Part shown: in pieces, positions 1 through 64,000 of the stretch
Layout of the letters: every line of letters starts with the position of its first letter
How positions within the stretch are numbered: position 1 is the first letter of the stretch
Source: Schmidtea polychroa
Taxonomy: Eukaryota
Assembly: GCA_044892525.1 (NCBI GenBank)
Contig: CM097885.1
Coordinates: 10,914,001 to 10,978,000, forward strand
DNA length: 64,000 nucleotides
Direction: 5' to 3'
Notes under the pieces: model-generated
Told to the model about the DNA's origin: nothing
What the model saw: the letters and a program-made list of their open reading frames with translations, nothing else
The model's database searches: none
Position numbers and translations under genes: made by a program

Positions 1-1
1 A

Positions 2-484
2 GTTCCAGGATTAGAGAAAATGTATTTAAATTTTGGATTTGATATTGTATCTGCTGATATTCATATGTTTTCATTATTCGGTCGACATCAATTAGATCGA
101 ATAATTAGTGAAGTCAAACCAAATACCGATTGTGAAGAAATTCAATTTTACATGAAAAAACAAACCAAAGGAATCAGCTGACTAGTTTTTGTGTCAAATG
201 TGAATAGTGGAATGTATTGCACGTTTGTAATACAAATTTGTTTCAATTCTTGGCATGGAATGACAATCTATTTCTCAGATTTTACCGGTAATGTGAACAT
301 GTTGTCTGCTAACAGTATTAGGCAAGCCTTTGAAGCCATTGACATACCGGAAGTTACGAATATCGTTCTATATGTTCCTCGCAATCACTTGTTAGAACAA
401 TTGGCAGAAATAGGGGCGGTAGATATAACGATAGAAGAAGACTGGAATTTGGCTTTTATCGCAAGTGAAAAATTCGCTGCTTAA
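2..484 (+). pseudogene. 3' part of a possible GNAT-like acetyltransferase ORF with an in-frame TGA at 179-181
   Basis: Frame 2 is open from the window edge (VPGLEKMYLNFGFDIV...) apart from one TGA, then continues into ORF 191-484. LEKMYLNFGF resembles the GNAT C-terminal A/LxxxYxxxGF motif. Family call is weak. Confidence 0.35.
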
Positions 485-595
485 TAGCAATTATCTTTTT
501 ACGAAAATTATATTTTAATGTAATCTAAAACATTTTTAATGTGATGTACTACTTTTTATAATTTTTAGTGAGTAATACTAAGTATTGTAGTAGTA

Positions 596-2110
596 TTATA
601 TAGTTATTGTGTAATTTACAGTATTTATTGTACTTTTATTGTTAAATTCAATATTTCACAAATTTGCTAAGTGTAATGTTTAACAGTGACCTTCAAAAGG
701 GATGCTAGTAAACGCCACACAGAATCATTATGGTTTTATTGTATTATCGCTTTAGAATTTTTCTTAATTCATTAAGTTAAACATTGAAGAATTTTTGTAA
801 ATATGATTATTAGGAGAAGATTTGACTTTTTTCAAAGTGGTTTCAAATATATGTTATTCAAAAAAACAATTTTCCAATATAATATAAGTAGGTAAATGTG
901 AGCCCTTTACTCCACCATCAGTTACCGCGCACTTGTAGGAACAGAGGCCCCTGCCCCTCCATCAAGGTCAAGTCACGATTATTGATTTTTAAATTTTTTT
1001 ATTTATTTAAAAGTACATTTATTGATTTTTAGCCCACATTTTTCAAAAAGAAATCCAAGTATGTATAATTATTGATGTATAATTATTGATTAAAAAAACG
1101 ATTTGCTCAAAGTTTTATTTAAAAAATCGTCAAAATTCAAAGACTCCTTATTAGTTTCAATAGAAATGTCGAAGTTTCTTATTCCTCGCAGAAAAATTAA
1201 TAAAATGTAAAATCAAGCAATAATTCTAAAAAATTTGGTAATGTCCAAATGGATTTGGAAATATTTTCCTCTTATTTATTTATGATAGTTCATCGAAAAA
1301 TTGAGAAGTAATTGAAGCTGATAAGGAATTTTTGGCCATTTTCCAAAAAAACGTTGAGCAAGTCGTGATTAGTAAAGTTTTAGGGTTTGTAACTCTCATA
1401 TTTTAGAAAAAGAAAATTTCCAAATATCTCAAAGATTCTTTTCCTAGTCAAATTTTCTCTTGAGATATTTGAAAAATTTTAATTTTTCCCCAGAAAAGTC
1501 TTGAAGAGATTCAAAAATGTTGTGGTCAGCAAAGATATAGGTGACCTCATCCTATATATTTTAGTCGAAATAATAATCTAAAACCCCCACGCTACAATGA
1601 GATAAAAAAAGTAAAATTTCACTTTAAAATCAATGTTTGCACTTTTTAAACAATAATCATACATTTAAATCAATACTTAGATTTCTTTTTTAAAAATCAA
1701 TAAATTTACTTTTAAATCAATAAAAATAAAATTTTTTGAAAATCAATAATCGCGACTTGTCCTCTGTTCCTACAAGTGCGCGGTAACTAATGGTAGCGTA
1801 AAGGGCTCACATTTACTTACTTATATTATATTGGAAAATTGTTTTTTTGAATAACATATATTTGAAACCACTTTGAAAAAGTCAAATCTTCTTCTAATAA
1901 TCATATTTACAAAAAATCTTCCATGTTTAACTTAATGAATTCAGAAAAATTCTAAAGCGATAATACAATAAAACCATAATGATTCTGTGTGGCGTTTACT
2001 AGCATCCCTTTTGAAGGTCACTGTTAAACATTACACTTAGCAAATTTAAGAAATATTTAAATTAACAATAAAAGTACAATAAATACTGTTAATTACACAA
2101 TAACTATATA
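596..2110. repeat. Long inverted repeat (foldback): arms ~596-1030 and ~1690-2110
   Basis: Arms are near-identical reverse complements, e.g. CAGTGACCTTCAAAAGGGATGCTAGTAAACGCCACACAGAATC versus GATTCTGTGTGGCGTTTACTAGCATCCCTTTTGAAGGTCACTG. Confidence 0.9.
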
Positions 2111-3380
2111 AAAAAAATTAAACTTTAATTTTTGTACCTTTTTAAAATTTTGCTTTGGTAAATTTTCGGAAATTTGTTTTTTGGGGCTTTTTAAAATTTG
2201 GGGAAAATAATTTTGGGACTTTTTAAAATTTGGGAAATTTTTGAGTTGGGAAATTTATTTTGGGGATTTTTTGATTTGGAAATATTTTGTAAATATTCCA
2301 TGTGATTTTTTATAGTAATTTGTTGATTTTTCCCAAGTATTTTTATATAAAAATTTCTAAGTGGTGTGACCTTCACTTTAAAATACTTTCATATTTAAAA
2401 AAAAATTTTCTATGTCAAGTGGTGTGACCTTCACTTTAAAGTACTTTCATATTTAAAAAAAAATTTTTCTAAGTATTTTATTAAAGCTTTTGTTTATTGT
2501 CCCATAGAAAAATATTATTTTATTTCTATAATATAAGATTTTCTATGTTTGATAATATATGAATGATGTTAAATTATGGCATTTGATGTTGACACTTTGG
2601 AGATCATTTCCATGCAAACTATGCATTTTTTCTATATATAGACTATATATTTACTTGTCCGTTATAAAATTCCGAGTTAAAAAAAATCTCCAGTGGGGAT
2701 AGTGGTGTGGATGGGACATGGTGTGGAAGGGACATATCCATCTACTCACTAGTCCCAACGATATGTATTCCCTGCAAGTATTGACAGATAGGAGACGTTG
2801 AATTATGTTAAAATGACTAAATTATGAAAGAAAATAACGCAAGACTTTTAAGTACTGTTAGTCACTAATGGATTAAGACTAGTGACAACCATAATGGCAA
2901 GTAAATAGATGAAATTACACTAGTAGCCAAGGAAAGGAATATAGGTCAACGGACACAGGATTTTTTGTTGTCACGAAGATATCACGGGTCAAATTTATTT
3001 TTAGAAATAAAAGAAAATATAATGCAAAAGTGCACTAATCTATCGAGAGTTAGACAAGCATTTTGTTAGAGAGATTTCCCAGTTAATTCTATTATTTCTT
3101 CACGTAACGAGTAAACGACTATCGTAATGAATTAAAAATAACACTGCTTTTATAAATTACAAAGCTGAGAAATACAAATTTTGAATTTGTTGAGTTAGAT
3201 ATCCTTTTGTTTTAATAATTGGAGTTGGCGGCTTTTGTGAAAAATTAAAAACTTGTTATTTATAAATCTTTTGATTAAATATATATTGTTGGTTTCAAGA
3301 ATTTTGATGAGAAATTTAAAATGGATTTAAAGATGGATTTAACTGGTGACCGCGCCGAAAATCAAAATATCAACGCCCTT

Positions 3381-4342
3381 TAGAAATCGACAAAATTGCT
3401 AATGGAATGCCTACCGAAATCATGCTAAGACATGCTCACACTGAACATCAGACGATATGATGGACGAGGTTTAAAAGAAGCCGAAGAATGAATCAGGGAT
3501 ATAGAAGAATGACTACTGACAAATGGACAGCGATTGACAAGCACTTTCGATGTGTTATTAGTGGCAGAAGCAAAGACATTGTGGGGAAACGTCAGAGAAA
3601 CAGAAACCACAGATGTGAAAGCCAAAGCGTGTTTCTTACATACGTTCACAATTGCAAAATCAATAACTGACAAAATCAGAGAATTGGCAACTATGGAACA
3701 GGAAGATGTTGAAAGGTTTGCAGCTTTTGAGATACGGCTAAGGAAAGCTTTAGCTGAAGTTGTAAATTCAGGACGATCAGAAGAAGATATTGTTCAAGAC
3801 CTCATCGCAAATAAAGCACGCGATGCGAGACTGCGGGAGATACTATTGACGAAAGCAGATACAAAAATTGAAGAAACGAGATCATTGGCGAAAATTTTGA
3901 AAGTAACAAAAATGGAAACAATAAAACGGAATTTATTAAAGCAATCGGTCAAAGAACATACGCTAGCGTAACTGATGGAGGGCAGATGAGAATTCAAAAG
4001 AATACTCGAGATCCCATGCCTACATCACCATAAAGAAGACTATTAGAAGAGTCATCTAGTCACCACAGATCAAGAAGAGACGAACATCCTATACGCGGAC
4101 TAATACAATACGAAGGAAATAACCATGGTCGTCGAGAACTATCTCCAAGAGAACAATTCTTGAGAAATGCGAGAATCCCGAATAGCTCAAAAAGGAAGCT
4201 GCCAACAATATTTATGAAGAATATAGCAAGGAGGCTGTACAACGAAAGTAGACACAAAAGGTATGAGTGCCCACTGGGAAATAAATGCCTGATATGTGGC
4301 AAGGAAGGTCACGGGTTCGGAAGATGGAAGAAATTAGAGTAA
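3381..4342 (+). pseudogene. gag: Gypsy gag, fragmented by stops/frameshifts
   Basis: ORF pieces 3534-3971 and 4160-4342; zinc-knuckle-like CLICGKEGH just upstream of the protease. Confidence 0.7.
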
Positions 4343-4346
4343 AATA

Positions 4347-6719
4347 ATGTTGAATAATGCCGAAACAGAGATGTTATGGGACTCTGAAGCATCAGTAACA
4401 GTCATGAGCAAGAATTTGTGGGAGAAAATAGGCAAACAGGAACTTCAACGCAGTATGATTTTATTATGTGGAGTTTTTTCAAATAGAGGTGAAGAAGCAA
4501 TAGCATACATGACTATGCCAGCCAAATGGCATCAGAAGACCAAAATAATCATAGTAGTAGTGCTAAAAGAGATCAAACAAGAATTCATAGGGGGCATTGA
4601 TACAATGAAAGAGTTCGGAGTAAAGTTAGTGAAAATCAATAATATAGAAAAGTCATTTATAAACAAAATTTACACTGATGAAGAAAGAATAAATAAAGCA
4701 CTAGTGGCGATGCCAGGTGAGAATATTGAAGGAATGATCAGGGAATACGGCAGAATTTTTATGGCATCGAAATTCGATCTGGGATTTACAAACTTAGTTC
4801 GACATGAGATGCGGATAATAGAAGGCCCAATAAAGCAACATCCTAGACGTCAACCAATGCACATGGAGAAAAGAATTGAAGAACTGATAAAAGAGTCAAT
4901 GAAAGCAAATGTTATTCGGTGTTATAAGAGTCCTTGGAATGCCCCGTTAGTGATAGTAGGGAAGAAAGATAGATCTATCAGGATTTGTGTATATTATCGT
5001 GAATTGAATTCCATAACAGAAAAAGAGTCATTTCCGATGCCTAATACCAAATTCTTACTAGACTGTCTCGCAAATGCAAAAATATTTCCGTCAATAGATT
5101 TAGGTCAGGCGTATTATCAAGTAGAATTAGCTTCAGAAATTCAAGAAATGACTGCATTCAGTACAAGAGACGGACAATTTTGCTTCAATAAACTACCGTT
5201 TGGCTTAGCAACAGTCCCTGCGACATTCCAGAGACTGATGCACACAGTACTAGAAGTAATGCTATTCAAGGGAGTAGTAGTTTATCTAGATGATATCTTG
5301 GTATATGGTAAAAGTCAAAAAGACCACGATGAGCTATTAATGGAAATATTCAAAAGAATTCAAATGGCAGGACTGAAGATAAATCCAGAAAAAGTGGAAG
5401 AGATCGAGAAAGTAGAAGTACCAAAATATTCAAAACAATTGAGATCGTTTCTCGGATTAACGAACTACTATAGAAAATTCATCAAAAACTATGCCAAAAT
5501 CGCCGAACCATTATACGCTGCAACATCTGGATGCAATAAAGATATAACTTGGACTAAAGAATGCAATGAGAGCTTCCAAACTCTGAAGAGACGGTTGTGC
5601 GAAGCACCTATCCTTGATTTTCCAAGAGAAGATAGGACTTTTATCCTAGACAAAGACGCTAGTTTCAGAGCCATTGGTGCAGTTTTGAGTCAAATTACAG
5701 AAGATGGAGAAGAATCTGTCATAGCTTATGGCTCGAGACATATGTCATCTTATGAAAAGGATACTGTGTAACCAGGAAGGAACTGCTCGCCATACATGAA
5801 TACGTCATGCATTTTAGAGAATATCTGTACGGGAAAAGATTCATAAGTCGCACCGACCACAAAGCATTGGTTTTCATGAACACTGCAAAGACGCCAATCA
5901 GTCCGCAGTTCCAAACATTGTTATCTAACCTGTCGGAATATGATTTTGAACTAAAATATCGGAAAGGCGAAGAACACTCGAATGCAGATGGACTATCAAG
6001 ATTAAAAAGTATTATTTGCACCCAATGTCAAACAAGACATGAAGAAGCTAAGGAAGGAAAATCAAAGATTAGATATATATATACTATCCAAAGAACAGAA
6101 GCTTTGGAAAAAGTATAACAAAATAACATTCGATTTCGAGAGCTGCGAGAGATATTGGAAAATGGATGTACACGGGAGAAAAAGAATTGTCTTCCTTTTA
6201 TCGTAAAAAATACACGAATTGATGGAGGATTAATAACAGTTGAAAAGAACAAAAATATCTTAATGTTAGTCCCAAAAACATTTGCAGGCCTGTTAACAAC
6301 AACCTTACATAAAGAACTATGTCACATTGGAGTTAAGAAATTATTTCATTATATGGAAAAGATATTTTATTGGCCGAAAATGCAAGAAACAATCCAACTC
6401 TGTTTACGATGTTGCGAGATCTGCGATAAGAGAAAGATCGATCAGACAAGAACCAAGGAAACATTTATTCCTACATATAGCTCTGAATTCCTAGAACTGA
6501 TTGTTATAGATATGGTTTACATGGAAATAAACGCTATAAAAAATATATGGTAGTAATGGAGGACCGTTTTAGCAAACTGATCTCTTTAACTGCAATCACA
6601 AAGCAAGACGAAGGGACAATTTTCAAAACAATACTTGATAGTTGGATCTATCGATTTGGAAAACCGAAGAAGATTTTAATAGATAGAAGCCGAAATTTCG
6701 AAGGGAATTTCCTAAGTCA
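4347..6719 (+). pseudogene. pol: Gypsy pol (protease-RT-RNase H-integrase N-part), frameshifted
   Basis: Protease-like LWDSEAS; RT motifs SPWNAPLVIV, LPFGL, YLDDILV; RNase H DASFRAIGAVL and TDHKAL; integrase HHCC region (LH..LCH...CEIC) and DRFSK. Confidence 0.9.
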
Positions 6720-8249
6720 TGTTGGTTACTTAGGAGTGTGTCATTTTTACATTTTAAAATACGTTAGGGGTAATCATAATCGTTCAACTCTTTCCTAAGC
6801 ACCTCCATGACTATTGCAATTTAAACCATTTGTTTACCCATGGCGACGACCATGTTGGTACTGTACACAAAGGTGAAAAAACAATGAGCAGGTGAGCTCT
6901 ATTACTAAAACTACTCCCCATTGTATTTTCTTTTCGGGTTCTAGACTGCCGATAGAAGGTCTTACGTCATTATTCATTATGTATGCTGTTCTTAGATCAT
7001 TTGTGGTCCTCAATTACGGAATTTCCAATTGTTCTCTTATAAAATTTTGCGCAGGGATCCGCCCTTATTTTCCATCTAATAATTATTGTTCTATACTTCC
7101 TATAATATCCAAATTATCCTTCAAAAAATTTGAGCAGAGATTGGCCCTTATTTCCAAGTTAATCCACACTTCCCATAATATTTAAATTATTCTTTAAAAA
7201 ATTTGCGCAGGGATCTGCCTGTATTTCTAAGTCAAACCTATTTCCGACTAGAAAATACTTACGGAGACGGACCAGTGGAGAAGCCTCCTCGTTATGGCCC
7301 GATCAATCCGTGTGAATCTGAAAAGCCAGCTGACCTACTCGCAATTGGATCTTAGTCCCACCGTAACTACTAATCAAAATTAATGAATGTAAAAAACTGA
7401 ACCTAATAAAATTATTATCTAAAACTTAAAACCTGCATGAAAATTAAACAATCAAAACGAACAACAAAAGAAAATTTAACTAAAAATTAATTGAATGTAA
7501 AATTTATTAGATTAAATCATTTCATAAAAATTACAACAAAAATAAATTACCAAATCCACGATGGCATAAAATCGAAAAGTGAGTGCATATGTTTACTGTC
7601 TGCAAATTAAGTTGTGGTGTTGAAAAAAAGTTTTTTCAAATGAATTTGTAATCAGTATTTATACTGATTTTGAATGCGCATTCATGCATTCTCTGCCACT
7701 CTATCCAATTATAGTGCGAGAAATTTTGAATTAATTTTGCATACATGCATGAGTGTGTGCAATTATTTATTTATTTTTAATTTCATTAATTTAATTAATT
7801 AATTTTTTAATTTTTTATTAATTTTAATTTTATAAATTTTATAATTTAAATAATTTGAGTTATTTTAATTTTTATTAATTTAAACACTTTTATTCTTTAA
7901 ATTTAATAAGTTACATAATTCTAACCATTTAATTCTATAAACTTTACAATTTACATAATGTTAACTAATTTTATTATTTTGACGATTTAATTTTTATATC
8001 GTTTAAATAATTTTCAAATAATTCTATTTTACATTTTATTATTTTTCTATCGAAATATTTAAGTGTTCAATTTTTTGTTAAATTTATTTATCTCTTTATT
8101 CTATTATACGGGGCTTATTGATTCTTAATGTGTTATGTAATTTATTTTAAATTAAACTTTGATCATAAATTTTTTCAACTTTGCGGTTTTTGTGTTAGGT
8201 ATTTTCGATCGATTAAAACAAACTCTCAGTTCTCGGTTTCAGCCCAACA
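6720..8249. mobile_element. 1530-bp TGTTGG...CCAACA insertion (solo LTR or non-autonomous element) inside the Gypsy integrase
   Basis: 6-bp terminal inverted repeat; 4-bp TSD GTCA (6716-6719 and 8250-8253). Removing it restores the integrase frame NFLSQKLQKLGIKLEFSTPY. Confidence 0.85.
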
Positions 8250-8560
8250 GTCAGAAGCTACAGAAACTTGGAATCAAACTGGAATTCAGCACACCTTACC
8301 AGCACCAATCAAACGGTATTGCCGAAAGAGCCATACGAACGATAAGAGATCTTATTACAGCAACATTGGCAGGTTGATGTGAAGAGGGAAACTGGCACGA
8401 ACTTCTACATAAAATAGACTTCACTATAAATAGCAGTCGACCAAGTGCTACAGGTTTATCACCATTTGAGATGATTTATGGACGGAGTGTTAACCTACAC
8501 TCTAACCTGAAACAAGCCGAGATATCAAGAAGCGAAAGAATCGAAGACGCGAGATTTAAT
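8250..8560 (+). pseudogene. Gypsy integrase C-terminal part
   Basis: STPYQHQSNGIAERAIRTIR (catalytic Glu region), then a stop, then ATGLSPFEMIYGR. Confidence 0.85.
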
Positions 8561-8907
8561 TCGAGTTAAGATTTTTGATGAGAAATTTAAAGATGGATTT
8601 AACTTGTTGTAATAAATTATATTAACTTTTAAAATCAGAAAAAACATTTTAGTCGTATATTTTACAAATAAATTTCTAAAGTCTTTTATTTGAAAAAGAA
8701 TTTTGAAAAATAAATTTTATTTATAATTCTATAGCTTAAAATTACTGTTGTTTATTCGCTTCATTTATATTATAATGTACCTTTAGTTTACATTCATCAA
8801 ATATTTTAGTGATAAAAGTAAAATATTTCTCTTTTAATAAATTTGAAAAGAACTATATTTCAACCAATATAATTCAATATACTAATGAATTAATGTTTAG
8901 TTTCAAA

Positions 8908-11900
8908 ATGTCTGAAGTTAATTTACAAACCGAATCGAATGAAAGTGGTTTTATTGAGCAAATGAGTGATTTATCATTGAAAGAAAACCCATTAAATGAT
9001 AAGCACCCAACTGATTCTACTGAAATTGAGTAGCAATAACCACGATTTTATACCTAATAATTATGATATTTATAGATCTCAAATAAGATCGGCATTAAAT
9101 CAACAAACAATTATCCAGTATCGTCAATATGCTGCTGAACAACATCCTAAAGAATTGCATAAAGTATTTTACAATAATATGCAGTTTCCATATTAATCTT
9201 TATAATTCAGCAAGAAGAGTTGATTAAACAGTTACAAGAACAATATTTTCAACAATATATTACTCAAGTATTTGAAGTTCAGAAAGTATATCAACGTCAA
9301 CAAATCGACCAGGTTAATATTGTTTTCAAGAATTTGAATAATTTCACTTTAACTTTTATTTATTTATATAGTTATCTAATAAATAAATTTTAATATACAA
9401 ATGAGCCGTAGTTAATTTTAATAAGCTTTTTATTGAAATATCAAAGAAGTTGAAAATGGATTTTAAACGGAAATTTTAAATTATTAATTTAATTTATGAC
9501 AACTGTCAGTTATTACGATTATCCACGAGTATTGGGATTTTTATTTATGAAATTAGGGAAACTGTCATCGTGGGTTATTTACAGATAGTTTTTATACTCT
9601 AGAAGTATCAATTAAGGACGATTTTTGCTGAAAGAAAAGTTTTACTCTTCTAACCACATTGTCCGGTTCCGTCACTCGAATTTGCCCCCATAAATTACTA
9701 TATAACTGCTTTTACTATATATTATAAAATAATTCATTTTTAAAGCTATTTATTGAATAATTTATTATAATTCTGCTATATATTTGTGGTATGCAAAAAT
9801 TTGGCATTGCTCATTTAATGAGCTAATTGACGCCCCTTATTCAATAATATGGACATTTTAATCCATTTTCAAATGTCAACGAAGTTATAATGAAATAAAA
9901 AATTGAACAGTGCTTAGTTACAGTGGCGTAGCGAGCATAACTGGTTTCTGGGGCGCGATACCATTTGGCCTCCCCTTTGATAAACATACAGTAATATAAT
10001 ATATATTACGAATTGTCACTACCTAAATGCGCTTCTACAAAATACTGTACTGTTTTTTTCGGGATAAATAGGGACACATGCTCAGGTTAGGCTTTAAATC
10101 GTACTGCATTTATACTGTATTCGTTCTGAGATATGCGGAATCCACGAATAATCATTTTGATATTATTTGAAGATTATTACTTAATATTAAATAAGTAATC
10201 GGCTGGAATTACAGCAAGGTACTATATGGGGCGGTGAGTTCTCTTATGTACCAATTTTACGATACTGGCACAATCATCGTGACACGACCCGTTCTTCTTT
10301 ATGGGTAGAATCCTCGATGATTTGATCACTTTCTATATCATTTTGGCTTTGATGCTGTGATATTCCCCCTATCTGAAGCCGAGTTTTCTGAATACATCAT
10401 TTTTTCTCTTATTCCAAGTTCCAACATGTCCACTGTTGTGTGGATTCTGGTTTCTTCTTGGATATCTTGGGCTAGTTTTCTGTATTTATTAGAATCTTTA
10501 GTTCTTGAGGTTTCTATTGTAGTGATGTCGTCGAATGAGCATTTGATATCTATTATCATAATCTTATCCTTCATTTCTGGTTTTAGCATTTCCTTGACTT
10601 ATTTTCGCTTTGTTTCGATCTCAAAGTTTATTTCATTACTTCTTTTTCCTTTTCCATGAGTGATATGACATGACATGATGTACCATTTGCTCTTCCCATT
10701 TGCTACGCCACTGCTTAGCTTGTGTTGCGATGCCAGTGACAGTGAAATAGTTTGAATTTATTCCATTTTAACTTCTCATTAACACAATTTTTATGTATTT
10801 TCTAAGTTTTAACATTGTCTAATAATTGCCATTCAAATATTTCACGCCTTTCTCTTTTGAATTGATACATTTCTTATAATTTTTTCTTATTATTCATTCT
10901 TTATAAATCGATTTCCCAAAAGATCTTATAAACAACCGCAATTTGTTCATTTGTTGTAAATAATTTCCCAGCTGAAAAATTTGGCAAAATATTTCCAGTT
11001 TATTTCTGAAATCTTTTTGCAACCGTTTTTTTTCCTACCTTAAAATAGACTGAAAATTAAAAATTTTTATTTAATTTATTTGTATGGAATTTTGTCACGT
11101 TTTATAGTGACTGGGTTAACATGTAATATATTGATGTGTTATTTAATATTTGAGATATTCTTTCTAATACAAACTATTGACAATGCATGTAGAAATTAAT
11201 TCATTGATAAAAGTGTTTTAGTTTTCAAGTTTTGGTGATATTTTGATTATAAAGGGCGTTGTTTTATGTCTCGCCCAGTTTTTTATGATGATGCAATATT
11301 TTCCACTCAGCTTGATATTGTTAACCGAAATTTTTCATCGATATCTTTTTAAATTTTAGGAAAATAAGTTAACAAAAATCCAAAAAAATATACTTTATCT
11401 TACTCATAAAAAATCTTGGATCAACTAAAGAATAAAATGTAAGTAAACGAAACAATTTTAAAACTTCATTAAAATCATTTTTAAGAATATTGTCTCTAAA
11501 CACCCACTCTACTAAATACAATGGCAATTTTTCTTTTTAACCCCCTTTATAGATTTAATTCTACTTTTTTTTTACCCAGTAACTTTCAATGGCTTGTGTT
11601 TGCGTTACAGTTTCATAGTTAATTAACTATGCTTTATGGTTTACTGTTGAATGAGCCAAATTTTCATTTCTTTTGATATCTTTTCCATTCATCAGACCAG
11701 GCAAACACATCCTGTTAATTATTGGTAATGGGGTTTTTTAAGATCTATCTCGTATAATACACATATATCCTTTACTTGGAATATAACTTGTATCAATCAT
11801 ACCAAAAACCGATATTTTATCACTGCCGGACCTTTCCCGATGGTTCTAAACATGGATTCATTGATTTGTACAATAATACATTCACCACGCAGTTTTTAAT

Positions 11901-14900
11901 TTTCAAAATTAAACAATAATGCAATTCTTGATCTTAAAAGAACAAAAAATTTGATTATTGTTGGTTCCGAAAATCCCATCATTTCTTGAAATTTTTTATT
12001 AGAGTAATTAGAAAACAAGTACCACAGTATTTACAAAAAGTTTTAAGTTCTAAATCATATTTTGTTAAACAGGAACCTGATCTGACAGATTTTGTAGTTT
12101 TAAATTTACTGCAATACACTTCATAATTCATACACTTCCAGACATATTTACCTCAACCATTGTCAGTAAACAATAATTACAAGTTACTGTACTTCTTAAG
12201 ATTCCTTTTTGTCTCAATTAATTTCCTCTATTAATTTTAAAATTAGATTTCTAAAAACAGACATTAATAATGGGGTTTAAACAAAAAGATTTCTTTGATA
12301 AATTTGCGAGGTAATTTTTTAGTTGATTCAAAAAATTTCATATTATACAGCTTAAAATTAAATAAAGGAAAAGAAAAGTTCGATAACACAAAATTTCATT
12401 TTATATATTGGAAATTTGAGTGACATTAAAAAATTAAATATAATAAAAATTTAATAAAATATAATAAAATTTAAAAATAAATTGAATTATTCGGATGTTA
12501 ATTATATCTAATAAAGTCTCTCCACACGTATTAGAAGACATTTTTACTTGTCCCTTCATTCCTTCAAAGATCTATTGCCAATGCAAAATTTAACAAGTCT
12601 TTGTATTTAGCTGCTTCCTCTCTGATTGAATATTTCTTTTTTTGTGTAAGAAAAGACTTTTTAAATTTTGTTTAGGACCAATTTTAGGTCAAAATATTTC
12701 ATTTTATGAATAAATACTGCTAATTATGACTTATTTTAATAAATGATTCTGCTATCGTCAAATTTATTTTAAAATTCTTCTATCTCTAATATATTTTTAT
12801 AAGAATAAGATTTAGACTTGCGTCTGAACGACAAAAATTTTCTTCATTATTGTCTAGCTCTGTACAGCTATTTCTAAACTCCTCGGCAGATTCCGAAACG
12901 CTTTTCTTTAGTTAATTCTTGACAGATTGTATCCTGTGGATATCCTTTGACCATAAATGAATTAAAAATATCTTATTTATTGATAAATGACCATTATAGA
13001 ATACACTTCCTTTTGTAATGGATTTTTTATAGTACAGCATGATCTCTCTTATTACCAAACGTATATTCTAATTACATTTCCCACATACTTTAAAGTTGGC
13101 AATTAATCTTTTTTTAGCACAGAATTCCAAAGTGTGTAAATTCCCTTTATTAAACTCATTTAATAAATTTGCCTGTGCACGTTGTTCTTTTCTATCTAAA
13201 TTCCTAACAAGATGTTACGTTATTTTCAATTTTTGTAATTTAATAATTTTTGTAATAATTTAATTTAAGGCATGATGAAATTAACTAAAAATAATCTAAT
13301 TATATATTTAATTTATAAATATTTTAAAAGTACTTTAAATATAAAGAATAACATTAATTAATTTTCTAAAGACAAACTCTAAAAAGAAATGTCAGACTCC
13401 ATTTCGGTGTCAAACTCAAATAGATAATTACTAACATTTTTCAGAAATATATAGAAAAAATTAATTACAGTCAAATAATTAATGAAGATTTTTTTAGTTT
13501 TAAGCTTTGATTTTCAGAAAAATTTACTGTAAAATATTTCCAAAATTTTCCATATTACAAGTTTGGCAATAGAAAAATGATAGATATCAAATCCTTAATC
13601 TTCTCTTTGCCATTCCGCAATCTTTATTAGTGAAATATAAATTTATTATACAATGTAATATCTAGTTTCGACTTCATTGTTTTTGTTTTGTTTAGTATAA
13701 TTATAACATAAATCAACGAAAACAGTTAACAAGGATTTTATATCTGTAAATAAGTTTTGTTATTTTATTGCATAAATAGTTCCGTGAGAATTCCAATATA
13801 AATGTCAAAATCTGTCAGTTATTTTTCAACAATAACTGAATTTATTTCTAATTTTTATATCAACGGAAAAAATATTGGTTGTTTAACCCCTTCAGATCCC
13901 TTGTGCAGAATTATGCATATAACATTTAAAACCTTATAGATTTCTTATTTAATATATTTTACTTCATCTCTCTTATTTACTCTCCACGCACCGACCAAAC
14001 TATTTTGATTGTTTTAAAATCATACCACTAGTGCCATCTATGAGCAATTTTTGGCAACAATATAATTAGTGATCATCTGAATCTTTCATTTACAATGGTA
14101 ATAACTTGACCATCTGGTAGTTCATAACTCTTCAAGTAACGATGAAAAAAATCAGTTTTCATTTCATATTAAAAATCAAGAGTAATCTAAAAAAATACCC
14201 CGTAAATAGATCATGTAAAAAAAATATAAATTTTAAACAATATTAAAAATTTTATTCAAATGCTACCTATGGTTAATCATTTTCAAATATGAATCATCTT
14301 TAAACATATCCAAAAACAAATTTTAGCAGAAAATTTATCCTTCTTCATTTAAACCTTTCATTTTTTTGATTTTAAGTTTCAACTTGTTGTTATAACTCTC
14401 GAAATGTTGAGTATGGACGCCTGAAAATGGACAAACAAAATGGTATTTATGTACAACAGTAGCATGTACATAATTTTTTAATTTTGCTTTCTCTTTGCTT
14501 TTCTTGTTTTGATTTTCCTCCATTCATCGGTATGAATATACACAAAATTGTAAATAATGGACAAGAAAACGCTTTTGAACGATCTTCAACGATTTTTACA
14601 AATCTTTTACTTGGTGATGTTGAAGTATCAACTATAACCAATGCCCATACCTGTTCTCGGGGACCCCTCCCGCGATGTCTTTTAACTTCGTGGTTGAGCA
14701 TCACTTCATCGCATTGCACCAAAGTTCCCAGCCCGCAAGTAATACATTTCAGTTTTTAATAAATAATTTTCGTATTTTTGGTCTTGACATATTAACAAAT
14801 CTACAAATTTCCGTTTGGTTAAGGCCTTTTGACCAATAACATAAAATGTTTAAAAACTGTTTTAAAGGAACTGCTAATGTTTTAAAACAACTTCCTTTAC

Positions 14901-16437
14901 GCAATGGTTATGAGGTTTGATATTTTTGGCATTCGTAGTTGAGGCAACGTCACTCATGACCAATCCATTTATCTTTTTTTTTAATAGCATGTCATGGTTA
15001 CTTGTTTTACAAACTACAACTTCGTTTATCCACTTATTGGTGAAAAGCCATGTAACGATTTGCTCATTTGTCATGATAGTAATTTTCTCAATTTCATTTT
15101 CAAAATTCATGGATTATCTAAATTAATTAATTATCTAATTGAATTAAACAACATGTCATTTTTTTACATGATCCCAACTTTTCTTTAATATCTCGAACAA
15201 TTTCTCTTTTGGCAGTAGTTGTAAAACTGTATCCTCTGTCTGTCATTATTTTCATTAGATAATCAGTTAAAATATTTCTAATTATCGCTTAAAAATTAAT
15301 TAGAATTTTTCTAATTAAATTTTGACTTTAATAAATATTTTAATTGGAGATCACTGATAAATTAAAAAAAACCCATTTGGAATAGAAATTATTATTTTTT
15401 AAAATGTAGTTGAAAACTTACAAATTTGCACTAGTATTGTTTTTGGGTTTCTTAATTTTCCAGTACAATAAATAATCGGATTTCAAATAAAACTTACTGC
15501 AATTATTTATCATATCTTTTTAAATATTATAAATATTATTATAATATTTTTGAATTTCATGACAACGAGTTTATTTATAAACAGTGCATATTATTTTTGT
15601 AATTTACTTAATTTATAAACATTTTGAGATAAATAGAATTCTTTATATTATATAACTAAAGGACTTTGATAATGAATTGATGATGAATCATATGAATTGA
15701 TGATTGGATGTACGGAATATGCATGAAATTGTTTTTTATTTCTTACAGTCCTTCAAATTGTCATAAATTGTGAATTTTTTTAATTAATTGTAAGTAAATG
15801 TTTAATATGAATTGTTGTGTGGAAATCTTATAAATCTGTTATAAAATATATTCAAAACATTCATTAGACCAACTCATTTCTCAACACTTCTATTCTCTTA
15901 ATGTAATATAATACATTACATAAATAATAATAATAAGACGAAGAAAAAGAAAACATTAATACAATGGAAAACTGCCTGACATCGAAGAAAATATGCTTCC
16001 AAAAAACGTTGTCTACTGCATAACGTGCAATGTATGCAAAAAAATACAAATTGGTAGTACGCTCAGGAACTTGCACCAAAGAGTTAAAGAACATCATGAT
16101 CCTGGTGTTATTGACCTTGAGAATATTTTATTTTAAAAAACTAGGGCCTCTGTCTATGCTCGCTTTGCTTCACCAACCCCGTTAGAACGTGGGGTTAATG
16201 TTAAAGTTAATATCCAGGGTATTCTTGGACAGGAGTAGGATTCAGTTTATTAATGTTTACATAACTATGATAAAAGATAATAGCATAAACCGTTTCTAAG
16301 TAATAAGAACGATAAATACAAAAGAATAAATACTTCATAAAAAAAGTAAAATTCACAGTTTTTTATATATAGAGAGATAATAATTTAAAAATAATATAAA
16401 AAACTATATCAAATTTTAAGGAAGTGACTCATCACTT

Positions 16438-16507
<70 letters not shown>

Positions 16508-19500
16508 TATTATAATATTATAATATTAATAATTAAAAATAACAGTATTTGCCACTTAGTTAAAAATTATTTCTTTACAATAAATTAATTAATTATTATC
16601 AAATGAAATTATTTCTAATTGAGAACTCCGGAAGAAAACAAACTAAATGGAATATATCTGCATTACTAACATGATACAGTAGCAAAATTGTAACCTGTTA
16701 AGTTAATTAATTGTTCAAATATTATTTTACTCGATTTTATTATTAGATATAAAAAATATAATAAAGCTGAAATTATACGAATGACAGGAAAATATTTTTT
16801 TTGCTGGAAGTTTGCTAGTGGCTTTTTGTAGTTTACGAATTTCTATTAAATAAAATAAAATAATTTATAGTTATTTTGGAAATGATGAATTTACTATAGC
16901 ATTCAATTAATTTCAATTTTATGACTACTGATATATTTATATGTAAGCACAATGATTATTGAATTTAAGAAGACTTTATTATGAATAAGAATTCCAATGG
17001 CATATTCTGGAAACATTTAAAAAATTAAATTAAAAAAACTTAATATTATAAGAACTTTTTTCAATTGGCACCTCTGATTTCTTTTCAATTGATATTGTAT
17101 TTATTAGAAAATTTTGACTATAAAAAAATTTTCTAATAAATACAAAAAAACTTAAAAATTTATAAAATTATTTCACGATATAATTGCTTGTTATTTTGGG
17201 ATGTTTGTAAACTTGTTTGCATAAAAGGTTATGATAAAAAATTAATATAAAAAAGAAATAAAATATACAAAAATTCAAATCAGAATTTAGAAATCAAAAC
17301 AAATAAACAAAAAAATATTTATTTTAACTTTAATAAATATTTTGGATACAGATTCTAACTTTCATAGAATAAACATGATTAAATTAAAAAAAGAAAAGAA
17401 AATTTAAGTATATTTGGATAAAATACACTTACCAAACATAAATTAAAATATTGCATTACGAGAACAGTTTTTGGTTGCATATCACCTTACAATAAAATTT
17501 AGACATTATCTTTATGAAAAATGATTTAAACTTAGAACAGAACATATTGAAATATTTATTATAGAAACAAAATGCTTTTAATTACACAATTCGAGACTTG
17601 GATGAGCTTCCTCAGTTATCTACGTACACTCATTGTCAAACAATTCTTTCTTAATCAAAGTATTTGATTAATGACAAACATTTGTATCAAAAAAATAATA
17701 ATAAATTTAGTTGCCCAAAAAATTCAAATTATAAGGTGAACAAATTTTTAAGGTAAAATTTTGGATACCAAATTAAATTGGAATATCAAAAGTTATGTCA
17801 TGCAAATAGCAATAAAGTAGATAAATACATATGTCATGACCGGGCTTTGAAAATCTCAATACTAAATAAAAAAAATAATATAAAGATACAAAATTCTTTT
17901 TCAATTCGTTATCATCATTCGGCAAACATTCAAATTCAAATATATTCACTATTATAATTTCAAAAACAATTTAAGATTGAGTATATCTTTCTTAATAATT
18001 TCTCTTTGCAATTATTATTGAGAAATTCGTCAATCCGTTTATCTCTTTATAGTAATCTAGAATTGGCATATAATCAACTTTTTGAATGGTAGGCAGGAAG
18101 ATTTTCAGAATGATAAAAATTCGTTAATTTTTTGCATCTATCACTAAAATCGAATTTCATATATAAATTATTTAGGTATTTATAGCGTCTTATTTTCCGA
18201 ACAAATTTATTATTTCTTTTCGGTTATGATTACTGTACTTTTGTAATTATTTCCCCTCGAGCAGGTCAATTACGGGATTTCGAGATTCAGTATTTTATAA
18301 TTTTATAATCATGTATGGAAATTGCCTGTAAAGAGCCCTACATTGGAAAATTATTTATAGTCCTACAAAAATATAAAATTAATCAAGTGTAACTCAAAAT
18401 TTCCATTATCCTATCTTATATCTTCTCTTTATATAAATTAATAAATATGTCTAAACATATTAATTTTATATTTAATTTTATATATCTAACGCATTTTATA
18501 TAATTGGACATTTTGAGGTTTTTGATACAGCAAATTTTAGAATAATTTTATCATAATTTGACAATTGAATTACACCATTTTCAATTAACGTTCCTGATAA
18601 ATTATTGAAGTCATTCTGATTGAAATTATTAAATTATTTTTGTTTATTTTGAAAATGAAAAAGATTGTTGCATTTTAAATTGATATTTTTTGGAATATAT
18701 TTTTAATATATTCTTTTCGCATGGGAATGTTGATTGAAGGACATTAGTAGATGTTTTATACATAGTGAATGGTGAATGCATATTTTTTTTCATCTTGAAA
18801 ATACCAATATATCTTATCTATTTAATAAATAATCAAAATATTGTCATAATCAACTCAATATTAGTCATGTCATAATTAAAGAATATTTCAAAGTCCTTTG
18901 CCTTGTAAATAATAACTAAAGTTGTAGCTGATTCGCGTTTTCAATATTTTCATTATTATGTTTGGAAAAAATAATTTTAAATTTCGAAAACACAGACGCA
19001 GTCAATTATATTAATTTCTTGACAGTTAAATAATATATTTTAACGGTCTTAGTTTCACGGACCTTTGTAAACACCAGGCTAAAAAGTGCCAAGGGTCTCG
19101 ATCTTGCTTATTGCATTCTATTTAAAACTATAATCAACAACAGTTCGATTCAAGTGACCCATTAGCTGGGATTTCTAGACACTGAACAGAAGAAGCATAA
19201 TCGTATTATGTGGCACTTAAATGGCTTATGAATCACAATTTGTCATTTCTAAATTTATAGCTGCTATAAATTTGTGCATAAATTATTTAAAAGAAAAGTT
19301 TCTATTTATTCACTAATTATGCTTGTCTATTTCTTTTTAATTAAATTCCATTTATTCTATTCTTAAATTAATTGATCACTGATTCGTAGAAATGCAATAA
19401 AATTCTAATTTTACTCGTGTTGTATGTGAAGATGCGAGGAGAGGCCAAGCAATTAAAAATTAATTGAATACGACTATATATGGTAATGCTATAGTAATGC

Positions 19501-22500
19501 TATGTTGAAGTATTAATTCTTAGACAACGTAATGGGTGAAATTAATCTATCTATCTATCTATCTATATATTTTTTTATATAAATATTGCAATCGGGGGAA
19601 TCTTTGTAACAATGGAATTATTTCTCCCAATTCAAACAGATTCATTAAAATCGAGCCCTTTACGAATTATTTTAAAATGTATAATGAAGTATATAAAATT
19701 TATCAAAAACTGTTATTAGATGAATATAATAAGTCCCTGGCGTGTCAAATTTTCATTTAATTTATAACTGCAAAAATAATAAAATACGACTTTATATTTA
19801 CTAAGACAACTATTATAATATAGTCAATTTAGCTCAAAATATTCTAAAGAAAAAGATACAATTGTGCGTCACGAGTCACAAAAGCTCCCATTGGTAAAAC
19901 TATCGAATGGTCAAAATGCTTTGGGCGAAATAGGAAGTGGTTTTTGTAAATTTGGCACAATAGTAAGAGAAACTTAAATATGATATGGACAATACCGACA
20001 CCATGACACCAATTAATTCAAATAACTGTGTTACTATTAGACTTCATTAAATATATGAAAGGAGTAGATCGTGTCTATCAATACTTCGTATATAATTACA
20101 AAACCTAATAGACAAAAGCGCTGTTATTATTTTTATCAACTGTGTCCTATTAATTCGTTTAGTGCATACACGAAACTAAACGGGAAAAAGGAGTCATATA
20201 AAATTTTACACGAAGCTGTAGTTGAATGAATATAACTGATTACGGGACTATTGAACAAAAAAACTATCAAATATTCAGCTAATTTCAGTCAAAAGTAAAA
20301 CAAAAAGAATCTATTTTACGAAGTACTTAAGTACACGCCAAAAGTAAACTATCCGGGGAGATTGACCACATTCAAACACTATAAACTTGTAAAATTTGTA
20401 AAAATACAAAAGTAGATTATGAGTATCAAGATATTAGAAGTAGGATATGTTTCATCTGAAAATTTTGTTATGTTCCACTACAAGAGTGATTGCTACGAAT
20501 GTTACCAAACACTAATAAAATAACAATCATTGAAATATTATTTAAAGTTTTATTTTCTACCAAAAGTAAATTTCGATTTCTCAAATTCGATTAAAGAACA
20601 TATTTACTTTGCATCAAAATGATGTTATGTTTATTTGCATAATAAACATAAATAAAACACAAATAAACATAACATCATTTTTATGCAAAGTAAATGTGTT
20701 CTTTATTCGAATTTGAAAATTTTACATCTTAAATGTTTCATTTTTATATTTCTGATATTGTAAGAATTTTTTAAAATTGCCTCCGGAGCTAAAATAAATG
20801 ATACCCCATTACTAAATTTGGAAATTTATATATAAACAGAATACAATGCATATGTGACCACTGTTGGTTTTTTGGAATTGAGACGTTCGCAAAAAAATTT
20901 GTTTAACTTTGATTGCTTTTAAAGTTGAATAAATATTAATTATCAGTAATTCTATATTGAATTCTGGATTGCAAAAATGTATCATTTTATAATAACAAGT
21001 AAATAAAACTGACATAAGTAATTAGTTATTACAATTTATAATGATTTTGATTAATGTGGATAATTCGGTTCAAACTCTATTAAAAAAATATTGGTTGTGC
21101 AAAAATTATTGCAAAATATTGATAGAAAAAAAATTATAAAATCTAATTAATAAAAATACTTAAAGACTCAATTAAATAAAGTCAATTTAAATTTTTTTTA
21201 TTAATAACATAATATATTTTTGGTCAATCATTATATTCTCGGAATAAATTTTATTAAACTGTCACGAATTGCCAACGAATAATAATTATGTTTTCGAAAT
21301 CAAATGTTAATAATTACGATATATTTTTTAACAAATTTGCTACTGAACGCATTTTAACTTCACTTGATAGCGATGACAACATCAATATCGCTTGGTGAAA
21401 TAATTTTATCTCTCCTTTGCATTACTACTTTATATAGAATTTATATTGTATGGTTTCCATTTTCATTTTGTTACATGATACTCGAGCTGTGACTGCTAGC
21501 AAGTTGAATGGCATCGCACATTTGGGTTGCATCATCATTAAGTAATAATAGTATTGAATTAGACACCAGTTACTATCGAATATGGTGTTTATATTAATGT
21601 GGTTTTTAATGCACATTTTCATCACACTACTTCTCTAGCCTGTTTTTGAGCCACTGGCTTAGAAGTTTTGTAAAATAAATCTTTATCTGAAAAAAGGCTT
21701 AGTAATTAGTAGTGACCGGCAGCTTATAACGCGAAAAAAGGTAACTCATTTATTTCAAATTACATTCACAGTGAATTTCATAAATAATTAAAATTTTATA
21801 AATAAATATCAACACATTCACAAGTTCTCAAAACCTACAGTAGTATTAACATTATTTTAAAAATAAAAAAATATTTCAGAACTTAAGCAAAATTTAAAAA
21901 TTCCATTTAGATTTGTTTACATATTTCTACATATTGCCATATCTACAAGATAAAAAAAATCAACACGTTATTACTAAATCATTAATTTGCATTGTTTGTT
22001 TATAGCAATTAGAAATTCTCGATAGTATTAAGAGAAATCACTAAAAACAGTTTCATTGTTGAGTTGAAAGTCTTATCTAGTTTATATCCTTGGACGAATT
22101 GGAATTAGGCAAGTTCTTTCAAAAGGATTCAAGTTTGGTGAATATGATGATGGAAAAAGAACCTGCACATTTTTCGAAATCAAATATATTCTTCCAACTC
22201 ATCACAGTGGTGGATTTGATTTCCCCTTTTATATGCACCTTCGACAGTTAGGGACAGTCGTTTGGGCTTAATATTCGAAAAAAATTGTTAAAAAATAATT
22301 TTTTCTATACTTAATTGTATTGTATTTTAGGGATTTTTATTTTTTGCTTTCTAAAAATTGTTCATAATATTAAATTCATTACAAAATCAATGTATGTATT
22401 TCTTTTCATTTGATGATGTTGGCTAACTCGTATCTTGTTAAGACTCTAAATAAAAAAATACCACTCCAGAATAACGTTCGAATTTTTATTAGCTATTAAA

Positions 22501-25025
22501 TGATTTACTAGGTAAAACAGCATTTTAAAATCCTGACTTCTATAAAAAGTTATCGCTGCATCAGATAATTTGTGAACTGAATTTGTGAATACTGTAAAAA
22601 TTATATAGGGCGGAAGGTTGGGAGAAAGAAGAATAAGAGAGATTGGGTGGAATGTGAATCTGCCTAACACCCTTTCCATTCCAACGTCACCTATTGATGA
22701 ACTTGGAAGTGGTACTACCAAGTATATAGGTGTATATAGCTAATAAAAGTAGATCAAATTCACTGGTATTTTTATATATGAGAATATAAACAGTACAAAA
22801 AGGGCGCTCCATTACGTCTATGCCAAGGGCGTTAAGCGACCTTGAGCCGACACTGACAATATTAAGTTTTTCTTTCTATGTAAGACAAATTTTATCTATA
22901 GTAGCAATGAAAATAAATGAAATGTTAAAAGAAAATTTCTGTTATTTTAATTTGAATTTCAAGTCTGAATTGTATATCTGGAAATCCTATAAAATCCTGT
23001 TACTGAATTCATATGGTTTATATAGATCTGGTTAAGCCTGTCTGATATTAATTTATATTTCAATCTCGATTGTCCAAAATTGGCATATATCAGCCAGAAC
23101 GATTCTCAAATTTAAATTAAATTAAAAATTTTGGTTGCTATTTTTCAGTGGTAATTATGTATCAATATAGTTAAACTTGATCCATGTATTTACATTGATC
23201 TGCACAGCATTGTCGAGATTATATCGATTAATAATTGAATAACTTTTATTCTAAATGAAGTTTAAATTTAATTTCAATTTTTATGATCTATAAAAATAAA
23301 GATTGAATTTCTCTATTCAAAACCTAAAATTTAAAATGGAATTACATTTAATAAAATTAATTTAATTTTCATTCATCATTATTCAAAATCTCAAAAGTTC
23401 CATTTATATTCACCTTTTCTTTTTTTTCAGTTGAAAAGTATGTATTTACAACAACTGGAAGAATCGGAAACAAATACAAATACAGATCTCGGTAATTGTT
23501 TATTATTATTCTTATTAATACGCAAACAATAATTTGTACACTTTTTGAAGTTTTCTCAAATGTTACCACAGATAATTTTATAAATTTTACTTTTAAACTA
23601 TCTATATTTATTTATCTCTATTATTTATCTCAAAGATTTTAACATATCAATCAATTTAGCATATCCCGCAACGGTTTTAGATTTGTAACATTTATATAAT
23701 TTTAAAACTTAGTTATTAAATTACTAAGTATAAAACATAAACAGTTAATTTATTTCTATTATGTTACAGTATCTTTTTTAAAAATATCTTTATCAAATAA
23801 CTCTTGTTATAAAGGTAGTGTCGAAAAATTTGTGTTACAACGAATGAAAAAATTTTTTTTTATAAATGACATGTTAAAAGAAAAGACATCATAAGTGAAG
23901 AAAAAAGAAGGATTTTACAGATTGCATATTTTATTATCGATTTTCACCCAAATATAACATTTAATTTTACGTAAAACATATATTTTGATATTCGTTAATT
24001 ATGGTGTTAATGGTAGTTTTTGTGACTCATCATGGAAGAATTTTAATATGACTTAGTTTGAACTAAATTCAGAGATTTTCCAATGACCCAGTAAGTTTCG
24101 AATCATATAAGTAAAATAATTGCTATATAACAATACTTTTTAGGACTAAATGCTCCAAAATTAATCAAGAAATCCTCTATTTATTCTCTTATGAATAAAG
24201 CTATGCAATTATGCTTTCTTAGCTCTAAAATAAGTGTTTGAAGGGAAATTTTCAAAATTCAATGCATGTAAAATCATTGTGTTGTTGATTAATTATAACG
24301 CATTCACTTATTAATTTTCTTTTCATTCTTCTCGTTGAAAGTTCATCAAATTAACGGCAGAACGAACTAACCAAATTTGGTTAATAGCACATATTTTCAT
24401 GTGCTGTTGCAATAGGGAAATATCCCATTACTAGTGTGCCATACTCACAAACTTGTTCATTATATTTTAAATCAAATCTAAATGGGAGAGAAGTTATAGA
24501 TTTATTACATTTTATGATTGCTTTGACAGATTTTCTAATTTGTGTGTTAATATTTACTTTTGGCTGAAATTAATGACAAAAAATAAATATAATATTTTTA
24601 TCTTAATACAAACTTCAAAATACTTTTTTTTCAAATATTAGATGTGATTTTGTTATTTTTGTTATTGAATGACTCGGTGAATATGTGTAGATGGTTTATT
24701 TCGGCCTTTGCCACTTGTTCCAGCTAATTTGTGGACTAGAAAAGATATATCGGAATTCAAAGCCGACATATTAAAGCATCAAAGAGAATGCTGCATAAAA
24801 ATAGGGTCTTTATCAACAGCCACAGTTCGAGTACCGACGCATCCTGATGGTCGGTGTGTTTTCTGGGAATTTGCTACAGATTATTATGATCTTGGATTTG
24901 GTGTGTACTTTGAGTGGAATGTTCAACCGTCTGAAAACATTACTGTACATATTTCTGAATCTAGCGACGATGAAGAATTCGAAGATGAATCACCATCAAT
25001 TGAAAATCATAGTGAGTTTTGACAA

Positions 25026-25097
<72 letters not shown>

Positions 25098-26131
25098 TGA
25101 CAAGGACTATCTTATAGCCGAAAATTTTTTCATTAAATACATTATTCGCAGCTAAAGACTTAAATTATCACTTTATTGTTTTAAATTATAATAATAAAAA
25201 TAATATTATTATTATTATTATTAAACAATTAAATGATAATTTAAGCATTTTGCTGCAAAGTATATATTGAATAAAATGAAATAATGTTCGATTATAAAAA
25301 TAATCTTTATCGAATTGATAATAATAATAATTTTTATTGCCATTTTACTTGATTGATTTATTTTAAAAAACATGTTTTATCCATTAAAATGCCGAAAATA
25401 AGTTGAAATTTGTGAATTAAGGTTTATTAATACTCTCCCTCCTACAAAAAAATATATACTCTAAAACTCGAATTAATCCCCCACCAAGAATTACCGTTAT
25501 TTGGCGAAATATTAAAAAGTTCAAATATTTTTTAAATTGCAGAACTATATCATTTTTTGTGCTTTTGTTTTAATATTATTAAAATTTAAATAATGACAAA
25601 ACAATATAAAAACAAGCATAAGTAAAATGCAATTGCTAGTTAACGACTTAATGCAAATATCTCAGAAGTGTAGCTGCAAGATTTGGTATTGATAGACATG
25701 TGCTGAGGGAATAGTGAAATTCAGCAATCAGAACTAAATAAGTTTAGACTTCATGGAGGAGAAAGAAAGTTGAAGTTTGAGGATCTGGACAGTTTGTTAT
25801 ACACACGGGTTATTGATGAGCGATTAGAACGACAGCGATCATCTCGTTCAATGATTAATAAAAGGGCGGAAGAAATGTCAGTTGAAGTAAATCCCGGTTC
25901 TAATTGGACCCTAACAAATGGATGGCTAGATAGATTTATGACGAGAAATCAACTAACTTCCAGAAAGACTTTTGAAAAGTGCTTTCTCAATGAGTATGCT
26001 AATTTAATGACAGCTGAAGGGGAACATTTCAATTAAATTTATGAATTTAATTGAAAATTCAAGCGATGAAATGGTACAAAAAATTTCATGTATGATGTTT
26101 CAGAGTCTAATTTTTCTAAAATAGAGGATGA

Positions 26132-26225
<94 letters not shown>

Positions 26226-29200
26226 GAATTATATTGTTTTTCCTTTTTTGAATTGAATTCTGTTTTCCCCAGCCGGGCGTCTAATAGAATACAGATTTCT
26301 AAAAATCTCAACTGTTAATGAAATTATTAAATTTTGAACTATTTTATTTTAACCTTTTATTTTGTCTATCGATATAAATTATATAATTTGTCGAATTAAG
26401 AGCTCAATTTTAAAATTAACTGCAGGTAAGCCACATTTACATAGAGATGCTATTTTTCTCATACCACCAGTGAGCCGTTTATTATTGAAATAGTGAAAGA
26501 CCTTAAAGCATATAGTCGTCATAATTGAAACGCACAAATGTCGAACACAATCATTTATTGAAATTTCAATGGTTTCATTATCTGTGAAATTGATTTGAAT
26601 AAATTCTTCAAATGGTATTGGATTAGTAAATATGGTAAAATTCTTACAACATTAACTAGTTGCTTTCTAATACTTGAATTTTCTTTGAAACTTACCCTTT
26701 TAGCATGAGTACAGCAATTATTTATTGTATTGTATTTGTATCAGTCGTTGATAAAAAACAAAATCGCATATTTAATAATAGATTTTTATAATACATAAAT
26801 ACATTTTCCTCCTTCAATATTTCCTATTAGATTTGGCTTTAGAATGCAAAATTAAATTTTCTTCTAACTACGAATTTATGAGCAGGGTAGTTAGTTATCC
26901 ATGACAAGCAATATTTTATTTTTCTATTTTTGATGAACAATATGACATTTCAATAACCACTGATTAAAAATACTCGATGTCATCCAGAAACTTTAATAAA
27001 TATATCTACCGATAACTATTGGTTTTCGTTATTTTTTTCCTCTCATATTAATATGATGTAATATCAACAACTGATCTTTAAGTAATTTATGTTCACTTCT
27101 CGTTATTCTATAGACACTAGGAATTAATTTGTAAAAATAGTCTCTTTCATCAGCATTATAAAATTGTTCCTTATTTACTTTCATTTCTACTCGCAGTCAG
27201 CAACAGCCGGTCAAAATCTACTGTTGTGCTTGCATAAGACTCCCTTCGTAATTTTTGTAGCTTAATATCGTGTCGCTTTTAAACAATTCCAACTAGCTTT
27301 AGTTTATTAGAAATTTCAATTTCTTAATTAAAAATTAGTTAGGCTCACAAAATGACACATTGATTCAAATTCTTCAATCTCACATTAAGGTCTTTATCAA
27401 CAGTAGGATTTGGTAGTTTTATTTTTCGTGGAAACGTATATTTTGCATATTACTATTTCCAGTTTTCCTACGAGATTGGGTAGGAAAATTGCTTTAAAAA
27501 TAGTCTTATATACTTACAATTCGCCAGTTGATTAACCAATCTATATTTCAAGAAAAATGGCGAATTCTCGAGACTACTGTACTTTGCGTGGTCAAAGTGT
27601 TGTATTATTAATAGTGTAAATAACACAGATGATCCGCGTCCTTAGAAAATTCAAAATATGTAAACATGACATATTATTCGATTCATAAATTCTTAAAATA
27701 ACTCAAATTGACTGAGAAAAATGATCTTAATTGTATGAGTAATTTATAATTAATCCTGATATTAATCTTATAGAAATGGCTGGTCAAAAAAGTTATTTTT
27801 ATTTTACTAGGATTTTAGAATGAAGTTTTTAATATTTTTTCCAACTGAATGTTCAAATGAATAATTTTAATTCAACAAAAAAAGAAAATAAAAATAAACG
27901 AATTAAATTACAAAATAATCAAATCTTTGAAAAAAATGTATAATAAAAAATTTCAAAGTTTTGTAAGTCATTTGTGGTTGTAAATTCTATCAATTGAAAG
28001 TGACAATCAAAATTATTAAAAATAATTCATTATTTCAATTTGTCTGGCCTCTATGTTTCAATGATTTGCAGCAAACTATTATATAATGAAAAAAATCATT
28101 GATTTAATAATATAGAAAATACAAACTTATATCTGTGTAAATCCGTTTACCTTATTAGCTGCAAACATTTCTCGATTTACACGACTTTCCATTACCACTG
28201 TTTCTATTTTGTCAATTTTAAAAAAAAATGTATAAATATTATGACAAATGCATTTTGGGTTTCTTCTGAAATTGATGAAATATTAAAAGAACTGGAATTA
28301 ATTGGGAAAAAATGAGTTCATTGTCTACCGTAATTCCAAGTGCTGTTGAAATTAATTAATACTGAAAAAATCATTTTATTCGGCTTCAACAATTACAGTA
28401 AAAATCATAAAGATAGCAAAAACTGGAAACATTTCCTTCATTATGATCGAAGTTAGAAATTTCAACGAGAAATTAAACAATGTGTAGAATCATAAAAAGA
28501 CAGGAAAACACAAATTACAGTGTTATTGGAGTGATAAATAGAATAACGTTGAAGAAAATGAAGCTGATGATAATGTTCAGCTTATAAGGTAACGTAAAAA
28601 ATTGCCAACGATAAAGTAAATATTTTTTTATCTACTAGTTTATGCTATACAATAAGTTCCAATAAATAGCTAAGTTTATATATTTTTCTAAAAAAACTAC
28701 ATATTTCCTCTATATATTTCTTAACTTCAATTTACATGGTTATATTTCAAGGAACATATCTGTTATAGATTATGAAGTATCTTAAAAGATTTCCATTGAC
28801 ATTATTCATTTCAATTTAATAATTCATACATTCGTAAAATTCAGGTTTAATGTAAAAGTAAAAAAAATTCCAAATATTATTTTGAAATTATTGTATGTGG
28901 TTTTCTACTAAAATGTGTACAAACAAATTCAGTTATTATTACTCTAAAAATCAACTTAACTTTGTATAAAATCTTAGTAATATTCTTTGAAAATAAATCT
29001 TCAATTGTTTTATTATTTACCAATAATCTTTTCAAAAATATCATGTTCTAAAAGCACATCTAAATAATTACATAAAAATAATTTTAAAATTAAATTAAAA
29101 AGTCTAAATAACAATCCAACACACACTATAAAACACTAAAAACCGGAATTTGATCCTTATAAATTAAATCTAGTGAAAAACATATATACACTTAATGTCA

Positions 29201-30032
29201 ATTCAGGCTATTATTAAAATTTATGACAGTTATTAGGGTCTAAACACGTTTTTTTATCTATCCAAATATTTGCGATAATCCAATTATAAATTATCATGAA
29301 TAACCAGACTAATTTCGTTGATATTACCGAGTTTCCTCTAGACCATATATTACTGATATAAAATTTTGTCCAAATCCTATTTCTTTTAGTTAAATATGTT
29401 TTATTTGCGATGCTGCAAGCACCATGTATTAACAATAGGAAATTATTTTTATAAATAACCGATAATAAAAATTATTTAATAATTAAATGTCTATTATTAA
29501 TAAAATTTCCTCGTCATCATTAGTGCAAGGATACAAATTGATTAAATATCAGTCTTATACGGTTATTTTATTAGGATAGAAAATGAGATGAAAATTTTTA
29601 ATTTAATAATACTATGATTGGTTTTCTATTGATTTTGAAATATTTCTTAATTCAATATTCAATCGAATAATTTTAATTCAATAAGAAAAACTCGAATAAT
29701 AATTAACAAAAATTTTTGAAACATTAATGGCCATAATGTCCATTTAACTTCAACTTATTTACCATCGACGTAAATTTATTTCCTGTTGTACAATAGAGCC
29801 TGAAGACCCTGAAGAAATTCAACAAGATGATCTGGAAAAAGGACGGTCGAAAAAAGGCAATAATACACCGACAGACGAGTTAATTCCCGTCTATCGCAGA
29901 GACTCCCATCTAGAGGTTTACTGTGGTAGTCATCAATATCCAGGACGGGGAACTTACATATTGAAGTTTGACAATTCCTATTCCGTTTGGCGGTCCAAGT
30001 GGCTTTATTACCGAGTATATTATACCAAATAG
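8908..30032 (+). CDS. ACBD3: ACBD3/GCP60-like Golgi adaptor (Q domain + GOLD domain). Exons 8908-9029, 9076-9163, 9211-9312, [at least one unresolved exon], 24691-25011, 29797-30032
   Basis: GT-AG splicing gives [39 protein letters not shown] (Q domain), [27 protein letters not shown] and [51 protein letters not shown] (GOLD). Phases match at every junction except 9312 (phase 0) to 24691 (phase 1). Confidence 0.9.
9921..10713. mobile_element. Non-autonomous hAT-like element
   Basis: 12-bp TIRs CAGTGGCGTAGC / GCTACGCCACTG; imperfect 8-bp flanks CTTAGTTA / CTTAGCTT. Confidence 0.6.
10338..10660 (-). pseudogene. Fragment of restriction-like endonuclease domain from an R2/R4/NeSL-type non-LTR retrotransposon
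   Basis: LKPE...[11 protein letters not shown]....K..KY..LA matches the RLE PD..(D/E)xK...K..KY pattern. Confidence 0.65.
11500..12300 (-). pseudogene. Merlin / ISXO2(IS1595)-like transposase remnant
   Basis: Minus-strand translation with stops: [51 protein letters not shown]. Confidence 0.7.
12850..13230 (-). pseudogene. Possible third Merlin N-terminal remnant
   Basis: Fragments [10 protein letters not shown] and [16 protein letters not shown] resemble the Merlin N-terminal zinc-ribbon region; heavily decayed. Confidence 0.35.
14230..15110 (-). pseudogene. Merlin / ISXO2-like transposase remnant
   Basis: [36 protein letters not shown] and [30 protein letters not shown] in frameshifted ORFs. 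Confidence 0.85.
15965..16100 (+). pseudogene. Penelope-like GIY-YIG endonuclease fragment
   Basis: [31 protein letters not shown] matches the Penelope VVY-C-C-YIG-T-R-R-EH pattern. Confidence 0.75.
16141..16377 (-). mobile_element. Short non-autonomous Helitron-like element
   Basis: Minus strand starts TCTCTCTATATATAAAA and ends with a GC-rich stretch then CTAG; it sits between A and T. Confidence 0.55.
16438..16505. repeat. (AAT)n microsatellite
   Basis: Direct reading. Confidence 0.95.
19900..20523 (+). pseudogene. piggyBac transposase C-terminal remnant
   Basis: [15 protein letters not shown] (cf. YNxxMxGVDxxDQ), INCVL.NSF..Y, and a Cys-rich tail C.VPL...CYECYQT*. Confidence 0.65.
20581..20716. 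repeat. ~57-bp inverted repeat with ~21-nt loop (MITE-like hairpin)
   Basis: TCAAATTCGATTAAAGAACATATTTACTTTGCATCAAAATGATGTTATGTTTATTTG pairs with 20660-20716 with few mismatches. Confidence 0.85.
25027..25320. repeat. (AAT)n tract followed by an inverted pair of a ~100-bp dispersed repeat, also present at ~35995-36085
   Basis: GACAAGGACTATCTTATAG..CGCAGCTAAAGACTTAAATTATCA..TTGTTT; a reverse-complement copy follows at ~25223-25300 and another occurs at 36001-36085. Confidence 0.7.
25600..26036 (+). pseudogene. pogo/Tigger-type transposase N-terminal CENP-B HTH remnant
   Basis: FEDLDSLLY...SRSMINKRA...[18 protein letters not shown] matches the HTH_Tnp_Tc5 GWLxRFxxR motif. Confidence 0.75.
26137..26222. 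repeat. (TA)n microsatellite
   Basis: Direct reading. Confidence 0.95.
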
Positions 30033-30554
30033 ATTAGCACAAGTATCAGACAAAAACAATGTTGATTTTGTTGTCATTCTTTTTGACAATTGTTTCATTG
30101 TTTTTATTTCATTTGTATAAGTATCTACAAATTTGCTTGACACGCGGAGTGATTGATATTGAATGATTGGTTGGTTGTTGTTTATTGATTGATGTTGATT
30201 GGTTGATATTGATTGATTTCGATTGATTGATCGATTAATTGGTAGATTGATTGGACAGAGTAGCACCATGTACCATTAATCAATACGGGGGCTTTTTAAT
30301 AATCATTATCAGTCAATATATGTAATCTCATTGTTTTGTCAATAAATCACTTTTTCTTACATTTTACGAAATTATTGAAAAAAGAATATTTCTAAATTCT
30401 TGTGTGAAATCAGTAAAACAATTATTTTAGCAATAATAATTTCTATATAGCACTTACTTAATTTTATAAGAATTATTATGTTATTTTTCATGTCGATCAT
30501 TTTGTTATTTGTTATTATGATTGTTATGATTCTAATAAATTCAATTTTTGCAAT

Positions 30555-30836
30555 GTTTATTATTATTTATTATTTATATTATTATTAATATTATTTATTA
30601 TTATTATTTATTATTATTATTTATTATTATTATTATTTATTATTATTATTTATTATTATTATTAATATTATTATTTATTAATTATTATTAATTTTATTTA
30701 TTATTATTAATATTATTATTTATTATTATTAATATTATTATTTATTATTATTAATATTATTATTTATTATTAATATTATTTATTGTTATTATTAATATTA
30801 TTATTTATTATTAATATTATTTATTATTATTATTTA
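30555..30836. repeat. Imperfect (ATT)n tract
   Basis: Direct reading. Confidence 0.9.
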
Positions 30837-32339
30837 CTCATATTTGCTGTGTTTTATTTATAGATAAACTTTACAATTTCCCTTTTTTATTTATTTGTCT
30901 CAAATAATTAAAAGAAATATGATTTCCTCGTAAAATTTTAATTTTGCGCGATAAAATTGGAATATTTGAGATATCGATATTGACCAGAATTAATTAATTA
31001 TTTGTAGCCGAGTACTCCTTATACATTTGCAGTGTGATGGATTCGAATCCCTATATCTCTAAATTATTTGAATCAGCATGTTTTGTTTAGTTTAAATTGA
31101 AAATTTTATTGAAATCGAGAATCTTTGATCGAATAAATTATTTACTGCAAAGAAATGCAGTGGTATTATTATTTTATATGAGACTGGTGGTTAAGTGTGT
31201 TCATTTTTTATTTTTGATTATGTTGTTTTTTAAAAATTGACTTATTATTAATTTTTAAGAATTTTTATAGTAGATCGAATTAGCATGCATTGTTTGTTAT
31301 AAATATAAATTTCCATAAACATCGGTCAATGACATTTACTTAAATATTTATTCTATTTCTCATCTACTGACATAAAATGCAATAAACAAGCATTACGTCA
31401 TAATTGATTTAGACCATTTTAGGTTTCGTTTAATATAAAAAAACTAATGAAAGCATAAATTTATTAAACAGTTTAAAAATTTTATCTATTGGTCCTTTTT
31501 TATAGATGGTATGCAAACGTTATCAAAGTTAAAGAACAAAGGAAATTTTCCATTTTCAGTACATAGCAACCACACTAATAGTAGCTGTCATTCTTGCCCT
31601 AACCACTAATCCTAATCATTGAGTCGTAGTAGTGGTAATGGTATGTGAAATTGGGGTAGCGCTACTGTATGACAGTACTTACCATGTGTGACGACTCAGA
31701 AACTAAAAGCATTGGTTGTGCTCAGTAAGTGGGGTCATTGTGTGATTGTAGTGACAAGTGAGGAGTATAAACCAAAACAAATATAACATGATACACAGTA
31801 TTATCTAATATTTGTAGGGGTACTCCGGAGTAGGGGATTTCAAAATTTATAAAGTTGCATAATTCATAAGTATAAGTAAATAATAGTTTCCACTGCCCTT
31901 TCACATTTTTCTTACGTTCGTTATTCAATAAATTAATTTATACTATTCTAATAAAAATCTTTTAAAACAAATTCTATAATACATTTAGATGTGTTTTATT
32001 AAATCAATGATGCTAAATTAATTAGCAAAAACTAGCAGTAAAAACATAGTTTTTAAAACTCTTTCACATTCTCTCAAAATTAAAATTTCAATATTCGAGC
32101 TCAGTGCTATGAAAAGTTTAATATTATGCAAAATCACCAAGTTAAAAAATTACTTTAAAAGCAACATTTTATTAATATTTTGAAAGAAATTTGTAAAACT
32201 TTCAAAAAAGTTAATGAAAGTACCTTCGACCGATCTGAATTTTTGAAAGAATGCATTGTTCTCAACAACGCATCTAGCTGCCAAATTTCAGCTCGATACG
32301 ATCACGGTAAGTGGGTTAATTTGCCGTAGTTAGATTTGC

Positions 32340-34745
32340 GTGGCTCATACAAATATTCAAACATACATACAAAGTTAAGTCATAGTTTTTTCGTAATTCA
32401 CAAATGATCTGCAGACGTCTTCGGACTAGCATCTCAGCTATTCCATGAGTTCGGTTTCTGACAGTATCCGCTAAAACTGAATCTATCCAACTCCTGGCGG
32501 TAGCGGAATCTGTTACTACATCTAAGTTGCTTCTTTCCCATCTGATGGCTAAGGTAATTCCCTTTATCACAGCATCTAAATCTGCAAGGTTTATATGAGC
32601 AAAATCGTTTTTCTTCCTCATCCATGATGCATCTTCGACGATTTTTCCTGATATTTTTAACGCAACTCCTAATGCCAGATTGCTCGCATCGCACCAGACA
32701 ATCGTAGATCCGTCCTTGTTTACGTGCCACTCACCAGTCACGGGATCGCTCTCTTTCAAACGATACATCATTTCGTTAACCATTTTTAACGCGATTTTTC
32801 CAATCGTATCATCTCACTTACTTCCAGAACTGTGTCGTTTTATATAGGTACTTGCTACTCTTAACCATCTAGCAACGGGAAAGTGCCCAACGAGTTGACC
32901 ACAGAGGGAAAATAACTCCCTTCTTGACATAGTTGTAAACTGTGTGGCAAAATGTTTCCACGATGCCACGTACGACCGTTAATACTTGTTTGAAGCTGGA
33001 GACCTAGCACTCTTGTATCATCAAACTCTTCCGGTGGCTTTGTAATTAGCCCGTATGCTGCTAAATGGCCTATTACTTCATTGACGTTTATTCTTGACTG
33101 GTTAACAATAATGTCATCAATATAACTATCCATTGCTTTCCTGATATCTTATCTTAAACTCAGTACCGTCCGTAATATTGTTGACATTATTTTCGGAGCC
33201 ACATTTAAACCAAAACCGAGTCTCATTAGAAAGTATCCGTTCCTTTTGTAACTAACACTTTGGTGCTCCAATAGGTCTTCATCAACATGTATCTGAAGAT
33301 AAGCATTTTTAAGATCAATTGATATAACCTGTTCGCCCATCATTCGCCATCGCCTTAATGATTCACCACATACATCACTTTGTCCAGTATGGCTACTAAC
33401 ATATTTATTTAGTTCTCGAAAATCCATTACTGGACGAACTTTTCCTTTGTTTGCTTGCTCTACTGCCAATAACGGAATTTTTCCATACACGACGTCTTTC
33501 GTTGGAATTAGCCATCCTTCTTGAATCCACCGTTCAACCTCCGTGTCAAACTTGTTCTGCAGCTCTGGACCGATTTTATAATTTGAAATTCTATTCAATA
33601 GTACAGCTGGTTCTGCTTTCCTTTTCCACTTCACGGTCCACTTGCCATCACTGAATGCTGCCGAAAAATCACCATATTCAATTCGCAAATTCTTATTTAA
33701 CTGGTTCTCAGTCACTCACGATACGTTTGCAATACCTGGAAAAGATACAACGGTCTTGTCAATTTTAAGACCTCCCAGCATTCCTATTACGTCCATTCCT
33801 AAAATCATTTCAACATTAAGTGGTAGTTTCATCAACGAAACACTCAATAAACTACGACCAACAATCAGCTGAACTTTCACATCACGAATACACTTGACTA
33901 GTGATCCATCCGCAGTCATGATACTCTCATTCCGTATAAATCGTTTCTTTGCAATTCTGGCTGACACAACTGATTTGGAACATCCCGAGTCGATCAATGC
34001 TTTCACGGACTCCCCATTGATTATGACTGAAATAAACTGCAGCGCCATTATATTCGTGCTAGAGTAGACGCTGGCGCCTGCGCTACTCCATAGGCATTTC
34101 CCGACTCTGCATTCCCGGTACACTCCTTTGCAACGTGGCCCTCTTCTGCACATAGCCAACACTTCTTTCCTTGTTTCTTGAAACATTCTTCTAGATGACC
34201 ATTCTTTCCACAATACGAGCATTTCTTTTGCTTGTCTTATTTTCCACGACAGCCGAACACAGTTCCATACTGTCACAGTTTACTAAGACACGAGACTGTT
34301 TCAAGACCTCAACAAGAGACATCTGCTGAATATTGGCATTGGATCGTAACTGTTGTGACGACACTGCTGGCAAACCCATGATGAATGCGCTTTTAATTAA
34401 GATGTCGTTATCTATCTTGACCAGAGATGCTAAGTTTTTGATATCATTCAAATAGACATCTACTGGCTCATTGCACCACTTTCGTTCACGGAATCGGTCA
34501 TATGCTTGAAACATATCTATCGAATAGACATCGATTAAGGCATGTTCGATCTTCAATGCGTTGCCTTTGTCTTCCGCGATCAAATGCGGATATACTGCAA
34601 AAGCTGGTCCATCTAGATATAAAGTAATTATTGATTCCAACTCCAAGATTTTTTGAATTTTTGCAACTAGCTTAACTTTCTGAATGAACTGTTGAACGTC
34701 ACCTTCTACATTGAAAATAGGTATCATCCTGTCCTTGATATGACC
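32340..34745 (-). mobile_element. Degenerate Ty3/Gypsy internal region (gag-protease-RT-RNase H), truncated before the integrase
   Basis: gag 34191-34727; protease ALIDSGCSKS; RT KVRPVMDFRELN, IDLKNAYLQI, RLGFGLNVAP, YIDDII; RNase H WCDASNLALG and VTDS. Several stops and frameshifts. Confidence 0.9.
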
Positions 34746-35674
34746 ACGTTTGCTTGTTTTATTGACACAATGAAATCACAACGTTTTTTAAATTCTATTT
34801 TTATCACAATATGTGCATATTAAAACAAATTTAATTACGCAATTACATTGTTATTATATATTATAAGATAACGCTAATCAAACATTCTTTTCACGATATA
34901 TTTCGACAGTTTTCCTGTCATTATCAGGTGGGATATAATAACTAATTAAATTAAGGATTTTAAACAAATTTATTAATTATATATAAAAAATTTTTTTTAT
35001 CTTATAATTAAATCATTGCCATGTATGTTTAACTATCTATTATATATTGTTAAATAATAATTATTTTATTTATTTTGCTGACTTTAGTTATAAATCAAAT
35101 CAGTTGTATATTTTCAATTTCTTATTATCAAATATATTTAAAAGAAAAATAATAATCCTCATTATCAAGAGAAATCTATAGATATAAATATATCCCAGAA
35201 GATTTCATTATAATATTATTGAGATATTATCAAAGTTATTTATATGTTTAAGGTATTTTTCAGTGCTTGATATTATAATTCGAAATTAAAATATTTACAG
35301 TTTGCATTTAACATGTTTCGTATTTTCATCAATATTATCAACTTCTGATCTCTACATTTTGCTTGGTGTTTTTTATATTGTTGTTGTATTATTGTTGTAT
35401 TTCACCCTAGATATATACTCACTTTTTGCATTTTTATTATTTCATTAATAATATTATTATTAATATTAACATCGAAAAGAAAATCATTTCCCTTTTAGGG
35501 GGCACAGAAAAATTTAAAAAAAAAATTAATATATTTTAATTTTCACATATTTACTATAACTAAAAATAAAATTAAATAATTTCTTAATTATAATTATGTA
35601 GTGATTAATATTTCGAACAAATCAAAGACTATTTTAATTTTCAAATACAAAGGAAATTTAAAATTAAAATTAAC

Positions 35675-35960
<286 letters not shown>

Positions 35961-37405
35961 GTATAAAATGATGATTTCTTGGTAGCAGCATTTTTATTTA
36001 AAACAATAAAATGATAATTTAAGCCTTTTGCTGCAAATAATGTATTTACTGAAAGAATTTTCGACTATAAGATAGTCCTTGTCAATTGATTTTTAAAATG
36101 TTCAATATTTCTTTGGAAATTACAAAACAAACATAAAATATTAAAAACTAAGATAAATGAAATACATTAAATTTGGTCATTTGAAAGATTTTTAATTACT
36201 TTAATAGTTGGGGCACAAAGAATAGTTTGGGAAACATTGCTCTATAGTAAGTGGTCTAACAACATACTACAGAGATAAAAATAGAAATATTGATTAAAAA
36301 GAAAACGAATGAAAAAAATTAAGGAAATTGGAATATTTTGAAGTTATAAAAAAATCTGAATGAAATATTTTTGTGTTTTTCAATTTTAACAGGTGAATAA
36401 ATATTGGTATTGTCATTATTGTATTTATTAAAAAGCTTGACTATGAATCAGTAAATATATCGATGTTTTCTTGATATTTATGAATTTTTGGCACTGCCCT
36501 TATCAAGTGATTTTCTTAAAATTGCTTACGCCATCAATCATTATTGTAATTTGGTTTTAATGTTGTCTAAACAGGATTGTTCAGATGCATCAATGCTTAT
36601 ATGGCTTTATGGTCGAAAGACATAATACGTTAGTCACTGAGCAAAGAGTGGATATCACTATTAGAACCGATTATTCCATAAACCGGTTCATATACTTTTA
36701 AAAATTGACAAAAAATAGTTCTCATCGTCCATATCATTAACGATACCGAAAGGTTTTACCACCTAAAAAATTTTAAAAACGTGTAAATTAAATATGATAA
36801 AAGAAATAAATATATGATATAAATATATGATAATAAAAAAAATATGATATAAGAAATTCTAAATATTATCAGAAATATCCCGCCGTTTCCCAGTGCTTAG
36901 GAGAATCACTCCTATATAACATTCATAGCACTGGGCAGAAACACTTTCTCTTTCAAAGATTTTTCAACGTGCAAGAATAAAAATGAATATATATGAAATT
37001 ATCAAAACCGCCGTTTCCCAGTGCTTAGCAGAATTACTGCTATACAACATTCCTAGCACTGGGAAGAAATCGGAGGACCTAAAGAATAATACTACTAAAA
37101 CTCCGGAGACAAATAATTTAACTGATAATACAAATTCAATTAATTATAATTTTAACAGGAATAGCGCCCAATCTCTTTCTACTAGAACAAGGATGAATAC
37201 GCACCCGCATGAACTCTATGCCAAAGGTATTGGGAAAATGACTCCCAATGCCCCATTTCTTATCCAGGATCCCAATCTGAGAACATCACCGAGCCAAAGT
37301 ACCAATGGAACAATGCCGAATACACTTAATGATGACTATGCCAAGGATATTGGGAGTCATTCTCCAATCCTCAATTCATGGAGATCCAAATACAGCCGTG
37401 CATAT

Positions 37406-40257
37406 TAGGGTGGAGTGAAAATGACCGAAAAAAAATTTTTTGACTTAGTAGACTTTGGATAGTTATAAAAACTTGCTATGAGGTCCAATGAAGTACTCTG
37501 TAAAGAAAAACAATAATTTAAATAATGTCTTGAGGTTCCACAACCAACTTTAAAATGTAACCATTGATAAGAAAACGATAATGTATTTGCTATTATTGAC
37601 ATATTATTGAAGTCATTGATGGCATTTAAATAATATTTTCATTACTTTTAATAGCAAAATATTTGCCACCCATACACTATGGATTTTAAATGCCGCTGGT
37701 TTTCCTTTTTAGAGTTGCAATGGCTGTAACCAGAAAGAAAGTGTCTTGTGTCATCTTTGGTGGTCCATCCGAGATGCCCGACAATCAACTACCGACTTAT
37801 GCAGATGTTATGAAATTCTACAACCTGACAAAGCAGAGACTGAAATGCGAATTGAACAATAAAGATCCTTCACATCGCAACGTGGCAGAAACAGTGTCAA
37901 TGAAAGTAGAACAAATATGAGACAAAGCTTCCATACCACATGTAAGCCACCGCCGTGTTCATGAAATGTTGAACGTGTACCACAAGACGTTCATGAAATT
38001 GCTGAAGCCATATAAATCTAGGAAGGACTCAGAACCATACAGAGAGAAAATATCGCAGTTTAAAGATGAATCGATTAAACTCTTTGACATTTGCTCCTGC
38101 AAGTGCTCTTGTATGTCTCAGTGTCACTGTGAGAAGTCAAGAAAGATACCCACAATTGAACGTGACTTTCTAGAAGATCAGCGGGGTTCACGCTGTATGA
38201 TCATAGCTGGAGTTGATGAGTTTGAATCCAGTATATTACAAAAGCGGTATATCCGTAAAGAGTCGACACAGAGGCAGATGTGTACCAAATCTGCCATTGA
38301 TGACATCGGTGATAAACAGTCGGATGTCTGTGACGAGATTTCTGGAATGGAAGAGGAAATGGATACCGGCGATGATGACTCTGATGACGATTGTATAAGC
38401 CAAATTAAACAACAGCGAAAATTGAATGACAAGCAGATGAGAGTTAAGCTACCGTCGTTGGCTTTAGCGTGTGATCGACATGGCGTATCCGACAGGGCGG
38501 CAGCAGGAATCGCCAGTGCTGTTCTTCAAGATGTTGGAATAATCCACGAACATGATGTTTCTAAAGTTATTGACAGAAGTAAAGTGCGTCGAGAACGTTG
38601 TAATAAGCGTGGCGCATTATGTGCCGAAGTCAGTAACACAATCACTGGGTTATATTTTGACGGCAGAAAAGACAATACAATGACCCAAATTAAAGAATGC
38701 GATGGTAAATTTCATCGGAAAATAATAACTGAAGAACATATATCGATTATAGCCGAACCAGGAGCTACATATTTCGGTCACATTACACCAACTGCAGGGT
38801 CAAGCAAAGTTATCACGGCTGAGTTGATTGCATATTTGAATAAAAGAAATGTTGACACGAGTGGCATAAAAGCAATAGTTTGTGATGGGACAGCCACTAA
38901 TACGGGCATTCGAGGAGGCATCATTCGATTACTTGAAGTGACGTTACACAGACCGCTACAGTGGTTCGTATGTCAGTTGCATGCAAACGAATTACCGTTA
39001 AGACATTTGTTTCAGTATCTCGATGGACCTACCAATGGTCCAAAAGGATTTTCTGGTCCCATTGGAAAGTCATTGTTGAATTGTGAGAAGCTTCCCATCG
39101 TTGACTACATGCCGATAAACTGTGTTCTACCGTCAAGTGCAAGTTCCGACGATTTAAGTACAGATCAGAAATACCTGTTCGATTTGTGTACTACTGTAAG
39201 TGTTGGTATTTGTCCTGTCGACCATTCACTTCGCAATCCTGGTCTTATCAACCATTCGAGATGGTTAACCACGGCTAATCGCATACTACGTCTGTATGTT
39301 GCCACAAGAAGCCCGTCGGATGAACTAAAGACGCTTGCTACCTTCATCGTAACAGTTTATGCACCTGCATGGTTTGAAATAAAGAATACCCCTTCGTGTA
39401 AAGACGGCGCTCGACATGTCCACAGTACGATACTGAAATCACGCTACCTCACAGACGAGCTGAAGAAAGTTGTTGACCCGGTAATTCAACGCAACGCATT
39501 CTTTAGTCATCCAGAAAATCTGTTGCTTGCGATGCTTACCGATGAAAGATCAGATATACGCGAGTTAGCTCTGCGACGCATACTGAAATCCAGAAAGCAG
39601 AAACGTACGACTTCAGTTAGATCTTTCTGCGTGCCAGTAATCAACTTTGAGGCTACTAGCTACATAGACATGATCGATTGGCAGAAAACTCCGATCACAG
39701 AGCCTCCAATCGTAGTGGACATTGACGAAGATACTTTGTTAACCATGATCCGGGAAGAAGAAACGCCAAGACTGGATTTCGCCCGCTATCCTTGTCACAC
39801 CCAGGCAGTAGAGAGACATATCAAGCTAGTGACAGAAGCATCCGAAATGGTGTGTGGTCCAGAAAAACGCGACGGATTCATTAGAGCACGCTTGGAATCG
39901 AGATTGAAAATGCCAAAACTGGACACCAAAGCCCAACATCATTTGTAGTTATAAAAACATGTTAGACAGTTTGCATGTGGTTTCCCTTCACAGATATGGT
40001 TCTTATTACTTGTAATGTTATGTACAGACTGTTAAAAAGTTAAACCATAACATAAATATGTTACTTATAAAAAAATGTTTTTTTTAAAGATTATTGCTTT
40101 TTTATCGAAATATGCCTATACTTTAGGTCAATTGTGGAACCTCAAGATATGCTTTAAATTGTCTAATTGTTTGCCACATTACTAATTGCATGTGTTACCA
40201 AGTTTTTATAGCTATCCAAACAAGATATTAAGAAAAAAAAATTTTCACTCCACCCTA
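37406..40257 (+). mobile_element. hAT superfamily (hATm-type) DNA transposon, complete
   Basis: 17-bp TIRs TAGGGTGGAGTGAAAAT / ATTTTCACTCCACCCTA; perfect 8-bp TSD GTGCATAT (37398-37405 and 40258-40265). Confidence 0.95.
37720..39948 (+). pseudogene. hATm transposase with a single in-frame TGA at 37918-37920
   Basis: ORFs 37690-37920 and 37966-39948 share a frame (QI*DKASIP, probably W). Motifs YFDGRKD, CDGT, CQLH, HSRWLT, PCHTQAVERHIK. Confidence 0.85.
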
Positions 40258-43200
40258 GTGCATATGTATTCAACCAAAGATATTGGGAGAATGACTCCCA
40301 ATACATCACCTGCAGACCCGGATGACTGGAAGACTTACTGCCCTGCTAGGAAAATCTATCATCTTTATAATAACGGTAATTATAATCAGAATTTATACAA
40401 TAATTTAAATAAATTAAATTTTAATAATAATAACTCAAACTTGAAATTAAATGATAATTTAAATAATATTCTATATAATCATTTAAATAAATTAAATTTT
40501 AATAATAATAAATCAAACTGAACCTAAATGATAATTTAAATAATAATTTATATAATAACAAAAATTTATATAACGACTTAAATAAATTAAATGCTAACAA
40601 TAACCTTAAAATCACAAATACTAATTACTCTAATAATAAATATTCTAATTATAATGATCATTTAAATTTCAATTCTAATTTATATTATTGTATTTCTCAA
40701 CATGATAAAAAACATATAGACAATTTTAATGCATTCTTTGATATTATTTATGAATTAATTATTTATAATTTAATAAATGAAAAAACTAATGAAACCAAAG
40801 CATCTAATTTAAAAAGAGATTTAATTAATTTAATTAATACTAATATTGATGCTATTTCAACAAAGAATTTTTCTTTGTTTAAATATCATCAATATATTAA
40901 CACTTTCTCTTTACGGCCGAATCGCTCCTCACAAATCTGTATCTTTCAATGACAATATTAATCATACTGAATACTTTACAGCCTCTCATAAAAACTCTAA
41001 TCCTGAATATCTCACTAACATTGGTGAAATTGGAACCAATTTTTTTAGAGAAGTTAAAAAACAATTTCTTCATCTTAACTCTGCAAACCCACAAATGCTT
41101 ACCTCCACCTATATCTCTTTCTTTAAGGACCTTAATAACAATTACCGCAAACTGATTAATATCCTTGAGCCGACCAATAGCGACAAACCACCCTTTGATC
41201 CTAAGCTTATACCCTGCCACAATAATAAGCAATTCATTAATAACTATAATACCATCCTAATAAACCTTAATAAATACCTTTTTAAAGATATTCATATTCA
41301 ATTAAAAAATAACCATAAAAATGTAAACTCTTTTATTATTAGAAATCTTTTTTATATACTTTATATTAATTATCGACAATTGACCTCGGTATTATTTGAG
41401 AGGGCGATTCCCGCAGATGATGTAGGAATAGAAAACTCACCTACAACTGACGTAAATACTCCTGATTCATGTGAAACCAATAATATTAATGCTGAAAGAT
41501 CTACATCACCTGCAGGCATTGCACTCTCTGATTTTTTGCCCACTCTCCCAGAGAAAATAATATCAGCTCTAACTAATATCAGTAATATGGCTAATAATAT
41601 ATATGCCGCTCTTATAGACACTATGAACCCTGACTATCCCACAAATAAATCCCTAGTATCAAAGAAAAATAATAACAGCTCAAACCACCCCAGCAAACCT
41701 TACACCAACCCTAACCATCTATACTTTAATCAAAGTACCTCACGTAGACCACACTTCTCTAAGCCTATTCCAAACCCAACTGACCCTAAAAATATCCACC
41801 CCAATAAAAAATTAATTAAAAAAGTCAAGAGATCTTCTCATTATAATAAACTAATTAATTACTCCTCTCCTACCTCCCCGGATGACACCTCTTCTAACTC
41901 TTATTCGTCGGGAGAAACCTCCAACCCTGAAACCTTTCCATCCTCTTCGAACTACTCAGCAACCAGCATTGACATGTCCCACTATAGTTGCTATTTTGAC
42001 GATACTATTGACTCCCCTTTATCAGAATGTGAGAATAATATTAATAAATCTTACAAACCTGAGGAATACCAAAGTGATCTTTTTAACTCGGACTGTGACG
42101 ACGTCTTAATTTCCAGCAGTGACTCTGATCAATGCTATACTAATGAACCTCCTACTTCAAATGTCCCTCTCTTGGCTCCTCCTACTATCAAGCTCTTACC
42201 TCCTTCGCCTGATAAATCTAACCTACATAATAATACCCTACCTACTGATTCAATTGAAGAATCAAAAATATATCCCTCAACTAGACCTTCACCACTAGAC
42301 GACTCTGCAACCATACCCCTTGTTAGGCAAGATAGGAATACTAACAACATCTCTTCCTCTGAAAACATTAACCGTGATAGATCTTCTCTTATTCCTAAAA
42401 GACTTATAAGTAGTGAGGAATCTATGCACCCCAGCACCCCCACCCTCAAAAAAACAGCGCTATTGACCCATATTTTCCACATTTATATGCTTTTTTACCC
42501 CATATTCTTCACTTTTTTTAACTTTTAAACTTTGTCCCCTATTGCCATTAACCCTTAATTTCTTCCCTTAAAAGTAAAAAAGTTCGGAATAGATGTATTT
42601 ATAGATTAGTAATTCCGAGAAAAGGTAACGGGGTGCATAGATTCCTCACTACTTGGTCTTAAGGATTTAATGTTATAAGGATTTAATGTTATAAGAATAT
42701 CAGATTACCTAATTCATAATGATCTAGGTCGCCTGATCACCTTAAGGTTTTGAAAGTTTTAAAAATAAAAAATGTTATGAAATAGTAAAACTGCTCTGAG
42801 AGGACAGTGGTTTTTTTTTTTTTTTTTCACTGTCCTCTCAACAGTTTTTTTTTTGATCCGGATCATTTTTTTTTATTCAACCTCTTTCGTTTATCAAATC
42901 TCTTCCAATATACAAGCTGGCCAGACTCATACATCAGAATCAATTCGATAATAGCAGCACACCTTATTATTCGCTTCTCGCTCGAATACGATTTCATCGG
43001 CGTTTTAAGTGTGCTGCTCGAAAGTACAAATGAATTCGAAAGCGAATCCGAAAGAGGTCCGAAAACAACTGAGAAATAAATGTGCACATTACCGGAATCG
43101 ATCCGGGGGTGTTCGAAAGACAGGTGGCGATAATTACCGGTTCGCCACCATCACCCGTTTCAATATTTTTTTTTTCATATTTATGTTTAAAAAATAATTA

Positions 43201-43354
43201 ATTAATAAAAAAATAAAATAAAATAAAATAAATAAAATAAAATATACAAGTACTTTATAAATATAAGATACCCACACTATTTTCAATATTATTTTCAAAT
43301 TTTTAATATTATTTTATGTTGAAAAAAAACTAACCTCAGATGTGATTTGAACCA

Positions 43355-43651
43355 CTATCCATTTGAACCACTGTGCCAGTCTATTCCCACTGCGCCATCA
43401 AGGTTTGAATTTTTGTCATTTTTTAGACTATAAATAATCGATTCAAGTTCTTTAACTCTTTCCTGTAATTGTTTCATTTTCTTCAATCTTATATCAGCAA
43501 CATCTACAACCTTCATATAAAAATGTCGATACTTTTCATTATCTACCATCAACTCTTTGATGTATTCTAATGGTTCTTCTTCTCTTCTTTTCATTCTCTT
43601 ATGTTTAACTTCATTCAATTCATTTCTCATTCTTTCTTTTAACTCATCCAT
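43355..43651 (-). CDS. Small coiled-coil hypothetical protein (element A)
   Basis: 98-aa ATG ORF with AAAAATG context, E/K-rich heptads. Confidence 0.55.
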   Translation of the reverse strand: MDELKERMRNELNEVKHKRMKRREEEPLEYIKELMVDNEKYRHFYMKVVDVADIRLKKMKQLQERVKELESIIYSLKNDKNSNLDGAVGIDWHSGSNG

Positions 43652-43816
43652 TTTTATAAATATTTTTTTTATTGGATATATTAATTTTTGGTAGTTAAAA
43701 CGTTTTTGATCTTAAATTTCCAAGAGTTGCCGTTGACCAATCTCCTTAAAAATTTGTACAAGTACTAAATCGAGTATGCTGATCAATATTTCGTTAAAAA
43801 AAATTTTGAAAAAAAA

Positions 43817-43889
43817 TGACCGAAATGGGATTTGAACCCATTGGTATTGGCAATGCAGTCGAGTGCTATTACCACTAAGCTATTAGAGC
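43817..43889 (-). ncRNA. tRNA-like Pol III gene, copy 1 (tRNA-Cys-like, anticodon arm unpaired)
   Basis: 73 nt; A box TAGCTTAGTGG; perfect T arm ATGGG-TTCAAAT-CCCAT; CT-GCA at the anticodon position; followed directly by T8. Confidence 0.65.
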
Positions 43890-44057
43890 TATACTCAATA
43901 TAAAATAAGTTGTTAATGTGTGACTATTTATTGATGAAATTAATAATTAATTATTCATTTTCTCGACAACTACCACTCAGATCCATCTGAAAATTTAAAT
44001 ATATACTAAAATCAGTACGCTGAATCAGATTCCGTTGAAAAAAATATTGATAAAAAT

Positions 44058-44131
44058 TGACCAAAATCGAAAATTGAACCCGGTACTCCCGGTGATAAAA
44101 TTGAAGCCTATTCCCACTCCGCTATAATGGC
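44058..44131 (-). ncRNA. tRNA-like Pol III gene, copy 2 (diverged tandem duplicate)
   Basis: 74 nt; A box TAGCGGAGTGG; B-box-like GGTTCAATT; ends GGTCA then ATTTTT; flanks are homologous to copy 1 (~240-bp unit). Confidence 0.5.
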
Positions 44132-44187
44132 TTACATAATATATTTAATTAATCCTACTTTGTGTGTGTAAATTTTAATATATAAAA

Positions 44188-45480
44188 ATGAATAACATAA
44201 ATCTTAAAATTCAAGAAAAAAATAAATTAAATCTTGATTATAATAAAGAATTTACTCATGAAATTAAAAAAAATGATGTACTTAAAATCTCCCCAACTTC
44301 AGGATCTATTGCAAACTTAAATCGTAGGGGTGATATAGTTTTTCAATCTCTTCAAACATCAAACCCTATAGATATTTGTAATGCCAAATTATATTATAAA
44401 ATCGAATTAGAAATTGAAGCAAACAAAGATATAACCCTAGAAAATAATTTCTTTCCAAATTTATTCTCCAACATGAGATTAAAACTAGGATCATCAGAAA
44501 TTGAAACTGTTTTGCATCCGGGAGTATATTCTACAATGTTAAATTTTATTTTGACTGGTTGTGATTATAAAAACGAATATGGTGAATTAACAGGTTGGAT
44601 TCCTGATGTTAATAAAGGGGATTTAGATAAAGATGGTTTAGATGTAAACCATGGTTACCATAAAAGAGCTGAACTTTATAAATCTAAAAAATTTGAAGGT
44701 TATTTTGAATTAAAACACTTGTTTGGATTCCTTCAAAACTATAATCGTATACTTCATAATGTTTTTATAGAATTCATCTGTAATAGAGTAGAAGATGATA
44801 AAAGATTGTTCTATGGAGCTGTAGATACAAAAGCTAAATTAAAATTATCAACACTTGAATTACATATACCTGAATGGACATTAAACCCACATTCTGAGAT
44901 TAAACTCCTTGAAAGATTAAATTCCAACAAGTCTATAAATGTAAATTATTTAAATAGAATCTGTAGTGAATTTAGTATGACAGAGAGTTCAACATATTCT
45001 ATAAAGGTAGCAAATTTAGCATACCGACCAAGATATATCTTGATTGGATTCAAAGAAGTAGATTCATCTTTCCAAAAAAATAACAACTTGTTTATTCAAA
45101 AGATTGGAGTTGATAATTTAAAAACAATCCAAATTCAATTAAATAGTTCTTATTATCCAATAAATAGAATGGAATTTAATATTGAAAATAATGAAAACAT
45201 ATTCCCATATCTAAATTATATTGAAACATGTTATGATTTCAAAGTTGAACCGCAATTAAGTTTAGAAGATTTCAAAAATTTATATTCTATATTTTGTATA
45301 AATGTTTCAGACCAAGATGATCGCCTAGCCATAAATAATGTTGATGTTACACTTCATGTAACAAAGGATTCTAATTTTAAAGCTAAAGTATATACATTAA
45401 TATTAGAAGAAAAGAAAATAGAGATGAAATTATGTGGTGGAAAGATTTCAATTATTGAAAATGTTAGGGGAGATTCTTGA
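44188..45480 (+). CDS. Major capsid protein (double jelly-roll, hexon-like) of element A
   Basis: 430 aa; NLNRRGDIVF, LENNFFPNLFSNMRLKLGSSEIE, RPRYILIGF, LNSSYYP, IFCINVS resemble Polinton MCP; context. Confidence 0.8.
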   Translation: MNNINLKIQEKNKLNLDYNKEFTHEIKKNDVLKISPTSGSIANLNRRGDIVFQSLQTSNPIDICNAKLYYKIELEIEANKDITLENNFFPNLFSNMRLKLGSSEIETVLHPGVYSTMLNFILTGCDYKNEYGELTGWIPDVNKGDLDKDGLDVNHGYHKRAELYKSKKFEGYFELKHLFGFLQNYNRILHNVFIEFICNRVEDDKRLFYGAVDTKAKLKLSTLELHIPEWTLNPHSEIKLLERLNSNKSINVNYLNRICSEFSMTESSTYSIKVANLAYRPRYILIGFKEVDSSFQKNNNLFIQKIGVDNLKTIQIQLNSSYYPINRMEFNIENNENIFPYLNYIETCYDFKVEPQLSLEDFKNLYSIFCINVSDQDDRLAINNVDVTLHVTKDSNFKAKVYTLILEEKKIEMKLCGGKISIIENVRGDS

Positions 45481-45509
45481 TATAATCCCTGATATTTTAA
45501 CATTTTAAA

Positions 45510-46922
45510 ATGTCTCTAAATAAATATTGGAGATGTGAAAGTTGTAATTGTCAAGTTACAAGACATCATAAAGCAAGTCATTTAAAAACTAAAAAACATA
45601 CAGGAGGTGATCTAATTACACGAGCTGGAGGTGATTTGCAATCTTCAAAAACAACATCTTCAATATTAAAACCTTTTACTAAAGAAAAATATCCAGGTGA
45701 AAGACATTTATTTAAACACAACTATACTGGACCAGGAACACGTCTAGATATTAGATTAGATGAAAATAATAATCCCAAACCTGGAGAAGAACCAATAAAT
45801 AGAATTGATCAAGCAGCTTTAAAACATGACATTGCATACAATTCAACAAATCTTAGAGATAGACATGTTGCAGATGTGAATTTAATACATGATTTAAATA
45901 GTATCCAAAATCCATCAACCCAAGAAAAGATTCAAAGAGCTCTAGTTAAATTAGCAATGAAAGGTAAGATTTTCATAGGCTTAGGACACAGTCCGATCAC
46001 CATGGGTGCAAGACTTCCTAGGAAAGCAAAAGATGTTGCTTATAAAAAGATTATTGAACAAGCAGAGATTGAAAGATCCCTCGAGAGTACAGCCAAGACT
46101 AGTTTACAAACCCCAACAGAATCAGAAATAAAATATGCCAACGAATTACACCATGAATTTAGAAAAAATAAAAAATATTTAAAAGTTCAAGTACATGAAA
46201 AAGATCAAACATGGTCTGCTGATTTAGTCTTTATGCCAACCAAATCATCAGACCCTGAAAAATATAAAATAATTTTAACTGTAATAGATTTATATACAAG
46301 ATTTGCTTTTGCAAGATGTTTAGAAAATAAAACAGGATATTCTATTACAGAAGCATTTGAAAATATATTTGAAGAAAATCAAAGAATCCCAAAATATTTA
46401 TGGTGTGATAAAGGAACAGAATTTTATAACAAAGTTTTTACAAAGTTTTTAAATGAAAATGATATTAAATTATATTCAACAGAAAACGAAGGAAAAGCAG
46501 TCGTAGTTGAAAGATTAAATAGAACATTAAAAAATAAAATGTGGAAATATTTTACTGCTATTGGAAAACAAAAATGGAACAATGAATTGTTACAAAAGAT
46601 TGTAAATGAATATAATAATGATGTACATAGTTCTATAAAATTAACACCTTTAAATGCTTCCATGAAGCCTGAAACCATTAAAGTGGTAAATATTGAAAAT
46701 GATGTTATTGAAAAACCAAAGTTTAAAATTGGTGACCGAGTAAGAATATTTAAATATAAAAATAAATTTGAAAAAGGATTCACAGCAAAATGGACAAATG
46801 AAATTTTTATTATAAATAAAATACATTATACAACTCCAATAACATATAGCATCTTTGATTTAAATAATGAAAAAATATTAGGTAGATTTTATAATAATGA
46901 ACTACAGAAAACAGATTTTTAA
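45510..46922 (+). CDS. Zinc finger-phospholipase A2 (parvoviral type)-retroviral-like integrase fusion
   Basis: CESC..HLKTKKH; HNYTGPGT..PINRIDQAALKHDIAY..RHVAD; integrase WSADL, IDLYTR, CDKGTEF, VERLNRTLK. Single uninterrupted ORF of 470 aa. Confidence 0.9.
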   Translation: MSLNKYWRCESCNCQVTRHHKASHLKTKKHTGGDLITRAGGDLQSSKTTSSILKPFTKEKYPGERHLFKHNYTGPGTRLDIRLDENNNPKPGEEPINRIDQAALKHDIAYNSTNLRDRHVADVNLIHDLNSIQNPSTQEKIQRALVKLAMKGKIFIGLGHSPITMGARLPRKAKDVAYKKIIEQAEIERSLESTAKTSLQTPTESEIKYANELHHEFRKNKKYLKVQVHEKDQTWSADLVFMPTKSSDPEKYKIILTVIDLYTRFAFARCLENKTGYSITEAFENIFEENQRIPKYLWCDKGTEFYNKVFTKFLNENDIKLYSTENEGKAVVVERLNRTLKNKMWKYFTAIGKQKWNNELLQKIVNEYNNDVHSSIKLTPLNASMKPETIKVVNIENDVIEKPKFKIGDRVRIFKYKNKFEKGFTAKWTNEIFIINKIHYTTPITYSIFDLNNEKILGRFYNNELQKTDF

Positions 46923-46933
46923 GTCGACAAGCC

Positions 46934-47740
46934 CTAAAACAAACTTTTCCATATTTCAGCTTCTTCTCTATCCAAATAAATATAATTATATTTTTCTTTC
47001 CAATGATTATCAACAAACATATCAAACATATTCTTATCAGGTTCAACATTTGAAAATAAATCATTATAAATCATATTCTTATCACGGCGATCTAATTTAA
47101 AAAATATAAAACAATTAGAATTATTTCTTATTGAATTTTTATCTAAAGCATAATATGTTTGAGATATATAAATAACATTACAATTATTATGTCGACCTCG
47201 TGTAAAGTAACTCTTTTGAATCTCTTGATTTTTCATATTAACAACATCATCAAATATAACTAGATTCTTTTTATCTTTAGGAAATAAATCACAATGTAAA
47301 ACATCTTCAGGTTTATTAGAGAATAAAACTTGAATTGCCTCCTGCCCTTCTTCACAAATATAATCATTTTTATTACTAATATCTGATTCTAAAATCTTTT
47401 CCTTATACCAATCAACCATGTCACAAGGTTGAAAAACTTCTTCAGGACACCTATGTTGATTTTTAAAAATATCAATTATTGCTTTTTTAGTTAATTTATT
47501 TTCAAATCCACATTTCAAAAGTTGTAATTCTGGTTGATTTATGGTTGTAGAATAAAAGATTAAATTATTATAATCTAAAAAATCATCTTCAAGTAACATT
47601 CTCAAAACAAGTACATTCTTTCCACATCCAGAAGAACCAACAATTAATAATCTAAAATTATCAGGAAATACTTTATTATTAAATTTACTCTTATGTCTAT
47701 TTAAAATTGGTTTCCAAATTATTGGACTTCGTACATCCAT
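46934..47740 (-). CDS. A32/FtsK-like genome packaging ATPase
   Basis: Walker A GSSGCGKN, Walker B LVIFDD, RGRHNN, YISQ. Start placed at MDVRSP to avoid overlap with the neighbouring gene. Confidence 0.9.
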   Translation of the reverse strand: MDVRSPIIWKPILNRHKSKFNNKVFPDNFRLLIVGSSGCGKNVLVLRMLLEDDFLDYNNLIFYSTTINQPELQLLKCGFENKLTKKAIIDIFKNQHRCPEEVFQPCDMVDWYKEKILESDISNKNDYICEEGQEAIQVLFSNKPEDVLHCDLFPKDKKNLVIFDDVVNMKNQEIQKSYFTRGRHNNCNVIYISQTYYALDKNSIRNNSNCFIFFKLDRRDKNMIYNDLFSNVEPDKNMFDMFVDNHWKEKYNYIYLDREEAEIWKSLF

Positions 47741-47755
47741 TTTGTTTATTATAAA

Positions 47756-48349
47756 ATGACCTCGAAGAGTTCCTCTACTGAAGAATCTTTGCAAGAATTA
47801 ATAAATTCAAATAAAAGTAAATCAGTAGTAATTGATGGTAAAAAATATTTTATTGGAAAACATGTAAAAGAACAAGTTAGAGCGAAGATCCACGAAGCTA
47901 AAGAAGGTGGCATTCTTCCATTAGCTGCTTTAATACCTGCAATCATTGCTGGTTTATCAGGTGCTGCTGGAATAGCTGGAGGAATTGCAACTACAGTTCA
48001 AAAAGCTAAAGAATCTCAAAAGACAGACCTAGAAAAAGAAAAACTACAAACTGAAATCGATTCAATGAAGAAGGTAGGGCAAGCTAAAGGGGGAGTGTCC
48101 GTTGGAAAGGGTCTCTATCTTAATCCATATGAGGGGAGTCGGCAAAAGTCTCGGGGCAAAGGTCTCTATCTTGATCCTTATAAAGGTAGAGGTTTAAATG
48201 ATTTTTTAAAAAATCAAATTTCTACATCTGAATCTTTATCTTCAAAAGATAAAGAAGATTTAAAAAAAATATGTAAATCTTTAAAGAATGGATGCCTTTG
48301 TAAAACTAAAAATGGTAAAGGATTATACTTGAAGCCCTTCGAACTATGA
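47756..48349 (+). CDS. Putative virion core/cement protein (adenovirus pX-like hydrophobic segment)
   Basis: GGILPLAALIPAIIAG resembles adenovirus pX GGILPLLIPLIAAAIG; three GKGLYLxP repeats. Confidence 0.6.
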   Translation: MTSKSSSTEESLQELINSNKSKSVVIDGKKYFIGKHVKEQVRAKIHEAKEGGILPLAALIPAIIAGLSGAAGIAGGIATTVQKAKESQKTDLEKEKLQTEIDSMKKVGQAKGGVSVGKGLYLNPYEGSRQKSRGKGLYLDPYKGRGLNDFLKNQISTSESLSSKDKEDLKKICKSLKNGCLCKTKNGKGLYLKPFEL

Positions 48350-48371
48350 TACCATTTTTGATACCATTAAA

Positions 48372-49253
48372 ATGGTATATGAAGAAAGATTAGCACTTTT
48401 AAAAAAATTACAATCAGAACAAGATAAATATAATAAAAAAGATACAACTCAACATGCTGAATCTATAATATTAAATGAGGTAATAACACAACAACAGGGG
48501 CCAACAATTAAAGCTATAAAAGAGTTGGAAGATTTCAATGAGCAAGCAAAATTTAAAGAGTTAGAAGATAAAAAACAAAAAATAAAAGAACTAGAGTGGC
48601 AGGATAAAGAAAAGGAATCCAGTGAAAACCATCCTGAAAGAAATCAAAGAAAACGCAGAAGAATTTCTAATGTGGAAGAAGAAGAAATGTTTTAAAAAAC
48701 AAAACCTCTTAAAGTTGATCCTAAAATTAGAGATGATTTACCTCCTTCAATTAGACCCACATTTAATACTAATACTGAAGGATATCAAATAATAACAATT
48801 AATAAACAAAACTTTACTTTATATTCAAATTCAGAAAATAAATCACGTATTCATTCACAAAATGTTTATAATAATGAATATTTAGACTTTGAATTTACAG
48901 ATGATTTTTATAGATTACTTTGTGGATATTCTTCAGATGATGTTGAAGAAATTAAAAAACATTTAAATTTAATAAGATTAATAAGAGCTAGTTCTAAAGC
49001 AAAATATATTCAAGATTTAAAGAATTATTTAAATAAAAATGAAAAGGGTTATGTTGTTACAGAGGGAGAGGGATTAATTAGTGAAGGTGGTAAACCAAAT
49101 CCCATCAATCTTTTTATTGAATTAAGAAAACTATTAGCTGCAAGGAAAGCAGGACATAATAATTTAGATTCTGATATTTTAAAGATTTCTAAAGATTTGT
49201 TAAAACAAGGAATAATTTCAAAAGATAAATTTAATAAGTATACGAAGTTATAA
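48372..49253 (+). pseudogene. Conserved Polinton ORF (C-terminal LxxLLAAxxAGHN..GII motif) with premature TAA at 48693-48695
   Basis: The frame stays open for ~185 codons after the stop and ends ELRKLLAARKAGHNNLDSDILKISKDLLKQGIIS. Confidence 0.7.
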
Positions 49254-49275
49254 ATACGAAGTTTTAAAATACAAA

Positions 49276-49740
49276 ATGACTCCTTCAATATTAGATTTTT
49301 TAAAAACATTTGGAATAAATGCAAAAACAAATTTTGATTTAAAAGATTATGCAAATTATTTAAATTTAAAAATTAAAATATTAATGAATGATGAATTATC
49401 AAGTCTGGAGAGACCCCTGAATATAATAATCAATTATCAAAATTCAAATGAAAAAGGATCTCATTGGGTTTCTATATATAAGAAATCTATCTACTTTGAT
49501 TCTTTTGGGATTAAACCTACTAAAGAAGTTGAAGATTATCTCTTGAGGGGTTCTCCGATTGATTCCCCAAATGGTTATACTTTTAACTCTTTACAAGTTC
49601 AACCTTTGAATACTAAAATATGTGGTATTTTAAGTTTATATGTTTTGTATAGATTGAATAAGGGAGAGGGAAAGGGGCATACGCAGGATTTTGAATCTAT
49701 AATTCAAGAAATTTATAATGATCTAGAATCTCTACTATAA
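49276..49740 (+). CDS. Adenain-like cysteine maturation protease
   Basis: GSHWV, YFDSFG, VQ.....CG catalytic His/Asp/Gln/Cys set. Confidence 0.9.
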   Translation: MTPSILDFLKTFGINAKTNFDLKDYANYLNLKIKILMNDELSSLERPLNIIINYQNSNEKGSHWVSIYKKSIYFDSFGIKPTKEVEDYLLRGSPIDSPNGYTFNSLQVQPLNTKICGILSLYVLYRLNKGEGKGHTQDFESIIQEIYNDLESLL

Positions 49741-49788
49741 GGATTTTTACTATAAGGATTTTTACTATATGAATTTACTACTAAAGAA

Positions 49789-50553
49789 ATGGAGCTTCAC
49801 AACCCTCCGGAAGATAATTTAAAAAAAATGGTAAACATAATGTCAGATAAATATTCAAGAACTTTATCTATAAATTCAAAAGAATCAGAGTTTACTATAA
49901 ACTTTCAAGATTCAATTAAATTAGATCAAGATTTAAATTATGAATTGGGGCTATTATGGTTTTGTGCTTATAATACTATTTTTAATATAACTAAAGATAA
50001 TAATAAATTTACTATTCAAACTCGTGATGGGCATAAACCAGAAATTATAACAATAGAACCTGGGGCATATGAGATAAAAGATTTAAATGATATACTTTCT
50101 AAAAAAACAAATGAAGGTATTAAAATTAAAATGGATATACCAACTTCAAAATGTGTAATGACTTTGAAGAATATAAAAATTAGTTTTTTAGATAATTGTT
50201 TCTTTCACACAGTTTTAGGATTTAAACCTATGGATATAACAATAAAAGAAGATAAAATAATAACATCAGAAAATATTATAAAAATAATAAATACAAACAC
50301 AATAAATATTCATTGTGATTGTATAACAGGTTCTTATAATAATGGTAAACAAACAAATGTTTTATATTCCTTTCCCTCAAACACAGTTCCTATGGGATAT
50401 AAAATAGTTGAAAGAATGAATCCTCCAAATTATTTACCTTTATGTAGAAAATATATAATGGATATTAATTTTAAAATTCTTAATCAAGAAGGAGAATTGA
50501 TTGATTTTAATGGAGAAGAGATTTCAATGTATTTACATTTGAAACAGGTTTGA
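49789..50553 (+). CDS. Minor capsid (penton-like, single jelly-roll) protein of element A
   Basis: YNTIFNI..NN, IEPGAYEI, INIHCDCITGSY.NG, LYSF, P.YLPL, IDFNGEEISMYLHLK. Confidence 0.8.
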   Translation: MELHNPPEDNLKKMVNIMSDKYSRTLSINSKESEFTINFQDSIKLDQDLNYELGLLWFCAYNTIFNITKDNNKFTIQTRDGHKPEIITIEPGAYEIKDLNDILSKKTNEGIKIKMDIPTSKCVMTLKNIKISFLDNCFFHTVLGFKPMDITIKEDKIITSENIIKIINTNTINIHCDCITGSYNNGKQTNVLYSFPSNTVPMGYKIVERMNPPNYLPLCRKYIMDINFKILNQEGELIDFNGEEISMYLHLKQV

Positions 50554-50577
50554 AGATTCATTTTAAATTATTAATAA

Positions 50578-51588
50578 ATGAGTTCTTATATTCCATGTAA
50601 TAGAGGTGGTGGAACAATAAAAACAGGGTTTAATACAGAAGAAATATTAACTTTAACAGAAAATAAATATATCAATGAAAGAGGTGATTCAATGAAGGGT
50701 GATTTAATTTTAAATGGACACAAGATAAAAGAATTATCTTTTCCAACTGATGAAGCTGATGCAGTTAATAAAAAATATGTTGATGGTGTTAAAAATTATA
50801 CTGATTTAACAACAACAAGAATTGAAAGTTCATTAACAACAAAAATGGATTCAATGGAATCAAAGCTTAATAATATCGAACAACGATTTAATGATAAATT
50901 TGACAAGTTATAAAGTCTGTTAACTGAACAAGTTGTAAAGTTAAATACTGCTATATTAAATTCTAAAGATAAACAAATTATGAATACTAAATTTAATACA
51001 ATATATAAAATAATAAATGAGATGATTACATCATTTAATAAAAGAATTTCAAATTTAGAATCTCATACAACACACATTAACACCACACATAGTATTAGAA
51101 AAAGATCTGCTGAATTAGAACAGAATAAAACATTATTACCCCATACATATAAACATTTTATAGAACCAAGTTTAATAACAACAAACAGTAAAGAATGGGG
51201 TGTTTTTATGATTGTAAAAATTATTGATCCTTATTTCTTTTTGTTTGATGATGATAATGAAAGAATGAAATGGTTTGTGAAATGTGATTATAATAGTAAG
51301 CTTGAAAAGGGTGATGTTATAATGACTAGTTATGATTTACCACACGGAGATTGGTATGTTAATACTCATTCACATGGACTACATAAAGTTAAAAGTAAGA
51401 ATATTCATTTTTCTAGTTCACTTGTACAATATATAGATTTAATATTTTATGAAAAAAAGGTTGATGTTGATGAAGTTCGTAAAGCATTGAGAGAATTGTA
51501 TAAAGACATCCTCTCAACAAGAGTTTCTTTTGATATCCGAGTATTGGTACCAGATGGTGCTCAGAAGAATAAAGTCTTATTTTTTTAA
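50578..51588 (+). pseudogene. Fibre/spike-like protein with premature TAA at 50911-50913
   Basis: ORFs 50578-50913 and 50980-51588 share a frame with an open linker. GDSMKGDLILNGHKIKEL..P....DAVNKKYVD fibre-neck motif, then coiled coil, RKRS, and a globular C-terminus. Confidence 0.6.
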
Positions 51589-51596
51589 TTATTAAA

Positions 51597-52193
51597 ATGA
51601 AAGAAGTAAGAGAAGAAAAAATTTACCCAGAATTGAGATCATCAGAATATTATTCTTCCAAGGCCTCGGCTCCCACAGAACTTGAAATTATGAGAGTAAA
51701 AGAATTTAAATCAGAAACCTTACATTTACAAGATTTATTAAAGCATTATAAAAAAATTAAAAATAGATGGAATAAAGGGAATACAGTTTTAAAAGTTATA
51801 GGTTATTCTTTAGGATTTGCATCTGCAATATTAACAGTTATTTTACCCATAACTTTACCAGTTGTTACTCTTGCACCTGTAATACTTGGAAGTATTTCTG
51901 TGGCTGATGGTTTCTTAACTGAAATAGTTTCATTATCTTATACTTCTAAAAAGAAAAGTTTATATAGAGAAGTTTGTTTATCAATAGAATTAGGAATCTC
52001 TAAATTATTTTTATTTCAATTAAAAGCTTTGGAAGATGGAATCCTGACAGACGAAGAAATAATGAAATCAAATCAAATAATACAAGATATAAAGAATGAG
52101 GTTATAAGATTAAAAAGGGAGGGCATGGTGGCTAATGTTATAAGTAATAAAAAAACATCTCGAGAAAAATGGTTAAAGAATTCTTACTTATAA
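51597..52193 (+). CDS. Two-TM membrane protein with N-terminal YPEL and ASAP motifs
   Basis: Hydrophobic hairpin VIGYSLGFASAILTVILPITLPVVTLAPVILGSISVA; 198-aa intact ORF. Confidence 0.7.
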   Translation: MKEVREEKIYPELRSSEYYSSKASAPTELEIMRVKEFKSETLHLQDLLKHYKKIKNRWNKGNTVLKVIGYSLGFASAILTVILPITLPVVTLAPVILGSISVADGFLTEIVSLSYTSKKKSLYREVCLSIELGISKLFLFQLKALEDGILTDEEIMKSNQIIQDIKNEVIRLKREGMVANVISNKKTSREKWLKNSYL

Positions 52194-52287
52194 AATGGGT
52201 GTATTTTTAAAAAAGTAGATCAGGTTGCTATAGTTGCTTAAATTAATTGTCGACATTTTATTATTAAAAAATTAAATATCGTTGGTT

Positions 52288-52842
52288 TCAGTTATGGTTG
52301 AAAGCCAACCTATGAATCATTAATTTATGATCTTTAAATTCTTTATCACTTAGACCTTTTATATATTCAGGATCAGTATTAAAATATTTAAGTTCTAAAC
52401 ATATAGGATTAAAAACTTGAGAATATAAAGGTTTCTCGATTTCTCTCTCGGGATAAATAATTTCAACATTATAAATATCAAGATTAGTAATCTTTGTATC
52501 ATATAACTTATTCAACTTTTCTAGATTTTTTATTATAGGGATTAAATTATTTCCAATAGGTAGAGTTGTCTTTAAGTCACTTAGTATGAATCTCTTATCA
52601 TCATAATTTGATAATAATATTTTTTGAGATTCTATCAAGTGAATATCATGGTTTTCACTTTTAAGTTGATGTATTTCATCAATTTTATCTTTATGATTTG
52701 GATTCAATGTATCTATATAATCTTGATGAGAAAGATTCTTTGCAACCACTCTCTGTATTCCTTTACATCTGTTATCCTTTAAATTAGTAATATTTTTTAT
52801 AATTTCAAAAATGTTATTTTCTTGATTTTTAGTTTCCATCAT
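52288..52842 (-). CDS. Stand-alone paralogue of the pPolB C-terminal (thumb + tail) region
   Basis: CKGIQR..HQDY..L..LKSENH..KILLSNYDDKRFILSDLKTTLPIG closely matches the adjacent pPolB end; own ATG, intact frame. Confidence 0.75.
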   Translation of the reverse strand: MMETKNQENNIFEIIKNITNLKDNRCKGIQRVVAKNLSHQDYIDTLNPNHKDKIDEIHQLKSENHDIHLIESQKILLSNYDDKRFILSDLKTTLPIGNNLIPIIKNLEKLNKLYDTKITNLDIYNVEIIYPEREIEKPLYSQVFNPICLELKYFNTDPEYIKGLSDKEFKDHKLMIHRLAFNHN

Positions 52843-52866
52843 TTTATAGTGTTAAAATTCTAATTC

Positions 52867-53338
52867 TTAGACCAGTCGTAATTGATTTATAATTATTTCT
52901 GCAGTAATGCTTTTTAACATTAATTTATGTGATTTAAAGTCTTCTGGTGTTAGTCCTTGGATATATTCAGGATCAGTATTAAAATATTTAAGTTCTATAG
53001 GTTTTATATTTTGAACTTGATTATATAAAGGTTTAGGAATTAATATTTCAGGATATTGGATTTCTACTTTAGCAAGTTGAAGGTCTGTAATCTCTAGGTT
53101 ATAAATTTCATTTATTTTATCAAGATTTTTTATTATAGGGATTAAATCATTTCCAATAGGTAATGTTGTCTTCAAGTCAGAAAGTATAAATCTTTTATCA
53201 TCATAATTTGTTATAGCAATCTTGTTACACTCTTCAAGATATATATTATGTTTCTCTGATTTAAGATGATGGGTTTTAGCAATTTTATTTTTATAATTTA
53301 TATTTAATGAATCTTTATACTCTTGATGTGTGAAGGTT
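52867..53338 (-). pseudogene. polB: 3' end of element A protein-primed DNA polymerase B, cut by element B
   Basis: Open frame from the junction: TFTHQEYKDSL..LKSEKHNIYL..KIAITNYDDKRFILSDLKTTLPIG..*. Confidence 0.8.
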
Positions 53339-54165
53339 AGTAGTAAGATGTGTCACCTCCAGGACATGTCACCTCCAGGACACATATATATAAGTAGGTC
53401 AAGTTAAAATTAAGTAGATCAAGTTAAAATTATGTAGGTCACGACTATATAGGTATTAAAATATGTAGGTCAAGTTACTTTAAATATATGTTACCTCCAG
53501 GACACTATATAAATAAATAAGTCAAATTAAGTAGGTCACGACTATATAGTTTATAAAAAATATGTAGATCAAGTTATTTTTAACATGTATCCCTATAATA
53601 TATACATCATTCAAAAGATATTTGAGAGTAGAGTACAATGATCATACCTTCAAAGGTGTATGGTGAATCCCTAACCTTCAAAAGGTGCAAAACCCTCGAA
53701 TTTTTTCAAACTCTATAATACATGTCATTCAAAAGGTAATTGAGATGTGAGTATGATGGTCATACAATCAAAGGTGTATGGTGAGTCCTTCACCTTCAAA
53801 GGGTCAAAAAATTTCGAATTTTTTCAAACTTTATAATATATATACATCATTCAAAAGGTATTTGAGAGTAGAGTGTGATGGTCAAACCTTCAAAGATGTA
53901 TGGTGAGTCCTTACCCTCAAGTGTCAAAAACTTTGATTTTTATTCAAACTGTAAATTGATCATTTCAACAAATCTTTCAATCCCCAAAATAAATTTCCCA
54001 ACTCAAAAATTTCCCAAATTTTAAAAATTCCCAAAAACAATTTTCCCAACTCAAATTTTTTCAAAAATTAAAAAGTCCCAAAAATGAAATTCCCCAAATT
54101 TCCCAACTCAAAATTTTTCAAATTTTAAAAAGTTTTCAAAACTATTTTCCCAAATTTTCCAACTA
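53339..54165. repeat. Left terminal region of B: 16-bp tandem, AAGTAGGTCAAGTTA repeats, three ~120-bp tandem units (53600-53950), TTTCCCAA repeats
   Basis: Direct reading, e.g. CATTCAAAAG.TA.TTGAGA....G.TCA.AC..TCAAAG.TGTATGGTGA.TCC three times. Confidence 0.85.
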
Positions 54166-54434
54166 AATAGTAAAAGAATGTTTTACAATTTTTTTTTTCC
54201 TCGAATACATCAAACCAAAAATTTAACAAGGTTCGTCACACAAATCTAATTTTGAAATCAAACAAATGAATTTAATAAAAATTAAAATCATCGACATACA
54301 CAACAGCCGTTCGCCCGCCCGCCCGCCGCCCGCCGCCGCCCGCCCCGAAGGGGCTGGCGCGGTAGTTTGTAAATTTGGTTTAGTTTGAATATTATTTTGA
54401 GTATTAATAACAAAGGTAAAGAAATAAATATTTA

Positions 54435-54992
54435 TTAAATGTATATAGTATGATACTCATTAATATACATTGAACATGCTTTACATTTGCGAACATTTGA
54501 ATCATGGCATTTAGAACATACAATTACATGTCCGCAAGGTAAAAACAAAACCGATACTTGATTTTCTTTACAAATGTAACAAGTTAAATACATTTTCCTA
54601 CCATCATTGAGTTTTTTCCTTAGCTTATTTTCAATCAATTCGGATTTCGATATCCATTCATAAATCAATCTACTACTATATCCTGGTTCCAGCCTTAAAT
54701 CCATACAATTCCAAAAGCATTCATTCAATGAATCATTATCTACTATTGCTTTGTCTAAATGCATCAAATAAATCGATAACTTCAAAATGCATTTATTGTA
54801 ATTAAATAAATCAATCAAATATCCAATGGAGGAATGTTTGAAAATTTCTAAAATTTTTATGGTTTCCTTTTCAGTGAGAGTATCATAATTGTTCATAAAA
54901 TCTTCAACGGTGCAGTTTAAAAACTTGAATGATCTCGTGGTCATCAGTAATTTCTTAATAAATTTATGAAAATACTTATATTCTGCACACAT
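54435..54992 (-). CDS. RING-finger (IAP-type C3HC4) putative E3 ubiquitin ligase
   Basis: C-terminal CYICKENQVSVLFLPCGHVIVCSKC....KCKAC; no BIR motif visible. Confidence 0.85.
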   Translation of the reverse strand: MCAEYKYFHKFIKKLLMTTRSFKFLNCTVEDFMNNYDTLTEKETIKILEIFKHSSIGYLIDLFNYNKCILKLSIYLMHLDKAIVDNDSLNECFWNCMDLRLEPGYSSRLIYEWISKSELIENKLRKKLNDGRKMYLTCYICKENQVSVLFLPCGHVIVCSKCHDSNVRKCKACSMYINEYHTIYI

Positions 54993-55355
54993 TTATAAGA
55001 GATACATTAAAACAACTCATTTATTAAACAAGAAAATAATTTAAAATCAATAATGGTAATTTTAAGGATTATCTTCGATAGATTTTATTGAATAATGGTT
55101 CATTAAAAAGGTCTTGAAGAGCTCTATCCAATGGTTATATATTTGAAGATATAATGTTTGTGCACAATATAGTAAGTATTATTATTTTTATTATTATTTT
55201 TATTAACAAACTACATTCTAATAAAATACTTTTACACATCAAATTATTAAAAAAAAAAAAAAAAAAAAGAAAACCGATAATTATAAAACGAAAAAGAGAC
55301 TTTACAATAATTTCTATTTTACAAAAATTCAAACAAGTCCGATCACAGAATTAAA

Positions 55356-60189
<4,834 letters not shown>

Positions 60190-60353
60190 TTTAAAATTGT
60201 AATAAAATAATTATGATGAAATTTGTATTACAATTGTTTATAACGTGATAATATGCCTTTGTTAATCATGCACGGAGCATGCACCGTTCATGACGGACTT
60301 TGTTATTATTGTAATAATATAAAACATAATAATAATTATAAAAATAATAAAAC

Positions 60354-60415
<62 letters not shown>

Positions 60416-60466
60416 ACATAATAATAATTATAAAATAATAAAAACACATTTTTATAAAAACATTTA

Positions 60467-60843
60467 TTATTTAATAGACATAAGCCATCCTAAACAATGT
60501 TGTCCGCACGTACGAGTTAAAGGGTGTTGATACATTGTTTTATTATATACAATAGGTTTGCCCATTGTTTGTAGTTTCGAAACCAATAAAGCAGGATAAT
60601 AGAAACCCATAGGATCGAATACATGTATCTTATCTGGTTTCATATAGATTGCAATCCAATGCTCTCCGCCGAGATGAGATGAATGGGTATTGACGATTAT
60701 GGCTTGATTATTTTTCAAAAATGGTATTTTATCGAGAGGAAAAACTCCTAAAAATTCATTTCCTAATATTTGTTTTCCAATTCGATTAACCTGAACAGAA
60801 CTATTTTAATAAATTAAACAGTATAAAAAACAACTTACTCCAT
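60467..60843 (-). CDS. Adenain-like protease of element B, 2 exons (60843-60839, 60800-60467), 112 aa
   Basis: ATGGA|GTAAGT...AAATAG|TTCT gives MDSVQV..FLGVFPLD..IVNT..GEHWIA..FDPMG..YQ....TCGQHC. Confidence 0.85.
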
Positions 60844-60870
60844 GACAACTTTCTGTATTTCTGTATACAT

Positions 60871-62094
60871 TTATACCAGAACCGTTCTATTTGCAGTAAT
60901 TTGAACTTCATTTTCAAATACTCCATATATTATAACATGCACAGGTTCTGTAATAGCTTTTGCAAACTTTATATCTAATCGTAAATTTCCATTTTGAGGT
61001 AATTGACTCTGATTCAAATCAAAATCTGGGGCCAAAACAAATGTAAAGAATGGATATTTGGTTTTGAATTCTTCAAGAGTTATGCCGCAATTCAAATTTT
61101 TATCTAAATATCCCATATTTCTAACAATACTCTGCATATATGTAGCACAGTAATTGTCACTATCGAAATCTTGAGTATATGTTTCTCGATAATCAGTATT
61201 TTTCGACAAAGTTAGAGATGTAACACCAAAGGTTTTGAAAATTGAGCTTGAGGCACTATATGAACCATTATATTGTGCTTCACCTTGAAATGTTACCAGA
61301 ATAAAGTTTGGCATTCTTCTATCTCCAAATATTTGTTCCTTATAGAAGGAAGAAGCACCTTTGGCTATTGCAAATGAAACAATTTCTTTTGTTTTCAGAG
61401 GATAGATTGCATGCTTAGAATTAAGACCCAACTGATGACCTGCTAATACCGACGGATCAACTCGAACTCTTCTTACTAGTAATTTTGCATCAACTAATTG
61501 ACATATTGGTTGACCAGCACCACTAGTTAATGATAAAGAAGAATCGGTTCTTTTCAGTCTAATGTGTACATTGACTCCTGGAAGTAAATATTTTGGTTGA
61601 TCTATAAAATCGAGTTGTAATGATGAACACATGGTGAAAATCTTTGAGCCTTTAATCCATTTTTTCCGTTCGTCATCAGTTGCTGCATAACCCATAGGAG
61701 TAAGACATGTATTTTTGGTGTCGGTATTATAATTTAAAATAGTTTCTATTATCGCCTTGTGGATATATGTATTGTTGCCACCTTCAATCTTGATATTATT
61801 AAATCCAAGAATAGCATCTTTAAAAAGTGTATGAAACAAAAAATTATTAGGTATTGTAGCATCAGCATCACCCAAAGCCTTTTTATCTGTATCTATAACC
61901 TTGATTTGAACAATCAATAAAGTATCATTCAAATCTAAATATTCTGTTTGAGAACCATTGATGTAAAATTCTACATCATTTCTACTATCGGTAATTGAAT
62001 TCATAGGAAAAACTTCCTCAAATGCCCCAAATTCTATTACAGCCTGGGGCGATGGTCTATCAAATATACATAATTCAGATTTACCACAAATCAT
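60871..62094 (-). CDS. Major capsid protein of element B
   Basis: KSELCIFDRPSPQ (SELxxF..P.Q), YLDLNDT, NNFLFHTLF, QPKYLLPGV; 407 aa. Confidence 0.9.
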   Translation of the reverse strand: MICGKSELCIFDRPSPQAVIEFGAFEEVFPMNSITDSRNDVEFYINGSQTEYLDLNDTLLIVQIKVIDTDKKALGDADATIPNNFLFHTLFKDAILGFNNIKIEGGNNTYIHKAIIETILNYNTDTKNTCLTPMGYAATDDERKKWIKGSKIFTMCSSLQLDFIDQPKYLLPGVNVHIRLKRTDSSLSLTSGAGQPICQLVDAKLLVRRVRVDPSVLAGHQLGLNSKHAIYPLKTKEIVSFAIAKGASSFYKEQIFGDRRMPNFILVTFQGEAQYNGSYSASSSIFKTFGVTSLTLSKNTDYRETYTQDFDSDNYCATYMQSIVRNMGYLDKNLNCGITLEEFKTKYPFFTFVLAPDFDLNQSQLPQNGNLRLDIKFAKAITEPVHVIIYGVFENEVQITANRTVLV

Positions 62095-62453
62095 TTTGCA
62101 AATATAGTTCCATGTCCTTTCATTCGTTTGTTTATACGTGATATTCCATGTCTTTTACGTTTTGGAGCTGGACCTGGAGGCGTATCTTTTTGAAACATAC
62201 CTGCAACCCCTGGTAAAACTTTCCCTAATTCAGCTAAAGCATTTGTTTTTAGAGATGGTAATATTTTCTGTTCATTCATAATAACATCTTTTGCAGTTTT
62301 CATACCAAAACTACCAATACGTTTAAGAATAGGCAATGCAAATCTACCAATTGTTCTCAACCATCCCGATCCGTACTGTTTACCAATAAAATATGGTAAT
62401 TCACCGCCAGATTGGCTATCACTATACATACTAATAATATCAGAATTAGCCAT
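62091..62453 (-). CDS. Basic core-like protein (QxGxG family)
   Basis: QSGGELPYFIGKQYGSGW..IGRFALPILK; K/R-rich C-terminus; located between penton and MCP. Confidence 0.65.
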   Translation of the reverse strand: MANSDIISMYSDSQSGGELPYFIGKQYGSGWLRTIGRFALPILKRIGSFGMKTAKDVIMNEQKILPSLKTNALAELGKVLPGVAGMFQKDTPPGPAPKRKRHGISRINKRMKGHGTIFAK

Positions 62454-63489
62454 CTACTTTACGAAAATGTAATGTCAAATGAGTTTTTGAACCTTTTGGA
62501 AAGTTTATAAGTTTTCCACTATCATCACGAATATTTATTTCTATATTGTTTATACATGAACTTGCTATTGGTAAATACATGGGATTATCGATATTTATAT
62601 TGACAACTTCATCATGTTCATATTTTCCAATCCATACCGATTTCAAAAGAGGAACACTGGAATCACCAACAATTATGGGCTCGATAATGTTAGTATATAT
62701 GAACATTTGTTGATGATGTTCTAGTATTCTTGGTTTGCGTATACCAGTCGATTTTTCTCTATATATTTGCTTATCTAATCCAAGTGAATTTGCCAAATTT
62801 TTATCAAATGTAACTTCGCAAATATCCTCATTCAAACTGAAGGTAAACATCAAATCTTTCACAATTTCCAAATTTTTAAATATGTGTGAACAATTGAACT
62901 TTAAATATTTAAGTAATACATCAAGTTTATCAAAATATAATTCATCAGCAAAGATGAATGATTCTTCAACTTCATCGTTATACGACACAGATATTTTGAT
63001 TTCTTCTTTCACTATACTGTTTGCTTCAAATAGATTAAAACGTAATAAATACTCGGTCTCCATAACAATATTTTTCAGCTTATTGCAACCCATTCGTTTG
63101 GCATCTTCAATAGTTTCGAATGTTATTGTAAATGGTTTAAAATCACAACTGATATTTAATCCATTCTTGTAAAATATATAGCAATGCGAATCTAATATTT
63201 GGTTCAGAATATGATATGTTTTATCATAATTACTAATAATAAAGATACCGCTACATGTTTTCACAATATTCCTTTTGAAATCAATCTTACATTGACTATA
63301 AAATGGGAATGTGTTGTACACGAATGTAAAATCTTGCAGTGCAACTTCCCAGTCACCATTTAAAGAAATCGGATTCTGGAGATTGACCATAAATTTACTG
63401 GCTTGATTGTCTGGATGAATTAATGGGCAACTATTGCTCGGTAAAATAGTATAAAAATTCACTTTACTAGGTCCTTTGCTGATATCCAT
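62446..63489 (-). CDS. Minor capsid (penton-like) protein of element B
   Basis: FYTILPSNS...HPDN..S.F...L...L.GDWEVAL, FIYTNIIEP.IVGD..VPLL, LTLHFRK. Start placed at MDISKG. Confidence 0.85.
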   Translation of the reverse strand: MDISKGPSKVNFYTILPSNSCPLIHPDNQASKFMVNLQNPISLNGDWEVALQDFTFVYNTFPFYSQCKIDFKRNIVKTCSGIFIISNYDKTYHILNQILDSHCYIFYKNGLNISCDFKPFTITFETIEDAKRMGCNKLKNIVMETEYLLRFNLFEANSIVKEEIKISVSYNDEVEESFIFADELYFDKLDVLLKYLKFNCSHIFKNLEIVKDLMFTFSLNEDICEVTFDKNLANSLGLDKQIYREKSTGIRKPRILEHHQQMFIYTNIIEPIIVGDSSVPLLKSVWIGKYEHDEVVNINIDNPMYLPIASSCINNIEINIRDDSGKLINFPKGSKTHLTLHFRKVDG

Positions 63490-64000
63490 GACGGGTTTTG
63501 ATAACCATGCCATTTGACATAGTATTGTTTATCCTTGCCGACCTTTTTAGTTTTCAATAATTTTTGAATTCTAAATACCTTTGGAGGAGGAATGACTTGT
63601 AATTCCTGCTCATAAAATTTCCCTTGTACAATATTATTATCACTGTCTTTGATGACATACATTACAGGATTCTGTTTAGTATTTATTTTTGAAATTACAA
63701 AGACTTCATCACTCCAATTTGTATCAAAATTTTTAATAAATGGTGATGCACTAATTTTACTAATTCTAACATGATCACCGACTTTATATTTAGGTTTTGC
63801 AATTTTTACAGATTTCTAAGAATAGAATGTTTTTGATGTAATATCAACCGGTCTTAATCCATTCAGTCCTCGGTGTGATGAATGATTATAACTTGTTATT
63901 ATTTTCGGTAAAGCATTTACCCATTTTTTATTACCTTGATACACGAACAATTTCTTTAATCTATCTCTCAATGTTCGATTAAATCTTTCAACATGGGCAG
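63459..64000 (-). pseudogene. 3' part of integrase with C-terminal chromodomain; in-frame TAG at 63816-63818
   Basis: AHVERFNRTLR, YNHS.H, KYKVGDHVRI, NWSDEVF, FYEQELQ, then chromodomain FRIQKLL..YYVKWHGY..SW. Confidence 0.85.

Follow-up and report, generated by a model that had tools for sequence, protein, structure and literature searches.

tRNA-like units shared with the host rDNA spacer and a candidate folded Pol III RNA upstream of the capsid gene of a Polinton family in Schmidtea polychroa

Polintons are regarded as close kin of adenoviruses. According to the accessible part of PMC4378190, adenoviral VA RNAs are about 160 nt long and occupy Dicer or other dsRNA-binding proteins, and the TMERs of murine gammaherpesvirus are tRNA-like Pol III units, several of which are clustered at the genome end. 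BocaSR of Bocavirus, an ssDNA virus, is a Pol III RNA of 140 nt from a non-coding region adjoining the terminal hairpin (PMC11194592, accessible part). tRNA genes occur in Polinton-like and MELD viruses and are thought to be host-derived (PMC12220804 and PMC8502044, accessible parts), and in fission yeast tDNA barriers require both TFIIIC and Pol III (PMC2040200, accessible part). In a planarian, piRNA silencing of polintons has been described (PMC8532177, accessible part). A literature search, which did not cover most subscription journals, found no report of Polintons with a regulatory RNA made by Pol III, and none of arrays of tRNA-like units in the rDNA spacer of an animal; the rDNA spacer is not mentioned in the accessible part of PMC6884822.

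The window analysed here is a stretch of 64,000 nucleotides of Schmidtea polychroa (GCA_044892525.1, contig CM097885.1, positions 10,914,001 to 10,978,000). A sequence-only reading of it had proposed that two tRNA-length units next to the capsid gene of a Polinton are analogues of VA RNAs. The features concerned, in window coordinates, are the following.

42409..42782, no strand assigned: left terminal inverted repeat of the family A Polinton, starting AGTAGT, with an internal palindrome at 42409-42653
42787..43157, minus strand: U4, an A/B-box-headed unit of the element's own with a predicted RNA of ~370 nt (A box 43147, B box 43104), overlooked in the sequence-only reading
43323..43404, minus strand: U3, tRNA-like but degenerate (A box 43397, B box 43353, T8), also overlooked
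43355..43651, minus strand: accessory ORF of 98 codons from the ORF list, function unassigned, running into U3 and present in 34/52 copies
43693..44176, no strand assigned: piece of 484 bases shared with the host rDNA intergenic spacer, holding U1 and U2, with AAAATT microhomology at the site
43809..43889, minus strand: U2 (copy 1 of the earlier reading), tRNA-like; both boxes are intact, the T arm is perfect and a T8 follows; tRNA-length part 43889-43817
44052..44131, minus strand: U1 (copy 2 of the earlier reading), a more decayed tRNA-like unit; tRNA-length part 44131-44058, predicted start 57 bp from the capsid ATG
44188..45480, plus strand: major capsid protein gene (double jelly roll; ATG 44188; PF21738, E 2.5e-26)

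Comparison among copies showed that family A copies terminate at 42409, and at the right end the identical 374 bp recurs in inverted orientation in six of the seven copies followed. The ends are those of a Polinton/Maverick, with AG-rich starts of the terminal inverted repeats and a 6-bp target duplication, seen for the copies L023/L037 and L028/L039. The genes are also typical: Pfam searches identified the double-jelly-roll capsid (PF21738), an integrase (PF00665), which in family A carries a phospholipase-A2-like domain, and an A32 ATPase (PF04665). We take the family to have a protein-primed PolB as well, from motifs in long ORFs of other copies; the PolB fragment in the window, left where a nested element interrupts the gene at 53338, gave no Pfam hit, and the 98-codon ORF gave no Pfam match.

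Several other elements were observed in and around this locus. A second Polinton family is nested in the polymerase gene at 53338 (window 53339-64000 and L031:1-6600), with a 1.2-kb terminal repeat, a PolB-like ORF of 1300 aa and a RING-finger ORF. An ORF of 184 aa (52288-52842, minus strand) duplicates the C-terminal region of the polymerase, with 75% DNA identity to 52918-53217, and is retained in other copies. A 2.9-kb element at 37402-40269, probably a DNA transposon, has an ORF of 660 aa without a Pfam hit and is 99% identical to a copy in L041. Broken ORFs at 32316-34727 (minus strand) presumably belong to an LTR retroelement, given their gag-, protease- and reverse-transcriptase-like features. 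The same U3-U4-capsid module stands between terminal repeats of several kinds, unrelated to one another and all enclosing a palindrome (window 42409-42782; L002, L022, L026, L041, L131 and L197), a pattern of end swapping.

Family A is very abundant in the AT-rich genome of 781 Mb. Copy numbers given here are counts of exact 22-mer or junction matches; a capsid 22-mer present in 52/52 sampled copies has 2,022 exact matches genome-wide. A first set of 60 loci, picked by identity to the window, was too similar for conservation tests, so 60 loci found with outgroup capsid queries were used instead; removal of 8 duplicates left 52 distinct copies, a sample that leans to diverged copies.

Both of the units flagged earlier are present; they lie on the minus strand and are read divergently from the capsid gene. 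Their A boxes lie at 44124 (U1) and 43882 (U2), with B boxes 44 bp further and T runs behind. The distance of 242 bp between the A boxes agrees with the claim of a duplicated unit of about 240 bp, but the two units align over only ~92 bases at the 3′ side, with ~72% identity. Likewise, the promoter boxes, T arm and terminator said to be kept in both copies are indeed kept in U2, whereas in U1 the B box is degenerate, the T arm is broken and there are three internal T4 runs. The view that neither is a functional tRNA was borne out: ARAGORN called no tRNA gene across the whole window, and U2 lacks a full cloverleaf, its acceptor and anticodon stems being broken. A pseudo or low tRNA score had been expected; U2 scored 32.4 bits with the Rfam tRNA model, just above the gathering score of 29, and U1 had no Rfam match. 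U3 and U4, including the U4 head, also lacked a tRNA match in Rfam. The 5′ half of U2 resembles the host tRNA-Cys(GCA), a resemblance that is not significant outside the boxes (z = 1.1 only), and U2 is likely tRNA-Cys-derived, to judge from its sequence. The host tRNA-Cys(GCA) genes form a tandem array (L150-L155; C1:269.25 Mb) with a period of 281 bp, and 976 pattern matches occur genome-wide.

In place of the two units described earlier, four A/B-box units (U1-U4) were found, all on the same strand within 42783-44187 (1.4 kb) and with a box spacing of 43-44 bp. In 2000 shuffles this interval held 0.0085 units on average and never more than 1, by a pattern composed after the units had been seen; this stricter test replaced an earlier one with Markov shuffles and a looser pattern (mean 0.53). 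Read from sequence alone, U2, U3 and U4 have a type 2 Pol III promoter with a U-run terminator, and U1 has a degenerate one. A pattern scan of the nested second Polinton family was negative for A/B units, as was one of 33 metagenome relatives, which total 77.7 kb, are mostly short with few reaching the element end, and so are weak evidence of absence. Because neither set contained such a unit, the module may be confined to family A. ARAGORN found no tRNA in 11 of the metagenome loci, Rfam searches of 17 gave one sub-threshold hairpin match, and in a viral contig collection neither a capsid relative nor the U4 motif was found. Upstream of its capsid gene, one metagenome relative has a strong hairpin (L158:2810-2889), with a sub-threshold Rfam hit (E 7e-7) and without A/B boxes by pattern.

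Whether the flagged pair occurs only in the element had been posed as a check; it also matches the host rDNA spacer. Ten stretches over five rDNA regions, in which the rRNA genes were placed, were compared with the window, and 43693-44176 matched the spacer in 5/5, with a BLAST identity of 93-95% including gaps and 9-10 substitutions per 368 bases. The spacer holds an array longer than that of the Polinton, about 3 to 4.2 kb past the 28S end and with all units antisense to the rRNA: U2 forms a 243-bp subrepeat in two or three tandem copies and is accompanied by one U1 and a further, distinct A/B unit. In L080:7296-8462 (C115), and also in L082, L084, L087 and L088, four to five decayed tRNA-like A/B units with a spacing of ~240 bp were observed. 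On contig C115 the spacer-type junction is present in 11/11 rDNA units. From its sequence, the spacer array is a candidate Pol III/TFIIIC boundary in the rDNA.

Some Polinton copies have a clean empty site, and AAAATT flanks the insert on both sides as well as the spacer's own junction. These sequences make a transfer from spacer to Polinton very probable. Traffic in the opposite direction, with the spacer array descending from an ancient, U3-like Polinton end, spread by concerted evolution and later retaken by the element, seems improbable to us. It would account for the resemblance of U3 to the spacer U1 and U2 outside the boxes (z 2.7-3.5, a level reached by 1-3 of 500 shuffles) and for the duplication period of U3, which is similar at ~240 bp; U3 is also closer to these units than to the extra spacer unit or to the host tRNA-Cys. 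Yet the likeness is weak and all the units are tRNA-derived, no other element-A DNA, U4 included, was matched in the five spacers, and the further spacer unit has no counterpart in the Polinton copies examined. Since U3 is weakly akin to U1 and U2, an older exchange, in one direction or the other, is possible.

Genome-wide, a U1 22-mer has 1,974 exact matches; in exact form, the Polinton junction occurs 1,380 times and the spacer-type junction 701 times. About two thirds of the capsid-bearing copies (~1,380 of 2,022) thus have the insert, compared with 17/52 sampled copies that carry it and 35/52 that lack it; the share is lower in the sample, which leans to diverged copies. Four spacer-type junctions on chromosome arms were followed, of which three belong to Polintons that have, distal to U4, a longer piece of the spacer; the fourth belongs to an rDNA fragment. 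Copies of this kind (L194, L197-L199) are family A Polintons with a different terminal hairpin and the longer piece between U4 and the end. The three long-piece copies share the Polinton alleles of the insert, and because both Polinton sites share four alleles untypical of today's spacers, a single capture with later relocation is indicated. Polinton-specific alleles of the insert lie at 43867, 43893 and 43933. From these sequences it is likely that family A captured the piece once, that one subfamily has a longer form of it close to the end, and that the form next to the capsid gene is trimmed.

SINEs have tRNA-derived heads with A and B boxes. That the pair might be copies of a dispersed host SINE was named in the sequence-only reading as one outcome that would overturn it, and this was not what was found: the 1,974 U1 matches are covered by the 1,380 Polinton and 701 spacer-type junctions, and all eight U1 matches that were examined because the exact Polinton junction was missing there proved to lie in DNA of the Polinton family. 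A SINE origin is largely refuted by these counts, and we regard it as most improbable.

Among the 17 carriers, diversity was 0.016 in the insert, 0.031 in the capsid gene, 0.029 in U4 and 0.088 in U3; since the insert varies less than the other three, it is either younger or more constrained. The boxes of U1 and U2 had been expected to be better conserved than their flanks. The result showed 0.005-0.006 substitutions per cell in the boxes and 0.004-0.010 in the spacer between them, so that no selection on U1 and U2 is visible, in a comparison that says little because the insert is too young. Such a result would be expected if the insert were a neutral passenger that rode along with a lineage expanding for other reasons, with U4 stems that act in single-stranded DNA while the ends replicate, or that form the 3′ terminus of a transcript made by Pol II. 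The absence of the insert from 35 sampled copies would also agree with this explanation, which on all the evidence, including that from U3 and U4 below, we consider rather unlikely.

The sharing with the host also bears on the proposal that U1 and U2 are element-encoded RNAs of ~75 nt acting as VA-like RNAi decoys. The intact boxes and T8 terminator of U2 suit this proposal, and the presence of the insert in some two thirds of the capsid-bearing copies and at two family sites could reflect a benefit. Against it, the host has the same units in hundreds of rDNA spacers, so that the pair is not virus-encoded in the manner of a VA RNA; U1 has its internal T4 runs and degenerate B box; the long stems are absent; and no VA family was matched in Rfam, by U1 and U2 or by U4. 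Unlike VA RNAs, the two units are host-shared, 73-74 nt long and barely folded (z 0.06 and -2.7). With the absence from most sampled copies, and with boxes no better kept than the flanks, an outcome that the sequence-only reading had itself named as refuting, the identification of U1 and U2 as VA RNA analogues falls, and a decoy role for them is improbable. They differ as well from the tRNA genes of Polinton-like and MELD viruses, which are called by ARAGORN or Infernal and read as codon supply (PMC12220804 and PMC8502044, accessible parts), in having lost the cloverleaf and in arriving with the rDNA spacer. The broader idea that the Polinton may encode a Pol III RNA fails for U1 and U2 but survives for their neighbour U4. 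U1 and U2 are thus not VA RNAs by membership, and U4 may, from its modelled fold, work like one.

The other alternative in the sequence-only reading, insulators bound by TFIIIC, fits the position of the pair, 57 bp from the capsid ATG. U3 was present in 49/52 copies, often duplicated at ~230-250 bp, and its B box was invariant in 49/49 copies although the body varies: alternative alleles per site amounted to 0.18 in the boxes and 0.87 in the body. U3 has no stable fold (z 0.14). An A/B unit is located upstream of the capsid ATG in 49/52 copies, the nearest A box being mostly 45, 64 or ~300 bp away. tDNA barriers and extra-TFIIIC sites offer a likeness, in that B boxes are kept beside a promoter with no need for a tRNA product; those barriers are in yeasts and at host loci, whereas here the setting is a mobile element known from its sequence only. 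The captured U1 and U2, together with U3, would be landing sites for TFIIIC and Pol III beside the capsid start, not decoy RNAs. TFIIIC, TFIIIB and Pol III bound at the short units would hold the AT-rich stretch before the capsid gene open against silencing, and the B boxes of the short units would be kept because of that binding; the captured piece would add two more landing sites, or nothing. By analogy with the barriers, TFIIIC binding has, in our estimate, an even chance of keeping the capsid promoter region open in this way. The invariant B box of U3 within a drifting body speaks against a purely neutral cluster, as does the finding of four same-strand units with 43-44 bp box spacing, far above chance.

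U4 would be the gene with a product: its predicted fold combines long stems and A-rich linkers, and a 3′ hairpin precedes the T run. Between 43157 and the T run at 42790 its minus strand folds with -130.7 kcal/mol (z -8.5); on the same coordinates z was -9.1 for the box strand and -5.5 for the opposite strand. As DNA it folds too (z -7.3), and the terminal repeat is nearly as strong (z -4.8 to -6.8), as would suit stems that act in DNA on a neutral passenger. U4 was present in 48/52 copies and has 2,533 exact 22-mer matches, some as inverted pairs ~14 kb apart; one of seven right ends examined carries it, and the best 30 U4 loci are all Polinton ends, beyond which a diverged host counterpart may exist. 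No Rfam family was matched at the gathering score, and 20 sub-threshold matches are regarded as chance.

Conservation of U4 was assessed in 37 rows, namely the window and 36 of 47 extractable copies, 11 having been omitted for large deletions or as near-duplicates. The B box core was retained in 34/37 rows. In helices 4, 6, 7 and 9 of the window structure (54 pairs), 8/8 recurrent change types keep the pairing, mostly via G-U; two pairs in these four long helices are altered on both sides, a number not above that of shuffles (433/500 as high), and five peripheral pairs of the single-sequence structure are disrupted by recurrent changes. On the RNAalifold structure the contrast was 10/10 against 6/21 (p 0.0002) and is partly circular. 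The mere two double changes would be in keeping with neutrality, whereas the recurrent changes that favour G-U pairs on the box strand count against it.

An internal T4 at 43065, 92 bases into U4, could terminate the RNA early. Among the contigs listed, none spans this T4 by 31 bases on each side. The contigs come from six runs, four presumed to be RNA and two DNA-like, and contigs of U1 and U2 could stem from rDNA. In assembled contigs of the presumed RNA runs, summed depth was highest on the U4 bin in X1 (4,722, against ≤685 elsewhere in the element) and X2 (8,037, against ≤1,165), while depth in X4 and X5 stayed within about twofold across the element, a measure that cannot rank genes or give strand, ends or level. 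Contig joints 43682-44171 and 43425-44181 were considered as splicing and rejected, as they match genomic empty-site variants. Judging from the boxes and terminator, U4 is probably transcribed by Pol III through the internal T4.

U4 resembles adenoviral VA RNAI and VA RNAII in having internal A and B boxes, long stems and a U-run end within a double-jelly-roll linear dsDNA element; it differs in its length of ~370 nt, its A-rich linkers and its position at the element end (PMC4378190, accessible part). The TMERs resemble the cluster as a whole, and the predicted structure of U4, an A/B-box tRNA-type head followed by hairpins, resembles theirs; in contrast to TMERs, the U4 head is without a tRNA score, the stems are longer and nested, and part of the cluster is host rDNA spacer. 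From its modelled fold, U4 is the likelier VA- or TMER-like candidate compared with U1 and U2. Pol III would produce from it a ~370-nt RNA with long imperfect stems, which as a double-stranded decoy or Dicer substrate would occupy Dicer or other dsRNA-binding proteins. PKR is, to our knowledge, vertebrate-specific. A decoy role for U4 against RNA silencing, suggested by this model, is tentative and somewhat doubtful. Alternatively, U4 would aid replication at the nearby element end, for which BocaSR, from beside a terminal hairpin, offers a model (PMC11194592, accessible part).

Taken together, the explanation we prefer, and believe to be reasonably probable as a whole, is that the captured spacer piece and U3 serve as landing sites and that U4 gives a folded Pol III RNA. 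A fuller reading, which is speculative and rather unlikely, joins them: the element's own abundant ~370-nt Pol III RNA would dampen host RNA silencing as an independent counterpart of the VA RNAs, the capsid promoter would be shielded by tRNA-like boundary units derived from a spacer whose array guards the rRNA genes, and gain of the units would have helped one lineage to reach two thirds of ~2,000 copies.

The flagged pair itself is the more ordinary part of the locus, host spacer DNA carried by an element. The spacer piece is a probable case of a Pol III module that a transposon acquired from rDNA. It also reveals a decayed tRNA-like array, antisense to the rRNA, within an animal rDNA spacer, of which no earlier description was found. 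If a family of some 2,000 young copies does make a folded Pol III RNA, this would give a testable account of how the family copes with silencing, and U4 as a VA-type RNA would, if true, mean a second origin of the VA-type strategy.
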